The translations under genes and the position numbers were made by a program. From Promethearchaeota archaeon Loki_b32 (GTDB taxonomy: Archaea; Asgardarchaeota; Lokiarchaeia; Sigyniarchaeales; SOKP01), in NCBI GenBank assembly GCA_005223125.1, contig NJBH01000004.1, positions 96,001 through 160,000 on the forward strand: 64,000 nt of DNA, in the 5' to 3' direction. Each line of letters begins with the position of its first letter. Positions within the stretch are counted from its first letter, which is position 1. The notes beneath the pieces are model-generated. The model saw only the letters and a program-made list of their open reading frames with translations. It did no database searches and was not told the origin of the DNA. Shown piece after piece: positions 1-64,000 of the stretch.

Positions 1-197
1 ATCTTCAAGAGTCTTATACCAAAGGATACAAATAAACATTTATATATATATTTTTGTCAATTTCTATCTTTTTGTCAAAATTCAGAATGGAATGAAACAA
101 ATAAAATGTTATTTACTACATGAGATTTACTCACAAGATCGCAAATTAGCTAAATTCAATAAGGAAGAAAACAGAAGATTATGTAAAGTTTAATATT

Positions 198-791
198 TCA
201 ATTTATTGCGGAAATTAATTTATGATCATAATATTTTTTTAAAATCTGTCTCAAAATATCTTCAAAACATTCTATAATTCCTTCTCCTTTTAATGCACTA
301 GTATATCTTGAATCAATATTTTTATATTTTTGAAATCTAATTTCTTTTAAGAAATCTATAGAATTGAATTTATTTTCTAAATCTTGTTTATTAAAAGCAA
401 TAATAATCGGAAGGTTATCAATTGATTCCTTGAAGTATCCTATTAATTCATTCCAAGATATTAAATTTCTATCATATACGTCTTCATGAGAATCTATGAC
501 GAATATTACACCATCTACAGCTCTTAAGGTGATGGGGCGTGTTACAAAATAGAAGTCTTGACCTGTTGTTGTATATATATGAATTTTTAGTTTCCATTCT
601 TGATTTTGAAATGTAACCGTACCATAATCAAAAAATAAGGTTCGTTCGATGGTACTTTCGATACTACACACTTCTTCTTCTTTTCCAAATTCAGAAAATA
701 GAGCCTTTATTGATGTTGTTTTCCCTGACATAGCAGGTCCAAAATAAACAATTTTAATGCTGATGGTCTTAGCTAAATGGTCAATAATCAA
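198..791 (-). CDS. MglA/Arf-like small GTPase
   Basis: G1 GPAMSGKTT, RTLFFD switch, TTGQ (G3-like), NKQD (G4), SAL (G5). N-terminus KIVYFGP is typical of the MglA family. Confidence 0.9.
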   Translation of the reverse strand: MIIDHLAKTISIKIVYFGPAMSGKTTSIKALFSEFGKEEEVCSIESTIERTLFFDYGTVTFQNQEWKLKIHIYTTTGQDFYFVTRPITLRAVDGVIFVIDSHEDVYDRNLISWNELIGYFKESIDNLPIIIAFNKQDLENKFNSIDFLKEIRFQKYKNIDSRYTSALKGEGIIECFEDILRQILKKYYDHKLISAIN

Positions 792-916
792 TCTAAACTC
801 AACATCTTTTTAATTGTTAATTTTAAAATAGCTTTAAAAAAACCATGTTTTTTTCTTATTCAATTCAAAACAAGGAGGAATAAGAATAGATAAGAAGAAT
901 TCTTCTTTCGGGAAAT

Positions 917-1294
917 CTAAAATATAAGTTTTTCTCGATCAATTTTACAAGAGATAAGATTCCGTAATATTAAAATCTCAATTTCTCGTTGTAAAATATC
1001 ATTACTAAGATTTAATTTATGTTTCTCATTAAGAACTTGGTTTAATTCTTGAAAACTTATGGAATCACAACTACTATAAAGCTCATTGATAATTTTAAGA
1101 ATTTTTTGTTGGTTAAAGAGAGAACGAGCATTAGAATCTAACTGATATAATCTGTGTGTTAGGTTGTAGTTATAATCACTCTCAGTTTCTATTTCTTTTA
1201 ATTTTTCAATTATAGAGATTGCTTCTTTATAATTCTCTTTTTGCATTAACTCTTGAACTTGATTTAGTTGTTTAATGAAATCCTGAATATCCAT
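917..1294 (-). CDS. Small helical protein with C-terminal PCI-like winged helix
   Basis: Helical hairpin followed by LYSSCDSISFQELNQVL...REIEILILRNLISCKIDREKLIF, which resembles the PCI winged-helix pattern (y..isf..la..l.....vE..l..lI..g.i.akID). Confidence 0.55.
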   Translation of the reverse strand: MDIQDFIKQLNQVQELMQKENYKEAISIIEKLKEIETESDYNYNLTHRLYQLDSNARSLFNQQKILKIINELYSSCDSISFQELNQVLNEKHKLNLSNDILQREIEILILRNLISCKIDREKLIF

Positions 1295-1669
1295 GTAAAA
1301 TCAAATTTTAGTAATCGATATCTTCAATTTATTTATTGAAGAAATTCTTAATTTATTATTATATTTTCTATTACTTACCTTAATTAAACTCCAATGCAAA
1401 ATTTATACTTAAATGAAATGTGTCTTGAAAGAAGTCTTTGGAAAAAATTTAATAAATCGATTAAAAAATACGGTGTAGGTTTTTATCCTGAAATCTTAAC
1501 TTTAGTTTTTAGAAAAGAATGATAAAGATGAATTTTTATATCATTAGTATTAAGCGAAAACTCCTTGCTAGAAATAACTGCAATACAGAAAGATTAATAA
1601 AATATAAAGAGAATCCTTTAAAAGGTTATTCACCTTTTTCTTATTAAAGAATATAATGATTATTAACAA

Positions 1670-1906
1670 GTGAAAGTAATGGACGAAGAAAAAATAAAAC
1701 AAGTTATTGAGAAAATTAGGCCTCAGCTTCAACTTGATGGAGGCGATATTGAGTTTGTTTCGGCAGAGAATGACGGAACAGTGAAAGTAAGACTAATGGG
1801 ACATTGTGCTGGATGTATGCACGCTCAACAAACCTTAACTTATGGTGTAGAGAGAGCAATTAAACAGTTTGTTCCAGAAGTAAAGCAAGTTGTAAACGTC
1901 GCCTAA
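1670..1906 (+). CDS. NifU C-terminal domain / Nfu Fe-S carrier protein
   Basis: IRPQLQLDGGDIE...VRLMGHCAGC motif. Confidence 0.93.
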   Translation: MKVMDEEKIKQVIEKIRPQLQLDGGDIEFVSAENDGTVKVRLMGHCAGCMHAQQTLTYGVERAIKQFVPEVKQVVNVA

Positions 1907-1935
1907 AATTATTCTTTTTCTTTTTAATTTCTTTT

Positions 1936-2277
1936 TTATACCTTAAGATTTAAATCATAATATAATTTGTCGATAATAGTGTTAAATGCATTTAAGACAT
2001 TTTCGCCAGTTTTTGCCGACGTTAAATAATAGCCAAGAAAATTCCGTTCGTCCACCAAGTTTTGAATTTCAGTGTGATCCAGATTAGCTTCATTAACTAA
2101 ATCAATTTTATTCGCAAATACGACAATTGGGATATCTCCGTAGAATTTTTTAGTTTCATTATGCCAATATATTATATGTCTAAAACTCCGTTCCCCAAGT
2201 TCATTCTCTTCAAGAATATATACAATAATAGCTGCGTTGCTCTCTCTATAGAATGAAGGACGTAGAAAATCAAACTC
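1936..2277 (-). pseudogene. 5'-truncated Rab/Ras-like small GTPase (C-terminal half only)
   Basis: Hand translation: EFDFLRPSFYRESNAAIIVY...IPIVVFANKIDL...YYLTSAKTGENVLNAF. G4 and G5 are present; G1-G3 and the start are missing, and the frame is preceded by TGA at 2278-2280. Confidence 0.85.
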
Positions 2278-2353
2278 TCATTATTCTTCTAAAAAAGTAA
2301 TAGATAAATCTGAAACAAAAGAAGATGATGATATTGTTATTATCTTAGATTAA

Positions 2354-2509
2354 TTATGTTTGAGAATTTGAGTTGTTATTATCTTCTACAATTTTATAAA
2401 AGATGATTTTGTCATTTGGAGGTTTTTTTTCTTCGATTTCTGGATCGAGATGTTCTATAACTTTTGGTTCTTGATCGTCAGATTGTGAAATATCTTCTTT
2501 TTCACTCAA
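2354..2509 (-). CDS. Small acidic hypothetical protein (51 aa)
   Basis: Hand-read ORF from TTG: MSEKEDISQSDDQEPKVIEHLDPEIEEKKPPNDKIIFYKIVEDNNNSNSQT. Purine-rich codon usage like host genes. Confidence 0.45.
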   Translation of the reverse strand: MSEKEDISQSDDQEPKVIEHLDPEIEEKKPPNDKIIFYKIVEDNNNSNSQT

Positions 2510-2640
2510 TAAATTTCACAATTGTATATATATATTAGGAAAATTAATTAAATATTGTAGAAATTTCATTTAGTTAATTAGAATAATCAACCTATCTAAT
2601 ATTAAATTAATTATTAATTGGTTATATTTAGGAATCTAAA

Positions 2641-3537
2641 ATGATATCTAAAATCCTTATAATAATGTTAAACGGCGTATTATGTTATGGAAAAACATTT
2701 GTTGGAGATACTGATATTGATGACGATTTAGTTAGTGGATTTCTCACAGCAATAAGTAGCATCGCAAAAAAGATTGGTGGAGGAGAAATAAGATCATTAA
2801 ACTTCAGAAATTTTAATTTCATATATACTCGGGATGATGAAAACCTATGTATGTTTATTATAGTAACTGATATTGATGACCCTGAAGAAGAAGCAAGAGA
2901 TAAATTAGAATTACTAAAAAACGAATTTATCAACCGGTTTCATGATGATTTGAAAAACTGGGATTGTGAAACCGGAAAGTTTGAGGTTTTTGATGAATTT
3001 GTTGAAAAACGTCTTTTCATCCCGCCAAAGATATTATTAGTAGGTGAAGAAGGAGTAGGTAAATCAACAATCATGGATTTATTTCCAGGAGAAACTATTT
3101 TAGAATTGGATGACGATCTGAATGAGATTATTCAAAAACCTATCACCTTATCTAATCTTAAGAGGATAAATGAGTGTATTTTAAGGGAAATGGATTTAAA
3201 AGAATTAATTGATAATTCAAAAATTTATAGATCATTATTAGATTCAGTTGATATAATTATAATTGTTACGAATTCAGGAGCAAGTAATCTAGGGAGAACA
3301 CAAAGATTATACTCCCAATTAGAAAAGAAAGTGAAAAAAGCGAATTTTTATATAATAGCAAATTTTCAAGATCTGCCAAATACATCATATGAGCCAGAAA
3401 AAGTAGAAGAAATGTTTGGAATTCAGACTTATGGATTCTGTGCAATTAAAAGAGAAGCAAAAGAAATAATCTATGAAATAATTAGTGAAATGTTAAGAAT
3501 TTCAATCGTACAGAAAATAGTAAGTAAACAAACCTAA
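2641..3537 (+). CDS. Longin-domain / degenerate small GTPase fusion (paralog 1)
   Basis: N-terminal longin-like pattern (IIMLNGVLCYGK...DLVSGFLTAISSIAKKIGGGEIRSL). G1 GEEGVGKST, G4 variant NFQD, no DxxG. Confidence 0.8.
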   Translation: MISKILIIMLNGVLCYGKTFVGDTDIDDDLVSGFLTAISSIAKKIGGGEIRSLNFRNFNFIYTRDDENLCMFIIVTDIDDPEEEARDKLELLKNEFINRFHDDLKNWDCETGKFEVFDEFVEKRLFIPPKILLVGEEGVGKSTIMDLFPGETILELDDDLNEIIQKPITLSNLKRINECILREMDLKELIDNSKIYRSLLDSVDIIIIVTNSGASNLGRTQRLYSQLEKKVKKANFYIIANFQDLPNTSYEPEKVEEMFGIQTYGFCAIKREAKEIIYEIISEMLRISIVQKIVSKQT

Positions 3538-3658
3538 AGAGGAATTTGTGAAAATAGTAAAAACTATGTGCATGATATTCGAATTTATGAAATTGAAATG
3601 GCAAAAATTATTATTAGTGAATAAACCCTCACTAGTTAGGAAAGATTAGAAACCTGAA

Positions 3659-4558
3659 ATGATATCAAAAATATTTATTATTGCGAAGGATGGTGTTTTG
3701 TGCTATTCTAAATCATTTTTTGGTTCCGGACATAGAGATACTGAGATTGTAAACTTTCTCACTTCTATTAATCATGTTGGTAAAACCGTTGGGTTAGGGG
3801 AAATCAAATCATTAAACTTTTCAAATCTTAATATAATTTATTCCTATGATGATTATAATTGTATGTATATTATAACAGCTGATATCGATGATCCTGAAGA
3901 AGAGATAAGAGATAAATTAGAATTAATAAAAAAAGAATTTATCACAAGATATCATACACAATTAGAAAATTGGAATGGGAAAGCTAAGAAATTTAAGGAT
4001 TTTGACCGATTTACTGAAAGCCATGTTTTTATTCCACCGAAGATATTATTAGCAGGCGAAGATGGCGTCGGAAAATCAACTATCATGGGTTTATTTCCAG
4101 GCGAGACTATTTTGGAATTGGATGATGACATGAATGAAATCATTCAGAAAACAATAAATTCACCTAACTTCGAAGGAATTAGTGAATTCATATTACGAGA
4201 AGTTAATATTCAAGATTTAGTTGGCTATTCTAAAATCTACAAAATGCTTTTAGATTCAGCTGATATTATTTGCCTCGTTACTAATTCGGGAGCAGGCAAT
4301 TTAAGTAGAACAAAGCAATTATTTTTAGAGTTAAAACAGAAAACAATTAAGGCGGATTTTTACATAATTGCAAATTTTCAAGATTTAGTAAATACTTCAT
4401 TTGAACCTGAAAAAATAAACGAGTCATTTGAGATTAAAACTTTCGGCTTTTCTGCCATCCGAGCTGATGCAAAAGATATTATATATAAAGTAATCAGTAT
4501 AATATTGAAAAATTCAATCATAGATAAATTTGAGAACAAATACAACCATTTTATATAG
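3659..4558 (+). CDS. Longin-domain / degenerate small GTPase fusion (paralog 2)
   Basis: Full-length colinear paralog of 2641..3537. G1 GEDGVGKST, NFQD, SAI. Confidence 0.8.
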   Translation: MISKIFIIAKDGVLCYSKSFFGSGHRDTEIVNFLTSINHVGKTVGLGEIKSLNFSNLNIIYSYDDYNCMYIITADIDDPEEEIRDKLELIKKEFITRYHTQLENWNGKAKKFKDFDRFTESHVFIPPKILLAGEDGVGKSTIMGLFPGETILELDDDMNEIIQKTINSPNFEGISEFILREVNIQDLVGYSKIYKMLLDSADIICLVTNSGAGNLSRTKQLFLELKQKTIKADFYIIANFQDLVNTSFEPEKINESFEIKTFGFSAIRADAKDIIYKVISIILKNSIIDKFENKYNHFI

Positions 4559-4585
4559 GATTATTATAAAGAGAATTAGAGAAAA

Positions 4586-5080
4586 ATGACATTAACGGAA
4601 ATTGAAGAAGATTTTGTTTTCCCCGTATATATTTACCGAGATACTATACAAAAGATTCACCTATTAACGAAAGATTTTGAAAATGAAATTTTTGGATATC
4701 TTATTGGCAATATATTAGAATGGAAAGGACAAATATATGTTGTAATTGAGGAGATCCTTTTTATTTTAGGAGCGGTCCATAGTGATAAATTTTCGACTTC
4801 TCAAATAGAAGGTACTGCTGGAAAATACGAAAAGAGATTCCAGAGATTAAAGGAAAAAAGAGAAAATGAAAATTTAAGAATTGTAGGATGGTGGCATTCG
4901 CATCCTGGATTTGGGTGTTTTTTATCCACAACAGATTTAAAAACCCAAGAATATTTTTTCCCGGAATCATATCAAGTAGCTTTAGTAAATGATCCACATC
5001 AAGATGAGCTTAAATTTTTTACTTTAGACAAAAATTCAAAAAATGGTTATAAACCAATTAATTATGCTATTCTAACTTGA
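4586..5080 (+). CDS. MPN+/JAMM metalloprotease (Rpn11/CSN5-like deubiquitinase)
   Basis: ENEIFGYLIG and VGWWHSHPGFGCFLSTTD give a complete E...HxHx7Sx2D motif. Confidence 0.93.
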   Translation: MTLTEIEEDFVFPVYIYRDTIQKIHLLTKDFENEIFGYLIGNILEWKGQIYVVIEEILFILGAVHSDKFSTSQIEGTAGKYEKRFQRLKEKRENENLRIVGWWHSHPGFGCFLSTTDLKTQEYFFPESYQVALVNDPHQDELKFFTLDKNSKNGYKPINYAILT

Positions 5081-5108
5081 ATTTAAAATAACTCATTAAT
5101 TCGAATAA

Positions 5109-5993
5109 ATGCAAAAAGAAGAAAAAAAGAGAGAAGATGTGAAAGTCTTTGAGATTGACTCCATAGATTCCGACATTTTCGATCGGCAAAAAAGAATTTT
5201 AGGTTGGGACCAAAAGAAAATTTCAGATGCCTCAGTTATGGTGATTGGTGTAGGAGCGACAGGTAATGAAGTTGTTAAAAACTTAATTTTAACAGGAATA
5301 GGCAAATTAATTTTAATAGACTACGATTTCATAAACATCTCAAATTTAAATCGTTGTGTGCTATTTAATAGTCAGAGCGCTCAAAATAAAGATTATAAAG
5401 TCGATGTTGTGAAAAATGCGTGTGAAGAATTAAATCCTGATACAGAAGTCATAGCGATAAAAAAGGATTTAAAAGATATTGATAAAACACTCTATGAAAA
5501 ATCTGACGTCGTTTGCTCATGTTTAGACAACGTTGAAGCTAGAATAGAAGCAAATAATTATGCTTATTATAATGGGGTCCCTTTTGTGGACTCTGGGATT
5601 GAGGAATTTTTTGGGAGTATTCAATCAGTCTATTCTGGAGAAGATGATGCCGCATGCTTACAATGTAATGTTTCTAATGCAGATTTAGATTTAATGTGGA
5701 AAAAATATTCATGCACGGGGCAAGAAATTGAAGGTGAAAATGGAGAAACTATAGCAAAAATTGCAACAATCATAACCACAACCTCAATTATTGGAGGATT
5801 ACAATCACAACAAGTATTGAAATTTCTTTTAGGGATAGATTATTTTAAAGAAAAAGGTAAATGGAATCCTCATATTGGGAGCCCTTTAATTGGCAAACAA
5901 TTGAATTATAATGGTTTATTAAATAGATTTAATATAATTGAAAAATTAAAGAATCCCGATTGTTGGACTTGCTCCTATAAAAAGAAGGACTAG
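5109..5993 (+). CDS. Ubiquitin-activating enzyme E1-like (ThiF/UBA family)
   Basis: FDRQ, GVGATG nucleotide loop, DYDFINISNLNR, CLDN, CLQC and CWTC Zn motifs. Candidate catalytic Cys in KYSC. Confidence 0.92.
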   Translation: MQKEEKKREDVKVFEIDSIDSDIFDRQKRILGWDQKKISDASVMVIGVGATGNEVVKNLILTGIGKLILIDYDFINISNLNRCVLFNSQSAQNKDYKVDVVKNACEELNPDTEVIAIKKDLKDIDKTLYEKSDVVCSCLDNVEARIEANNYAYYNGVPFVDSGIEEFFGSIQSVYSGEDDAACLQCNVSNADLDLMWKKYSCTGQEIEGENGETIAKIATIITTTSIIGGLQSQQVLKFLLGIDYFKEKGKWNPHIGSPLIGKQLNYNGLLNRFNIIEKLKNPDCWTCSYKKKD

Positions 5994-6098
5994 TTTAAGT
6001 TCGAAAAGAATATAATTAATTAAACAAAAAGTAATAAATAATAAGATCATCATTTTATAAGTTAATATCTAATAAATTTAAATTAAGGGTTAATAAAA

Positions 6099-6662
6099 AT
6101 GCCTGAGCTGCCTTTTGAAATATGGAAAGATAGAATTGAAAATGAACTTAAATCTATTAAGAAATTAGAAGTATTGGATGAGAAATCATTAATTAGAGCT
6201 AATAATAGTGTAGAATTCACGATAAAATTAAATGCCTTAGGAATAATAAAAAAAGGTGAGGATTATATTCCTCAAAAGTCTCATAGAATCTTTTTGAAAA
6301 TCAATAGAGCATTTCCTTATCCTGGAGGAATAGATTTTTCATGGCTAACCAATATCTTTCACCCAAATATCCATCCTGTTGGTATTTCTTTGAATTCCCC
6401 GGGCACAGGTTATATTTGTTTAAATGTTTTAAAAAAATGGTCTAGATTATCTGATTTGGAAACTACAGTTAAAGCCTTAAAACTCTTGGTTAAAAATCCT
6501 AATCCTGATGATCCACTCAATTATCCAATTTGTTTAGAAGCAGCAGAATTCTTTAGAAAAAAAACTATGGAAGATTTTGAAAAAGATTTAGATCTTAAGG
6601 AAGTTGTTGTAGAAGAGGTTGAAGAAAATGATGATGATGATATCATTATCATCGATGATTAA
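6099..6662 (+). CDS. Ubiquitin-conjugating enzyme E2 (UBC fold)
   Basis: FPYP...IFHPNI...GYICLNVLKKW...NPNPDDPLN, followed by an acidic tail. Confidence 0.92.
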   Translation: MPELPFEIWKDRIENELKSIKKLEVLDEKSLIRANNSVEFTIKLNALGIIKKGEDYIPQKSHRIFLKINRAFPYPGGIDFSWLTNIFHPNIHPVGISLNSPGTGYICLNVLKKWSRLSDLETTVKALKLLVKNPNPDDPLNYPICLEAAEFFRKKTMEDFEKDLDLKEVVVEEVEENDDDDIIIIDD

Positions 6663-6681
6663 AAGTCATTTCTACTTATTT

Positions 6682-6957
6682 TTATAGATATCTGCCACCA
6701 ATAACTTTTGCCCATAGAATTAATTTATCATTCTCTTCTAAGCCAAATTTATGAATCGCATCAGCAACTGTTATTGTACTCGGTAGCTCTTGATCCTTAA
6801 GAACCAAAGAATAAGATCTTTGCTCCGCACTAATAATACCCATATGTTTAATAATTATATCGACTATCCGCTCAATTTGATGATGTGTTTTTACATCTAA
6901 TTTAATTAACTTTCCCGTTCTTGAATCTTCAACTGTTATTCTCACTTTTTTTCGCAC
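6682..6957 (-). CDS. Ubiquitin-like protein with C-terminal GG plus RYL pro-extension
   Basis: 91 aa with a beta-grasp-like pattern, ending GLEENDKLILWAKVIGG-RYL. Adjacent to E1/E2/JAMM. Confidence 0.85.
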   Translation of the reverse strand: MRKKVRITVEDSRTGKLIKLDVKTHHQIERIVDIIIKHMGIISAEQRSYSLVLKDQELPSTITVADAIHKFGLEENDKLILWAKVIGGRYL

Positions 6958-7491
6958 CTTTCATTTTATTATATAATTTAAATATTGTTTAAGTTATTTT
7001 ATAATCTTTTTCATTTAATTATTGATTCCATACTTTTTATCTTAATTAGAGGTTTTAAGTAGAATTTTCTATATTTCTATTTCTAACTATTAAATAAACT
7101 ATAAATCCAAAGAAAAAGGGGATTATCCAGACAATTAGATAACTTCTCCGTGAAAATTAAAGATTAATTTAAATATTAACAAGTCTTATCAAATCAACGA
7201 GTGTTAACTCTTATGTATCGATCTAAAGATGACGAATAAGAGTATCCTTCCACTTTTTATACTCATTGTCTCTGGTTTACATTGTTATGAGATTTTACAA
7301 TTATGTAGCAATTTATTAATTAAATGTATTTACATGATCCAATAAGAATTTAACCTAATTTAACAATCATTATAATACTTCCTTTTTTCATTTTTCTGTT
7401 TGTTCTTTCGTGCTAAACATTTTTACGAAAGTTAATTATCTGTCAATAATTTCTTAGTTTATAACTTAAAACACTAATTATTGAATACGTC

Positions 7492-8745
7492 ATGAACGAT
7501 ACTGAAAATGATGAAATAAAAAAGTCTGCGAATTCTGAGAATCAAGAAGAAAAAAGGAAGAAACCAGAAAAGCGAGCAAGAAAGTCGCAAGGTCAAATGA
7601 TTCAAGAAGCACTTGGTTTAGGTCCGACAGATATTCAAGATGTTGAGAAGAAGCTCTTTATTGTACGCTTTTTAGATTATTTCTCTGAAGAAACTTTAGA
7701 CTTCATCTTTAAGGATAACACAATAAATCAATATACCAAACAAATTACAACTCATATGGAGGATTTTAGTACAAAGGGGGAAGAAGATATACTTTTAAAG
7801 CAAAGTTTCGAATCAAAAAGGATTTTAGAAACAGTTCATAAATTAAAAGGGAAAGCGGAAGAAATTGCCTCTAGTAAAGGGATAAAAGGGTCAATGGATA
7901 AACGTTTGCGTAGGCTTACTTTGTATCTTACAGCACCAATGTTTGCTCTGATTATAGTCTCATTCTTTTTCACACAAATAACCTACTTTATACTTCCAGT
8001 TTTGTGTGTATTTTGTATGTTGCCTCAAGTAGTTAGAGGTAGGGTTACTAAGAAATGGTTTGAATTTAAAGAGCAGAATAAAAATCAGATTTATTCTGAA
8101 TATCGAGAAGATATTATGATTTTGAAAGGTTTTACGGGAGAAACTTTAGATAATGTTAGAGCGAGGCTAATAGAACTGAAAGTACCATTACAGTTGATTA
8201 AATTTATGCTATATAGCAGAGATTATGAAAATCTAAGATTATTAAATCAAAAGAATATAAGAGGTACAAAGCAATATTTCTATACTTTTGAATACCCTCA
8301 AGGAGTAGAACCATTTCCAATACCACAGCAACTTCTACAATATCAACAACCTATAATCCCAAAGAAAGCAGAAAAATTGGAGAAAAATTTCATCGTTCTT
8401 TCTGAAATGAAAGGGAGAGATGGAGTTATCAATTATTTTGTACCGACTCTGAAAGATAAATATGCAGAGAAAATTAATGAGATGTTAAATAATTCTAAAT
8501 TTAGCAAAGCTCCAAATGATTTCGCTACTATTATGCCTAATTATTCAGAAAATATGGTGATTTATTGCGTCTGTGGTCAAGTAGTAGAAATTAACAATGT
8601 ACAAATTTGCAATTGGAAAGACCAATTCAAATTTTACCTATTTGAAGGAGAACAATGTAATTGTGAAGAAACTGTATACGCTCTTTCTTTAATGGATGAA
8701 TCTGCAGAAGTACCCGAAGAATTAAAAGATATTTTCTTAAGTTAA
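7492..8745 (+). CDS. Hypothetical membrane protein with central TM hairpin and C-terminal Cys cluster
   Basis: Hydrophobic stretch LTLYLTAPMF...VFCMLP. C-terminal CVC...C...CNC. Confidence 0.7.
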   Translation: MNDTENDEIKKSANSENQEEKRKKPEKRARKSQGQMIQEALGLGPTDIQDVEKKLFIVRFLDYFSEETLDFIFKDNTINQYTKQITTHMEDFSTKGEEDILLKQSFESKRILETVHKLKGKAEEIASSKGIKGSMDKRLRRLTLYLTAPMFALIIVSFFFTQITYFILPVLCVFCMLPQVVRGRVTKKWFEFKEQNKNQIYSEYREDIMILKGFTGETLDNVRARLIELKVPLQLIKFMLYSRDYENLRLLNQKNIRGTKQYFYTFEYPQGVEPFPIPQQLLQYQQPIIPKKAEKLEKNFIVLSEMKGRDGVINYFVPTLKDKYAEKINEMLNNSKFSKAPNDFATIMPNYSENMVIYCVCGQVVEINNVQICNWKDQFKFYLFEGEQCNCEETVYALSLMDESAEVPEELKDIFLS

Positions 8746-8755
8746 TTTATTATTT

Positions 8756-10105
8756 CTATTTCTTTTTTATTTTTGAATGCCAATCAAAAAGTAATTTATA
8801 TCCTCTAACAGCTCGTTCTATCTCATTTTTAAAAATAGGAATTTTTAGTTCTGAAGCAGATTTAATAACTCTTTTAGCTCCTTCACGTTCTGCTTGAATT
8901 AGTATTGTAATTATTGGTTTGTTAGGAAAAGTTTTTTTAATTTTCTCAAAGATATTAAAATCGAATTCAATTTCGATGAAAAATTCTAAAGCTAATATTA
9001 AACCATCAACAGCATTATCTTGTAATAATGTTTTTGAAGATGTATTATAGATTTCACAAATTTTAGTACCAACAAACCTTTCTGGTGGCCAATAATCAAC
9101 TGGATTCCCTAAATTACATGTCGAACCCCTTACCTTATTAAGAATAATGTCTTTATGTTCTTTACTTACTTTAGCAAGTGATAATCCCTGATTTCTCATT
9201 TCTTTGACAATTAAATAAATTGCTCCTGAACTTGGCCCAACTATTCCCAGATTAGACCCTTTAGGTTCTGGACACCATAAAAATATTTTTGCTAAATCAA
9301 ATAGTTCTATATAATTTAAAACGCTGATCCCACCAACTTCAATTAACTTTTGTTCCCTAAATTCATCTTTCCCTACATAAAAAAATAAAACGGGCTTAAT
9401 CATAGCAACCTCTTCCACAGCATCAATTATACCATCTGTAATTTCTCTTAAAAAAAGAGAAATTACTTTGGTTTTCTCATCTTCTTTGAAATATTCTAAG
9501 ACATCTGCGTCATTAATGTCGAAGCCGTATCCTAAATGTATCACCTTAGAAATGGGTAATTCTTGAGATGGTGCCCACCACCCCATAGCTCCAGCTAATC
9601 CTCCTGATTGGGCAATAAAACTAATCCCTTCCTTTACTTTTCTATGTCTTTGCATAAGATACTGTCTTACAGGTATTATAGAGGTAGTAAAATTATTATT
9701 GAAATTAATAATACCCAACATTGAAGGTCCCATAAATGAGACTCCATACTTCTCACTTATATTAAGTAACTCATCTATCAATATTGGATCTTCAGTTTCA
9801 ATTCGAAATTCTGATTCAATAGCAATATTTTTTACTCCAAATTTCGCTAATTTTTCAAAAATTTCAGCTATTTTTCTCCCTACTACTACTACAGTTAATT
9901 CGGGAACCTCGGGGAGCTCGTCTAAAGAATGATAGGATTTAATACCCAAAATCTCATCTGCATTAGGATTTAAAACATATAATTTTCCGCGATAAAAAAT
10001 TTCTAAAAGATTCTTTAAAATAGTGTAGCTAAAAGTATAGGCTTTTCTTGAGACTCCGACTATTAAAATACTTTTCGGGTTAAAGAAAGGTTCGAGGTTT
10101 TTCAA
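8756..10105 (-). CDS. ADP-forming acyl-CoA synthetase alpha-subunit-like protein lacking the phospho-His loop
   Basis: FFNPKSILIVGVS CoA-binding fold, QSGG, NPVD. The SHTG segment is absent. Confidence 0.8.
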   Translation of the reverse strand: MKNLEPFFNPKSILIVGVSRKAYTFSYTILKNLLEIFYRGKLYVLNPNADEILGIKSYHSLDELPEVPELTVVVVGRKIAEIFEKLAKFGVKNIAIESEFRIETEDPILIDELLNISEKYGVSFMGPSMLGIINFNNNFTTSIIPVRQYLMQRHRKVKEGISFIAQSGGLAGAMGWWAPSQELPISKVIHLGYGFDINDADVLEYFKEDEKTKVISLFLREITDGIIDAVEEVAMIKPVLFFYVGKDEFREQKLIEVGGISVLNYIELFDLAKIFLWCPEPKGSNLGIVGPSSGAIYLIVKEMRNQGLSLAKVSKEHKDIILNKVRGSTCNLGNPVDYWPPERFVGTKICEIYNTSSKTLLQDNAVDGLILALEFFIEIEFDFNIFEKIKKTFPNKPIITILIQAEREGAKRVIKSASELKIPIFKNEIERAVRGYKLLFDWHSKIKKK

Positions 10106-10226
10106 GATAAGTTTTCAAATGGTTATAAAATTATTTAATTTTAGAATAATTGCAATCTATAATATTTCATAATTAAAACAGACTTATTTAAGTATTTTAT
10201 ATAAATCATAAATAATAGATTATTCA

Positions 10227-10822
10227 ATGATTTTATATAGCAGAAATAATTGTTCTAGGTCTTTTGTTTGGAATAGTTAATACTATGGTTCTACATTTAG
10301 CAAAAGCTATGGAGATGCATGGAATAGAAATTTTTTCAAGAAAGAAAACTTTCAAGCAAAAAGGAAAGAAGCCTTTAATCTATATAATTGGTTTTGCTTT
10401 GAATAATACAGTAATTATTTGGCAAATTTTAGGAACAACTTTTGCCTCAGCAGCTGTTTTTTCTAGTGGTTTTGGTTTAGGATTAATATTGTTGATGTTA
10501 TATTCACATTATATTTTACATGAAGAAATCAAAACTCCTGAGCTAATTGGAGCCCTATTAATTTTTTCTTGGATTATTAGCCCTTACCCTTACTCAAATA
10601 GGTTATGCTAAGGGGACTGAAGCATCAAAATTAGTCCCAATGTATAATTCATTATATATAACAGGTCCTGTTATTTTTGAACTAATAATTATAGAAGGAG
10701 CAACAGTCTCAATTGGGATAATTCTTTCAATCATAGTTATTATAGGAGGTGTTTTCTTAATGAATATCTTCAAAAAAAATGAAGAAGAATTGAATAGTGA
10801 AAAAATGAATTCTCTGAACTGA
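10227..10822 (+). pseudogene. Disrupted DMT/NIPA-like membrane transporter
   Basis: The ATG at 10227 is out of frame with the body. A frame switch near 10570 joins ...LIGALLIF to GLLALTLTQIGYAKGTEASKLVPMYNS. Split into ORFs 10264..10611 and 10640..10822. Confidence 0.6.
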
Positions 10823-10900
10823 ATTTAAATTATCTAATAAAATACAGCATCAGGTATTCTGCAATATAAAACAATAATATAATTTTAAATTAGGATTAAT

Positions 10901-11533
10901 CTAAGTTTTAGCAAGCTCTAATTCATAAATAGGGATTTCTCTCCTCTTCTTGGCATCATATAAAGGCAATCCCGATTTTTTTAAAAATTCTGGAGTTTTA
11001 TATTTCAGAATTACAGTTTGGCAACTGCTAGAGATCTTCATACGGGCAACACGAAGCCTATCTCGTACTAATGGTAAATCTCTAAGATAAGCACCCACTT
11101 CGAGTACTATTTGTCCTGCTCGAACACGGGCACAAACTCCAGTGGATCTTCCAAATGAGTTTCTCATGCCTGATTGTACGCGATCTGCACCGGCAAATGC
11201 CAACATTCTGTTCTCTCTATATTTTTGAAATGGTTTTGGTCGTATTCGAAGTCGATAATTTTGTCTACCAAGTTTTCTTTGGAGAACACCGTTGACAGTG
11301 ATTCTAATTGCTTCAAGAGTGTTTGAAGATATCTGAATTTGAGAATTTACCTTCAAACCAACTACAAGCTCAAAGTCTTCCCAAGGTATCTCTTTAGCCC
11401 CACCCCAGAACCTTACAATCTTGCTTTGCGCGCCACCACGTGCATATTCGCGTCTGCGATTTGATGATCTTTTATATTGATAAGGTCTCCTTGACCATTT
11501 TGAATAACAATGCCATGGACGCTTATGGGCGAT
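10901..11533 (-). CDS. rpl10e: 50S ribosomal protein uL16 (L10e), apparent ATC start
   Basis: RENRMLAFAGADRVQSGMRNSFG motif. The frame extends 59 codons upstream of the ORF-track start (AHKRPWHCYSKW...REYARGG..SKI) to an ATC 6 nt after AGGTGA. Confidence 0.93.
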   Translation of the reverse strand: MAHKRPWHCYSKWSRRPYQYKRSSNRRREYARGGAQSKIVRFWGGAKEIPWEDFELVVGLKVNSQIQISSNTLEAIRITVNGVLQRKLGRQNYRLRIRPKPFQKYRENRMLAFAGADRVQSGMRNSFGRSTGVCARVRAGQIVLEVGAYLRDLPLVRDRLRVARMKISSSCQTVILKYKTPEFLKKSGLPLYDAKKRREIPIYELELAKT

Positions 11534-11738
11534 GCCAAATCACCTTTTTGGTTAATCTATTTCAAGTTATTTGAGAATTGGTTAATTTAATTAAATAAAA
11601 TTTTTTTTATTACAATTGTTTAAAATTTGTTATTTCTAATAAGTTTTATTATAGCTATTGTCTACTGGATTGTTCAAATGATAATAAAAAGAAAACTTAC
11701 CTTGAGATAATAATTAAAAAAAAAATCATTAAGATTGG

Positions 11739-12152
11739 TTATTTTTTATTGAATTCATCTGGATTTCCACCAGATTCAAGGTGTTCTGCGTACTTTTTTA
11801 AACTTTTTAAGAGCATTTCTCCAGCGATTCCTAAAATAGTTTCTTGGTTTGCATCATCAAATTCAGTCCAGATTGTAGCTTCTATAATATCCCCCTTAGG
11901 TTTTAAAATATAACCCAAGCTTGTCATGGGGCTCCCTTCTTGAGTTGCAGCAAGACTTTCAGGTGCATTTGTTTCTATACGAGTAGACGTTATATCTCCA
12001 ACATTAGTTTTAAAAAAGTAATTACCTTCACCAAGTTTAGTAACTTCATTAACAACAATATTCCACTTGGGATAATTATCATCATCGTCAATAATTTGCC
12101 AAACTTTATCTTGAGATGCAGCAATATCGATTGTTCTTTCCAATTTTGGCAT
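11739..12152 (-). CDS. SRPBCC / polyketide cyclase-like protein
   Basis: IDIAASQDKVWQII.D...YPKW N-terminus and C-terminal LKSLKKYAE helix. Confidence 0.8.
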   Translation of the reverse strand: MPKLERTIDIAASQDKVWQIIDDDDNYPKWNIVVNEVTKLGEGNYFFKTNVGDITSTRIETNAPESLAATQEGSPMTSLGYILKPKGDIIEATIWTEFDDANQETILGIAGEMLLKSLKKYAEHLESGGNPDEFNKK

Positions 12153-12354
12153 TACTTTAACACCATTAGAATTTCTTTTATTAATAATAATAATGTGTAA
12201 AGAGATTGTTTAAAGTTATTAATAAAAGTTTTGATTTGTGTTTTTATATTCAATAACACTCAAAATTAAATAAGCTCCACATTTAAATTCTATATAGAAT
12301 AACCACATTATTCTCCTTAAACTTGATTTGAGAAATGTTTTCATCTTATAAATT

Positions 12355-13497
12355 ATGATAAATCAAGAAACCGCGTTAAGTCAAAAAACCGAATTATTGT
12401 GTAAAGGGTTGTATCTCGATAATTCTTTAATCCCCCAGTATAAAGAACAAGGAATTAACATAGATTTCGGACGAAAAGGAGGAGCAGGTCCATCTGGAGG
12501 AAGATATTTTTTATTAGAAGAAGGTTCCAGTTTAGTAAATGTTGCTCTCTGGAATACACCCAATAATAGGGAATTATTTTTAAAAGATTACAAGAATGGT
12601 TATTTTGAAGTGTTTAATGAAAAGAATAAAGAATCATTTGGAAGATTAAAGTTAATTCAAAACCCCCGATTTTATAGTCCTAATTTTAAAACTTCTGACG
12701 GAATTCCAATGAAAAAGATAGCTTTAGTACATGGAATAGACTGTCTTGCAAGTACAATATATCAAAAATGTGTTTATTGGGGATGTGGAGAGGCATGTAC
12801 CTTCTGTGGTATTGAAGTTAGTCTACAAAATGATGCAACTATATTAGAAAAGAATGCTAAACAGATGTCAGAGGTAATCACCATGGCGAAAAAAGAAGGT
12901 AGATGCTCTCACATGACACTAACAAGTGGTACAGATGAAACTGTCGACAAGGGAGCTAATCGTTATGTAAAATTATTAAAAGGAGTTAAAAGTGACCATC
13001 CAGATATTCCAATTCATGTACAAATTGAAGCCTTAGAAGATTTAATCTATATTAATAAATTAAAAGAAGCGGGAGCAGATACCATTGGGATTCATATAGA
13101 AGTTTTAGATAATACTTTAAGAAAGGAAATTACCCCAGGTAAATTCAGTATTTCCTATAATTTATTTGAAAAAAACTGGAAGCATGCGATTGATACTTTT
13201 GGCAAAAACCAAGTTAGTAGTTATGTTTTAACGGGATTTGGAGAATCTAAGGGTGAGTTCATAAAAGATATTGAAAAAGTCATCTCATTAGGAGTTATAC
13301 CGTATATAACACCAGTAAGACCTATTCCAGGTAAAAGATATTTACCTAACACCAATTTTGAAGATTTACTAGACATATATAAAGACAGTGGAAAACTGAT
13401 GAGGGTATATGGAGTTAATCCTTTAGAAAATAAAGCTGGATGTGTTCGATGCGGGGGTTGCTCAGCGATTAAAGAAGCTTACATTGAAGCGAAATAA
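12355..13497 (+). CDS. Radical SAM protein, MSMEG_0568-like family
   Basis: RKGGAGPS, LVHGIDCLASTIYQKC...CTFC (atypical CX8CX2C spacing), C-terminal AGCVRCGGCS. Confidence 0.8.
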   Translation: MINQETALSQKTELLCKGLYLDNSLIPQYKEQGINIDFGRKGGAGPSGGRYFLLEEGSSLVNVALWNTPNNRELFLKDYKNGYFEVFNEKNKESFGRLKLIQNPRFYSPNFKTSDGIPMKKIALVHGIDCLASTIYQKCVYWGCGEACTFCGIEVSLQNDATILEKNAKQMSEVITMAKKEGRCSHMTLTSGTDETVDKGANRYVKLLKGVKSDHPDIPIHVQIEALEDLIYINKLKEAGADTIGIHIEVLDNTLRKEITPGKFSISYNLFEKNWKHAIDTFGKNQVSSYVLTGFGESKGEFIKDIEKVISLGVIPYITPVRPIPGKRYLPNTNFEDLLDIYKDSGKLMRVYGVNPLENKAGCVRCGGCSAIKEAYIEAK

Positions 13498-13547
13498 ATC
13501 AGTAAAAAAGTAGAAAAAAATAAAAAAAAAATAACATATCTTTCAAT

Positions 13548-14354
13548 TTAATCTCTTACTTGCGTTCCGCATTCACCGCAAAATTTCCCAGTATCATTTA
13601 ATTTAGCCCCACATAATGGACAAAATTTAATGAGGTCTGTTACTTCTTGAACGGGAACTGGAGCAGGGGCTACAACATGAGTGGAAGCAGGAATATAAGC
13701 AGGTTGTTGTTCTGGGACTAAGCCTGGTTGTTTGCTTATTACTGGTTTCTGATCAGCAATTTTCGATAATGTGAAATACCCAATTAATTGGAATATCCAA
13801 CCTATTACTATAGGTATGATTAAAAATCCGAGTACCCATAACATAGCTCCACTTCGTAATTTTTCTACGCCATCGATCGCATCTTTCCCCATCTTTGGAA
13901 ACATTTCTCTGTTTTGTACAATAAAAGATTTTAAATTATCCCAAGCACCTACTTCAATGGCAGATCCTACTATCATAAGAATAAATCCAATAATAAACAA
14001 GGTTATTATAGGAATAAATCTCATAAATGGTCCACCAATATATGGAATATAAGCACCATAAAAGCCTAATAGGACACCAGCTAACCACACACACGCTACA
14101 TTGAGGATTATTGCTCCAATAAATTTGATTATACTCGCGGTTAAATACCTTGTACGAAATTCCTCTAGATGTGGATTCTTCAGTTCGCGATTTATTTTAT
14201 TAAAATCGTTTATTAGTACAATTATTAAAATTAACTGAATAATGAGAGCAACAAAAGCAATATATGGAATAATTATCAGGATTAAAAGTCCACCAACGTT
14301 TCGTAAATTTTTTCCAAACTTCATCCATTTCATTTCTAAATTCGAACTTGACAT
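13548..14354 (-). CDS. Multi-pass membrane protein (DUF973-like) with C-terminal zinc ribbon
   Basis: Several TM helices, Pro-rich linker, FCPLCGAKL...FCGECG. Confidence 0.75.
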   Translation of the reverse strand: MSSSNLEMKWMKFGKNLRNVGGLLILIIIPYIAFVALIIQLILIIVLINDFNKINRELKNPHLEEFRTRYLTASIIKFIGAIILNVACVWLAGVLLGFYGAYIPYIGGPFMRFIPIITLFIIGFILMIVGSAIEVGAWDNLKSFIVQNREMFPKMGKDAIDGVEKLRSGAMLWVLGFLIIPIVIGWIFQLIGYFTLSKIADQKPVISKQPGLVPEQQPAYIPASTHVVAPAPVPVQEVTDLIKFCPLCGAKLNDTGKFCGECGTQVRD

Positions 14355-14699
14355 TTGTAAATACCAATTTACGTACTTTAATTTTTAATTAAAGTGTATT
14401 TTTTATAATTATTATAATTATTGGGGACCAATTTTTAAGTTCTCTGATCTTTCGGGCAATGAGCTTAGATAAATGAAGAAGGATGTTAACAATAATAATA
14501 ATAAAATACAGAAATTATTTGATTTTTTTGGTGATTTTGAAAAGAATATATCAATATCACTATGAAAGATATTATTAAGTTTATTAGGGAGGATGCAAAA
14601 TCTAAATTGCATTAAGTTTAAATATACCTTATAATCTATTAACAAATACTATTTCAAATTTATTTAACAAAAAATAACTGTAATAGCTAGGCGAATAAT

Positions 14700-15635
14700 A
14701 TGACAGAATTAATTTTTAAAATAGGATTCCCCGTAGTACTACTTGTACTTCTAATAATTATTTTCATAAGTAGTAGATCTAATAAAAGACCAGACCAAGA
14801 GTTTATGAGTTGTGATGAATTTTTAAAAGATTGGCTAAAAGATCACGGACAAGCTCATAAGTTGGAGGAACAATTTGCACAAATGAAAAAAGATCCAGCT
14901 GGTAAACTTTATATGCCGATTACTTATAAAGGTGGAAAGTTCTTTATAAAATGGGGTTTAACTCCAAATAAAGTATCATATATAAATTTAATATTCTCAT
15001 TTCTTATATTTTACGGCGTCTTAATGGCGGGTGAAGGACATACACTTGATTTATTTACTAAACAACCCTTATATGGTTCTTGGTTTTTTGCACTTGGTGT
15101 ACTAGTATTGTTTACAGGGATAATTGATGGGATTGATGGTGCAATAGCAAGATTACTGGATATAAAATCTAAAAGTGGAGCATGGTTAGATAATGTGATT
15201 GACAGGGTCAGTGATACATTAATGCTAGTATGTCTAATTCCTACTAGCCTTTCTGTTTTATCAATCAATAGCTTTGATTTTGATTTTAAGTGGATGATTT
15301 GGACTAACATATTTCTGATTTTCATCTATGAATATATGAGAGCTAGACATGAAGGGTTAGGATTACATGAAACAAAGCCATTTGTTGGTGAAAGGATAAC
15401 TCGAGTATTAGTTATTACCACGTTTTTTATAATCTATGGTGCTTCGAGCTTTACGATGTTATTAACAACTTTGATAAATCCGTCAGCTACAATTTGGTCT
15501 GTATCACATGAGGGAGTAACAACTTGGTGTATGTTTATTTTTCAAATCCTTTTATTGGGGATTATGATCTATTCATTAATGGGATTTGGGAAATATATCT
15601 GGAAAAACCTAAAAATATTGGATAAAGAAAAATAA
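14700..15635 (+). CDS. CDP-alcohol phosphatidyltransferase family protein
   Basis: TPN motif and DGIDGAIAR...GAWLDNVIDRVSD signature. Confidence 0.92.
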   Translation: MTELIFKIGFPVVLLVLLIIIFISSRSNKRPDQEFMSCDEFLKDWLKDHGQAHKLEEQFAQMKKDPAGKLYMPITYKGGKFFIKWGLTPNKVSYINLIFSFLIFYGVLMAGEGHTLDLFTKQPLYGSWFFALGVLVLFTGIIDGIDGAIARLLDIKSKSGAWLDNVIDRVSDTLMLVCLIPTSLSVLSINSFDFDFKWMIWTNIFLIFIYEYMRARHEGLGLHETKPFVGERITRVLVITTFFIIYGASSFTMLLTTLINPSATIWSVSHEGVTTWCMFIFQILLLGIMIYSLMGFGKYIWKNLKILDKEK

Positions 15636-15652
15636 AAAAGAGATTTTAAAAA

Positions 15653-17005
15653 ATGAAAACATCAAAACTAATATTATATGGTTCCATTTGCGTAGCATTA
15701 TTTGTTCTCTTTCATATGTATTCTCCCCCTATTTTTTCATCAGGTGTAAAGAGAGCAATTGACCGGTTCATTCTTGATCCTTTAGCTTACTGGTTGTTCA
15801 TATTTCCATTAATAGGATTACTCATGTTGTTAGGATTTATAATTTATTATGGAATGCATTTCTTTGCATCTTTTGGTAGTGGATATCGAGCTAAAACACC
15901 TTATTATGCTGACATAAGTATATTAATTGCGTCTAAAAATGAGAAAGTATTATTAGAAAGAACCTTGAATTCCATTGTTGACTCAGATTATCCTAAAGAA
16001 AAAATTCAATTAATTGTAATTACTAGTGGATCAACTGATGGTACAGCTGAATTTTGTAATAATTTTGCTAAAGAACATAGTACAATCGATATGAAAGTTT
16101 TATCAGAGGATCTCCCAAAAAAAGGAAAGCCTCCAGCCCTAAATTATGGTCTAAAGTACGTAAAAAATGAGATTGTTGTTCTTTATGATTCTGGTTGCAT
16201 TTTACAGAAAAACACTTTAAAAAGTCTAATAGCTCCTTTTCAAAAACCTAAAATTCATGCCGTAATTGGCCCTGTCTTGGTTAAAAATTGGAAAGATAAT
16301 AAATTGACAAGAGGAATTGTTCTTGATTATGCTATTGTATCTGGTGGTGGATTGCTTTTTGAAATTAAAAATAGATTAGGAGCATCAGCTTATTCATTTG
16401 GACGAAATTTTGCGGTTAGCACGAAATATCTTCAGAAATATGGTGGTTTTAATGAAGATTCGATGACAGAAGATCTTTATCTTTCAGTACTTTTGAGTTT
16501 GGATGGTGTACAAATATTCTTTTCTCCAAAAGCAAAGGTTTATGAATACGTCCCAAACACCTGGGAGATTTTAACAAAACAACGCACCCGGTGGTTAGCG
16601 GGATTTATTTTTGATATGCCACAATTAATGTCGATGAAAAGTGAAAATAAAAATGGGAAAACCTTAATTATCTCGAGAAATATGACCATGATGATTATAG
16701 GAAATATTGATACATGGATACCAATAGTAATTGGATTTTCAATCCTTCATTTTTTGATTGGGGAATATTATTTACTAATTTGGGATCTTGCCTGCTTATT
16801 TTTCCAAGTTGGCTTCTTGTTCAATGCCGTCCGAAAATATGGAGATAAGCATTATAGTGTTTTATTAATATTTCTAATTAGTGGTTATATCCATCTCTAT
16901 ATGTTCTTACGTCAATTTTCTCTTCCGAAAGAAATAAGTTGGGAAAAAACTCCTATGATATTAGAAAAACAAGAGATTGAAATAAAGGCTTTATCTACGG
17001 CATAA
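15653..17005 (+). CDS. Membrane GT2 glycosyltransferase (cellulose-synthase-like)
   Basis: GKPPALN, YDS (DxD-like), TED, QRTRW (QxxRW). TM helices at both ends. Confidence 0.9.
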   Translation: MKTSKLILYGSICVALFVLFHMYSPPIFSSGVKRAIDRFILDPLAYWLFIFPLIGLLMLLGFIIYYGMHFFASFGSGYRAKTPYYADISILIASKNEKVLLERTLNSIVDSDYPKEKIQLIVITSGSTDGTAEFCNNFAKEHSTIDMKVLSEDLPKKGKPPALNYGLKYVKNEIVVLYDSGCILQKNTLKSLIAPFQKPKIHAVIGPVLVKNWKDNKLTRGIVLDYAIVSGGGLLFEIKNRLGASAYSFGRNFAVSTKYLQKYGGFNEDSMTEDLYLSVLLSLDGVQIFFSPKAKVYEYVPNTWEILTKQRTRWLAGFIFDMPQLMSMKSENKNGKTLIISRNMTMMIIGNIDTWIPIVIGFSILHFLIGEYYLLIWDLACLFFQVGFLFNAVRKYGDKHYSVLLIFLISGYIHLYMFLRQFSLPKEISWEKTPMILEKQEIEIKALSTA

Positions 17006-17062
17006 CTTTTTTATATTTTAATTAATATTTTTTTATATTTAATAGTATATATACTAAAATAT

Positions 17063-18373
17063 GTGGTGAAATTGTTGTTTAAATTCCAGGATCATCTACC
17101 AACAGAATTAGAAAGAAAATATTTTGATTTTAAAGCACGAGATTACCCAGAAGAGAAATTTTGTGAGGATTTACTAACACAAATTAGTCAATCTTATAAT
17201 AATTGTAAATATTATCAAGAGAATGTATGTAAGAAGTTCGGATTTACAATTCCAGACGAATTATCAATTAAGGATTTAGAAAACATTCCTTATATACCAA
17301 CTGATATTTATAAAAAGTCAGAAAACCGAACAGTAGGACTTTTAAAAGCACCTCTTAATAAGATAGGTTTATTCTCATGTTCCTCCTCCACAACAGGAGA
17401 TCCCTCGATAGTGCCTCGAACAATAGATGATTTTGATCAATTACAATATAACTCAATTAAGGTATTTACAGAATTTTTCAGATGGAAGGATTTAAAAATT
17501 GGTCCAAAAAGATGTGTCGTTTTTAATTTTTCCCCAAATCGTAAATTTATGACAATGATGGCAAAAAGGAGAGTAAAAGGATTTGAGTACGTTAATAAAA
17601 CTCGTTATTTCACAGCATGTATGAATAAACCTTGGGAATATTATGGACATGAAGAATATATGGTAAAAATAAAATGGTTAAAGACAATTTGGGCTATAAT
17701 TTCAACCTTTTCATTAAAAGGGGGCTTTATTTTAGATGTAAGCAAAATGTTGAAAATGGTTAAAAAAATTAAAGAAACAGGGTTTTGGAAAGGAATAGAA
17801 GTAAGCAAAATTGTATTTGGCGGAAGTGCACTTCTAATGAATAATATGTTCAATAAAAGGTTATTGCAAGAAAATGTATTTTATGATCTCGAAAATATCT
17901 CTTTTGTTGGGTGTGGTGGAGGAGGATGGGATGGAGTTAAAGGTGAAGCAAAAATGGATGCTGTAGATAAAGTCAATTTTATTGAAAATTATGAAAAAGT
18001 GTTTAATATTAAACCTAAAAACATTGGAGATATTTACGCATTTACCGAAGGACCGACTCTTTTTGGGGGTCATTGGTCTGAAAAATACCAAGATTTCTTG
18101 CTACATTGTCCTAATACATCTAGGATTATCGTTAGAGATCTAGAAGATTTAAATCCTGTTAATAAAAATATGGAAGGTTTACTTGAGGTAATAACTCCTT
18201 ATGGGGTGAATGGGAGCATAAATCAAGCAGTGATTGTTGATGATATTGTGGAACTTATTTCAAAAGATAAATGTCCAGAATGTGGTTATGAAGGTGCTAC
18301 ATTTAGAGTCATAGGAAGATTAAAAAATGCTCAGGGAAAAAGTTGTTCTTCGTTAATTGATTGGCTTCACTAA
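17063..18373 (+). CDS. LuxE-family acyl-protein synthetase
   Basis: IPYIPTDIYK, SSSTTGDPS, GGGGW, DIYAFTE, GRLKNAQGKSCS with terminal Cys as in LuxE-like proteins. Confidence 0.8.
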   Translation: MVKLLFKFQDHLPTELERKYFDFKARDYPEEKFCEDLLTQISQSYNNCKYYQENVCKKFGFTIPDELSIKDLENIPYIPTDIYKKSENRTVGLLKAPLNKIGLFSCSSSTTGDPSIVPRTIDDFDQLQYNSIKVFTEFFRWKDLKIGPKRCVVFNFSPNRKFMTMMAKRRVKGFEYVNKTRYFTACMNKPWEYYGHEEYMVKIKWLKTIWAIISTFSLKGGFILDVSKMLKMVKKIKETGFWKGIEVSKIVFGGSALLMNNMFNKRLLQENVFYDLENISFVGCGGGGWDGVKGEAKMDAVDKVNFIENYEKVFNIKPKNIGDIYAFTEGPTLFGGHWSEKYQDFLLHCPNTSRIIVRDLEDLNPVNKNMEGLLEVITPYGVNGSINQAVIVDDIVELISKDKCPECGYEGATFRVIGRLKNAQGKSCSSLIDWLH

Positions 18374-18408
18374 TTTTTTTAAATTAAATGGTATTATTAC
18401 TACCCTAT

Positions 18409-19524
18409 TTAATAGTCTTTATTCACCATTTTTTTTTCATCTTTAGTTAATTCCCGTACAGCTCTGGCAGGAGAACCAAACGCAATCGAAAATGGGGGAA
18501 TATCTTCGCTTACTAATGAATTTGCTCCAATTATCGATCCCTCTCCGATTGTAACTCCTGGTAAAACAACAGAATATGCACCTATTCTCGCATTTTTACC
18601 TATTTTAATAGGTCCAAAACTGAAACTTCCATGCTGTATATTCATTGCATTATGAGTTAATAATTTTACACCAATACCACAACCACTACCATCTTCAAAT
18701 TCAATTAATTCAGGTAAGAGAGGATCAGGTATTGCCTTCTGTGAAATATGGCAATTATTACCGATTTTCATTCCAGTAAACCGAAATAATACATTTCTTG
18801 CTCGTGGCCACCCTGTTAAATATGTAATTATTAATGATATTAAGTGATTAAAAGCACCTCTTACAAACCAAGATACAGAATAACCTTTAGACTGAAGATA
18901 TTGTGCAATAATTAACATTGGTACAGGAGTGAAGATATGTTCATCAGTGTCTATATTAATATTAGTTATTTTACCCTTAACTTCAATTTCAAATTCTGGT
19001 CTTCTCTTTTTCCATATTTTTCTAGCTTTAATCAAATCCTTAAAAAAAATAAGAAAATCAGTACTCACTAAAAATAAGAATAACCCTAATGCAAATATTA
19101 TTGGTAAAAAGAGTATAAGAAACATTAACCTTGTATTAAGAGTTATTTCTTGATTGAATATAATACTAAAATAAGCATAATGACTTGCTATAAATGTAAC
19201 TAATACAAATCCACATAAACTAAAGACATATATTATGGAACCTGTCATATGTTTTACTTTTGCTAAATTATATCCAAAAACATATAATACAAGAAAAAGC
19301 GCATAGCAAATAAAAATCCCAGCATAGACAAATATAGTATAATTATAAAATAACAATAATAACCATGGTCTTAACAAATTGTAAATGAAATCCATCCATG
19401 GAATCGATAGAAAAATCTGATTAAATATTAATAATACTATAAATAATGCGCTTAAAATTAAGAAAATAAATGAAAAAATGAATCCCTTCGTCCAAAATTT
19501 CATTTTACCTGAGACTTTAGACAT
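18409..19524 (-). CDS. Membrane-anchored hexapeptide-repeat (LbH) acyltransferase
   Basis: About 4 N-terminal TM helices. GMKIG, LLTH, IKIGKNARIGAYSVVLPGVTIGEGSIIGANSLV...GSPA. Confidence 0.88.
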   Translation of the reverse strand: MSKVSGKMKFWTKGFIFSFIFLILSALFIVLLIFNQIFLSIPWMDFIYNLLRPWLLLLFYNYTIFVYAGIFICYALFLVLYVFGYNLAKVKHMTGSIIYVFSLCGFVLVTFIASHYAYFSIIFNQEITLNTRLMFLILFLPIIFALGLFLFLVSTDFLIFFKDLIKARKIWKKRRPEFEIEVKGKITNINIDTDEHIFTPVPMLIIAQYLQSKGYSVSWFVRGAFNHLISLIITYLTGWPRARNVLFRFTGMKIGNNCHISQKAIPDPLLPELIEFEDGSGCGIGVKLLTHNAMNIQHGSFSFGPIKIGKNARIGAYSVVLPGVTIGEGSIIGANSLVSEDIPPFSIAFGSPARAVRELTKDEKKMVNKDY

Positions 19525-19642
19525 TGTCTTGAATTAAATCAATTAATTATTTAAAAAATCTAATACTTGTATAGAATAATAAAACAACATCTTCTAATAA
19601 TATATAGATTTTCTGTTTTCAATTTACTTTAGACAAAAAGAT

Positions 19643-20410
19643 ATGAATTCTAAACCTAAGATTTCAGTTATAATCCCCACTTATAATGAGGAAACTAATA
19701 TAAAAAAATCATTAATCGCAGTCAAAAAACAACGCTGTAATATTCCTTATGAAATTATTGTAGCTGATGGACAAAGTTCAGATGAAACTGTTTCTATAGC
19801 TAAAAAATTTGCGAAAGTGTATATTGCTCCAAAAAAAGGTAAATCTTTTCAAGTAAATTATGTTGTACCAAAGACTTCTGGTGATTTACTTGTATTTTTA
19901 GACGCAGATACATTAATAGATGAATTTTTCTTACAAAAGATTTACAAAATCTTTGAGAAACATAAAAATCTTTTTGCATGTAGCGCTAGAGTTAAATATT
20001 ATGATGGAAAAGCCATTTCATTTAAATTGGGTTCCCAAGTATTTTCTATAACAAATTACTTTTTTCTTAATTTTAGTATGCATTTATATTACTTTTTTAA
20101 AACATTGCTTCGATATCCTGAACTCATAGGATGTAATATTATTATTAGAAGAGGTATATTCCTAAAAGTAGGGGGATTTAAGCAATTACCCCCAAATTTA
20201 ATAGGAATGGACAAGGTCTTTTCAGATTCTTTAATATACTTAAGTAGAAAAATGAAAAAGGGTAAAATTAGAACTTTAAATTTTATTTCGGTTTTAACAA
20301 GTGGAAGATTCTTAAACAGACGTCGTAGTTTAGGACGTATTACCCAATATCATTCAAAAAAAAACATTTTTTATAATTTAGCAAAAGATACTGATTTGAA
20401 AACAGAATAA
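19643..20410 (+). CDS. GT2 glycosyltransferase
   Basis: ISVIIPTYNEE, DGQSSDET, FLDAD. Confidence 0.92.
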   Translation: MNSKPKISVIIPTYNEETNIKKSLIAVKKQRCNIPYEIIVADGQSSDETVSIAKKFAKVYIAPKKGKSFQVNYVVPKTSGDLLVFLDADTLIDEFFLQKIYKIFEKHKNLFACSARVKYYDGKAISFKLGSQVFSITNYFFLNFSMHLYYFFKTLLRYPELIGCNIIIRRGIFLKVGGFKQLPPNLIGMDKVFSDSLIYLSRKMKKGKIRTLNFISVLTSGRFLNRRRSLGRITQYHSKKNIFYNLAKDTDLKTE

Positions 20411-20425
20411 TTGTCTAATTTAAAT

Positions 20426-21562
20426 TCATAAATTATTTAATAACTTCCTTATTTCAAGATATCTGCTTTTAAGGGTCAATTTTTTCCATTTATCTATTAG
20501 AGGGATCATGTTCATTGCCAAAGAAAGAGCTTGGCTCATTTCTAAATATTTGTATAACCCTAAACGCCCAACAGGAATAATTTTATCAGATTTACATGCT
20601 TCATTTAGGTATTTATCAAAAATTTTAATATTTCGTTTTGTATATATCGGATACATTGGCAAATTACCATCGTTAAATGACATAGGTTCTTGATATTGGA
20701 TCCATGATTTGTCTGTTTCCTGTTGATGCATAACTTTAAAATTTACTTTTCGGATATAATCTGTATGTTGCGGAAGGTTGATTGTTCCGTAATTCTCATT
20801 TTCCCAATTATCACTATCCTTATAATCAAATCGTAAAGATCTATATTGGAGATTACCAAATTTTAACTGTAATAATTCATCTATACGACCGGAGTATAAA
20901 ATGAGATCATATAACGACTCGTTAAATTCACTTGTATTTAATTCTAAAGGAATTTCTTGTATCATATTTCTGAGGAATTCGGTATATCCATTAACAGGTA
21001 GACCTTGAAAATCATCTTCAAACATTTGAGAATTAGAGTCTGTCAGTTCAATGCGATTTAAAATATATTCTGTTGATAATTCTTTGGGTTCTAAACCCCA
21101 CATTTTTTTGGAATAATTATATATAAATAATCTATATAAAGTAGTTCCAAATTTAGAAACTGAATAAGTTTCAAAGTTAGATAAATCAGGAACATCCGGT
21201 AGTTCTTCTAATTCCTTAAGAATTTGTTCACTATCTTTCATCTCACGAATAGTTTTCTTACTCAGAGGAAAATGTCTCAATATGCCATTGATAAAAATTC
21301 CTTTCTTATGTTTATAATTATTAAAGTCTGAAAATTTTAACACAAATTCTTTAATTCGACTATCTTTAGTGTGAAAAGCATGTCCACCATATGGTTCATA
21401 CTTTATGCCATTAGAACTTGTTTTTGTATAACACAATCCTCCAATATGATCCTCTTTTTCTTTGATTGAAACGATATGACCTTTATTTTTCATCAAAAAT
21501 GCTAAGGTGCAACCAGTAATCCCAGCACCTAATATTAATACTCGCATTGTTTTATCTAACAC
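20426..21562 (-). CDS. glf: UDP-galactopyranose mutase
   Basis: GAGITG FAD motif, HIGGLC, YGGHAFHT, FQGLP..GY, YRSL, GRLGLYKYLEM. Confidence 0.88.
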   Translation of the reverse strand: MLDKTMRVLILGAGITGCTLAFLMKNKGHIVSIKEKEDHIGGLCYTKTSSNGIKYEPYGGHAFHTKDSRIKEFVLKFSDFNNYKHKKGIFINGILRHFPLSKKTIREMKDSEQILKELEELPDVPDLSNFETYSVSKFGTTLYRLFIYNYSKKMWGLEPKELSTEYILNRIELTDSNSQMFEDDFQGLPVNGYTEFLRNMIQEIPLELNTSEFNESLYDLILYSGRIDELLQLKFGNLQYRSLRFDYKDSDNWENENYGTINLPQHTDYIRKVNFKVMHQQETDKSWIQYQEPMSFNDGNLPMYPIYTKRNIKIFDKYLNEACKSDKIIPVGRLGLYKYLEMSQALSLAMNMIPLIDKWKKLTLKSRYLEIRKLLNNL

Positions 21563-22158
21563 AATCCTCCAATGAAAATTCTTATTTAAGTTTTTATAGC
21601 GAATTAAAAAATTAATTTATGAATATTTTTACTTCACCATGATCTCAACTAAAGGAATGCGGGATTCGTGAAAAAAGTAGTCATATTTCTTAGAATACCC
21701 TTAGAATAGACTTTATTGCTCTAACTCTGTAAAAATGCGAAAGATAGCCATATCAAGATAACAACAAAATCTACAACAGTGAGCTCCATAAATATTCAGC
21801 TCATTCAAGCCACTAGAACTTTCTAAGTTCTCGGAGTAATTGCGGTGTGGATAATTTTAGATGCATTGATTTATACCCTCCAATGCCTCTCCTATCATAC
21901 ACCACATAAAACTTCTTATCAAAAAAAGGGCGAAGCACTTCTCGGTAATATTTACCCATGATAAGAATTCAACCATATGAACTATTAACTTCTTTAAATT
22001 TCGAAAAAAAAACATTATAATAGGTAATATATATATAACTACAAAACAAGTAATCTTTGTAAAATAAAGTAAAGAGTGAGGTATATTTTTAGTAATATAA
22101 TTAGATATTATATACAGTTTAATAGGGAAAATAAATAAAATTTCAAAAATTATTAAAA

Positions 22159-23283
22159 ATGATGAAAATAGAAAAGCTTCCAAAAGAATGCGAAGAATAT
22201 ATGACCCCAAAAGAAAGAATTTTAGGGCTTATAATGCGCAAAAAACTTGATAGGATACCCGTTTTTCCATTTGTCTCAGCAGCAGCAGCTCAAATTTTGC
22301 ATTTAAACTATGGGGAATATGCACAAAAGCCAGAATTATTTTTAAAAGCTCAAATAGAAGCTCAAAAATTAATTGGATACGATGCAATAACAGCAATGCC
22401 AGATTTATGTGTTGAGGCTCAGGGTTTTGGAGCAAAAATTATATATCCAGATAATAACGCTGCTTATCCAGATCCATATAATCCCATTATTAAATCTCCA
22501 AGTGAATATAAAAACATCGATAAATTATTCGATTGGTCACATGCAGACCGGATGAAAAATCAAATTGAGGTAGTAAGTATTATAAATGATCAATTACCTG
22601 ATATGATGATAGGCGGAATGTCAATAGGTCCTTTAGGACTCATTTCAAGGCTTCGAAATGTGAATGAACTTATACGTGATTTTGTCTACAATAAAGATAA
22701 ACTTCATGATGCTTGTGAAAAAGTAACTGAAATTCAGATCGAATATATAGAGAAACAAATTGAGGCTGGAGCAAAAATTATTATGCTACCAGTAGTTTTA
22801 GCCGAAAGGGAACTTATGAGTAAAGAAATGTGGTTAGAATTAGATATGCCATACCAAGCAAAAATAGCCAAATTTATAAGGAGAAAAAGAGCTCTCTACT
22901 GTGTCCATACATGTGGTCGAGGCCCATATTTTGATCTCTTAATTGAGCACCTCCGACCAGTCCTTATTCAGAACGCTTTTTTACCCGATGGTGTTAAAAC
23001 CGAAGAAGAGATGATAGAAAAATATGGAAAGAAGTTAATTTTCTTAGGTTTTTTAAGTGTTTCAATGCTTGCTTGGTCAAGTCCTAGTGAAGTAATTGCA
23101 GAATGTAAAAGAGAAATCGAAGTTTTCGGAAAATCCCCCGCAGGATATTTACTTGGAGCATCTTGTGAATATCCTCCATATGCGCCTTTATATAATGCAA
23201 TGGCGGTGGTTAAGGCAGCTAGAATATATGGAGTTAATTTTAAAGCTGGAGAAGGAGCTAATTATGAAGATGGAGGCACCTAA
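22159..23283 (+). CDS. MtaA/CmuA-type (UROD-fold) methylcobamide methyltransferase
   Basis: MTPKERI, DRIPVFP, DLCVEAQGFG, Zn ligands HTC...ASCE. Adjacent to a corrinoid protein gene. Confidence 0.85.
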   Translation: MMKIEKLPKECEEYMTPKERILGLIMRKKLDRIPVFPFVSAAAAQILHLNYGEYAQKPELFLKAQIEAQKLIGYDAITAMPDLCVEAQGFGAKIIYPDNNAAYPDPYNPIIKSPSEYKNIDKLFDWSHADRMKNQIEVVSIINDQLPDMMIGGMSIGPLGLISRLRNVNELIRDFVYNKDKLHDACEKVTEIQIEYIEKQIEAGAKIIMLPVVLAERELMSKEMWLELDMPYQAKIAKFIRRKRALYCVHTCGRGPYFDLLIEHLRPVLIQNAFLPDGVKTEEEMIEKYGKKLIFLGFLSVSMLAWSSPSEVIAECKREIEVFGKSPAGYLLGASCEYPPYAPLYNAMAVVKAARIYGVNFKAGEGANYEDGGT

Positions 23284-23289
23284 ATAAAA

Positions 23290-23934
23290 ATGTTAAAAGA
23301 AGATATATTAAAAAAACTTAAAGAAAGTGTTTTAGATTATGACAGTAAGGCGGCAAAAGAAGCAGCAAAAGAAGCTTTAGAGGCTGGAATTGATCCAATT
23401 GAAGCTATACAGAAAGGCCTTTATTTCGGTTTAAAAGAAGTATGCGACCAATATGAAGACACTGTCTTTCTTACTGATATAATTTTAGCTTCAGATGCTT
23501 TTTATGATGGTGTAAACATTTTAAAGTCTATCATAAGTCCTGAAAAAGCACAATTAATGAAGAAAGGAGTAGCTATTATTGGTGTTGTAGAGGGAGATAT
23601 TCACGATCTTGGAAAAAATATCCTAAAATATCTGATGGAAGCTGAAGGTTTTGAAATGATTGATTTGGGCTTTGATGTAAAAGCTGAAAAATTTATAGAA
23701 GAGGCAGAAAAACACGACGCAGACCTTATATTAATATCCTTAATGTTAAGTTCAATGTTTCCTCAAATAGGAAAGCTCGTTGATTTGGCTAAAAAAAAAA
23801 ATCTAAGAGCAAAAATTATGGCAGGAGGAGGACCAGTTACGGAAGGAATTGCGATGAAATATGGAGCAGATGGATGGGCTCTAACTGCCCCTTTAGCTGT
23901 AAAAAAAGTGTGGGAACTGTTAAAAAAATCTTAA
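23290..23934 (+). CDS. Methyltransferase cognate corrinoid protein (MtaC/MtbC-like)
   Basis: Cap domain plus GDIHDLGKNI (DxHxxG), DLGFDV, GGGPVT. Confidence 0.92.
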   Translation: MLKEDILKKLKESVLDYDSKAAKEAAKEALEAGIDPIEAIQKGLYFGLKEVCDQYEDTVFLTDIILASDAFYDGVNILKSIISPEKAQLMKKGVAIIGVVEGDIHDLGKNILKYLMEAEGFEMIDLGFDVKAEKFIEEAEKHDADLILISLMLSSMFPQIGKLVDLAKKKNLRAKIMAGGGPVTEGIAMKYGADGWALTAPLAVKKVWELLKKS

Positions 23935-24003
23935 TTTACAAAAATTAAAATCAACAGAAATAGATTAAATTCTTATAAAAGTTTTTAATTCAGCTAAAAA
24001 TGA

Positions 24004-24456
24004 TATCAAAAATCTCTTAATCCCGATAGACTGGTTATTACCATTTCATCCTTACATAATTCGCTTGAGACCTTGGATGGAAATTTGATAACAAATCTAG
24101 TTGGCCAGATGCTAGATTGGAGCAGTGATTCTTGTCCAAATTATTATAAAAATTCTTATCCAGATACTGGGAGAGCTAAGTGGCAAAAAGTTATTGACAG
24201 CCGTAACTTCATCAAAAGAGAAGGAGTTGGAGAATTTTTATTACAGTATTATCCTGATGCAGTAAAACGAGTCTTTGGTTACAGCGTGAAGAAAGCTAGC
24301 ACTGTGGAGAGTAAAATTAGAAGCATACTTAATAACTGGGCTAATGAATATGGTTCGATGCCAAAACTGCCAAATATTGTTCTAAATAAACTTGGATTAG
24401 TTACAACTCAGACTCAAATCACAAATTTCCTTGGTAATCCAAATCCAAACCCATAA
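24004..24456 (+). pseudogene. Orphan C-terminal fragment of a larger protein (possible HNH-like remnant)
   Basis: Frame open from 24004 after a TGA: YQKSLNPDRLVITISSLHNSLE... No SD motif or convincing start. Confidence 0.4.
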
Positions 24457-24569
24457 TTTTAAATTATAAATTTTTTATTTTATTATTAAGAATGTTAAAA
24501 AAACAAAAAATCATAAGAATTAAAGATCCACGATTAAAAGGTATATGACTTAATTTAAGAAGAGTTCTA

Positions 24570-24827
24570 ATGAACACATTTTATGATCAGGAGGCAACTC
24601 TTCAAGCTATTTGGTTGGGTTCAAAGGGAGATGAGCAGTTATCACTTCTTCGAAAGCTTGAAGATTTTCGTCATAATTATCGTGATTCGATTTTAGTGTG
24701 TAGTGTATGCTCTAAGTTGGACGGTGATAGAGTCTACATTCCACGACATAAACGTTGGTACTGTACTGATTGTCTAAAGAAAGGAGTTATACCTTCTTTA
24801 AGAAAATTAAAAAGAAAAGCTTTTTAG
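24570..24827 (+). CDS. Small Zn-finger protein
   Basis: CSVC...WYCTDC. Confidence 0.65.
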   Translation: MNTFYDQEATLQAIWLGSKGDEQLSLLRKLEDFRHNYRDSILVCSVCSKLDGDRVYIPRHKRWYCTDCLKKGVIPSLRKLKRKAF

Positions 24828-25006
24828 CTTACTCTTTAATCCGGTCTATTGTTTATCATTCAGGTTTTGTAGTTTATAAAGTAAGAGTTCTCAGTGTTGG
24901 TTAAGAAGACTTCGAGATTCTATTGAGCAACGAAGAACAATTTTTATTAAAATTTTAAAAGTAATATATAATTTCTTAAGGAAATAAGTATATCTATACT
25001 CTGATA

Positions 25007-25753
25007 ATGAAAATTGCTCTGACTTTCGATATTGAAAGAGATATTCCTAACGTTCTAGATACATATTTTGGGGTAAAATTTGGTGTAAGAACAATATTGA
25101 AACTATTAGATGATTTTAATATCAAGGGCACATTTTTCTGTACAGGAACAGTTGCTAATCAGCACCCTTGGGCTATAAGCCTAATAGAGAGTAAAGGACA
25201 TGAAATAGGTTGTCATAGTCTAAATCATGAACGGATATCCAGATTAAGTTATGAAGAATGTAAAAAGATTATCTCTTCGAATAAAGAAACAATTGAAAAT
25301 ATATGCCAAAAATCAGAAATCATTGGTTTTCGAGCTCCTTACCTTAAACCTCCAAAATTTCTATTTCAAGTGCTAAATGATTTGGGATTTACATATGATT
25401 CTTCAATTAGTTCTCGAAAGAAGATGAAATATTATCCAATAAGTTATGGAATTCAAGAATTTCATCCCTCTAAACTATTTCCTTATTTTCGATTTCCATT
25501 AAGTTCTTTTTTTATTCCATTGTGGATGATGAAAAAGAAATTTATTGTACCGTATTTCCATTGTTGGGAAGCAATTGATATTAAAAATGTATTGGACGAT
25601 CTAAACTTATTTAAAAACTCCCTTTATAGAATAGATCGTTGGATAAACACGGGAGATTCATTTATTAAAAGAATTAGGAAATTAATCATCAAAGCTCTCT
25701 TTAAAAAAACTGAATTTGTAACTTTAAAGCAATTATCTACCAATCTAGATTAA
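25007..25753 (+). CDS. Polysaccharide deacetylase (NodB/CE4 family)
   Basis: LTFDIE, HEIGCHSLNH, GFRAP, YDSS, YFHCWE. Confidence 0.9.
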   Translation: MKIALTFDIERDIPNVLDTYFGVKFGVRTILKLLDDFNIKGTFFCTGTVANQHPWAISLIESKGHEIGCHSLNHERISRLSYEECKKIISSNKETIENICQKSEIIGFRAPYLKPPKFLFQVLNDLGFTYDSSISSRKKMKYYPISYGIQEFHPSKLFPYFRFPLSSFFIPLWMMKKKFIVPYFHCWEAIDIKNVLDDLNLFKNSLYRIDRWINTGDSFIKRIRKLIIKALFKKTEFVTLKQLSTNLD

Positions 25754-27193
25754 CTAAAACTCTAACTTTTCTCTCATTCTTCTAATATCCAAAAAGAAAT
25801 TTAAAAAATCTTTTATTGCTCTAAATATCTTTTTTGAATTAAATATGAATTGTAAACCTTTTTTTTTAATCAATCTTATAAAAGTATCTTTCCACCCTCT
25901 ATTAAAATAAGCATAATAATACGCCTTAGATAAAAGTTGTTCTAATTTATCTTTTGATAATTTGTCTAATCGATTTACTGCCGTTGTAAAATTATATTCA
26001 CCCCAATTACTAGATAATAAATAATCTTTTTCAATCAAAATATCTCTAAATTTTGTACCAGGTAAGGGAGTCATTATAGAATACAACGGAAAATCTACAC
26101 CTAGCTTTTTAACCATTTTTATCATAAGATCTGTATCTTTCTCTTCTTCATTTAAACTTGAACCAATTAATAGACTACCAATTATTACTATATCATTATC
26201 ATGAAGTATCCTAATTGCCTCTACAATATCTCGAAATTGAACTTTTTTCTCCATTTCGTTTAATGATTTTTGATTGAATGATTCAATACCAAGGAAAAAC
26301 AACCAGAATCCTGCTTTAGACATTTTTTTAATAACATTTGGATTTTTTTTAATAACATCAATTCGACTTTGACAAATTAAATCTAATTTTATGTCTTCCG
26401 CAATTATTAGATCACAAATCTCTTCTACTCTTTTCATATTTGCAGTGAAGTTATCATCCACTATCAACACATTCTTACTTACATTTTGACTCGAAATAAT
26501 TTTTAACTCTTGAATAACCCGTTCTGTGCTTTTTGTTCTATAAGTTCCTCGATAAAAGAGATGTATATTACAGAAAGTACAATTAAAAGGGCAACCTCTT
26601 GAAGTCTCAATAACATCTATAGGCATCTGAAAAATTTGAAAATAAGCTCTATTATTTCTCAGTTTTCTTGCTGGAAATGGTAATTTATTTAAATCTCTAA
26701 TTAAAGGACGATCTGGATTATTAACTATATTCCCGTTATCTTTAAAAGAAATTCCTTTTATCTCATTTAGATTTTTATTTTTAACTATTTCCCTAAATGT
26801 AATTTCTCCTTCTCCTCGGACTATAACATCTACGAATGAATATTTTATAACTTCAGAATAGGTAAAACTTGGATGCCATCCTCCTAAAACGACTGAATAT
26901 CCTTTATTTTTTGATTCTTTTGCGATTCTTAAAGCAAAATTAATTCCTATAGTGAAACAACATGAAATTCCAACAATATCGGGGCTAAATTCATTAATTT
27001 CTTCCATTATCTGCTTTAAGTCTAAATTTCTGACTTTAGCATCAATTATCTTCACTTTAACTAAATCTAAAATGTTAGCCGCAATATATTCTAAACCCAA
27101 AGCTGGAATTGTAAATTTATCCGTAATACTCTTAGTAATAAAATTTGGATTCAATAAAGCTACTCTTTGGATTTTCTTATCAACTAATTTCAT
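25754..27193 (-). CDS. Cobalamin-binding radical SAM protein
   Basis: N-terminal B12 domain (PALGLEYIAA, GGWHPS, GEGE) and SRGCPFNCTFC. Confidence 0.92.
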   Translation of the reverse strand: MKLVDKKIQRVALLNPNFITKSITDKFTIPALGLEYIAANILDLVKVKIIDAKVRNLDLKQIMEEINEFSPDIVGISCCFTIGINFALRIAKESKNKGYSVVLGGWHPSFTYSEVIKYSFVDVIVRGEGEITFREIVKNKNLNEIKGISFKDNGNIVNNPDRPLIRDLNKLPFPARKLRNNRAYFQIFQMPIDVIETSRGCPFNCTFCNIHLFYRGTYRTKSTERVIQELKIISSQNVSKNVLIVDDNFTANMKRVEEICDLIIAEDIKLDLICQSRIDVIKKNPNVIKKMSKAGFWLFFLGIESFNQKSLNEMEKKVQFRDIVEAIRILHDNDIVIIGSLLIGSSLNEEEKDTDLMIKMVKKLGVDFPLYSIMTPLPGTKFRDILIEKDYLLSSNWGEYNFTTAVNRLDKLSKDKLEQLLSKAYYYAYFNRGWKDTFIRLIKKKGLQFIFNSKKIFRAIKDFLNFFLDIRRMREKLEF

Positions 27194-27367
27194 TTAATCT
27201 ACCAATATTACAAGTGGGAAGATAATTTTCATTCTTTTAATTTTATATTTTTTTTTAGACTTATATAATATGTAAAATAATAAATATTGAATTTAATTGA
27301 TACTATCAATCAGTATTATTAGACTCTGTATTTTTTTATATACCGACAATCCTATTTAAATATTAAC

Positions 27368-28576
27368 TTGAGATTATCTGAAACAATATACATAAATTCT
27401 TCTGCCCAAATATCTAAATTGTGTCATTCAGCTAAGAATTTATACAATTTAGCTAATTGGTATGTAAGACAAGATTTTTTTAAACTAAATATTTTTCTCA
27501 ATTACTACGATCTGGATTATATCTTAAAAGATAAAAATGTTTATCGAGAACTACCTTCTCAGTCTTCTCAACAGATTCTAAAGCTTGTTAATAGAAACTG
27601 GAGATCATATTTTGGAGCATTAAAAGTATATAGAGCGAATCCTAATAAATTTAAGAACAAACCAAAAATTCCACACTATAAAAAGAAGAACGGAGAATTT
27701 ATCGTTATTTTTACAAACCAGCAATGCAGAATTAAGGAGGGTTATTTATACTTTCCAAAAAAGGTTAATCTCAAAAGAATAAAAACAAGAATAAAGGAAA
27801 AACTAAAAGAAGTAAGGATTATACCGTTAAGTATAAAATATAAGATAGAAATTATATATAAAAAAGAAGAGAAGGATTTAGGATTAAATAAAAATAATAT
27901 ATTATCAATTGATTTAGGATTGAATAACCTTATAACTGCTGTAAATAATATTGGGTTAGATCCAATTATTATTAAAGGTAAGGTTGTAAAATCTATTAAT
28001 CAATATTATAACAAGCAATTAGCATTCTATAGAAGCATTGAAAACAAGAAGAGTAATTTCCAAGACACAAAAAGAATCCAAAAATTACACCTAAAGAGAG
28101 ATAATAAAATAAATACCATATTTCACAGAATTTCTAGATTTATAATTAACTATTGCATCAAAAATAATCTTGGCACTATTATAATTGGATATAATAATGG
28201 GTGGAAGCAAAATATAAATATTGGCAAGAAAAATAACCAGAAATTTGTTCAGATTCCATTTTTAAGATTAATTAATCAAGTTAAATATAAATCAGAATTG
28301 GTTGGAATTTCTGTAATAACAATTAATGAGAACCACACATCTAAGTGTAGTTTTCTCGATAATGAAGAGATTAGACATCATAAGAAATATCTAGGTAAAA
28401 GAATTAGTAGGGGATTATTTAGAACTTCCAATGGTACACTCATCAATGCTGATGTAAAAGCAGGTTATAATATAATGAAAAAAGTATTCCCAAATTCCAT
28501 ACAGGTTGATGGGATAGAGGCATTCGGACTGATGCCACAAATAATACAACAAAACATCGTTGATCCTATTATTTGA
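27368..28576 (+). mobile_element. tnpB: Solo TnpB (IS200/IS605/IS607 superfamily RNA-guided nuclease), no transposase in window
   Basis: AKNLYN, SIDLGLNN (RuvC-I), IIIGYN..WKQ, INENHTSKCS, INAD (RuvC-III). Lies between divergent radical SAM genes. Confidence 0.9.
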
Positions 28577-28717
28577 AATGAAATGAGTATATTTTTATTC
28601 ATTTTGATGGTCTCTATGTCTTAACAGCTATATCATTTAAATGATGAGGTTTTAATTTTAATGCTGAATTTACACATTTATTAATTATTAATTTTAATTG
28701 AAATTTTAGATGATTTT

Positions 28718-30181
28718 TTGAAAGTATCGTTAATTTTTCCAAGACCCCCAGAAAAAGGAACTTTTTGTGGTACAGTTAAAGGAGCTGAGCAGTACTACAA
28801 AGATAAGATAGAATTTTACGGATTTCCGCCAATGGGAATTCTTTACCTTGCTACATACTTAAGCAAAAAAAATTTTAATGTTTCGATTCTTGATCAATTT
28901 GCTAGAGGATATTCGATTGAGAGAACGCTAGAGTGGATAAAACGTGAAGATCCAGATATTTTAGGATTTTCAACGATAACTACTGCTGGAACAGGTATAA
29001 TTTCTGCTGAAATTAGCAAAAGAGTAAAAGAAGAAATAAATCCGAATGTAAAAGTTCTGTTTGGGAATTATCATGCCACATTCAATGATACTAGAATTTT
29101 AAATAAATATCCATTCATTGATGCTTGTATAAGAGGAGAAGGGGAACAAACTCTTTTAGAAATTGCTGAAAAAACTGAGAAGGGTCAAGGTTTTGAAGAT
29201 ATTAGAGGAGTTACGTATAGAGACAATAATAGATTTGTGAGGAACGATGATAGACCTCTTATAGAAAATATTGACACACTTCCATTTCCAGACAGGAGAT
29301 TGTTGGGAAATATTGAATATAAAAATGAGGTTGAAGGTCTTGAATTATCTATTGGAAAATTCACTTCTGCTGCTTCATCAAGAGGATGTGCATTTCAATG
29401 TTCATTCTGCTCAAGTTCGATGTTTTGGGGTAAATGGCGTCCGAGAACTCCAGAAAATATAATACAAGAATTATCTTATCTTGAAGAACAAGGCTTTCAA
29501 AACTTACTTTGGGTAGATGATAACTTTACTATAAGCAAAAAAAGGTTGCTGAAGTTATCAAGTTTAATAAAGAAAGAAAAGATGGATTTTAATTGGATGG
29601 CTGAAGGCAGAGTTACCCAGAGTTCAATAGAATTATTGAATGCTATGAAACAGATGGGATGTAAAATCCTAAGTTTTGGTGTAGAAAGCGGATCTCAGAG
29701 GATGTTAGACTGGTATAATAAGAAAATTAATTTAAATCAAATCTATGATGCAATAAAAAATTCCAATAAAGTTGGAATAGATATGATCTTAGCCAATTTT
29801 ATTGTGGGTTCCCCTGTTGAAACTCGAGAAGAAATTATTAAAACTCTAAATCTTTCTCTGAAATTAGATATTGATTTTCCACAATTTCATGTTTTAGGCA
29901 TAATTCCAGGAAATTGGATTTGGGACCAGATGGTAAAAGAAAAAAGAATTAATCCAGATGTATGTTGGGAAGTTGGTACCGCGGTTCTTCCGATTTCATT
30001 GAGTGAAATAATGGAAAGAATAAAAGAAACTCATAGAAAGTTCATGCAACGTCCTAGCTACATATCCAGGCAAATTGTTAAGACTTTTAAAAGCAGATAT
30101 AGGCAAAAAGCAATCTGGCAAAACTTTAAAAACGTTAAAAATTGGGATTTATGGAATAATTGGAAACCATTCTGGGGTTAA
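28718..30181 (+). CDS. Cobalamin-binding radical SAM protein
   Basis: PPMGILYLA, GNYHAT, GEGE, SRGCAFQCSFC. Confidence 0.92.
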   Translation: MKVSLIFPRPPEKGTFCGTVKGAEQYYKDKIEFYGFPPMGILYLATYLSKKNFNVSILDQFARGYSIERTLEWIKREDPDILGFSTITTAGTGIISAEISKRVKEEINPNVKVLFGNYHATFNDTRILNKYPFIDACIRGEGEQTLLEIAEKTEKGQGFEDIRGVTYRDNNRFVRNDDRPLIENIDTLPFPDRRLLGNIEYKNEVEGLELSIGKFTSAASSRGCAFQCSFCSSSMFWGKWRPRTPENIIQELSYLEEQGFQNLLWVDDNFTISKKRLLKLSSLIKKEKMDFNWMAEGRVTQSSIELLNAMKQMGCKILSFGVESGSQRMLDWYNKKINLNQIYDAIKNSNKVGIDMILANFIVGSPVETREEIIKTLNLSLKLDIDFPQFHVLGIIPGNWIWDQMVKEKRINPDVCWEVGTAVLPISLSEIMERIKETHRKFMQRPSYISRQIVKTFKSRYRQKAIWQNFKNVKNWDLWNNWKPFWG

Positions 30182-30218
30182 AATCCAGGGAAAAATAAAA
30201 ATCTTTGAAAAATTACTC

Positions 30219-30290
30219 TTACACATTATCTGGGTTCCAGAAGGATTTTACTCCATGGAAATCCTTGAAATTCTTTATATTGTGGGTAAG
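30219..30290 (-). repeat. Diverged duplicate of the 3' end of radical SAM gene 35184..36650
   Basis: 64/72 nt identical to 35184-35255 by manual alignment. Encodes LTHNIKNFKDFHGVKSFWNPDNV*. Confidence 0.93.
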
Positions 30291-31158
30291 CATATTAATT
30301 AGTGAAGAGAATTTGTAGAAAATATAAAAAAGAAGCGAAAAGATTAGGGTGGACAGTGGATTATCTAAAAGCCCATATCAGAAAAGAAGAAAGGGTTAAG
30401 GAAGTATTTGAGAAACTAAATAAGAAGGAAAAATTCAAGAAGCTCTAATTCATTAAAAGAACAAAATTGTTCTCTTACTGACTATACTAAAATTTGTCGG
30501 AGTCTTGACATTTAAATCTCTATAAATCAATTTCTTTCCATGTGAGTAAATATTCATCTTATTATGATTGGGAATTACGATTCCGAAAGGCAAAAAAAAG
30601 ACATATGCGGGATAGAAAGAACCCTTTAGGATTATATCACCACCAATTTGAAGCATTCCTTAAAGAGTGGAAGAAAAAGAATTTTCCAACTAAAGAAAAG
30701 AAGGAAAATGGAAAATAATATCTTCCAAATACTCCAATATTTCTTTTGGAGTAAAATATTATAATAAAATTATCCATAAATTATGGGTATGACAAAATAG
30801 TATTTTAAGAGTCTGATCTCATTTATATTGAACCTTGAAATCATACTCTTTATGACAGAAACCCATAATTATTCAGCTTTTCAAGGAAAATCAGGGCTGA
30901 TTATAAATTCTAATACTTCCCAATGGATTTCTGCTTGCTGGCTCGGAGTACAACTTCAATTTTAATATCTTTTTACATATCTTCAATACAATATTTACAC
31001 ATACATTTTCCTTCGATAACTTTTAATTTATTTTTTCGAGTTCTTTCTCCACATAAACTAACATCTATGTAAAGGTAGAATTATTTAAACCGTGTAGATT
31101 CAGTTATGTTTTAACCTGTGTTAATTAAATTAGCATATTGAATATCGTCAATGAAAAG

Positions 31159-31503
31159 TCAAAACGTTCTTCCATTCCAACCCCACATTGATCCGTTTGC
31201 GTTGGCAAACTCGATGTAGATTCTTTCTTTATTGACTCCGAATTCTTCTTCTGCAAAATCACATAATGATTTAGAAAGATCAGCTGTTTTTGATTCTGCA
31301 AGTCCAATACTCTTAAGTTCCATGAATATTATCGGTTCACCTACTCCTGCAAAAACCATCTTTATTGATGGCTCAAGTGCGACCATCACATAACTTTCAG
31401 GTTTACCTAATCCCGTTGCAACAAGTTTTGAAGCTTTCTCTACTATTTCTAGTTTCTTTCCATCTTCTACATCTTGATTTGTTTGTATTTTTAGATATGG
31501 CAT
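31159..31503 (-). CDS. MIF / phenylpyruvate tautomerase family protein
   Basis: M-P-YLKIQTN (catalytic Pro1), GKPESYVMV, LKSIG, ERIYIEF, WGWNG. Start reassigned to the ATG at 31503, downstream of AGGAGG. Confidence 0.92.
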   Translation of the reverse strand: MPYLKIQTNQDVEDGKKLEIVEKASKLVATGLGKPESYVMVALEPSIKMVFAGVGEPIIFMELKSIGLAESKTADLSKSLCDFAEEEFGVNKERIYIEFANANGSMWGWNGRTF

Positions 31504-31865
31504 AAACATTCCTCCTGATAATAATCATTATTAGAATCCGAAAGAGGGAATAGCAAAATCATTCATTGCGCTAAGACTTTTTGAGACCAAATAGTTATTG
31601 TCGGGATTGGCTTTGGAAAATCGATGTAAGAAAAAGAAACTTACTACGGGGATAAAGGTTCCAAGATATATGGAAATAGTTAGTAATAAAGAGAATAAAA
31701 TTGCATTTCTAAAATTAGTTGTTTCTGACATGTTTAGATATAGGAAATTTATTATTAAAAAGTTAAGTATCTTTAGTTTTTTAGTAATTCCCAAAACAAA
31801 GGTTTTAAATTAAAAAAAAATGAGTTAGGTTTCATTAATTTTTCAGCCTATTTCTTTATTTCTTA

Positions 31866-32459
31866 TTATCCATAATCAAACTCAGTTTCGAATTGTATTC
31901 CAAACTCTACTTCTAAAAATGGGACTATCTCTTTATAGTGTTTTTGGGTAATATAAGTATAATCTTTCCCTAAACTTAATTTAGAGTTAAAACTTAACCC
32001 TCCTTGAAATTCAAAGCCGATATGACTAAAGGCATTCAAAGCATTTTTGCGAATATTTAAATCCAAATCCTTAACCCCATCTATGGAATCTAAAACTTCT
32101 TCATCATCTCTAATTAAATCAAATATGATTCTCTTCTTAGATGTAGTATTAAAGTAATCAACCCAGGTCTTCCAAATTATATCGACATACAATGTAAGGT
32201 ATTCAATAGTTTCCAGATCTAAATTTCTTATGATCTTTAATGCTTCTCTAGCACCATCAATACCAGATGGTAATAGTTGCTTTTTATATTTATAAGGGTG
32301 ATTTAGATCTAGTTCTTCTTGATGTTTTTTAATTCGGATTTCTGCAATTTCTTTCTTCTCTAGGTATAACTCATTTAATTTGTTTTTTTCTGCCTCTGGA
32401 CCTTGATGGAAACGATATTGGTTTAAATCATAATCTAAAACATCGAGAAAATATTTATT
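31866..32459 (-). pseudogene. Orphan 3' fragment (about 197 codons) of an unknown larger gene
   Basis: The frame stays open about 89 codons upstream of the ORF-track TTG with no ATG or GTG, then hits a stop. Confidence 0.5.
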
Positions 32460-32591
32460 TTACTATAGTACTATAAATTTTGATGAAATCGATGAGGTCA
32501 ACTTAGAAGATACCTCACAAGAAATATACGAATATATTTCAGATTTTTTTATTAAAATTCAAAATTTTATTTATCCGGAGTGAGATAAAAA

Positions 32592-32825
32592 ATGGAAAAA
32601 GATATAATCTTGAATGATATGATAGAAAAAATATTACTTGATGATAAAAGTCTAAAGGCAATGAAAGAAGCAATTGATAAGGTAAGTAAAGGAATAATGA
32701 CAGCAAAACATTTTCGTGAAAAATATATTAAAAAACGAGAAAATGAATTCCGCCAGTTATGTAATTTATTTCCTTATTACATGAAGCAGGTGATGAATCA
32801 ACAGCCAATCAAAGACTTTACATAA
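32592..32825 (+). CDS. Hypothetical protein, possibly truncated by a nonsense codon
   Basis: ATG ORF. The same frame continues about 43 codons beyond the TAA, to 32957. Confidence 0.45.
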   Translation: MEKDIILNDMIEKILLDDKSLKAMKEAIDKVSKGIMTAKHFREKYIKKRENEFRQLCNLFPYYMKQVMNQQPIKDFT

Positions 32826-33019
32826 CATACTAACGACCTTCAATTGGAAAAAGAATTACAGGAAAGAAATCAATTTCTTGAGCAGGTTGGATTACGGGTA
32901 AGGATTCTTTATGAGAAATTAAGGAATCTTCAAGAAGCTAATGTTATATCCCGTTAAACCTAATTGACAATAGATAAGAATGTATATAAAGGAAATTAAC
33001 CTCATTATTAATTACTTAC

Positions 33020-34792
33020 ATGTATGGCGAAAATAAGATGAAATCAAATGCAAAATCAAATTTAATCATTATGGGAATCCTTTTCGCTTTATTACCAATA
33101 ATTACAACTAATCTTAGTTATAATACGGACAATAATAACAAAAGTTTGAACTATTGCGATGATTTTACTTTAGATAAGAATAATTTGAAAACCTTAGCAG
33201 TTTCGGGAAAAATTCATATTGACAACAATTGGACTGCTGCTGAGGCTGCGGGAATATGTACAGGGAATGGCACTTATTCCAACCCTTATATTATAGAAGA
33301 TTTGGTAATAGATGGCGGAGGTTCGGGAAGTTGTATCATGATTGAAAATTCTGATGTGTACTTTAGGATTGAGAACTGTTCTGTCTATAATTCGGGAGGA
33401 TATCCAAATGCGGGTGCTGGTATCCAATTAAACAATGTTACTAAAGGAAAATTAGTTATAAACAATTGTACATCTAATGCTTATGGGATATCTTTATATG
33501 ATTGTAATAATAACACCATTTCGGGAAATACTGTTGATAATAACAATTTAAATGGGATATATTTAGATTTTAGTGATAATAACATCATCTCGGGAAACTC
33601 CGCTGATAACAATCATTATGGGATATATTTAGATAGCCAATGTGATAATAACAATATTTCAGGAAACTCCGCTGATAACAATCATTATGGGATATTTTTA
33701 TTTGATAATTGTGATAATAACATCATCTCGGGAAACACCGCAAATTACAACTCTTATGGGATATATTTAGTGTATAGTGATTATAACACGGTCTCAGGAA
33801 ACACCGCAAATTACAACACTTATGGGATATATTTATGGGATAGTAAAAATACCACTATTTCGGGAAACATAATGAATGAATGTGGATTAAACTTTTGGCG
33901 TTCTTTTGAAGAACTAAATATTGATACTACAAATTTAGTGAATGGAAAACCTTTATATTATTACAGCAATGACGTAAATTTAGGACCAGCCAATTTTATA
34001 AACGCTGGGCAAGTAATATTGGTCAATTGTAGTGATTCACTCATATCAAACTTGAATGTTTCTTACAGTTCTAATGGAATTTCATTATATTATTGTATTA
34101 ACAACACCATCTCGGGAAATACTGTTGATAATAACAATTTAAATGGGATATATTTACGTTATAGTGATAATAACATCATCTCGGGAAACATCGCAATTGA
34201 CAACGCCAATTATGGGATATTTTTATTTGATAATTGTGATAATAACATCGTCTCGGGAAACACCGCAATTAACAACTATTGGGCTGGGATAGGATTATTT
34301 TATAGTATTAATAGTACGATTTCGGGAAATACTGCAAGTGACAATAAGTATGGGATAGATATATGGCATAGTTATAATAATATAATCTCGGGAAACACCG
34401 CAAATTACAACTCTTATGGGATATATTTAGAGGATAGTGGTTATAACACGGTCTCAGGAAACACCGCAAATTACAACACTTATGGGATATGTTTAGAGTA
34501 TAGTGGTTATAACACGGTCTCAGGAAACACCGCAAATTACAATTATAGGTACGGGATGAATTTGTGTGAGAGTAATTATAACGTTATTTCGGGAAATACC
34601 TTAATAGGAAATGATGCATGCATCGTAGAAGATAATTGTGTAGGGAATGAATTTAGTGATAATGGCTCTTGTACCTATGGTGACGGTGGTAGTAAAGGAG
34701 ATGGAACGATTTCAGGATATAATCTATTCTTTCTGCTTGCCATTCTTTCGGTTGCTGTAATCCTTATAAGCAAAAAACTAAAGAAAGGTTAA
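33020..34792 (+). CDS. NosD/CASH parallel beta-helix surface protein with Loki-CTERM-like anchor
   Basis: N-terminal hydrophobic signal, many 22-23 aa GIYL..s..N.isGN repeats, C-terminal ISGY + TM + KKLKKG. Confidence 0.9.
   Translation: MYGENKMKSNAKSNLIIMGILFALLPIITTNLSYNTDNNNKSLNYCDDFTLDKNNLKTLAVSGKIHIDNNWTAAEAAGICTGNGTYSNPYIIEDLVIDGGGSGSCIMIENSDVYFRIENCSVYNSGGYPNAGAGIQLNNVTKGKLVINNCTSNAYGISLYDCNNNTISGNTVDNNNLNGIYLDFSDNNIISGNSADNNHYGIYLDSQCDNNNISGNSADNNHYGIFLFDNCDNNIISGNTANYNSYGIYLVYSDYNTVSGNTANYNTYGIYLWDSKNTTISGNIMNECGLNFWRSFEELNIDTTNLVNGKPLYYYSNDVNLGPANFINAGQVILVNCSDSLISNLNVSYSSNGISLYYCINNTISGNTVDNNNLNGIYLRYSDNNIISGNIAIDNANYGIFLFDNCDNNIVSGNTAINNYWAGIGLFYSINSTISGNTASDNKYGIDIWHSYNNIISGNTANYNSYGIYLEDSGYNTVSGNTANYNTYGICLEYSGYNTVSGNTANYNYRYGMNLCESNYNVISGNTLIGNDACIVEDNCVGNEFSDNGSCTYGDGGSKGDGTISGYNLFFLLAILSVAVILISKKLKKG
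33725..34490 (+). repeat. Near-identical intragenic repeats within the beta-helix gene
   Basis: 33725-33830 vs 34385-34490 are 103/106 identical (offset 660). 33512-33598 and 34103-34189 are also near-identical. Confidence 0.9.
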
Positions 34793-34868
34793 ATTCTATT
34801 TTTTTCTTTTTTATTCTATTTTTTTCAGCTCTCGACTGAATTATATTTAAAGGCAAAATTTTATTTTG

Positions 34869-34988
34869 CCCCCCAAAAATAACCCCAAAACCATTTCCCA
34901 AGAATAATCCAACATACATTGATCCGAATCTTTTTCCTCTTTCATTTGAAATAAATAAATCTCCAATTATAGAAAATCCAATTATTGC
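34869..34988 (-). pseudogene. MFS transporter internal fragment
   Basis: AIIGFSIIGDLFISNERGKRFGSMYVGLFLGNGFGVIFGG matches the MFS TM4-TM5 pattern (D.f...eRG). Confidence 0.6.
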
Positions 34989-35183
34989 ATTAGTCTTTTA
35001 AATTTTTGTTACATTAATCTTATAGGTCTTCAATTTAATCTTTTAGAATGATTAAAGCAATGTATAAAATCTAGAAGATCAATTATTACTTTTTCTTTAG
35101 CTATTCTGGATATTAGAAGTGAGCACACTAACTTTCATACTCACCGATCGTATCCATTATTTATACCAACAAGAGACTTATCT

Positions 35184-36650
35184 TCACACATTATCTGGGT
35201 TCCAAAATGATTTTACTCCATGGAAGTCTTTGAAGTTCTTTATATTATGGATAAGGACCTTGAGCATTGAAAAAAATTTGTAAGAATTTGTGGTACTTCT
35301 ATAAAATGATTTCAGCAAAAAATTAGGATTCATAAAAAACTGCTTTAGCATTACCAGAATTAAATTAGAAATCTTTTCTGTTGGTACTCCATTCGGGTCA
35401 ATGTCAGAGATATGAACTCCTTCTTCCCAATATTTATCTTCATCAAGAATATTTTTCTCAACCATTTCATCCCAAATATCAGTTCCAGGCATTGTTCCAA
35501 GAAGATTATAAACGGGAAAATCAATGTCTATTTTTTGAGCAAACTTTAATGTATTATATATCTCTTTAAAAGTTTCACTAGGTGCACCAACAATAAATGA
35601 ACCTAAGATAAATGGAATTTTTGCTTTTCGTGTTTTTTTTACTGCAGCGATTGATTGTGCCGGTGTAATTCCTTTTTTATAATAGTCAAGAATTCTTTGA
35701 TTTGCACTTTCTACACCAAAAAAAATAATTCTGCAATTTGCTCTTTTCATTTCCCTCAACATTTCATCAGAGACTTGATTTACCCTTCCTTCACATATCC
35801 AATCAAGATCTACTTTATGTTTTTGCATTAATCGACAAAGCCTTATGACTCTTTTTTTCGATACTGTAAAATTATCATCTACAAAATTTAGATATTTATA
35901 TCCTTCACTATCTAAATGTAAGATTTCTTCCATAATATTCTCTACAGAACGGGTTCTAAATCCAACAGTTCTTTTTCCATAACAAAAAGTACAATGATAA
36001 GGGCACCCTCGAGAGGAAACCATAGATGTAAAACCCTTGGGTGCAAATTCCAACCCCCCAAAACTTCCTTTATAATCCATTTTCAAAGCTTTTCTATCCG
36101 GGAGTGGGATAGAGTCAAGATCTTTAATTAGAGGGCGTTGTTCATTTCTCTTGAATTTTCCATTTTCTCTATAAGTTAAACCTTTAATATCTTTTAACGG
36201 TTGATTTCTTTCTAGTGCTTTTACTAATTCTAGGAAGGTATATTCCCCTTCATCTCTTACACAAATATCAACTTGGGAGTATTTATTTAGAATTCTATAA
36301 TCATTATGGTTTGCATGTCGATTTCCAAACACTATCTTAATATTGGGGTTCCACTTTTTTACTTCGATAGAAGTTAAGGCTGCACTAATTCCTGATCCTG
36401 ATACTGTTAAAGTAGAAAATCCTAAAATGTCCGGGTCTTGCTTTTTAATCCATCTTACTATTTGCTGTAAATTAAAACCTCTTGCTGCTTGGTCAATTAT
36501 ATCAACTTGATAATTTTCTTTTTTTAATACCGCACTTAGATAGCAGATACCTAAAGGAGGATATATATGATCTGCATTTACGATAATTCTACCTTTACTT
36601 AGAATTTCTCCTGGCCCTGGATTTACTAACGCGATTTTAAATATCTTCAC
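35184..36650 (-). CDS. Cobalamin-binding radical SAM protein
   Basis: PPLGICYLSA, SRGCPYHCTFC. Clear paralog of 28718..30181. Confidence 0.92.
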   Translation of the reverse strand: MKIFKIALVNPGPGEILSKGRIIVNADHIYPPLGICYLSAVLKKENYQVDIIDQAARGFNLQQIVRWIKKQDPDILGFSTLTVSGSGISAALTSIEVKKWNPNIKIVFGNRHANHNDYRILNKYSQVDICVRDEGEYTFLELVKALERNQPLKDIKGLTYRENGKFKRNEQRPLIKDLDSIPLPDRKALKMDYKGSFGGLEFAPKGFTSMVSSRGCPYHCTFCYGKRTVGFRTRSVENIMEEILHLDSEGYKYLNFVDDNFTVSKKRVIRLCRLMQKHKVDLDWICEGRVNQVSDEMLREMKRANCRIIFFGVESANQRILDYYKKGITPAQSIAAVKKTRKAKIPFILGSFIVGAPSETFKEIYNTLKFAQKIDIDFPVYNLLGTMPGTDIWDEMVEKNILDEDKYWEEGVHISDIDPNGVPTEKISNLILVMLKQFFMNPNFLLKSFYRSTTNSYKFFSMLKVLIHNIKNFKDFHGVKSFWNPDNV

Positions 36651-36815
36651 CGTTTATTTATTGATTATTAGATGTTTTCTCTCTAATTAAAAATAAAAAT
36701 CTTTATTGATTATCTTTCAATTATTCTTAAATAATTTAATTTTAATCAAATATTTGTAGTTTCTTTTAGTTTATGAATACTAAATTAAGGAATTAATTAA
36801 AATTAGTGAATTATA

Positions 36816-37691
36816 TTGTTAAAAGGAAAAAATGTAGTAATAACTGGAGCAGGTAGAGGGATTGGAAAAGCAATAGCATTAGCATGTGCCAAAGAAGGAG
36901 CAAATCTAGGTTTAGTCGCAAGAACAATCGAAGAACTGAATAATATTAAGAAGGAAGTAGAAGATCTAGGAACAAATATGAAGGTTATTGTTCAATCAGC
37001 AGATGTTACTAATTTTCAAGAAGTAATGGAAGCTTTTATGACAATTCATGAAGAAATTGGTTTTTTTAATGGTGTAATCGCAAATGCAGGTTATTCTCGA
37101 ATGTGGGCCACTCATGAATTTATTAACGAAAAATTTGCTGAAATTTTAAATGTGAACGTACTCGGAGTCTTTTACACATTTAAAGCAGCTTATCCTTACA
37201 TGAAGAAGGATGATAAAAAAGATAAAGCAAGATTTATTATAACTGGAAGTGAAGCATATCCAAACGCTCCATCAAGACTTACTGCATATGTCGCAAGTAA
37301 ATTTGCCGTTGTAGGAATGCAAAAAGCCATGTCAGCAGAATATAAAAGAGAGAATATTAATTTTACTATGGTATTACCAACACAAATAGATACACGTTTA
37401 TTGAGAGGAAAGAAAGCAGGAGATGGAAACAAACCGGAGCATGTTTTAAATCCTTGGGATTTAAATGATTATTATCTTTTTCTATTATCTGAAAAAGCTA
37501 ATAGAGTTGATAATGGTCTAATCTTTACCTACGACTTTCAAGAAGTAAAGAAATTATTAGCTGAAGCTCCTTCAGGCAAGAAGGAGAATTGGGAGGTTTT
37601 CAAAGATTTTTTTGAGGAAAAAGCTCCAAAAAGTTATGAAAACGTTAAAAATCTTGGAAAACTCGTTGATTTTATTATTACTCGGTCTTAA
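36816..37691 (+). CDS. Short-chain dehydrogenase/reductase
   Basis: TGAGRGIG, NAG, YVASK. Confidence 0.92.
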   Translation: MLKGKNVVITGAGRGIGKAIALACAKEGANLGLVARTIEELNNIKKEVEDLGTNMKVIVQSADVTNFQEVMEAFMTIHEEIGFFNGVIANAGYSRMWATHEFINEKFAEILNVNVLGVFYTFKAAYPYMKKDDKKDKARFIITGSEAYPNAPSRLTAYVASKFAVVGMQKAMSAEYKRENINFTMVLPTQIDTRLLRGKKAGDGNKPEHVLNPWDLNDYYLFLLSEKANRVDNGLIFTYDFQEVKKLLAEAPSGKKENWEVFKDFFEEKAPKSYENVKNLGKLVDFIITRS

Positions 37692-37853
37692 GAATTAATT
37701 CTATAGTTTTTATTTCTACATTTAAAATTATTATTTTTCATTGAAAAGAATAAAATAAAGTTAAAATAATTTTAAACTCTTATCTAATTGAAGAGTTAAC
37801 ATTTATAAAATAATAGATTAAACCTCCAAGTTAACCTTTGAGGGATAATTATT

Positions 37854-39509
37854 ATGACTGAACACGACAAAATTAAACAAGATAAGGAAGAATGGGAAAA
37901 TTCTATTTCACTTAAAAAAGAAAGAAAACAAAGTTTTAGGAACTTATCTGAAATAGAAATTAATAGATTATATACTCCCAATGATATTAAAGATTTTAAT
38001 TATGCTCTTGATTTAGGATTTCCAGGTCAATACCCCTTTACACGAGGAGCATATCCAAATATGTATAGAGGGCAACTATGGACTATGCGTCAATTCGCAG
38101 GATTTGGAAATGCAGAACAAACAAATAAACGCTATAAATTTTTAATTAATCATGGTAATACTGGTTTAAGTGTAGCTTTTAGTTTGCATACTATTTATGG
38201 CATTGATGCAACTGATCCAAGAGCCTTAGGGGAAATTGGTAAGGAGGGTGTAGCAATAGATTCTCTAAAAGATATGCAAACTTTATTTGATGGGATTGAC
38301 CTTTCAAAGATAAGTACTTCTATGACTATTAATGGTCCTGCTTCAATTTTACTAGCCTTATATATTGTGACCGCTGAAAAACAAGGCCATACTCCAGATC
38401 AGTTAAGAGGAACTATTCAAAATGATATTTTGAAAGAATATATTGCTCAAAAATCGTGGATTTTTCCTCCTGAACCATCAATGCGAATTATAATTGATAC
38501 GATAGAGTATTGTGCAAAATACGTCCCTCAATGGTATACCATAAGTATAAGTGGTTATCACATCAGAGAAGCGGGATCTACAGCAGTTCAAGAATTAGCT
38601 TTTACATTAGCAGATGGTTTTGCATATGTTGAAGCTGCGTTAGAGAGAGGCTTGGACATAGATGATTTTGCGCCTCGTTTATCCTTTTTCTTTAATTCAC
38701 ACAATAATTTTTTTGAGGAAGTGTGCAAATATCGAGCAGCAAGACGAATATGGGCTAGACATATGAAAAATAAATATGAAGCAAAGAAACCAGAATCAAT
38801 GCGATTAAGATTTCATACGCAAACCGCAGGAGTATCATTAGCAGCTCAAGAACCTGAAAATAATATCGCAAGAGTTACTCTACAAGCACTAGCTTCGGTT
38901 CTAGGAGGAACTCAATCATTACACACTAATTCTTTTGATGAGGCATTATGTCTTCCAACAGAAAATGCTGTGAAAATTGCGTTACGAACTCAACAAATAA
39001 TTGCTTATGAATCAGGAGTAACAGATACAGTTGATCCATTAGCAGGTTCTTATTATGTAGAATGGCTCACAAATAAAATGGAAGAAGAAGCAGAAAACTA
39101 TTTTCAACAAATTGAAGACCTTGGAGGTGTGATTCCCGCAATAAAAGCTAATTTCTTTCAAAAAGAAATTGCTAATGCTTCTTATAAATATCAGCAAGAA
39201 ATTGAGAATAGAGAAAGAACAATCGTTGCTGTAAATCAATTTGAACAAAGAGAACCATGCTCTGTACCTCTTTTAAAAATTGATGAAGAGATTGCGAATG
39301 AGCAAATTAGAAAACTTAATAAATTAAAAGAAGAACGAGATAATAAAAAAGTTAATGAGAAATTAGAAAGATTAAAAGAAGCAGCCAAAGGAACAGAAAA
39401 TTTAATGCCATTCATTATTGATGCAATAAGAGAATATGCATCCATAGGAGAGATTATAAATGTTTTAAAAGAAATTTTTGGTGCATATCATGAGGATTCA
39501 ATATACTAG
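37854..39509 (+). CDS. Acyl-CoA mutase large (substrate-binding) subunit, isobutyryl-CoA mutase-type residues
   Basis: FPGQYPFTRG, WTMRQFAGFG, GTIQNDILKEYIAQ, SISGYHIREAG, HTQTAG, QSLHTN. Confidence 0.93.
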   Translation: MTEHDKIKQDKEEWENSISLKKERKQSFRNLSEIEINRLYTPNDIKDFNYALDLGFPGQYPFTRGAYPNMYRGQLWTMRQFAGFGNAEQTNKRYKFLINHGNTGLSVAFSLHTIYGIDATDPRALGEIGKEGVAIDSLKDMQTLFDGIDLSKISTSMTINGPASILLALYIVTAEKQGHTPDQLRGTIQNDILKEYIAQKSWIFPPEPSMRIIIDTIEYCAKYVPQWYTISISGYHIREAGSTAVQELAFTLADGFAYVEAALERGLDIDDFAPRLSFFFNSHNNFFEEVCKYRAARRIWARHMKNKYEAKKPESMRLRFHTQTAGVSLAAQEPENNIARVTLQALASVLGGTQSLHTNSFDEALCLPTENAVKIALRTQQIIAYESGVTDTVDPLAGSYYVEWLTNKMEEEAENYFQQIEDLGGVIPAIKANFFQKEIANASYKYQQEIENRERTIVAVNQFEQREPCSVPLLKIDEEIANEQIRKLNKLKEERDNKKVNEKLERLKEAAKGTENLMPFIIDAIREYASIGEIINVLKEIFGAYHEDSIY

Positions 39510-39519
39510 GTGATATCAA

Positions 39520-39921
39520 ATGTCAAAAGAAAGAAAAATCAAGGTTCTATGTTGTAAACCCGGGCTTGATGGTCATGATAGAGGTGTTAAAGTTCTAGCA
39601 AGAGCTCTAAGAGATGCAGGAATGGAAGTAATTTACACTGGCATACACCAAACTCCAGATGATATTGTAAATACCGTTATCCAGGAAGACCCGGATGCTG
39701 TAATGTTAAGTATGTTATCTGGCTCTCATAATGCAATATGCCCTATTATCATGGATAAATTAAAAGAACATGGTATTGATGATGTTCTAGTCGCTGTAGG
39801 TGGCATAATTCCTGATGAAGATAAAACATTCTTAGAAAGTCACGGTCTTAAAGGATTTTATGGTCCTGGTACTGATTTAAAAACGATTGTTGATTTTGTT
39901 AAAAACAACCTAAAAAGATAA
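39520..39921 (+). CDS. Acyl-CoA mutase small (cobalamin-binding) subunit
   Basis: KPGLDGHDRG, GGIIP. AGGTGA lies 6 nt before the ATG. Confidence 0.93.
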   Translation: MSKERKIKVLCCKPGLDGHDRGVKVLARALRDAGMEVIYTGIHQTPDDIVNTVIQEDPDAVMLSMLSGSHNAICPIIMDKLKEHGIDDVLVAVGGIIPDEDKTFLESHGLKGFYGPGTDLKTIVDFVKNNLKR

Positions 39922-39927
39922 TACTAA

Positions 39928-40923
39928 ATGGAATATTCTAATCTTATTTCTCAATTATTAAAAGGACACCCTAGAGCCGCAGCACGTTTAATTACTTTTG
40001 TCGAAAATGATATTGAAGCAGCTGAAGAAATTGTAAATTCTATTTATGAACATACTGGTAATGCATATATTTTAGGTATTACAGGTGCACCTGGAACTGG
40101 TAAATCAACCTTTATTTCAACGTTAATTAAAATTTATGTTGAACAAGGGAAAAAAATTGGAATTATCTGCGTGGATCCAACTTCTCCTTTAACTGGAGGC
40201 GCTCTTTTAGGAGACCGAATCCGCATGAAGCAACTTTTTTCCATTGATAATGTTTTTATTAGAAGTATGGCAAATCGAGGTCAATTAGGAGGACTCGCTA
40301 GAGCAACGGAGGATGTTATAAAAATACTTGATGCATACGGATGTGATATAGTAATCGTTGAAACGGTCGGAGTTGGACAATCTGAAGTAGATATTTTCAA
40401 ATCTGCCCACACTGTTGTAGTATTGTTAGTTCCAGGACTAGGAGATGACATTCAGGCGATAAAGTCAGGTATTATGGAAATTACCGATATTTTTGTGGTA
40501 AATAAAATGGATTTACCGGGCGCAGATAAGAAGATCGCTGAAATACAACAAATGTTAGAGTTTAAGAAGAATTATAAATACGATTCAAAAGAGATAAGTG
40601 AGAAATTTGCTAAAATTGAACAATGGACACCAGAAATTACAAAAGTAAATTCTAAAATTGGAGAAAATTTTGATGAACTTCTGGGACTAATAAAAAAACA
40701 TAAATCATTCTTAGAAGAATCAGGTGTTATTTCGAATTATCTGAAAAATCGAATTACAAATGAGACCATACAGATTTTAAAATATAAATTAACGGAAAAA
40801 GTGGAAGAATTACTGAATTCTGATAAGGAAATAGGTAAATATATTGATCAGGCTATTAAAAAATCGTTAGATCCTTACTCTATGGCAAATCTAATAATTA
40901 AAATGCTAGGTCTTGAGAAATAG
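39928..40923 (+). CDS. meaB: Mutase-associated GTPase chaperone MeaB/ArgK
   Basis: GAPGTGKST, DPTS..TGGALLGDRIRM, ETVGVGQSE, NKMD. Confidence 0.94.
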   Translation: MEYSNLISQLLKGHPRAAARLITFVENDIEAAEEIVNSIYEHTGNAYILGITGAPGTGKSTFISTLIKIYVEQGKKIGIICVDPTSPLTGGALLGDRIRMKQLFSIDNVFIRSMANRGQLGGLARATEDVIKILDAYGCDIVIVETVGVGQSEVDIFKSAHTVVVLLVPGLGDDIQAIKSGIMEITDIFVVNKMDLPGADKKIAEIQQMLEFKKNYKYDSKEISEKFAKIEQWTPEITKVNSKIGENFDELLGLIKKHKSFLEESGVISNYLKNRITNETIQILKYKLTEKVEELLNSDKEIGKYIDQAIKKSLDPYSMANLIIKMLGLEK

Positions 40924-41019
40924 AAATCTTACCATTTTATTACAAAAAGACAGAAATGAAATGCTTTTAATTTAATCATTCTTTCAGAATTACCAAATAT
41001 TATTTAGGTAGTTTTAAAA

Positions 41020-41655
41020 ATGAAAAACATAACTCTTTCAAATACAAATCTTTTAATTTATCGCATTATTTTTGCGGGATTAAACTGGTTTACTTTAATA
41101 GCAAGCGCAGTTATCTATGCCATTACTTATGGAGTTGTTCTTCCTTGGTTTAATGGCTTTAAAGCCTTCACTATGCAAACAAACTTAATTGTGACTATAT
41201 GGTTTACATTAGCAATTATATGGTATAATAAGCCAGAAACTCTTGATAAAATTTCAGGACCTCTCAAAGGTGCTTTTACACTCTATATTACAATAACTTT
41301 TGTTTTCTTTGCGGTTCTATTGAGCTCCTTTTACCAACCTACGGGATTTGCAGCATTTAGCAATCTAGTTTTGCACTATATTACCCCAATCGCATTTATA
41401 GTCGATTGGGTATTAACAGAAACGAAGGTGAGGTATGAATGGAACTATATGCTCTATTGGATCATTTATCCTATATGTTATGTACTATTTGCTGTTATCC
41501 ATGGTACTTTCACGGGTAATTACTTATATTATTTTCTAGATATAAACGCACTTGGTATTTTTGGGTTTTTTATATATATCTCAATTTTAATTGCATTTGG
41601 GATAGCTTTGGGATGTCTATATATTGCTATTAACAGAAAAAGAACGAAAAACTAA
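41020..41655 (+). CDS. Pr6Pr / FAR-17a/AIG1-like membrane protein
   Basis: About 6 TM helices, FTMQTN, LHYITP, YLYYFLD. Confidence 0.75.
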   Translation: MKNITLSNTNLLIYRIIFAGLNWFTLIASAVIYAITYGVVLPWFNGFKAFTMQTNLIVTIWFTLAIIWYNKPETLDKISGPLKGAFTLYITITFVFFAVLLSSFYQPTGFAAFSNLVLHYITPIAFIVDWVLTETKVRYEWNYMLYWIIYPICYVLFAVIHGTFTGNYLYYFLDINALGIFGFFIYISILIAFGIALGCLYIAINRKRTKN

Positions 41656-41709
41656 AAAAAAATCATTTTAAAATGTAGATCTACTTTTATCTCAAGAAAG
41701 GTTTTGATA

Positions 41710-41958
41710 TCATTTTTTTTTAGGATCAATCCATTCAGAATAGATTTCTACAATTGTTAAGGATTTTTTCCTATGACATTTTTCACATTCTTCATCTTCT
41801 ACTTTTTTAAACACAAAATCTCCAGGTTTAAATATTCTTGAAAAGTCTTCTTTACAATTTCCACATTTAAGTACGCTATGTTTTTTTTCAACAAATCTCT
41901 TCTTTCGATCCCAATCCATTATCGCAGGAATTGCAGGGAGTTGCGGTTCTTCAGCCAT
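41710..41958 (-). CDS. Small archaeal Zn-ribbon protein
   Basis: CGNC...FKPGDFVFK...CEKC...IVEIY. Confidence 0.7.
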   Translation of the reverse strand: MAEEPQLPAIPAIMDWDRKKRFVEKKHSVLKCGNCKEDFSRIFKPGDFVFKKVEDEECEKCHRKKSLTIVEIYSEWIDPKKK

Positions 41959-42049
41959 TTTTCTTCAATTTATGATAATTAGTATGTTAGATAGAAATTC
42001 AGAATTATTAATCTTTTAGGTTAAATTAAATAAATTTCAAATAATTAAG

Positions 42050-42838
42050 TTATGAACTTCCCTTATCTTTTTCTTTCTTATGCTTTTTGTGTTTTTTATC
42101 TTTATGTTTTTTCGTTTCAGTCTCATCTTGTTTAATTATATCTTCTTCTTTTACTTGTTCTTCATATGCCTTTTTTTCAACCTTTTTTTCTTCTGGTTCT
42201 GGTTCTGGTTCTGGAGGTTTCGGTTTCTTTGATATGATTACTTTCGCATATCTTATAACTACTTTTCCATATTTGAAACCATCTTGAATAATTTCTAATA
42301 TACTATTCTCTGGAACATCACCATTTTCGATTGAGCTTAAAGCTTCATGTATACTATAATTAAATGAATCATTTATCTTTACAGGGATAGGTTCCGCTCC
42401 ATAGGATTTATATACATTCATAAATTGGGTATAAAAATTATTTAGAACGTTTTTTTCTGTTTCATTCGCACTATCAATAGCTTTCTTGAACGAATCATAT
42501 AGTGGTAAGAAATTCTTCAATACCGAAGCTGTATATTCAATTCTCAAATTTTGTCGGTTCTTATTCCAACGTTTTTGAGCATTTTCAAATTCTGCTTGCA
42601 GATGCATATATTTATTTTTAGAATCATTACTCTCTTTTTGTAATTGTTCTACTTTCGCTTTAAGATCGGTTAGTTCTTTCTCATATTCCTCCTTCGAGAA
42701 ATATTCCAATTCGTAGTGCTCCTTTTCTTCTAACATTTTGATATCTTTACTTTCTGGTTCTGCTTCGATATTTCCTGTATCAACAGATATTCCTGGTTTA
42801 ATTTCCTCTTTTATTTCATCGTTGTTATCTTCAGTCAT
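42050..42838 (-). CDS. grpE: Nucleotide exchange factor GrpE
   Basis: LQAEFEN, FLPLYDSF, HEAL, IIQDGFKYG.VVIRYAKV. Charged extensions at both termini. Confidence 0.92.
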   Translation of the reverse strand: MTEDNNDEIKEEIKPGISVDTGNIEAEPESKDIKMLEEKEHYELEYFSKEEYEKELTDLKAKVEQLQKESNDSKNKYMHLQAEFENAQKRWNKNRQNLRIEYTASVLKNFLPLYDSFKKAIDSANETEKNVLNNFYTQFMNVYKSYGAEPIPVKINDSFNYSIHEALSSIENGDVPENSILEIIQDGFKYGKVVIRYAKVIISKKPKPPEPEPEPEEKKVEKKAYEEQVKEEDIIKQDETETKKHKDKKHKKHKKEKDKGSS

Positions 42839-43086
42839 ATCGATTCCTTATTCATTCATAACTATTATTTATGAATAATAAATATATGATTTGAAATTGA
42901 TTATCAATTTTATTTTTTATGATTAAGACATCTTTATAAATAAAATTTTTAACTCTTCTTTAATTACAATTTACTTAGTAAATACAAATTAACAAATTAG
43001 AATAATTAAATTATTAAATTCTAGAAAACCTTTCAAAATTAATAGTATAAATACAAACAAATCCAAGAAAAGAAGATGAGATTGAA

Positions 43087-45093
43087 ATGAGTGAAGAAGA
43101 AACTGAAAAGCCAAAAAGGAAAGAGAAGATAATCGGAATAGATCTTGGAACCTCGAATAGTGCTTGCGCAGTTCTAACTGGAACTGGTAAACCCGAGATT
43201 GTACCAGCTGCAGAAGGTAGAACTCTTGGAGGAAAGGCTTTTCCATCTTATGTGGCTTTTGATGAGAATGGTCGTAAAATAGTGGGTGAACCTGCTCGTC
43301 GGCAAGCGGTTAGTAACCCAGATGGAACGGTGACAGCAATCAAACGTAAAATGGGAACTTCCTACAAGGCAAAATTGCAGGTTGGTGATAAATGGCAAGA
43401 GTTTAGCCCAGAGGAAATAAGCGCAATGATACTTAAGAAAATTAAAACTGATGCATCAGCGTATTTGGGAGAAGAAGTCAAAAAAGCTGTAATAACAGTT
43501 CCAGCATATTTTAATGATGCACAACGTACAGCCACTAAAAATGCCGGTGAAATTGCTGGCCTTGAAGTCGTGCGAATGATTAATGAACCCACAGCAGCCT
43601 GTTTAGCTTACGGTTTAGATAAAGATACTAAAGATAAATTAATGAAAATCTGCGTATTGGACTTAGGTGGCGGCACTTTCGATATAACAATCATGGAATA
43701 TGGTGAGGGTGTCGTTGAGGTCCTCTCCACCGCAGGGGATACTCAGTTGGGCGGAACCGATATGGACAATCAGATAATTGATTGGGTCACTGAAGAATTT
43801 AAAAAGAAAGAAGGTATAGATTTAAAAGGCGACAGTAAAGCATGGATAAGAATTAAAGATGCTGGAGAAAAAGCAAAAATAGAACTATCCACAACTTTAA
43901 CAACTACAATAAATCTACCATATATTTCACAAAAAGAAGGAAACCCTGTTCATTTGACAATGGAACTTACAAGGGCAAAATTAGAATCTCTAATAGAACC
44001 AACCCTTAAACGTCTTGATCCTATAATGCAAAGAGCGGTTTCAGATGCAAAATTATCGGCTGTTAATATTGATAAAGTTATATTAGTAGGCGGTCCAACA
44101 AGAATGCCTTCTGTTCAGCAAAGATTCAAGAAATTTTTTGGAGGAAAAGAACCTGAACATTCAGTTGATCCAATGGAATGTGTAGCTATTGGAGCATCAA
44201 TACAAGGAGGTATAATTGCCGGAGACGTAGAAGATCTACTATTACTCGATGTAACTCCATTATCCTTAGGGGTTGAGACATTAGGTGGTGTCTTCACTAA
44301 ATTAATTGAAAGAAATAGCACAATTCCTACTGAAAAAAGTCAAGTATTTAGTACAGCAGCAGATAATCAACCAGCTGTTACTATAAATGTACTTCAAGGA
44401 GAAAGGGCAATGGCAAAAGATAATATCCCATTGGGAATGTTTCATTTAACAGGTATTCCACCCGCACCTCGAAGTATCCCACAAATAGAAGTTAAATTCT
44501 CTATTGATGCTGATGGAATTGTACATGTCAATGCGAAAGATTTAGGAACAGGAAAAGAAACAGGAATTACTGTAACAGGTGCTAGAGGTTTAACACCGGA
44601 AGAAATTAAGGAAAAAGTGCAAACAGCAGAACAGTTTGAAGAAGAAGATAAGAAAGTGAGAGAGTTAGTTGAAGCTAAAAATAGCGCTGATTCAATGATT
44701 TATCAAACACGTAAATTAATGGAAGACAATAAAGATAAAATTCAAGAAAACGAAAAGAATGAAATTGAAGCAGCGATGGCTTCATTGGAAGAAGATATCA
44801 AAACTGATGATGTTCAGAGAATTAAACTAGGAATTGAGAACCTACAAAAATCTATGTATAGTTTTTCTCAGAGAATATACCAAACTCAAGCCCAAGATCA
44901 GGTTTATCAACAAGCAGCCGACCAAGCTCAACGAGCTGCTAGTGGTATGGGCGGAGTTCCTCCTGGCGGAATGGGTGGAGTTCCTCCTGGTGATATGGGT
45001 GAAACTGGTGCTGGTGGTGCTAGTTATAAATCTGAAAAAAAAGAAGAAAAGGATAAAAAGAAAGTGGTAGACGTTGATTGGGATGAGGATTAA
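43087..45093 (+). CDS. dnaK: Hsp70 chaperone DnaK
   Basis: [38 protein letters not shown]. Confidence 0.98.
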
Positions 45094-45229
45094 AGCCCAA
45101 TTAATATTTCCATCAATTTAATTAAACATTCTTTATATTCTATTATTATTTTATATTTTTAGTTATTTTTAATAGAGATCAATAGTCTTTCCAATAAAAA
45201 TTAAAGAAAATTGGTACATAACCAGCGAT

Positions 45230-45598
45230 TTATAGATTTAAGAATTTTTTTAAAACATTAAATAATTTTTTATTTTGTAGTTTTACATCAGCTTCTATAG
45301 CCGAAAATTCTTCATCTGGATCTTCGTAGGTATACCCTTGGTAAGTAAGATCTGAAACGGCGCAGATATGATAAAATTCACCGGTTTGCATAGTAATTCG
45401 TATTACTTTAAAACGTCGACGGCTTACCATTTCCACACTTTTTACTTGAGTTTTAACTAATATGGCTGAACCTTTTTTGCCATTAAAGTGTAAATTATTT
45501 TCATCAGTAGATAAATTTCCTTCATCCCAATATTTCTTAGAAATCATAGCAATTCCTTTTATCTTTCCTTTACCAAAATAAACATTATCATCTATCAA
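45230..45598 (-). CDS. Hypothetical protein, possible PH-like fold
   Basis: AGGTGA 6 nt before the TTG. Beta-rich pattern WDEGNLSTDENNLHF...VKSVE...IRI followed by a C-terminal helix. Confidence 0.6.
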   Translation of the reverse strand: MIDDNVYFGKGKIKGIAMISKKYWDEGNLSTDENNLHFNGKKGSAILVKTQVKSVEMVSRRRFKVIRITMQTGEFYHICAVSDLTYQGYTYEDPDEEFSAIEADVKLQNKKLFNVLKKFLNL

Positions 45599-45790
45599 GA
45601 ATTTTCACCTTAAAATAATACTTATTTCTATATAATAGTCAAATAGTCTAAATTTATATTTAAACCTTTAAGAATCCGATGAAAAGAATTAATTATACTA
45701 TGCTAAATTTGTTAGAATATATCTTTTATGTTTGGTTTTTGAATAAATTAGCGCTTTTAAGATAAAACATTATTGATTTATATCTATATA

Positions 45791-45888
45791 CCTAAAAAAT
45801 TAAATTTTATAAACAATTTTAAATACTTGAGTTCTAAACATATTTCATTATATTAAGAGATTATACAATCATAAGCTCTAAGAAAAGA
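45791..45888 (+). repeat. Diverged duplicate of the dnaJ promoter and first codons
   Basis: Ungapped match to 47450-47547, with the first 70 nt 63/70 identical. The dnaJ ATG (47530) aligns to ATA (45871). Confidence 0.9.
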
Positions 45889-45948
45889 TTGTTTGTTTTT
45901 AATCTATTTTATATTAAAAATTAAATATAGCTAGAAATTATTCTAAAA

Positions 45949-47262
45949 TTAAGTTCTTTTATGGCGTAAGAGAAGAATAATTATAGCTAGAACAGAAATA
46001 ATTATAATTATTGTAAATGGAATTATCCAAATAAGAATGTTGTTATCTTTAGTTTCGATACAATCATTATTCTCATATAAATTATCACCATAACAATCGT
46101 CAGTTTCTGTATAACATTTTCTATTATAATGAAGAATATTGTAGGTAATTTCATTTCCATACGAAGAATTAAGGAATATTCCATAATAATTATAATTTAT
46201 GGTGTTTTGAAAGACATAATTTAATATAGATTCTACCATTTTAATCCCATAATAATTTTCGTTAATTTGATTATTTGAAATTTGAATATCTCTACTGAAA
46301 TATAATTCAAGCCCTCCATTTTTATTGTCATTTATGCTGTTATTGATTATATAATTTTCTTGTGTGATATTAAGCATTATACCACATAAATTATAATTTA
46401 CCATATTTTCTGAAATCCAATTATTCGTACAAGACTGTACATATACAGGCTCATCCCATGGATGAATCATTATACTTCCTTCTAAATGAATCCCATTACC
46501 TTTATTGTTATTTATCTCATTTCCAATGATTTCATTATACATAGCTTCAAGAAATAGAATTCCGGTTCCATTATTATTATTTATATAATTATCAACTATG
46601 GAATTATTAAACCCCCAGTATATCCATATTCCATACATATCATTAAAACTTACATTATTTAATGAGATACTTAAATCTTGTCCTCCAAAGATTCCATTCA
46701 CGTTATTAATAACATCATTTTCTAAAATTGTACAATCTCCACTCGCATAAATACCAAATACATTATTAATGATTGTATTTTGGAAAATTGTGTTATTAGC
46801 CCCGAATACAATTATACCAACATTATTATTTGTGATGGTATTTTTTTTAATAAAGCCATTGGATACATTGTATAACTTAACTCCTGCATCAATGTAGTAA
46901 TAATCAACACCAGAGTTATAAATTGTACAATTTTCAATTCGAAAGAATACATCTGAATTTTCAATATGTATACAACTTCCGGAACCTCCCCCATCAATTA
47001 TTAAATCTTCTATGATATAAGGATTAGAATAGGTTCCTGTGCCTGTACAATTTCCTGCATTCCTAAAATCTATCCAATCTAATGTACCATTTATGAAAAT
47101 CTTACTAGATACTTTTGATGTTTTGAGATTATGATTTATCAAACTGGATTCATTACAAATTCGAATATTGACTTTAGAATTATAATTAGCTAGAGGAAAG
47201 AATATTAAATTGAGTATTATTACCATTAAAATTGCGGTTTTATATAGAGCTTTTACTTTCAA
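45949..47262 (-). CDS. NosD/CASH parallel beta-helix surface protein with C-terminal TM anchor
   Basis: Signal peptide. Block CTGTGTYSNPYIIEDLIIDGGGSGSCI is shared with 33020..34792. PbH1 repeats, then TM plus basic tail. Confidence 0.88.
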   Translation of the reverse strand: MKVKALYKTAILMVIILNLIFFPLANYNSKVNIRICNESSLINHNLKTSKVSSKIFINGTLDWIDFRNAGNCTGTGTYSNPYIIEDLIIDGGGSGSCIHIENSDVFFRIENCTIYNSGVDYYYIDAGVKLYNVSNGFIKKNTITNNNVGIIVFGANNTIFQNTIINNVFGIYASGDCTILENDVINNVNGIFGGQDLSISLNNVSFNDMYGIWIYWGFNNSIVDNYINNNNGTGILFLEAMYNEIIGNEINNNKGNGIHLEGSIMIHPWDEPVYVQSCTNNWISENMVNYNLCGIMLNITQENYIINNSINDNKNGGLELYFSRDIQISNNQINENYYGIKMVESILNYVFQNTINYNYYGIFLNSSYGNEITYNILHYNRKCYTETDDCYGDNLYENNDCIETKDNNILIWIIPFTIIIIISVLAIIILLLRHKRT

Positions 47263-47529
47263 ATCGTTTATACTACTAGTTTCATTGGATTATTGTATTT
47301 ATTATGATCTTTTATTATGAGCACATATTAAAACTTTTTTGTTATTTAAACCAATTTTCTCTGAATGAATGAAAATTTATAATAAAACATGTTAATCAAG
47401 AACTTTGTTCTTGGATAAGTTTAATCTAATTTGATTTAACAAGCACAGACCTAAAAAATTAAATTTCAGAAATAATTTTAATTACTTGAGTTTTAAACAT
47501 ATTTCAATATATTAAGGGACTAAGATAAT

Positions 47530-48660
47530 ATGAGCGTTAATAAAAGAGATTACTATGAAGTTCTTGGTGTGAGTAAAGACGCTAGCTTAAATGGCATTAA
47601 ACTTGCCTATAGACGTTTAGCCAGAAAACTCCATCCAGATCTGAATAAAACAGATCCCAAAGCTAAAGAGAAGTTTATCGAGGTTCAAGAGGCTTATGAA
47701 GTTCTAAGTGATGAACAAAAACGGCAAAATTATGATCGCTTTGGATTTAGTGGTGTTCATGTTAATATGGGTGACTTTTTTAGTGGTGGAATCCCTGGAA
47801 TCGATGAGTTGCTTAGAAGCATTTTTGGAGGTTTTTCTTCTTTTGGAGGGTTTGATGATTTTGGATTTGGTGGTTTTGGTTCAAGAGCAAGAAGAAGATC
47901 TGCTCCTCGCAGAGAAGTTGGACAAGATATAGAAGATTATGTTGAAATTACCTTTGAAGAAGCAATGTTCGGAGTAAAGAAGGATATACTTATTGAGAGA
48001 TATACACCATGCGATGACTGCGAGGGTTCTGGGGCAGAAGATCCATCAAGTATAAGAACTTGTCCGCAGTGCCAAGGAACAGGAAGGATTAGAAAAATGA
48101 CGCAATCTGGATTTGGTACAATAATCCGGGAAACAGAATGCTACACTTGTAATGGCGCAGGAAGAGTAATCGAAAAGAAATGTAAAACATGTAATGGAAA
48201 AAAAGTAGTCCCTGAAAGTAAAACAATTCATGTGAGCATTCCTCCTGGAGTTGAAAATGGTGTTCACTTAAAAGTTCAAGGTGCTGGACATGTACCTTCT
48301 GTTAATGCAATACCAGGAGACCTTTATTTAGGGATACGAATAACTGGTGATGAGAAATTTATCCGGCGTGGAAATGACCTTTATACTCCCGCTAATGTGG
48401 ACATTGTAACAGCAATAATTGGAGGGAAGATTAATATTCCAACCTTAAATTATAAGGAAAAGAAATTAACTGAAAAAGAATTAACAATACCCCCAGGTAC
48501 ACAACCTGGAACTGAATTTCGGATAAAAAGTCGGGGAGTTTCATACATGCGAGGAAGAGGAAGAGGAGATCAATACGTGATTGTAAAGATAGAAATTCCT
48601 AAAAAAGTCTCAGATAAGCAAAAAGAATTACTGCAAAAATTTAAAGAATTAAATAAGTAG
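47530..48660 (+). CDS. dnaJ: Chaperone DnaJ (class A)
   Basis: [13 protein letters not shown] region, four CxxCxGxG-type motifs. Confidence 0.97.
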
Positions 48661-48711
48661 ATTTCTGATAAATAAAAAATGGAAATATTTTTTTTAGAAA
48701 TATATTAAAAT

Positions 48712-49692
48712 TTATAAGTGAGAATCCAACCAATTAATTACGTCCTGAAAGACTTCTTCACGATTTATTTCATTAAATATTTCATGTCGGGCGTCTTGAT
48801 AAAACTTGTAGGTAACATCTTTAATCCCATATTTTTTATAGCGATTAATCATACCTTGCACATATTTAGTTTTATTTCCAATTGGACATAAAGATCCAGA
48901 TATAAAATAAACCGGTAAATCTTTTGGCACTTTTTGTTCATTTTTAGTACCATACATTTTTTCAAATCCATAAAGGAACTCTAACCAAAGATTTGCAGGA
49001 GGAACAAATCCACACCACGGATCATCAATATATTTTTGAACTTCTGCTTTGTCTCTACTAAGCCATTCATATCCAGTTGCGCCTTCTTCTTTTTGCCATT
49101 CACGATTATTAGGTTTAAAATTCATATCATACATTTTTTGACTTGGTTCAGTAGGACCAAGCTTCTTCATTTCACCTTTTAGAAGTAGCTTTCCCGCTTT
49201 AATTACCAAACCTCTTACTTTCCCGTTAGTACCGCTTAGAATGCACCCTTTAATTTCATTACCCCACTCTTGGATATAATCTTGAGCTAGCCAAGCACCC
49301 CAAGAATGTCCGAGTAAAAATAAGGGAAGATTCGGATTTTCTTTTTTTATTATTTTTGATAATTCATATAATTCATTTACTACGCCCCTCCATCCACTAG
49401 GTCCTAAAACACCCGCATTTCCTTTCAACGTAGCTTCAGTCAAATCGCCAGCGGTCAGTCCATGACCCGGATGATCATCTGCATAACAAATGTATCCCTC
49501 TTTGCATAAAGCTTCAGCCACACGAGTATATCTTTTAGCATGTTCTGCTAATCCGTGTATCATCTGTACAACGGCTTTCGGTTCTGATCCAGGTTCCCAC
49601 TTATACACAAAAATCTCAATTCCATCTTGATCTGTAAAGGTAAATGTTGAGCTTTTCATATTTTCATCTCTTTTGTTATTTTTAAAAAACAA
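48712..49692 (-). CDS. Alpha/beta hydrolase (lysophospholipase/monoglyceride lipase-like)
   Basis: HGLAEH, GHG, GHSWG nucleophile elbow, RHEIFNE. True start is probably 49659. Confidence 0.9.
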   Translation of the reverse strand: MFFKNNKRDENMKSSTFTFTDQDGIEIFVYKWEPGSEPKAVVQMIHGLAEHAKRYTRVAEALCKEGYICYADDHPGHGLTAGDLTEATLKGNAGVLGPSGWRGVVNELYELSKIIKKENPNLPLFLLGHSWGAWLAQDYIQEWGNEIKGCILSGTNGKVRGLVIKAGKLLLKGEMKKLGPTEPSQKMYDMNFKPNNREWQKEEGATGYEWLSRDKAEVQKYIDDPWCGFVPPANLWLEFLYGFEKMYGTKNEQKVPKDLPVYFISGSLCPIGNKTKYVQGMINRYKKYGIKDVTYKFYQDARHEIFNEINREEVFQDVINWLDSHL

Positions 49693-49758
49693 ATAATTAA
49701 TTATTTTATAATTTCATTTAAATTTTAGTGATAATTAAACCTTTCATTTATTAAATCT

Positions 49759-50292
49759 ATGACTGAAAAAATACTCATTACTGGTCCACCTAGGTGCGGT
49801 AAAAGTACTCTTATCTCAAAATTAATTGAGTATTATAATAATAAAAAAGAGTGTACAATATACGGCTTTTTAACCCCTGAGATTAGAGAAAGGGGTAATC
49901 GGATTGGTTTTAATATTGTAGATATTTATTCTGGAAAAATATCTCAACTAGCAAGAGTAGGAGATTTTAAAATAAAATACAAGGTTGGAAAATATAATGT
50001 CTTTATTGAAGAATTTGATAAATATATTGAAGATAATTTAAGTCTAGAAGGAAAAAAAATTGATTTAATAGTAATTGATGAGATTGGAAGAATGGAGCTA
50101 TTTTCTGATAAATTTCAAAATTTCATAAAAAATATATTTTCTTTGAAAATATCAATTTTAGCCACAATAGGTTTGAAATTAAGCCATCCTCTAAAAACTT
50201 ATCTTTTGAATCTCCCTTCTGTACTACTATTGAACTTAAATAAGCGAAATTCTCAACTTATATTTGAAAAGATCATTTCGTTAATTCCCTAA
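49759..50292 (+). CDS. THEP1-type nucleoside-triphosphatase
   Basis: ITGPPRCGKST, GFLTPEIRE.G.RIGF, IDEIGRMEL. Confidence 0.92.
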   Translation: MTEKILITGPPRCGKSTLISKLIEYYNNKKECTIYGFLTPEIRERGNRIGFNIVDIYSGKISQLARVGDFKIKYKVGKYNVFIEEFDKYIEDNLSLEGKKIDLIVIDEIGRMELFSDKFQNFIKNIFSLKISILATIGLKLSHPLKTYLLNLPSVLLLNLNKRNSQLIFEKIISLIP

Positions 50293-50425
50293 TTTAATAT
50301 TTAAACTAGGGTTTAATTTTCTTTTCACAAAACTTTAAATTAACTTTCTTTTTATCTTAATAAATAGCATAAGCACATTGATTTATAAAGAGATATAAGC
50401 AATTTTGGAATATAGGTGATACAAA

Positions 50426-50542
50426 CTGAAATGGAAATGTGACAAATGTGGCCATGAGTTTGATCTAGATGACTTTCCAGAAGAGGGTTTCAAATGTCCT
50501 GGATGTGGAGATACTGATTGTACTTTTTCTTTAGCAGATTAG
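50426..50542 (+). CDS. Rubredoxin-like small metal-binding protein (38 aa), apparent CTG start
   Basis: KWKCDKCGHEF...FKCPGCG...F. AGGTGA lies 6 nt upstream of the CTG, and an in-frame TGA sits 3 codons upstream. Confidence 0.8.
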   Translation: MKWKCDKCGHEFDLDDFPEEGFKCPGCGDTDCTFSLAD

Positions 50543-50737
50543 CCCAATTTCTTAGAGAATACTTTGGATATTTTAAGTTTTCTTTTATGTTTTTCTTTCT
50601 CTTAAGAAGAAAAGAAGTTTATTAGATTAAATAAATTCAATCCGTAAGTAAATGACTTAATCTTATGTTTGTCACCTTAGAATGTTCATTTTACTGTTAT
50701 GTGAAAATTTATAAGTCTGAAACTAGGTTAGATTCGT

Positions 50738-52072
50738 ATGAGATTTAATAAAAATTATTAACGGGGTTTATTTTTACTATTTTTACTTCTTTTAATTTTC
50801 TCGGGCATTTCAATAATAAAAAATGTTCCTACAACTGATTCATTTGATGATAACGACATTTCAACAAGCCAACCCGATGATCCATATGAACCCAATGATG
50901 ATTTCGGATCCGCTAGGGATATAAATTCTGAGAACCTAAAATGGTTGAAATTAATTCAGGAAGATGAAGATTGGTTCAAATTTGATGTATTCCCTAATTT
51001 TGACCGTCTAATAGTTAACGTTCTTTTTTCAAATATGGAAGGTGATATAGATATTGAGCTTTATGATCAGTTTTATACCTACATAACTGGTAGTTATTCA
51101 ATCGAAGATGGTGAATTTCTTGACTATATTGTATCTCCTGGATCTTATCATCTTCGCATTTACGGTCCAAACTGGAGACAACCTTATGAATTGTTATGGG
51201 ATGCCATTAACAGTAGCATAGTTTATGATGACAATTATGAACCAAATAATAGTGATACAGAGGCAGATCTTAATGCCGATCTTTCTTTCAATAAAAGAGA
51301 TTGGTTGAGTGAAATAAATGGACTTGGAATTCAAAGCAATTCCGATTATTTTAAGATTGATGTAGATACTACTTATAGAAGACTATTTGTAGAAGTGATT
51401 TTCTGTAATTCTTTTGGAAATATTGATGTAGATATTTACAACAGCAGCCTTAATTGGATTACGGGGAGTTACTCGTTTAATCATAATGAATTTATCAATT
51501 TTGAACTACCCTCTTCCGGCATTTACTTTATTAAAATCTGGGGAGATAATACGGGGATAGAATATGATCTTTGGTGGGATGATCTCCGAACAGATACTAG
51601 AGACGATGATAGTTATGAAGAAAATGACGACCCATTGTCTGCGTATGATATTTCATCTCATCAATACCAGGATCTATGGCGGATTAATGGAACAGCTATA
51701 CAAAGGGATAATGATTGGTACAAAATATTTATAACATCTGGATTTGAACATCTTTTTGTATTTGTTACTTATGATTATCAGGAAGGGCCAATTGGTATTG
51801 AAATTTATGATGGGGATTTATCAAAAGTTACAGAAAATTTCACAAATGAGGATAACGAACTGATTAACTACGATCTTCCATCAAATGGAACATATTATAT
51901 TCGAATTCATGGTTATCATTCGGGAAACATTTATAGTCTAAGGTGGGAAACTTGGGAGCCTCATATAGAAGATATGATACCGGGTTATGATGTAGTTATC
52001 ATACTCGGAGCTATATTTGGTGTTGCTGCTTTATTAACTTTAAAGTGGAAACGAAGTAAAAAACATCTTTAA
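50738..52072 (+). pseudogene. PPC-domain repeat surface protein with Loki-CTERM-like anchor; in-frame TAA at codon 8
   Basis: ATG at 50738 gives MRFNKNY*RGLFLLFLLLLIF, a signal peptide in frame with ORF 50945..52072. Three DDxYEPN/DxDWF-type repeats; ends IPGY + TM + basic tail. Confidence 0.75.
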
Positions 52073-52238
52073 AAATTTTTTTTAATTTTTTTTTTCCTTA
52101 TATTTTTAAAGTAGATTAAAAGAAGTTTCTAATTTCTTGCATTCAAGAAAATTATTCTTAATTATTTCAATTTTAAAAGCTTTGTTTTATTTAAACTATT
52201 TAGCGTCATAAAGAGAAATATTATAATCTGATGGAATT

Positions 52239-52445
52239 ATGATTGAATGTATTCAAGAAGACAGAAAAAGTAGCTGTACTTGTACATACGACTGTCACAG
52301 AAGAGGTAAATGTTGTGAATGTTTAGAATATCATCTTTCAATGAATCAATTACCTGGACGTGTATTTGCAAAGATTTCTAAAAATGCTGAGAGAACTTAT
52401 AACAGAGATTTTGAATATTTCGCTAAATTAGTTTTAAGAAAGTAA
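52239..52445 (+). CDS. Small Cys-rich protein (DUF6485-like)
   Basis: CTCTYDCHRRGKCCECLEYH...LPG...ERTYNR. Confidence 0.75.
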   Translation: MIECIQEDRKSSCTCTYDCHRRGKCCECLEYHLSMNQLPGRVFAKISKNAERTYNRDFEYFAKLVLRK

Positions 52446-52476
52446 ATTAAGAAAGTTTAACTCAAATTGACTAGAA

Positions 52477-53763
52477 ATGATTGAATTTATTAATGTTTTT
52501 AAAGAAAAGGCAATTGACTATATTCAATTTCAATTTACGACAATTTTAGGCGAGTTTAAAAGCGTTGAGTTCCCTGTGAAAATTTGGGATGATTTAAAAG
52601 AGGGAACTGGAATTGATGGATCTAGCTTAGGATTTCTTATGACAGAACAAAGTGATATGCGAATTGTTCCAGATTACAATACTTTTGCAGTCTTTCCTTG
52701 GAATCCTAGGATTGGTCGTTTTATTTGTGATTTAACCGATAATAATGGTATTCCTTATCCTACATGCCCTCGAGGGATATTGAAAAAGATTATTTCAAAA
52801 GCCAAGGCCCTTGGTTATGGATTCCAAACAAGACCAGAACTGGAATGGTATTTCATTACGAAAGATTTCAAACCTAGTGATAAAGCAATGTATATGGATA
52901 ACCTACCTAATGATAAACGCCAAGATCTTCGCCGACAAATTACAGATGATATGATGGATATGAATATTGGGGTCAAGACTATACACCATGAGGTTGGTTA
53001 TGGACAACAAGAAGTCGAATTCACAGCAGATAATGCACTACAACAAGCAGATAATGTACAAACCGGTAAACTTATTACCAAAGTCAGAGCTTTTTATAAA
53101 GATATAATAAGTACGTATATGCCAAAACCTTTTGAGCAGATGGCGGGAAATGGTTTGCATATCCATCAATACCTTAACAAAAACGGCGAAAATGCATTTT
53201 CAGATAAAGAAAAGGGTATTAGTGATATCCTTAGATATTATATTGGAGGAATTCAGCATAATATAAATCCCATTTCAGCTATTTTAAATCCAACTACTAA
53301 TTCGTACAAACGTTTAACTCCTCATCATGAAGCACCTGTATATGTTTCATGGGGTGTAGGAAATAGAACTGCGCTAATACGTGTACCAGGCTATGAAAAT
53401 TCAGCTCGTATCGAATATAGAGCGGGTGATGCAATGATGAATATTTATTTAGGAAGTGCAATATTACTAGCAGCGGGTCTAGATGGCATAAAAAACAATA
53501 TCGAGCCTAACCAACCTACAACTAAGAATGTTGATTTACTAACTGATGATAAAAGAAAAGAATTAAAAATTGAAAAATTACCTGAAAATTTGGAGGAATC
53601 ACTAAAAGCTTTTGAAAAAAGTAATTTCATTAAAAAGACTTTAGGGAAAGAATTGATGAAAATCTATTTGAATTTCAAATATACTGAACTTCAGGAGTTT
53701 GAAATTGCAAAATCAAATGGAAATGAAAAAGATTGGGAATATAACAAGTATCTTTTCATGTAA
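52477..53763 (+). CDS. glnA: Glutamine synthetase type I family
   Basis: IDGSS, PELEWY, HHEVG.GQQE, MPKP, GNGLHIHQ, NSYKRL, NRTALIRVP, RIEYR. Confidence 0.9.
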   Translation: MIEFINVFKEKAIDYIQFQFTTILGEFKSVEFPVKIWDDLKEGTGIDGSSLGFLMTEQSDMRIVPDYNTFAVFPWNPRIGRFICDLTDNNGIPYPTCPRGILKKIISKAKALGYGFQTRPELEWYFITKDFKPSDKAMYMDNLPNDKRQDLRRQITDDMMDMNIGVKTIHHEVGYGQQEVEFTADNALQQADNVQTGKLITKVRAFYKDIISTYMPKPFEQMAGNGLHIHQYLNKNGENAFSDKEKGISDILRYYIGGIQHNINPISAILNPTTNSYKRLTPHHEAPVYVSWGVGNRTALIRVPGYENSARIEYRAGDAMMNIYLGSAILLAAGLDGIKNNIEPNQPTTKNVDLLTDDKRKELKIEKLPENLEESLKAFEKSNFIKKTLGKELMKIYLNFKYTELQEFEIAKSNGNEKDWEYNKYLFM

Positions 53764-53925
53764 AAAAGGAATTTTGAAAAATTAGTACTAGTAATTATTT
53801 AAATGATTTTTTCTGCCCGAATTTTTTTATATGCTAATTTTCTATAATGTCATAATAATCCAATTAACTAAAAAAACTATTAAAAGTAATTAAAAAAAAA
53901 AAAAAAAATTAATGGAGGGATTGAA

Positions 53926-54687
53926 ATTTCAGATCTTTCGATGATTTTAGGTATTTTTATTGGAGTAGTGCTCATTATTATTGCCATCTGGTTATTGACA
54001 GGGCTTAAAACTGCAACGGAATACAAACGTTTGGTAATTTTTCGTTTTGGAAGATATAAAAGAACTATTGGCCCTGGGATAATATTTGTGTTCCCATTTA
54101 TTGAAAAATCAATAGAGGTTGATATACGTATAAAGACGCTTGATATTGCGAAACAAGACATTATATCTAGAGATAATATCCCAGTTACTGCTGACACAAG
54201 CGTATTTTATAAAGTAATTAACCCACAATACGCTATAACTAAGATCGAAAACCCTACGAGAGCTGTATTTAATTATACCCAAGGTGCGTTAAGAGATGTT
54301 ATTGGTGGAATGGAGTTAGATGAAGTTTTAACTCAAAGAGAAAAGATTTCACAAGAGATACGCGCTGTAGTAGATGAAGAAACAAGAGAATGGGGAATTG
54401 AGATTACCCAAATCAAGATTCAACAAATCGAATTACCAGAAAATATGAAAAGAGCAATGGCAGTACAAGCTGAAAAGGAACGTGAAAAAAGAGCGACAAT
54501 AATTGCTTCCGAGGGAGAACTTGAGGCGGCAAAAAATATAGCAAAAGCTGCAGAATTATTATCTCAAAGCCCAGTTGCTATTCAGTTAAGGTCTTTACAA
54601 ACAATTCAAGATATTTCTCATGAACCATCTCAAAAAATAGTTATATTTATGCCGTCTGATATCGGAAATATACTAAAAAAATTATAA
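53926..54687 (+). CDS. SPFH/band-7 (stomatin-like) protein
   Basis: N-terminal TM, RFGRY...GPG, ALRDVIG.MELDEVL..RE, AMAVQAEKERE. Start may be ATT 53926 (GGAGG 7 nt upstream) or ATG 53941. Confidence 0.92.
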   Translation: MSDLSMILGIFIGVVLIIIAIWLLTGLKTATEYKRLVIFRFGRYKRTIGPGIIFVFPFIEKSIEVDIRIKTLDIAKQDIISRDNIPVTADTSVFYKVINPQYAITKIENPTRAVFNYTQGALRDVIGGMELDEVLTQREKISQEIRAVVDEETREWGIEITQIKIQQIELPENMKRAMAVQAEKEREKRATIIASEGELEAAKNIAKAAELLSQSPVAIQLRSLQTIQDISHEPSQKIVIFMPSDIGNILKKL

Positions 54688-54780
54688 ATATAGAGAGAAT
54701 CGTCTAAATGAGCAATTAAAATTATAATTATTTATTTTTTTTTATTTTCACTTATTTTAGAATAATTGAGGGATAGATGA

Positions 54781-55656
54781 ATGAAAACAATTGCTAAGAA
54801 TTTGATGATTGGGTTTATTAAAGAATCTCAATCAAGAACTCGATATGAAATGTATGCAGAAATTGCAAAAAAAGAGAAATATACATTAATTTCTACCACT
54901 TTTAAAGAGTTGGCTAATCATGAAAAAGAAAATGCAAATTGGTTATATACAATGTTACAACAATTGAAAAAAGATGAGTTCTTTGAAGATATAATTGTAG
55001 AAATCAAATGTGCAACTACTTATGGAATAACAAAGGATAATTTAGAATCTTCTATTAAAGTTGAAGATGAAAAATGGCTCGAGTTATATCCAAATTTCGC
55101 TAATACAGCAGAAGTGGAAGGTTATTTAGAAATTGCAAAAAAAATAAGGAAAATTTCACAACTTAAAAGAAATAATTCTCAGAGATTAAAGATGTTTTTA
55201 AATTTAATTGTAAGTGATACTTATTTTAAAAAAAAAGCAATTATCTTTTGGAAATGCATGGCATGCGGATATGAAGTGGCTATTGATGATTTAGCTAATG
55301 ATTTTAGTTGTCCTTCATGTGGACATTTAAAATCATATTTCCAAAAAAAAACACTACAATTAATACCGGAAGAAAAGTCCTTAGAACAAAAAGCAAACAC
55401 TGGTTGGGTTTGCATGGAATGTGGATATGAAGTTAACCTACCAGAATTACCAGATGATTGGGAATGCTTTTCTTGCGGTCGTTCTAAAGCTTATTTTAAA
55501 AAAAAAGTTTTAAAACAAACAACATATAAAATTTCAACTATACAAACAGAAAAAGCACATTGGAAATGTTTGGAATGTGGAAATGAAGAAGAAATAGAAC
55601 TACCCGCAGGATGGAAATGTAGAAAATGTGGATATCCTGAAGATTTAAAATTATAG
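54781..55656 (+). CDS. Rubrerythrin-like protein with degenerate di-iron site and three rubredoxin-like domains
   Basis: ESQSRTRY, LYPNFA..AE.EGY. Three W.C..CG...C..CG modules. Confidence 0.85.
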   Translation: MKTIAKNLMIGFIKESQSRTRYEMYAEIAKKEKYTLISTTFKELANHEKENANWLYTMLQQLKKDEFFEDIIVEIKCATTYGITKDNLESSIKVEDEKWLELYPNFANTAEVEGYLEIAKKIRKISQLKRNNSQRLKMFLNLIVSDTYFKKKAIIFWKCMACGYEVAIDDLANDFSCPSCGHLKSYFQKKTLQLIPEEKSLEQKANTGWVCMECGYEVNLPELPDDWECFSCGRSKAYFKKKVLKQTTYKISTIQTEKAHWKCLECGNEEEIELPAGWKCRKCGYPEDLKL

Positions 55657-55678
55657 ATAAATCCTATTAGTAAAGAAT

Positions 55679-56542
55679 TTACTTTGAAAACCTTAATTGT
55701 ACGATTTTTGAAGTATTTAAACGCCTCATTAACTTTATCATTTTTTTTGTTCGATTATTCCAGGTTGGATTGATTTCCGTCCTCGTCCATAATGGAAACC
55801 AATCAACCACTTCGATCTTTTCGGACCAAAGAGGAAATAAATTCTCTGGATTCTTTACACTAAAATATACAGATTCCCCTTTACCGGCTTTTTTAGCTAG
55901 TTGATTAAATTTCCTTAAAGCGAGCTTAGAAATCGCATCAAAAATGATTTCAGCACCAGGAAATTTTAACATTATATTATTAAACAATTCTTTAAGATCC
56001 TCTTGTTTAAAGTAATATACAAATCCTCCAGCAATAAAGAAAATTCCATTTTTTCTAGACCATTCAATGTCATCAAACCAACTAAAATCAAGTACTGATT
56101 TACTAATACATTTATTCCTAGGACCCTCTGGGATAAGTTGATTGCGAAATTCAATCGCATTAGATAAATCTAAATCATACCACTTTATTTTGCCATTATC
56201 AACTCGAAAAAATGTAGTGTCTAGTCCAGCACCGAGATTGACTACGGTAGTGTAAGGATAATTTTCCATATATTTTAATAAAGCATTCTCAAACTTTTTA
56301 GCTCTTACTAAAAGTCCGAATAAACGAAATTCGTTCTTTCCAGTCAGGAATTCTTTAGCTTCTAAGAAGTTATGATCGACTTTTTCAATGATTTCAATTG
56401 CTTTCTCATCATTTAATAACTCTGGATATAATTTACTATAAGTAGCCCGTGCCCATAATGGTCCAAGCATCGTTTCTTGGATAGATCCTTTAGAAATAAA
56501 ATTTTCACTTGTTATTTTTGATTCTTTAGCCAATTTAAACAA
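55679..56542 (-). CDS. Class I SAM-dependent methyltransferase (LCM/TcmP-like)
   Basis: QETMLGPLWARA, VVNLGAGLDTTF.R, WYDLDL. Confidence 0.88.
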   Translation of the reverse strand: MFKLAKESKITSENFISKGSIQETMLGPLWARATYSKLYPELLNDEKAIEIIEKVDHNFLEAKEFLTGKNEFRLFGLLVRAKKFENALLKYMENYPYTTVVNLGAGLDTTFFRVDNGKIKWYDLDLSNAIEFRNQLIPEGPRNKCISKSVLDFSWFDDIEWSRKNGIFFIAGGFVYYFKQEDLKELFNNIMLKFPGAEIIFDAISKLALRKFNQLAKKAGKGESVYFSVKNPENLFPLWSEKIEVVDWFPLWTRTEINPTWNNRTKKMIKLMRRLNTSKIVQLRFSK

Positions 56543-56611
56543 TTTGAAATTTATAATTTTACCTATAAATACTAAATATGTTCAAATATTTAAAACAAAA
56601 TTATAAAAAAG

Positions 56612-56944
56612 AAGACGCTTGAGATTTATACCCGCCCTTTTGTGCTAGAACTCGTCGCCAAGTTCAGCTGGAGCATCAAACTAAGCGGCCTACCTAAAGC
56701 TAGCTCCAAGTACATTAACGCTTTCATTTGGCCTTGCACCAAGGTATTAGCTCGTTCCAACCATTCCTTCCTACAATTTCTCTGGCTTATATCCAAGTCA
56801 TTAATATGTGTACGAAGGCAGTGTCGTTTCAGTTGCTAAATTACGGTTCTCACCGTAGTAGTTATCTACACCTTGCTTGGAGGGTGGGGCGAGGTTCCTC
56901 AGCGAGTCAAGCTCACCGTCAGCTCACCAATCTCACTCGTCTCT
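56612..56944 (-). ncRNA. rnpB: Archaeal RNase P RNA
   Basis: GC-rich island. The minus strand has GAGGAACCTCGCCC (CR-I), GCAACTGAAAC, TGCAAGG, GCTTAG...GATG and ACAAAAGGGCGGGTAT (CR-V). CGCCC/GGGCG can form P4, and terminal GAGACG..TGAGATT / AATCTCA..CGTCTT can form P1. Confidence 0.92.
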
Positions 56945-57018
56945 TTTTAAAAAAGTAAAATAACTATTTAAGTTTTTGTTCAAAATGAGAGATTTTATTA
57001 AAAAGTATAATAGAAATT

Positions 57019-57819
57019 TTATTTCTTTTCAATGTTAGATAAGGCATAAGATATTATATCACAATACTTTTGAAATCCTAATTTTCTGTATACTTTTTCG
57101 CCCAATGATGATGCTTCAAGCACCCCAATATAATATCCCATGCCACAAGCATCAATTAAAGCTGTTCTACTTATAGAGAGTCCAAATCCTTTAGCTCTAT
57201 ATTCAGGTAATGTTGATACAGCATGAAGTCCAGCTACTCCAGAAGAAAGATATAACATTAGTGTAGAGACCGATTTTCCTTCGAATCTACCTAAATAAAA
57301 GTAAACTTCGTCTTGTAAGTATAAAAATTTAAGAAGATCATAATCTACCCTTAAACCGAAGGCTTTTGAGACGACTTCAGACCATTGTGTTAACTTTTCT
57401 TCGCTATCTACTCTTTCAACGATTAAATCACTATTATCTATTGTTTTATCTATTACTTCTTTTAGCTCAACTGACATTCCAGCTTGTTGATAAACGTTAG
57501 AAAAACCACATTTCTCAAGAGTTTTACCCAAATTTTTAGGTCTTGTTAATGGTCCTACGGTCCACCCGTTAGGTGCTTTCCCCTCTTGAATTAACTTTTT
57601 AACCTCAATTATCTGTTTTTTAACATCTAAATTTTCGAAATTTGCTCTAAATATACCATCTGGCCAATCTGCTTTCTTGGCGAAAACCCAACTTATTTTA
57701 TCTTCTATTCGAGAATCGAAATTAGAATGTTTTGAAGATTTAGAATAAAAATCATCTAAGTTTTTTTCTATATACTGATTAATTGATTCTGGAGAAATTT
57801 CTTTTAAAATTTCTTTCAT
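57019..57819 (-). CDS. GNAT family acetyltransferase
   Basis: VSTLPEYRAKGFG, LEASSLGEKVYRKLGF. Confidence 0.9.
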   Translation of the reverse strand: MKEILKEISPESINQYIEKNLDDFYSKSSKHSNFDSRIEDKISWVFAKKADWPDGIFRANFENLDVKKQIIEVKKLIQEGKAPNGWTVGPLTRPKNLGKTLEKCGFSNVYQQAGMSVELKEVIDKTIDNSDLIVERVDSEEKLTQWSEVVSKAFGLRVDYDLLKFLYLQDEVYFYLGRFEGKSVSTLMLYLSSGVAGLHAVSTLPEYRAKGFGLSISRTALIDACGMGYYIGVLEASSLGEKVYRKLGFQKYCDIISYALSNIEKK

Positions 57820-57850
57820 TTTTTCTTAAGAGTTAAAAACTATACTATTT

Positions 57851-58858
57851 TTATAAATGAAATTCCGTTCCTACTACCCCCATTACATGAGAGGAATGAC
57901 GATGCATAATTCTATTAAACTCAAAACCTATGCAATGCATACTACACGTTATTTCTGGGTTTAAATCTTCTATAAAGGAAACTACCTCTTCAATATTTTC
58001 ACTAGACTCCCGTTCCTTATGAAATCCACCAATAAGGGCATATATTTTATTTATTCCTGTTAATTTTTGATCATGTTTTACTATATTTATGATGCCCGTA
58101 TGACTGCATCCTGTAATTACAACTAATCCTTTATCTTTAATATTAATATATACTACAATCTCTTCTCTATATGTATGTTTTTCATATTCTGTTTTACTTG
58201 TTCCTAAATATAATCCCTTTGGAAGCTCAGTTTCATTAAATATTTCAATCTCACCACTCGTAATTATACCATTATATAATTTTTCGGGTTTTTTTGTTTC
58301 AATAATTTTTACATTGTTTTCAATTGCTCGATTGTAGACTATATTTCTATTAAGAGGGACTCTTCTTTAATATTGGATTTTCCCTTGTTTTTTTAATTTC
58401 TTCAATGAAGTACCAAAATCCTCAGAAGAAATTTCATTTCCTGATTCAGTTCTGGCGTAATAACCTTTTTTTAGACATAATGGGCTTAAATATATCTCAC
58501 TTCCTTCTTTCATTTCAGAAATAATTGGTATTAAAGCCCCATAGTGATCTAAATGTCCATGACTTATAACTAACTTTTCAATTTCATTCAATTTTATTTT
58601 AAATTGTTTAAAATTATTGATTACAGTCTGCATAAAGCCCGCGGTGTCAAATAAAATGATATGAGATGATTCTCCTTCAAATATTTTAATAGTCATTGCA
58701 ATTCCATGTTCACCAAGTGTCGCGAAAGAATCATGCCCTGGGTGTCTTACTTTCCCTTGTAATTTCTCGTTACTTGGCAAAGTCATACTTGTTCTATTAG
58801 ACGCTATTACTTTTACAATCAGTTCTCCACTTTCTATACTTCCAATATTCATTTTCAA
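57851..58858 (-). pseudogene. MBL-fold metallo-hydrolase interrupted by in-frame TAA (58367-58369)
   Basis: EHG, ILFDT, SHGHLDHYG before the stop. The same frame resumes with GLVVITGCSH.G, LIGGFH and MHC to a stop at 57851. Confidence 0.85.
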
Positions 58859-59000
58859 TTTATTTTGATTCTTTGATTTTAATAGTTATGTTAATCCTCT
58901 TTAATTAATAAATTATTGATTCAAAATTTAGTAATTAAATATAAATACTCTTAAAACCAACTCCTTAAATAATATATGCTAAAATTAGGAGATTTTTTGA

Positions 59001-60374
59001 ATGGATAAGAATAAGATTTTAAGAAATTTAGAAAAAATTGTGGGCAAAGATTTTGTTTCAAATAAACCCGAAGATTTATACATCTACTCTCAGGATCCGG
59101 GAGCTTCACTATCTCGCCCGACTGATTTTGTCATAATGCCTAAAACTGTTGAAGAGTTACAAAATATCGTTAAATTGGCAAATGCAGAAAAAATTCCATT
59201 AGTTCCAATGGGTGGTGGATTGACACTTAGTGGACTAGTGATTCCCGTAAAAGGTGGCATTGTAGTTGATATGAAAAGAATGAATAAAATCATAGAAATT
59301 AATGAATATAGTAAATATGCCCTTATTGAAGCAGGAGTTACTACAGGACAGTTATTGTCATATCTAAATGAAAGTTATCCGAATTTACAACCTCCAGTAC
59401 CAGATGCTCCCCCCTCAGCTACAGTGGCTGGAAATGTACTAATTCATGGCTCAGGATATTTATCTCAAAAGTATGGTGATCATGGAGCCATGATAAATGG
59501 TTTAGAAGTTGTATTACCAAATGGAGATATCTGTAAACTCGGTTCTTGTTCAATATCCCCGTTTTGGTTTGCTCGAGGTCCTATTCCAGATTTAATTGGG
59601 TTATTTATTAGTTCTTTTGGTACTATGGGAATTATTTCAAAAGTTTCAATTCAATTATTTGATAAGCCTAAATTTAGGGAAGTTGTCTTTGGATTATTGA
59701 AAGATCCTAAAGATATCCCTAACATTCTCTTAAAAATTACTGAAACTGGATTAGCGGAAGATGTTATACTTGGAATGCAGGATAAACCGGATTGGATGAA
59801 GGGTTATGTATTTGTAATAGCTTATGTAACAGGTGAATCTCAAGAGGAAATTGATTCTCATATTAAAACTTTTAAACGAGTATATCGTAAAGCTAATGCC
59901 AGGTACATGAAAACTCCCGACAGGATTAGAAATGTATATTTAGAGAAGCCTATTTTTGCGGCAGCCGCGGCAGATTATAGAAAAGGTGGAGGTTTTGAAT
60001 ATGTAGGGGCAAATATGCCGTTAGAAAAAATTCCTGAAGCTTATAAAAGAGGTGCGGAAATCTCAAAAAAATATAGAATCGTACCAACATTAGGGTCAAG
60101 ATTAATTGGGGGAACTCATAATATTGTAATGTTTTTCTCTTATTCATTTAATCGAGCTGATACGAAAGATATGGAAAACGCCAGAAATGCTTTACATGAA
60201 ACTAATAAATTAGCGTTAGAATTAGGAGGGATTCCATGGAAAGCAGAATTAGCAGGACAGCAACTAATCCTTGAGAAAATGGATCCTAATTATAAAAAAT
60301 TATTTAATTCAATCAGAAACACTCTTGATCCAAATAGAATAATGAACCCAGGAAATTGGGAGGTGAATCAATAA
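59001..60374 (+). CDS. FAD-binding oxidoreductase (GlcD/D-lactate dehydrogenase-like)
   Basis: P.T.EE, GGGLTLSG, EAGVT, GLEVVLPNG, GTMGII, LDPNRIMNPG. Confidence 0.9.
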   Translation: MDKNKILRNLEKIVGKDFVSNKPEDLYIYSQDPGASLSRPTDFVIMPKTVEELQNIVKLANAEKIPLVPMGGGLTLSGLVIPVKGGIVVDMKRMNKIIEINEYSKYALIEAGVTTGQLLSYLNESYPNLQPPVPDAPPSATVAGNVLIHGSGYLSQKYGDHGAMINGLEVVLPNGDICKLGSCSISPFWFARGPIPDLIGLFISSFGTMGIISKVSIQLFDKPKFREVVFGLLKDPKDIPNILLKITETGLAEDVILGMQDKPDWMKGYVFVIAYVTGESQEEIDSHIKTFKRVYRKANARYMKTPDRIRNVYLEKPIFAAAAADYRKGGGFEYVGANMPLEKIPEAYKRGAEISKKYRIVPTLGSRLIGGTHNIVMFFSYSFNRADTKDMENARNALHETNKLALELGGIPWKAELAGQQLILEKMDPNYKKLFNSIRNTLDPNRIMNPGNWEVNQ

Positions 60375-61543
60375 TTACTTTAAGTGAAAAACAGGATTGG
60401 AGAGATATTGTTCATAGATGTTTTCGTTGTGGTTATTGCAAATTCACTCTTGAATATTCTGATTTTAATTGCCCAAGTTATAAAAAATATCAATTTGAAA
60501 CTTATAGTACAGGTGGAAGATTGTGGCTTATTTACGGTATTATAAGTGGAGAAATTCAATGGAATGAAGGTATAGCAAACGTTATCTATGCATGCCCAAC
60601 ATGTGGTAATTGTACTGAAAATTGTAGATTTGAAAAATTTAACGATTTTCTTGTTGATATAATTGAAGTAGCCCGAGCTGAAGCTGTTAAAAATGGGTTT
60701 TGTCCTGAAAAACAGAAAGCATTATTAAAACGTACTGAAAATACTGAATATTATAATCCATATGGAGAAAAAAATTCAGATAATACAGAGTTAAAAAAGA
60801 AGTACAACTTACCAGGTAAAGCAGAATGGGTTTATTTTATAGGATGTACGTCTAATTATCGTCAGCAAAATTTAAGGGATGCAACATTAAGGTTTCTGAA
60901 AAAAGCAAAAATTGATTTTACATTGATTGATGAACATTGTTGTTGTAGCCCTATAATAAGAACGGGTCAAATTAAACCTGTAAACGATTTTATAAATTAT
61001 AACGTAGCCCAAATTAAAAATGCAGGAGCAACTAAAATTATTACTTCATGTGCTGGATGTTATCGTACTATAAAGAAAGACTGGTTAAAGTTTGGAGCTG
61101 ATTATGATTTTGAAGTATTCCATACTGTAGAATTAGTAAAACAGCTTTTAGATGAAGATCGATTAAAAATTAAATCTGAATATAAAAATACAGTAACTTA
61201 CCATGATCCTTGCCACTTAGGACGCCATGTGGGTATGTATGAGATCCCAAGAGAAGTGCATAATAAAATTCCTGGAATTAAATTAGTAGAGATGCGAAGA
61301 AATAGAGAAAATGCGTGGTGTTGTGGTGCTGGTGGAGGTGTAAAGATTGGTTATCCAGAGTGGTCAGTAGAAGTCTCACAAGAAAGATTGATAGAAGCAA
61401 AAGAGACAGGAGCCTCTGTAATATCTTCAATATGTCCATTCTGTAGAACGAACTTGTCAGATGCAAATGAAAAGTATAATATGGGTTTTGAAGTAATAGA
61501 TCTTATAGAGTTCTTAGATCAATTAGATATTGAAATCAATTAA
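60356..61543 (+). CDS. Fe-S oxidoreductase with two CCG domains (GlcF/HdrD-like)
   Basis: CFRCGYC, CPTCGNC...C, CCCS, CAGC, YHDPCHLGR, CCGAGGG, CPFC. True start may be ATA 60371 or ATT 60374, after GGAGGTGA. Confidence 0.9.
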   Translation: MGGESIITLSEKQDWRDIVHRCFRCGYCKFTLEYSDFNCPSYKKYQFETYSTGGRLWLIYGIISGEIQWNEGIANVIYACPTCGNCTENCRFEKFNDFLVDIIEVARAEAVKNGFCPEKQKALLKRTENTEYYNPYGEKNSDNTELKKKYNLPGKAEWVYFIGCTSNYRQQNLRDATLRFLKKAKIDFTLIDEHCCCSPIIRTGQIKPVNDFINYNVAQIKNAGATKIITSCAGCYRTIKKDWLKFGADYDFEVFHTVELVKQLLDEDRLKIKSEYKNTVTYHDPCHLGRHVGMYEIPREVHNKIPGIKLVEMRRNRENAWCCGAGGGVKIGYPEWSVEVSQERLIEAKETGASVISSICPFCRTNLSDANEKYNMGFEVIDLIEFLDQLDIEIN

Positions 61544-61562
61544 AAAAAAGAAATTTAAATTT

Positions 61563-62576
61563 TTAATAATTTAATTTTTCTCCAAGTGCCATACGCGCTA
61601 AATCACTTAACAAATAATTTTTTAATCCTTTTCTCTCTACTTTCGATCCCAAAACATCTTTACACATGGGACAATTATACACACATGCTTCAGCGCCATT
61701 GTTAATCATATCTTTAATATTTTTATTTTGAGTTGGTCGTACTAAATTACCTTTACCTAACCAACCAAAGGGTCCCCCACAACATAATGCATTTTCTCTA
61801 TCATATTCTCTTGCAACTCTCTCAACTCCTATTAACTCACATATTTTGTCAACCCATTTATCCGTTTCAGGAATAAATCTATTTGAGCAATTTCTTTGAT
61901 AAGCAATTTTCATATTGAGTTTATTTATTTCTGATTCGTGATCTTTTAAGTAATTATAGACATATTCAAAGAGATGAATTGGCTTGAACGGCACATCAAT
62001 ATTATTTCTTTGACAATATGAGGTCCACAATCCATAACATTCATCATGCCAACAAATAAATTCTTGTATTCCATGTTTTTTAATGTTTTCCATTACGATC
62101 GGAAGTCTTTCTCTTATTACTGAATCCCTAGCGACGTGGTGATACATTAAATTACAAAAAAAAGCACGACCACTTATATATTGCAGATTTTCAAACATTT
62201 GTCCTTTCATTTCTTCAGGATTCATTCTTGAAAAAGTGCACTTATGAAAAACTGGTTTATCGGGATCAATTTCCTTTATTCTTAAGTCATCAGGAGGTTC
62301 CATTTGCTTAATTATATTATCTATTAATTTTGGATCAATATTTAATGAATTATATTTTTCCTGTAATTCTGTTTTTAAATCAAATGGATGCGAATCATAT
62401 GGACAATATTCTTCACATGCGAAACAAGTGACACATTCTTTTAAAACGAATGAATCCTCTCCATTTATCATTTTTCCCATTTCAGTCCTAGCTGTCTCTT
62501 TATCAATATCTATCCATTGACACCGTGTCAAACAATCAATATTTTCACATTCAGAACAATGACTTTTATCAAACAT
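61563..62576 (-). CDS. Fe-S / CCG-domain protein
   Basis: CSEC...C...C, CVTCFACEEYCP, CCGG, CPMC. Confidence 0.85.
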   Translation of the reverse strand: MFDKSHCSECENIDCLTRCQWIDIDKETARTEMGKMINGEDSFVLKECVTCFACEEYCPYDSHPFDLKTELQEKYNSLNIDPKLIDNIIKQMEPPDDLRIKEIDPDKPVFHKCTFSRMNPEEMKGQMFENLQYISGRAFFCNLMYHHVARDSVIRERLPIVMENIKKHGIQEFICWHDECYGLWTSYCQRNNIDVPFKPIHLFEYVYNYLKDHESEINKLNMKIAYQRNCSNRFIPETDKWVDKICELIGVERVAREYDRENALCCGGPFGWLGKGNLVRPTQNKNIKDMINNGAEACVYNCPMCKDVLGSKVERKGLKNYLLSDLARMALGEKLNY

Positions 62577-62837
62577 ATTTATATCAGTTTTGAGTTTTAA
62601 GATATAAAATTTTTAATAGAATAAAAATAAAATTGGTTATTTATTGTTAATTAACTAAAATGTAAGTAATCCAAATCCACCATTGAAAAAAGGAAAACCA
62701 CTTTAAGAATTTTCATTTCTGATTCCATGAGGTTCATTAGACGGAATTGTTTCAAAAAGGTTTTTTAGAAAATGACAGAAATAAATTTAAAATTAGTTAG
62801 AGAATTAAAAAAAATAAAAAATTGATTTATAACTTTA

Positions 62838-64000
62838 TTAAAATATTAGAAGTCCTGCTCCATTACCAAATAGCATTAAGAATCCAAGAAAGATGGAAGC
62901 TGTTAATGACATTACTACTAGTAATGTGTTGATACTTGGACCTGCAGTGTCTTTAAATGGATCTCCTACAGTATCTCCCGTAATGGAAGCCTTATGAGTT
63001 TCAGTACCTTTACCTCCAAGATTACCATCCTCAATCCATTTTTTTGCATTATCCCATGCTCCACCCGCATTAGACATCATAATTGCAAAGACAAAACCAG
63101 ATAAAATCGCACCTGTAAGGAATGATCCTAACGCTGCCACACCAAAAAGTATTCCAACTACAATTGGAATGACTATTGAAATAATGCTCGGTATTACTAA
63201 TTCTCTTAAAGAGCCCTTTGTTGCAATATCAATCGTTCTACTAAAATCGGCAGGTTCCTCACCAGTTAATATTTTTGGATTAGATTCAAATTGTCTTCGA
63301 ATCTCATCAACCATTTTACCAGCATTTCTCTGTACTGCACGAATTAATAACGCTGAAAATAATGCAGGCACAACAACCCCAATAAAAGCGCCTATTAATA
63401 CATTTAATGAAAGAAGATCCATGTATTCAATAGTCCCGGGATTAATATCATTAGCTTCTGTTGTAAATGAAAATAATAATGCAAGAACAGTCAAGTTTGC
63501 AGCTCCTATCGCAAATCCTTTAGTAATAGCTTTAGCAGTATTTCCGGCGGAATCTAAATGATCTGCTGTGCGTATTATATCATCTCCTAAATCTCCTTGT
63601 TCTGCAATAGCTCTTGCATTATCTACAATAGGTCCGTAAGCATCATTAGAAACAATAGTTCCTACTATCGCAAGCATTCCAACAGCAGCCATTGCAACCC
63701 CAAAAACACCACCTAATAGATAAGTAAATACCATAGCAAATATAATTCCAATAGCTGGTGGAACTACACTTAATAATCCATATGAAAAACCGCTCAATAT
63801 AACGACAGCATGCCCCTCTTGGGCGGCTTCCGCCATTTTTCTCGTAGGCTTTCTATCAGCTCTAGTAAAATAATCACTTGTAAAACCAAGTATAATACCA
63901 GCAAGAAGTCCTATAACAGCACATGCACATAATTTCCACAACATTGTTGCTTCTTCTCCATTTAATCCAATAACCATTATTAGAGTAAACAAAGCAGCCA
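62838..64000 (-). CDS. hppA: Membrane-bound ion-translocating pyrophosphatase (5' part outside window)
   Basis: DAYGPIVDNA, LDSAGNTAKAITKGFA, GGAWDNAKK, GDTVGDPFKDTAGPS. Confidence 0.95.
   Translation of the reverse strand, partial: AALFTLIMVIGLNGEEATMLWKLCACAVIGLLAGIILGFTSDYFTRADRKPTRKMAEAAQEGHAVVILSGFSYGLLSVVPPAIGIIFAMVFTYLLGGVFGVAMAAVGMLAIVGTIVSNDAYGPIVDNARAIAEQGDLGDDIIRTADHLDSAGNTAKAITKGFAIGAANLTVLALLFSFTTEANDINPGTIEYMDLLSLNVLIGAFIGVVVPALFSALLIRAVQRNAGKMVDEIRRQFESNPKILTGEEPADFSRTIDIATKGSLRELVIPSIISIVIPIVVGILFGVAALGSFLTGAILSGFVFAIMMSNAGGAWDNAKKWIEDGNLGGKGTETHKASITGDTVGDPFKDTAGPSINTLLVVMSLTASIFLGFLMLFGNGAGLLIF

Follow-up and report, generated by a model that had tools for sequence, protein, structure and literature searches.

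A ubiquitin-like gene cassette led by longin and Arf-like domain proteins in a Loki-type Asgard archaeon

The ubiquitin systems and the small GTPases of Asgard archaea have each been invoked for eukaryote-like cell biology that predates eukaryotes. The window analyzed here, a stretch of 64,000 nucleotides from Promethearchaeota archaeon Loki_b32, holds a locus at which the two meet: a pair of genes for proteins with a longin and a GTPase-like domain (LG_A and LG_B) stands at the head of genes for a JAMM protease, an E1, an E2 and a ubiquitin-like protein (Ubl; Table 1). Do the GTPase-like genes belong to the conjugation system and, if so, what might they do in it and how old is the association? 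The original prediction saw a possibly E3-independent pathway with the longin-GTPases as its substrates or regulators, and in it a candidate ancestral link between ubiquitin-like tagging and GTPase signalling. The tie between the LG and ubiquitin-like genes held up in our analysis, while signalling, E3-independence and ancestry did not.

Layout, conservation and distribution of the cassette

The predicted gene layout was exact. LG_A, LG_B, JAMM, E1 and E2 follow one another on the same strand, separated by 121, 27, 28 and 105 nt, and the cassette is closed by a ubiquitin-like gene in convergent orientation whose product ends in GG-RYL. Among the genes called upstream, the small GTPase was borne out as Ras/Arf-type and the broken Rab-like gene as a remnant that is 61% identical over residues 70-175 to the relatives' intact 190-aa Rab-like protein (tblastn, E 7e-42), whereas the PCI call proved weak (E 0.025). 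In relatives, the intact Rab-like gene precedes LG, and almost every related locus has an intact orthologue no more than 20 kb from the cassette.

Table 1. Features of the locus, in coordinates of the window.
Feature	Position	Strand	Characteristics
Ras/Arf-type small GTPase, upstream	198-791		Pfam
Rab-like small GTPase remnant	1960..2277	-	Without P-loop and switch I (residues 1-69)
LG_A	2641..3537	+	Longin (residues 1-125) and switch-degenerate Arf-like G domain (126-296)
LG_B	3659..4558	+	LG_A paralogue, 61% identity, same degenerate motifs
JAMM/MPN+ metalloprotease, Rpn11/CSN5-like	4586..5080	+	Pfam JAB 7e-12
Compact ThiF-type E1, 294 aa	5109..5993	+	Pfam ThiF 6e-48
E2, HPN...Cys107, loop insertion, acidic and Ile-rich tail	6099..6662	+	UQ_con 3e-11
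Pro-Ubl, VIGG and 3-residue tail RYL	6682..6957	-	VIGG end, profile against ubiquitin

A synteny survey found LG, JAMM, E1 and E2/Ubl together in 20 of the 25 genus genomes examined. In a second family (f4), LG, JAMM and E1 are linked and E2 and Ubl have been relocated, and the same cassette is present in a lineage with only 44% identity, in which the gap between LG and JAMM is 5 nt. LG lies immediately upstream of JAMM in every one of these cases, and its adjacency to the ubiquitin genes is retained down to 35-44% sequence identity. Because the arrangement recurs in about 25 genomes, it lies far beyond chance. Four of the 25 genus genomes lack LG, E1 and Ubl alike but retain the other two E1 types, and dN/dS values of 0.05-0.13 across all six genes (LG_A, 0.11; LG_B, 0.13; Ubl, 0.05) indicate purifying selection. 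Synteny, joint presence or absence and purifying selection support the earlier proposal of a functional link between the longin-GTPase genes and JAMM, E1, E2 and Ubl. Judged by these sequence comparisons, the region from 2641 to 6957 is a complete, selectively maintained ubiquitin-like gene set of a Loki-type Asgard archaeon. Our literature search found no published description of an LG-led ubiquitin-like cassette.

The distribution of the cassette is narrow. Of 68 genomes sampled from family f1, 33 have an E1 orthologue; outside it, E1 orthologues were found in f4 but in none of about 230 further Asgard genomes sampled. Two further E1/E2 sets are encoded in the genome, of which that on C44 gives far higher scores than the cassette with the Pfam models for ubiquitin and UQ_con, and the cassette represents a third, divergent set. 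The tree places the duplication that gave rise to LG_A and LG_B inside the genus, and most relatives carry a single copy. An ancestral link is difficult to reconcile with a cassette that is confined to two families of one order, is led by a pair of genes duplicated within the genus and forms the third E1/E2 set of its genome; on these grounds, it is a derived, lineage-specific accessory system and not an ancestral eukaryote-like link.

The JAMM protein matches Pfam JAB at 45.6 bits, its motif E...HxHx7SxxD (E34, H104, H106, S114, D117) is invariant in 21 orthologues, and its top PDB matches are Rpn11 (3e-10), the Caldiarchaeum Rpn11-like protein and CSN5. The E1 is most similar in the PDB to the active adenylation domains of Uba1 (2e-23) and Uba6, with the Bub E1 only a distant match (4e-07); GxGxxG, a zinc tetrad (C183/C186/C285/C288) and Cys202 within SCTG are invariant, and no ubiquitin-fold domain was detectable in its 294 residues. 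The E2 scores 43.6 bits against UQ_con (cut-off 27) and resembles eukaryotic UBCs most closely among PDB entries. HPNIHP and GTGYIC do not vary among 18 E2 orthologues, which also conserve the acidic, Ile-rich tail. The Ubl is too divergent to match the Pfam ubiquitin model; its family profile aligns with ubiquitin residues 6-77 from end to end, with weak single-copy E-values of 0.05-0.4. In 20 Ubl orthologues, 58-93% identical to the Ubl of the window (49% for the L037 paralogue), VIGG is invariant, whereas the tail after it is variable, with 0-6 residues.

A longin domain joined to an altered Arf-like G domain

The Pfam longin and GTPase calls of LG are both sub-threshold. In an AF2 model of LG_A built with an alignment (pLDDT 88.8, pTM 0.86), residues 1-125 resemble the longin domains of VAMP7 and Sec22 at Z 14.1-14.2 (4afi_B, Z 14.2, 117 aligned, rmsd 2.6; 2vx8_A and 3egd_C, both Z 14.1), and residues 126-296 match the Arf/Arf1 fold at Z 17. 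The LG family profile likewise finds Arf1 (2e-28). This high-confidence fold shows that LG combines a SNARE-type longin domain with an Arf-like G domain.

LG_A has retained the P-loop, but the switch-I Thr is gone, D-L-K-E-L stands in place of DxxGQ and NFQD in place of NKQD. The absence of this Thr and both altered motifs (G3 and G4) are common to all 34 of the 34 cassette-clade members, whereas ten unlinked LG paralogues are canonical and retain WDxAGQ and NKQD; LG family matches number 10-21 per genus genome and 6-21 across the 41 genomes searched. The cassette-linked LGs, with degenerate G2, G3 and G4, form a single clade in the tree (support 100/99), and some members of the degenerate clade are located away from any Ub genes, a point against the adaptor model set out below. 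Without a switch-I Thr or a DxxGQ motif, the linked LGs are probably not signalling switches, contrary to the proposed role in GTPase signalling.

Candidate ligases and the role of the LG proteins

The absence of a RING gene from the locus was confirmed, as no RING-like tail is encoded on the contig of the window, and so was the absence of ESCRT linkage, with Snf7 and EAP30 matches on contigs C64 and C54 only. No HECT match was found in a search whose control was also silent. Most relatives have, adjacent to the Ubl gene, a gene for a multi-pass membrane protein (5-7 TM) with a C4C4 RING-like tail, and four paralogous RING-like tails are encoded in the genome of the window, all away from the locus, so that E3-independence is not established; the RING-like assignment of the C4C4 tail is sub-threshold in every library. 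Comparison with these relatives indicates that the membrane RING-like gene has been lost from the cassette locus in the genome of the window.

We hold with moderate confidence that the locus encodes a working, lineage-specific Lokiarchaeial ubiquitin-like conjugation cassette, with the LGs as fixed, non-enzymatic adaptor or scaffold subunits. In favor of a working cassette, the catalytic motifs of JAMM, E1, E2 and Ubl are intact and invariant. These motifs suggest that the JAMM protease would cleave the RYL tail and so probably matures pro-Ubl, and it may deconjugate as well. The exposed Gly-Gly would then be adenylated by the compact E1 and loaded onto Cys202, and the Ubl would be passed to Cys107 of the E2 and on to target amino groups. 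LG_A and LG_B retain a predicted nucleotide pocket (P-loop and NxxD), and nucleotide binding is assumed; since residues for sensing and hydrolyzing the gamma-phosphate are lost, a static adaptor or scaffold is the most likely role. The longin platform could position or gate JAMM, E1 and E2 at a site set by the Rab-like GTPase and the membrane protein. The membrane RING-tail protein, encoded just upstream of Ubl in most relatives, is the likely ligase there, and in the genome of the window the ligase may be drawn from the RING-tail paralogues elsewhere, or the E2 may transfer directly. The membrane portion of this model rests on the relatives, as the locus of the window is without both the membrane RING gene and an intact Rab gene.

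The LGs could instead be dedicated substrates, or be regulated by the tag, with the E2 transferring Ubl directly and without an E3. Tight gene linkage and the missing RING gene are consistent with this, the conserved E2 tail could dock a partner, and longin domains bind peptides, the best longin fold matches of LG being longin-peptide complexes; the RING-like membrane protein within the cassette of most relatives nevertheless makes such a role unlikely, as does the variability of LG (1 to 3 copies and, in some species, fusion to a TPR-nitrilase or lack of the longin domain), which is more adaptor- or effector-like than that of a fixed substrate. The cassette could also be an antiviral or conflict system like the bacterial Bil, Bub or CBASS Cap2/Cap3 operons, with LG as a sensor or adaptor and the nitrilase as an effector in some species. 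The LG-fused nitrilase of relatives retains its Glu-Lys-Cys triad and has its best PADLOC match among reverse-transcriptase-associated nitrilases (9e-15), with Drt1a also matched, and patchy occurrence within the family and the genus and variable accessory content would fit defence. We nonetheless regard this as quite doubtful. No PADLOC model was matched by E2, Ubl or LG, and the hits of the E1 to E1-E2 models (1e-16) and of the JAB protein (3e-06) reflect generic domain similarity. In addition, the Ubl is very conserved, purifying selection is strong on all genes, the enzymes resemble eukaryotic and not bacterial types, and the cassette keeps a stable position among near relatives, flanked by housekeeping genes (uL16, a CoA-binding ACS-like gene and NifU).

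A further role, which we consider improbable, would make the switch-dead LG the substrate-selecting or ligase-like part of a new, RING-independent, membrane-acting Ubl conjugation branch; with a nucleotide permanently bound, it would dock on the Rab-like GTPase or on a membrane protein and bring targets to the E2. If so, a non-protein amine might be among the targets, as it is in Atg8 lipidation, and the thioester-forming nitrilase fused to LG in some relatives would be a possible transfer catalyst. Asgard genomes contain dozens of small-GTPase and longin genes and some adjacency is to be expected, but the persistence of the adjacency in divergent lineages, the joint loss of LG, E1 and Ubl, and the coincidence of linkage with one LG clade that has its own motif changes make it very unlikely that LG only shares a location or a transcript with the ubiquitin genes, without a common function. 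It is still harder to see E1 and Ubl as a sulfur-carrier pair (SAMP/Urm1/MoaD type) that takes no part in protein tagging. Such a role would suit the small size of the E1 and its likeness to MoeB and ThiF, and NCBIfam returns ThiF, MoeB and the SAMP E1 for it, but all of these hits fall far under the family cut-offs. Moreover, the cassette has an E2 with its catalytic Cys and a JAMM protease as fixed components, the contig carries a separate MoeB-type gene, and the Ubl profile aligns with ubiquitin.

Comparison with known systems and significance

The Caldiarchaeum subterraneum operon encodes Ub, E1, E2, a small RING and an Rpn11-like protein, and ESCRT linkage of eukaryote-like archaeal ubiquitin cassettes is frequent, though not obligatory. 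With such operons the present cassette has in common a pro-Ubl with GG plus a tail, a ThiF-type E1, a UBC-fold E2 with HPN and Cys, and an Rpn11-like JAMM. It differs in having neither a small soluble RING nor ESCRT linkage, in being led by longin-pseudoGTPase genes, in an E1 of only 294 aa and a Ubl beyond the Pfam ubiquitin model, in a candidate ligase that, where relatives have it, spans the membrane several times, and in standing beside two other sets in its genome. Like Bil, Bub and CBASS Cap2/Cap3, it is an accessory, patchy cassette co-encoding E1, E2, a JAB protease and a Ubl, but its E1 and E2 are separate, eukaryote-type proteins. Eukaryote-like ubiquitin clusters of Asgard archaea have been described previously (Hatano 2022, PMC9192718; Makarova 2024, PMC10936438; bioRxiv 10.1101/2023.07.25.550441).

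Asgard Arf-related GTPases with additional N-terminal domains such as longin are also known (Zhu 2025, PMC11914678; Liu 2020, bioRxiv 10.1101/2020.10.19.343400). LG has the same architecture, an N-terminal longin followed by an Arf-like G domain, and falls within their wider family (347 representatives), but the cassette clade is without the switch-I Thr and DxxGQ, has a changed NKQD and is genomically bound to a Ubl system; we found no mention of this motif loss or linkage in the Asgard GTPase and ubiquitin literature searched. Rag/Gtr heterodimers and MglA-MglB share with LG the theme of a small G domain with a roadblock/longin-superfamily platform, and the tandem paralogues LG_A and LG_B could pair as RagA and RagC do. 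However, Rag/Gtr proteins have the G domain first and a C-terminal roadblock, the reverse of the longin-first order in LG. The LG profile hits Arf and not Rag, with no Pfam Gtr1_RagA match, LG has a SNARE-type longin (VAMP7, Sec22), and the pair is recently duplicated.

In summary, the cassette is a clean natural case of a trafficking-type module (a longin and an Arf-like fold, plus Rab-like and membrane RING-like neighbors) tied to a ubiquitin-like cascade through conserved gene order and co-inheritance. Because this link is derived and lineage-specific, and its GTPase is switch-dead, it is not to be taken as an ancestral state. With six proteins, all small and soluble, the cassette is compact and lends itself to reconstitution in vitro, which would bear on the role of a pseudo-GTPase in a conjugation pathway and on E2 function without a RING.

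The cassette locus and its enzymes

The window derives from a 4.13-Mb Lokiarchaeia/Promethearchaeota MAG of marine sediment origin. The gene order and spacing described in the original prediction match the ORF coordinates of the six cassette genes exactly: the two longin-plus-G-domain proteins (LG_A and LG_B), JAMM, E1 and E2 are separated by gaps of 121, 27, 28 and 105 nt, and E2 faces the convergent ubiquitin-like (Ubl) gene across 19 nt. Pfam bore out the JAMM, E1 and E2 assignments (JAB 7e-12, ThiF 6e-48, UQ_con 3e-11). Among the proposed upstream neighbours, the GTPase is present and of Ras/Arf type and the broken Rab-like gene is recovered by tblastn as a remnant; the PCI-like call is weak (Pfam E 0.025).

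Coordinates of the cassette genes and related features (plain numbers are window positions; L-numbers denote loci fetched from genomes, and C39 is another contig of the window's genome)
Feature	Position	Strand	Details
Ras/Arf-type small GTPase	198-791		upstream of cassette
Truncated Rab-like copy	2277-1960	-	61% identity to residues 70-175; P-loop absent
LG_A	2641-3537	+	
LG_B	3659-4558	+	
JAMM	4586-5080	+	
E1	5109-5993	+	
E2	6099-6662	+	
Ubl	6682-6957	-	91 aa
TM417	7492-8745	+	417 aa, two membrane helices; matches no known family; adjoins Ubl
LG-TPR-nitrilase fusion	L042:9668-12310		also L040, L044, L045, L061; truncated L041, L043, L046; unlinked L062, L063
Degenerate G-domain proteins without longin	L071:3369-3872; L072:1831-2289 and 12016-12510		
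FG-GAP/integrin-like repeat proteins	L061:13358-16063 and 16329-18998	-	~900 aa each, membrane anchor
Rab-like GTPase group	C39:30436-35771		
C44 ubiquitin cassette	L059:5771-11138		ubiquitin-family genes of 111, 140 and 262 aa (last with C-terminal Ub domain)
C30 E2, two overlapping ORFs	L060:10900-11085 and 11039-11449		61 + 136 aa; UQ_con 15-55 and 51-139

The enzymes are closest to eukaryote-type proteins. E1 finds its best PDB matches in the active adenylation domains of Uba1 and Uba6, and its GxGxxG motif, four-Cys zinc site and SCTG cysteine (Cys202) are invariant. The best matches of JAMM are Rpn11, the Caldiarchaeum Rpn11-like protein and CSN5, with invariant metal-site residues, and those of E2 are eukaryotic UBCs, with HPNIHP and GTGYIC invariant. 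E2 also has an inserted loop and an acidic, Ile-rich tail (residues about 165-187, e.g. EEE..DD-IIII-DD) that is kept in all 18 orthologues; the tail is similar to a motif of the SUMO-interaction type, and Ubl or the longin groove could be its docking site. No cassette gene is as conserved as Ubl (cassette orthologues share 58-93% identity with the window's copy), whose profile aligns with ubiquitin from end to end. The window's product ends in VIGG-RYL, and orthologues all keep VIGG ahead of a tail that varies (0-6 residues), a combination that reads as the signature of a processed modifier.

The longin proteins and their tie to the conjugation genes

The association of the longin proteins with the conjugation genes was surveyed by searching, with the window's proteins, the 20 kb of each related genome that surround its best LG homologue. 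The synteny holds: the order LG, JAMM, E1, E2 and a convergent Ubl is found in 20 of the 25 genus genomes examined, counting the window's own. A second family of the order (f4), whose LGs are 35-39% identical, keeps LG, JAMM and E1 adjacent, with clear E2 and Ubl orthologues encoded at other sites in those genomes. The cassette also recurs, its gaps there being 5-30 nt, in a metagenomic lineage at only 44% identity. The cassette-type LG and the E1 and Ubl that go with it are all missing from four genus genomes (79-100% complete) that retain the other two E1 types; the system is lost as a unit. All six genes show dN/dS of 0.05-0.13 against the nearest relative. Taken together, synteny, joint absence and dN/dS make a strong comparative case for LG being a functional part of the conjugation gene set; JAMM and E1 are its most persistent neighbours, LG-JAMM-E1 forming the most persistent core. 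A joint structure prediction of JAMM, E2 and LG scored 0.00, which bears neither way on contact.

The longin and GTPase matches of LG_A and LG_B in Pfam are sub-threshold. The predicted fold of LG_A (AF2, alignment of 53 homologues; pLDDT 88.8, pTM 0.86) nevertheless superposes at residues 1-125 on the longin domains of VAMP7 (4afi_B, Z 14.2; 2vx8_A, Z 14.1) and Sec22 (3egd_C, Z 14.1), and at residues 126-296 on Arf1 (Z 17), which the LG family profile matches at 2e-28. The "longin-GTPase" designation is upheld as to fold in the model, but its implication of a signalling GTPase is probably not borne out. The wider family (347 representatives in 1.84 billion proteins) has canonical motifs (GxxGVGKT, switch-I PT, WDxAGQE, NKQD). 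In the cassette-linked proteins the switch-I Thr is lost and a 5-residue insertion lies at that place, G3 reads D-L-K-E-L, without the Gly and the catalytic Gln, and NKQD of G4 has become NFQD (NMQD in f4). Since the P-loop and the N..D of G4 are kept while these switch residues are lost, we infer that the cassette-linked LGs are probably nucleotide-binding but switch-dead pseudo-GTPases. A Rag-like identity was rejected on domain order and profile matches, and no arginine, as in the GAP-type, folliculin-like longin, was seen by eye in the first beta-hairpin loop.

In a maximum-likelihood tree, all 34 degenerate LGs form one clade (support 100/99) apart from 10 canonical paralogues, and LG_A and LG_B arise by duplication inside the genus. 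Copy number is one in many relatives and three in some, and the pair is a recent elaboration.

Other architectures occur among relatives. In eight related species the cassette LG is a fusion of about 870-880 aa comprising longin, pseudo-GTPase, TPR and nitrilase-superfamily domains (355 or 791 aa, i.e. truncated, in three loci). The fused nitrilase has an intact Glu-Lys-Cys triad, and its best PADLOC match is to reverse-transcriptase-associated nitrilases (9e-15). TPR-nitrilase proteins that stand alone make up a family specific to Promethearchaeota. Proteins of about 340-370 aa occur with the cassette in two species; they have an N-terminal degenerate G domain, no longin and a different C-terminal extension of about 180 aa, and one of these loci also has extra Ubl copies.

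Asgard longin-Arf fusions (PMC11914678; 10.1101/2020.10.19.343400) and ubiquitin clusters (PMC9192718; PMC10936438; 10.1101/2023.07.25.550441) have already been published. The nearest arrangement in the papers searched was one from Hodarchaeia, in which a Ub/UEV-Vps23 cluster is joined by Yip1 and a Rab-like GTPase. Our literature search found no paper on a conserved linkage of longin-Arf fusions with ubiquitin genes, on the switch-dead clade or on a membrane RING-like partner.

A candidate ligase in relatives

The predicted lack of a RING E3 at the locus extends to the window's contig, where no RING-like sequence or tail was found; a HECT search gave no match, its control being likewise silent. 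The proposal of a possibly E3-independent pathway is nonetheless weakened, as most relatives carry a membrane RING-like protein beside Ubl and the same finger tail occurs at four places elsewhere in the window's genome, including a 12-TM MFS-like protein (contig C2) and a TPR protein (C45). The gene for the relatives' protein (300-350 aa, with 5-7 membrane helices predicted) lies no more than 0.1-1.5 kb from the cassette, in most cases directly upstream of Ubl and in the same orientation; the protein ends in a finger of the form CxxC-x10-12-CxxC-x4-CxxC-x10-CWxC. Profile matches include RNF113, RNF4, TRIM37 and Mdm2 (E >= 0.002). Because this finger matches RING families only below threshold in every library (zf-C3HC4_3 1.8e-4 to 1.7e-2, zf-RING_2 4e-3, Prok-RING_1 8e-3), the protein is a candidate ligase only.

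In nearly all relatives a Rab-like GTPase orthologue is likewise encoded no more than 20 kb from the cassette. Since neither the membrane RING-like gene nor an intact Rab-like gene is present at the window's locus, the window holds a reduced form of a larger cassette (Rab-like GTPase, LG, JAMM, E1, E2, Ubl and membrane RING-like protein). Five intact Rab-like paralogues are encoded elsewhere in this genome, the remnant alone being left at the cassette.

The neighbouring TM417 was considered as a replacement ligase for its position and its conserved C-terminal cluster (CxC-x13-C-x15-CxC), and was rejected. It is unrelated to the cassette, because almost every genome of the genus has it as a single copy (49/54), cassette-free genomes included, and in most cassette-bearing ones it lies elsewhere.

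Two further gene groups were observed. In a related genome, two FG-GAP/integrin-like proteins that share the C4-type RING-like tail of the cassette's membrane protein sit 2-8 kb from a cassette. On contig C39 of the window's genome, a Rab-like GTPase with 67% identity to the one associated with the cassette is grouped with two proteins of 347-349 aa whose GTPase domains are C-terminal and with a 236-aa paralogue of the cassette's 7-TM domain that lacks the RING.

Reading of the cassette and its distribution

On balance we favour, with some confidence, a working Ubl cascade in which JAMM would mature Ubl for transfer to E1 and then E2, and LG would serve as a static adaptor or scaffold built on the longin platform, probably at a membrane site that the Rab-like and RING-like neighbours define. 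That the LGs are instead substrates of the cassette, as originally suggested alongside a regulatory role, seems unlikely, though it deserves some weight. A defence system, for which the patchy distribution and the DRT-type nitrilase fusions would speak, is quite improbable given the housekeeping flanking genes, the strong conservation of the cassette genes and the failure of E2, Ubl and LG to match any PADLOC model. It is very doubtful, in view of the comparative evidence, that LG is merely co-located with the ubiquitin genes, and a sulfur-carrier role for E1 and Ubl is scarcely credible.

The scaffolded cascade that we favour is not the only ubiquitin-type system of this organism, whose genome carries two other E1/E2 sets. 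That on contig C44 comprises three ubiquitin genes that Pfam recognises, an E1 of 411 aa, an E2 at 92 bits and a 275-aa JAB, and is followed by an unannotated 396-aa protein and a double-wHTH regulator. The E2 on contig C30 is split, which could reflect a frameshift, a sequencing error or a pseudogene. ESCRT genes, correctly reported as missing from the window, lie on other contigs.

Orthologues of the cassette E1 (>= 63% identity) were found in 33 of 68 sampled genomes of its own family (f1), representing four genera; f4 has orthologues at about 50% identity, and some 230 further Asgard genomes in the sample yielded none. The idea of an ancestral link between ubiquitin-like tagging and GTPases is accordingly not supported. 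Because E1 orthologues occur, among the genomes sampled, only in these two families and two other E1/E2 sets are present, the cassette is a third, divergent, accessory system rather than an ancestral Asgard feature.
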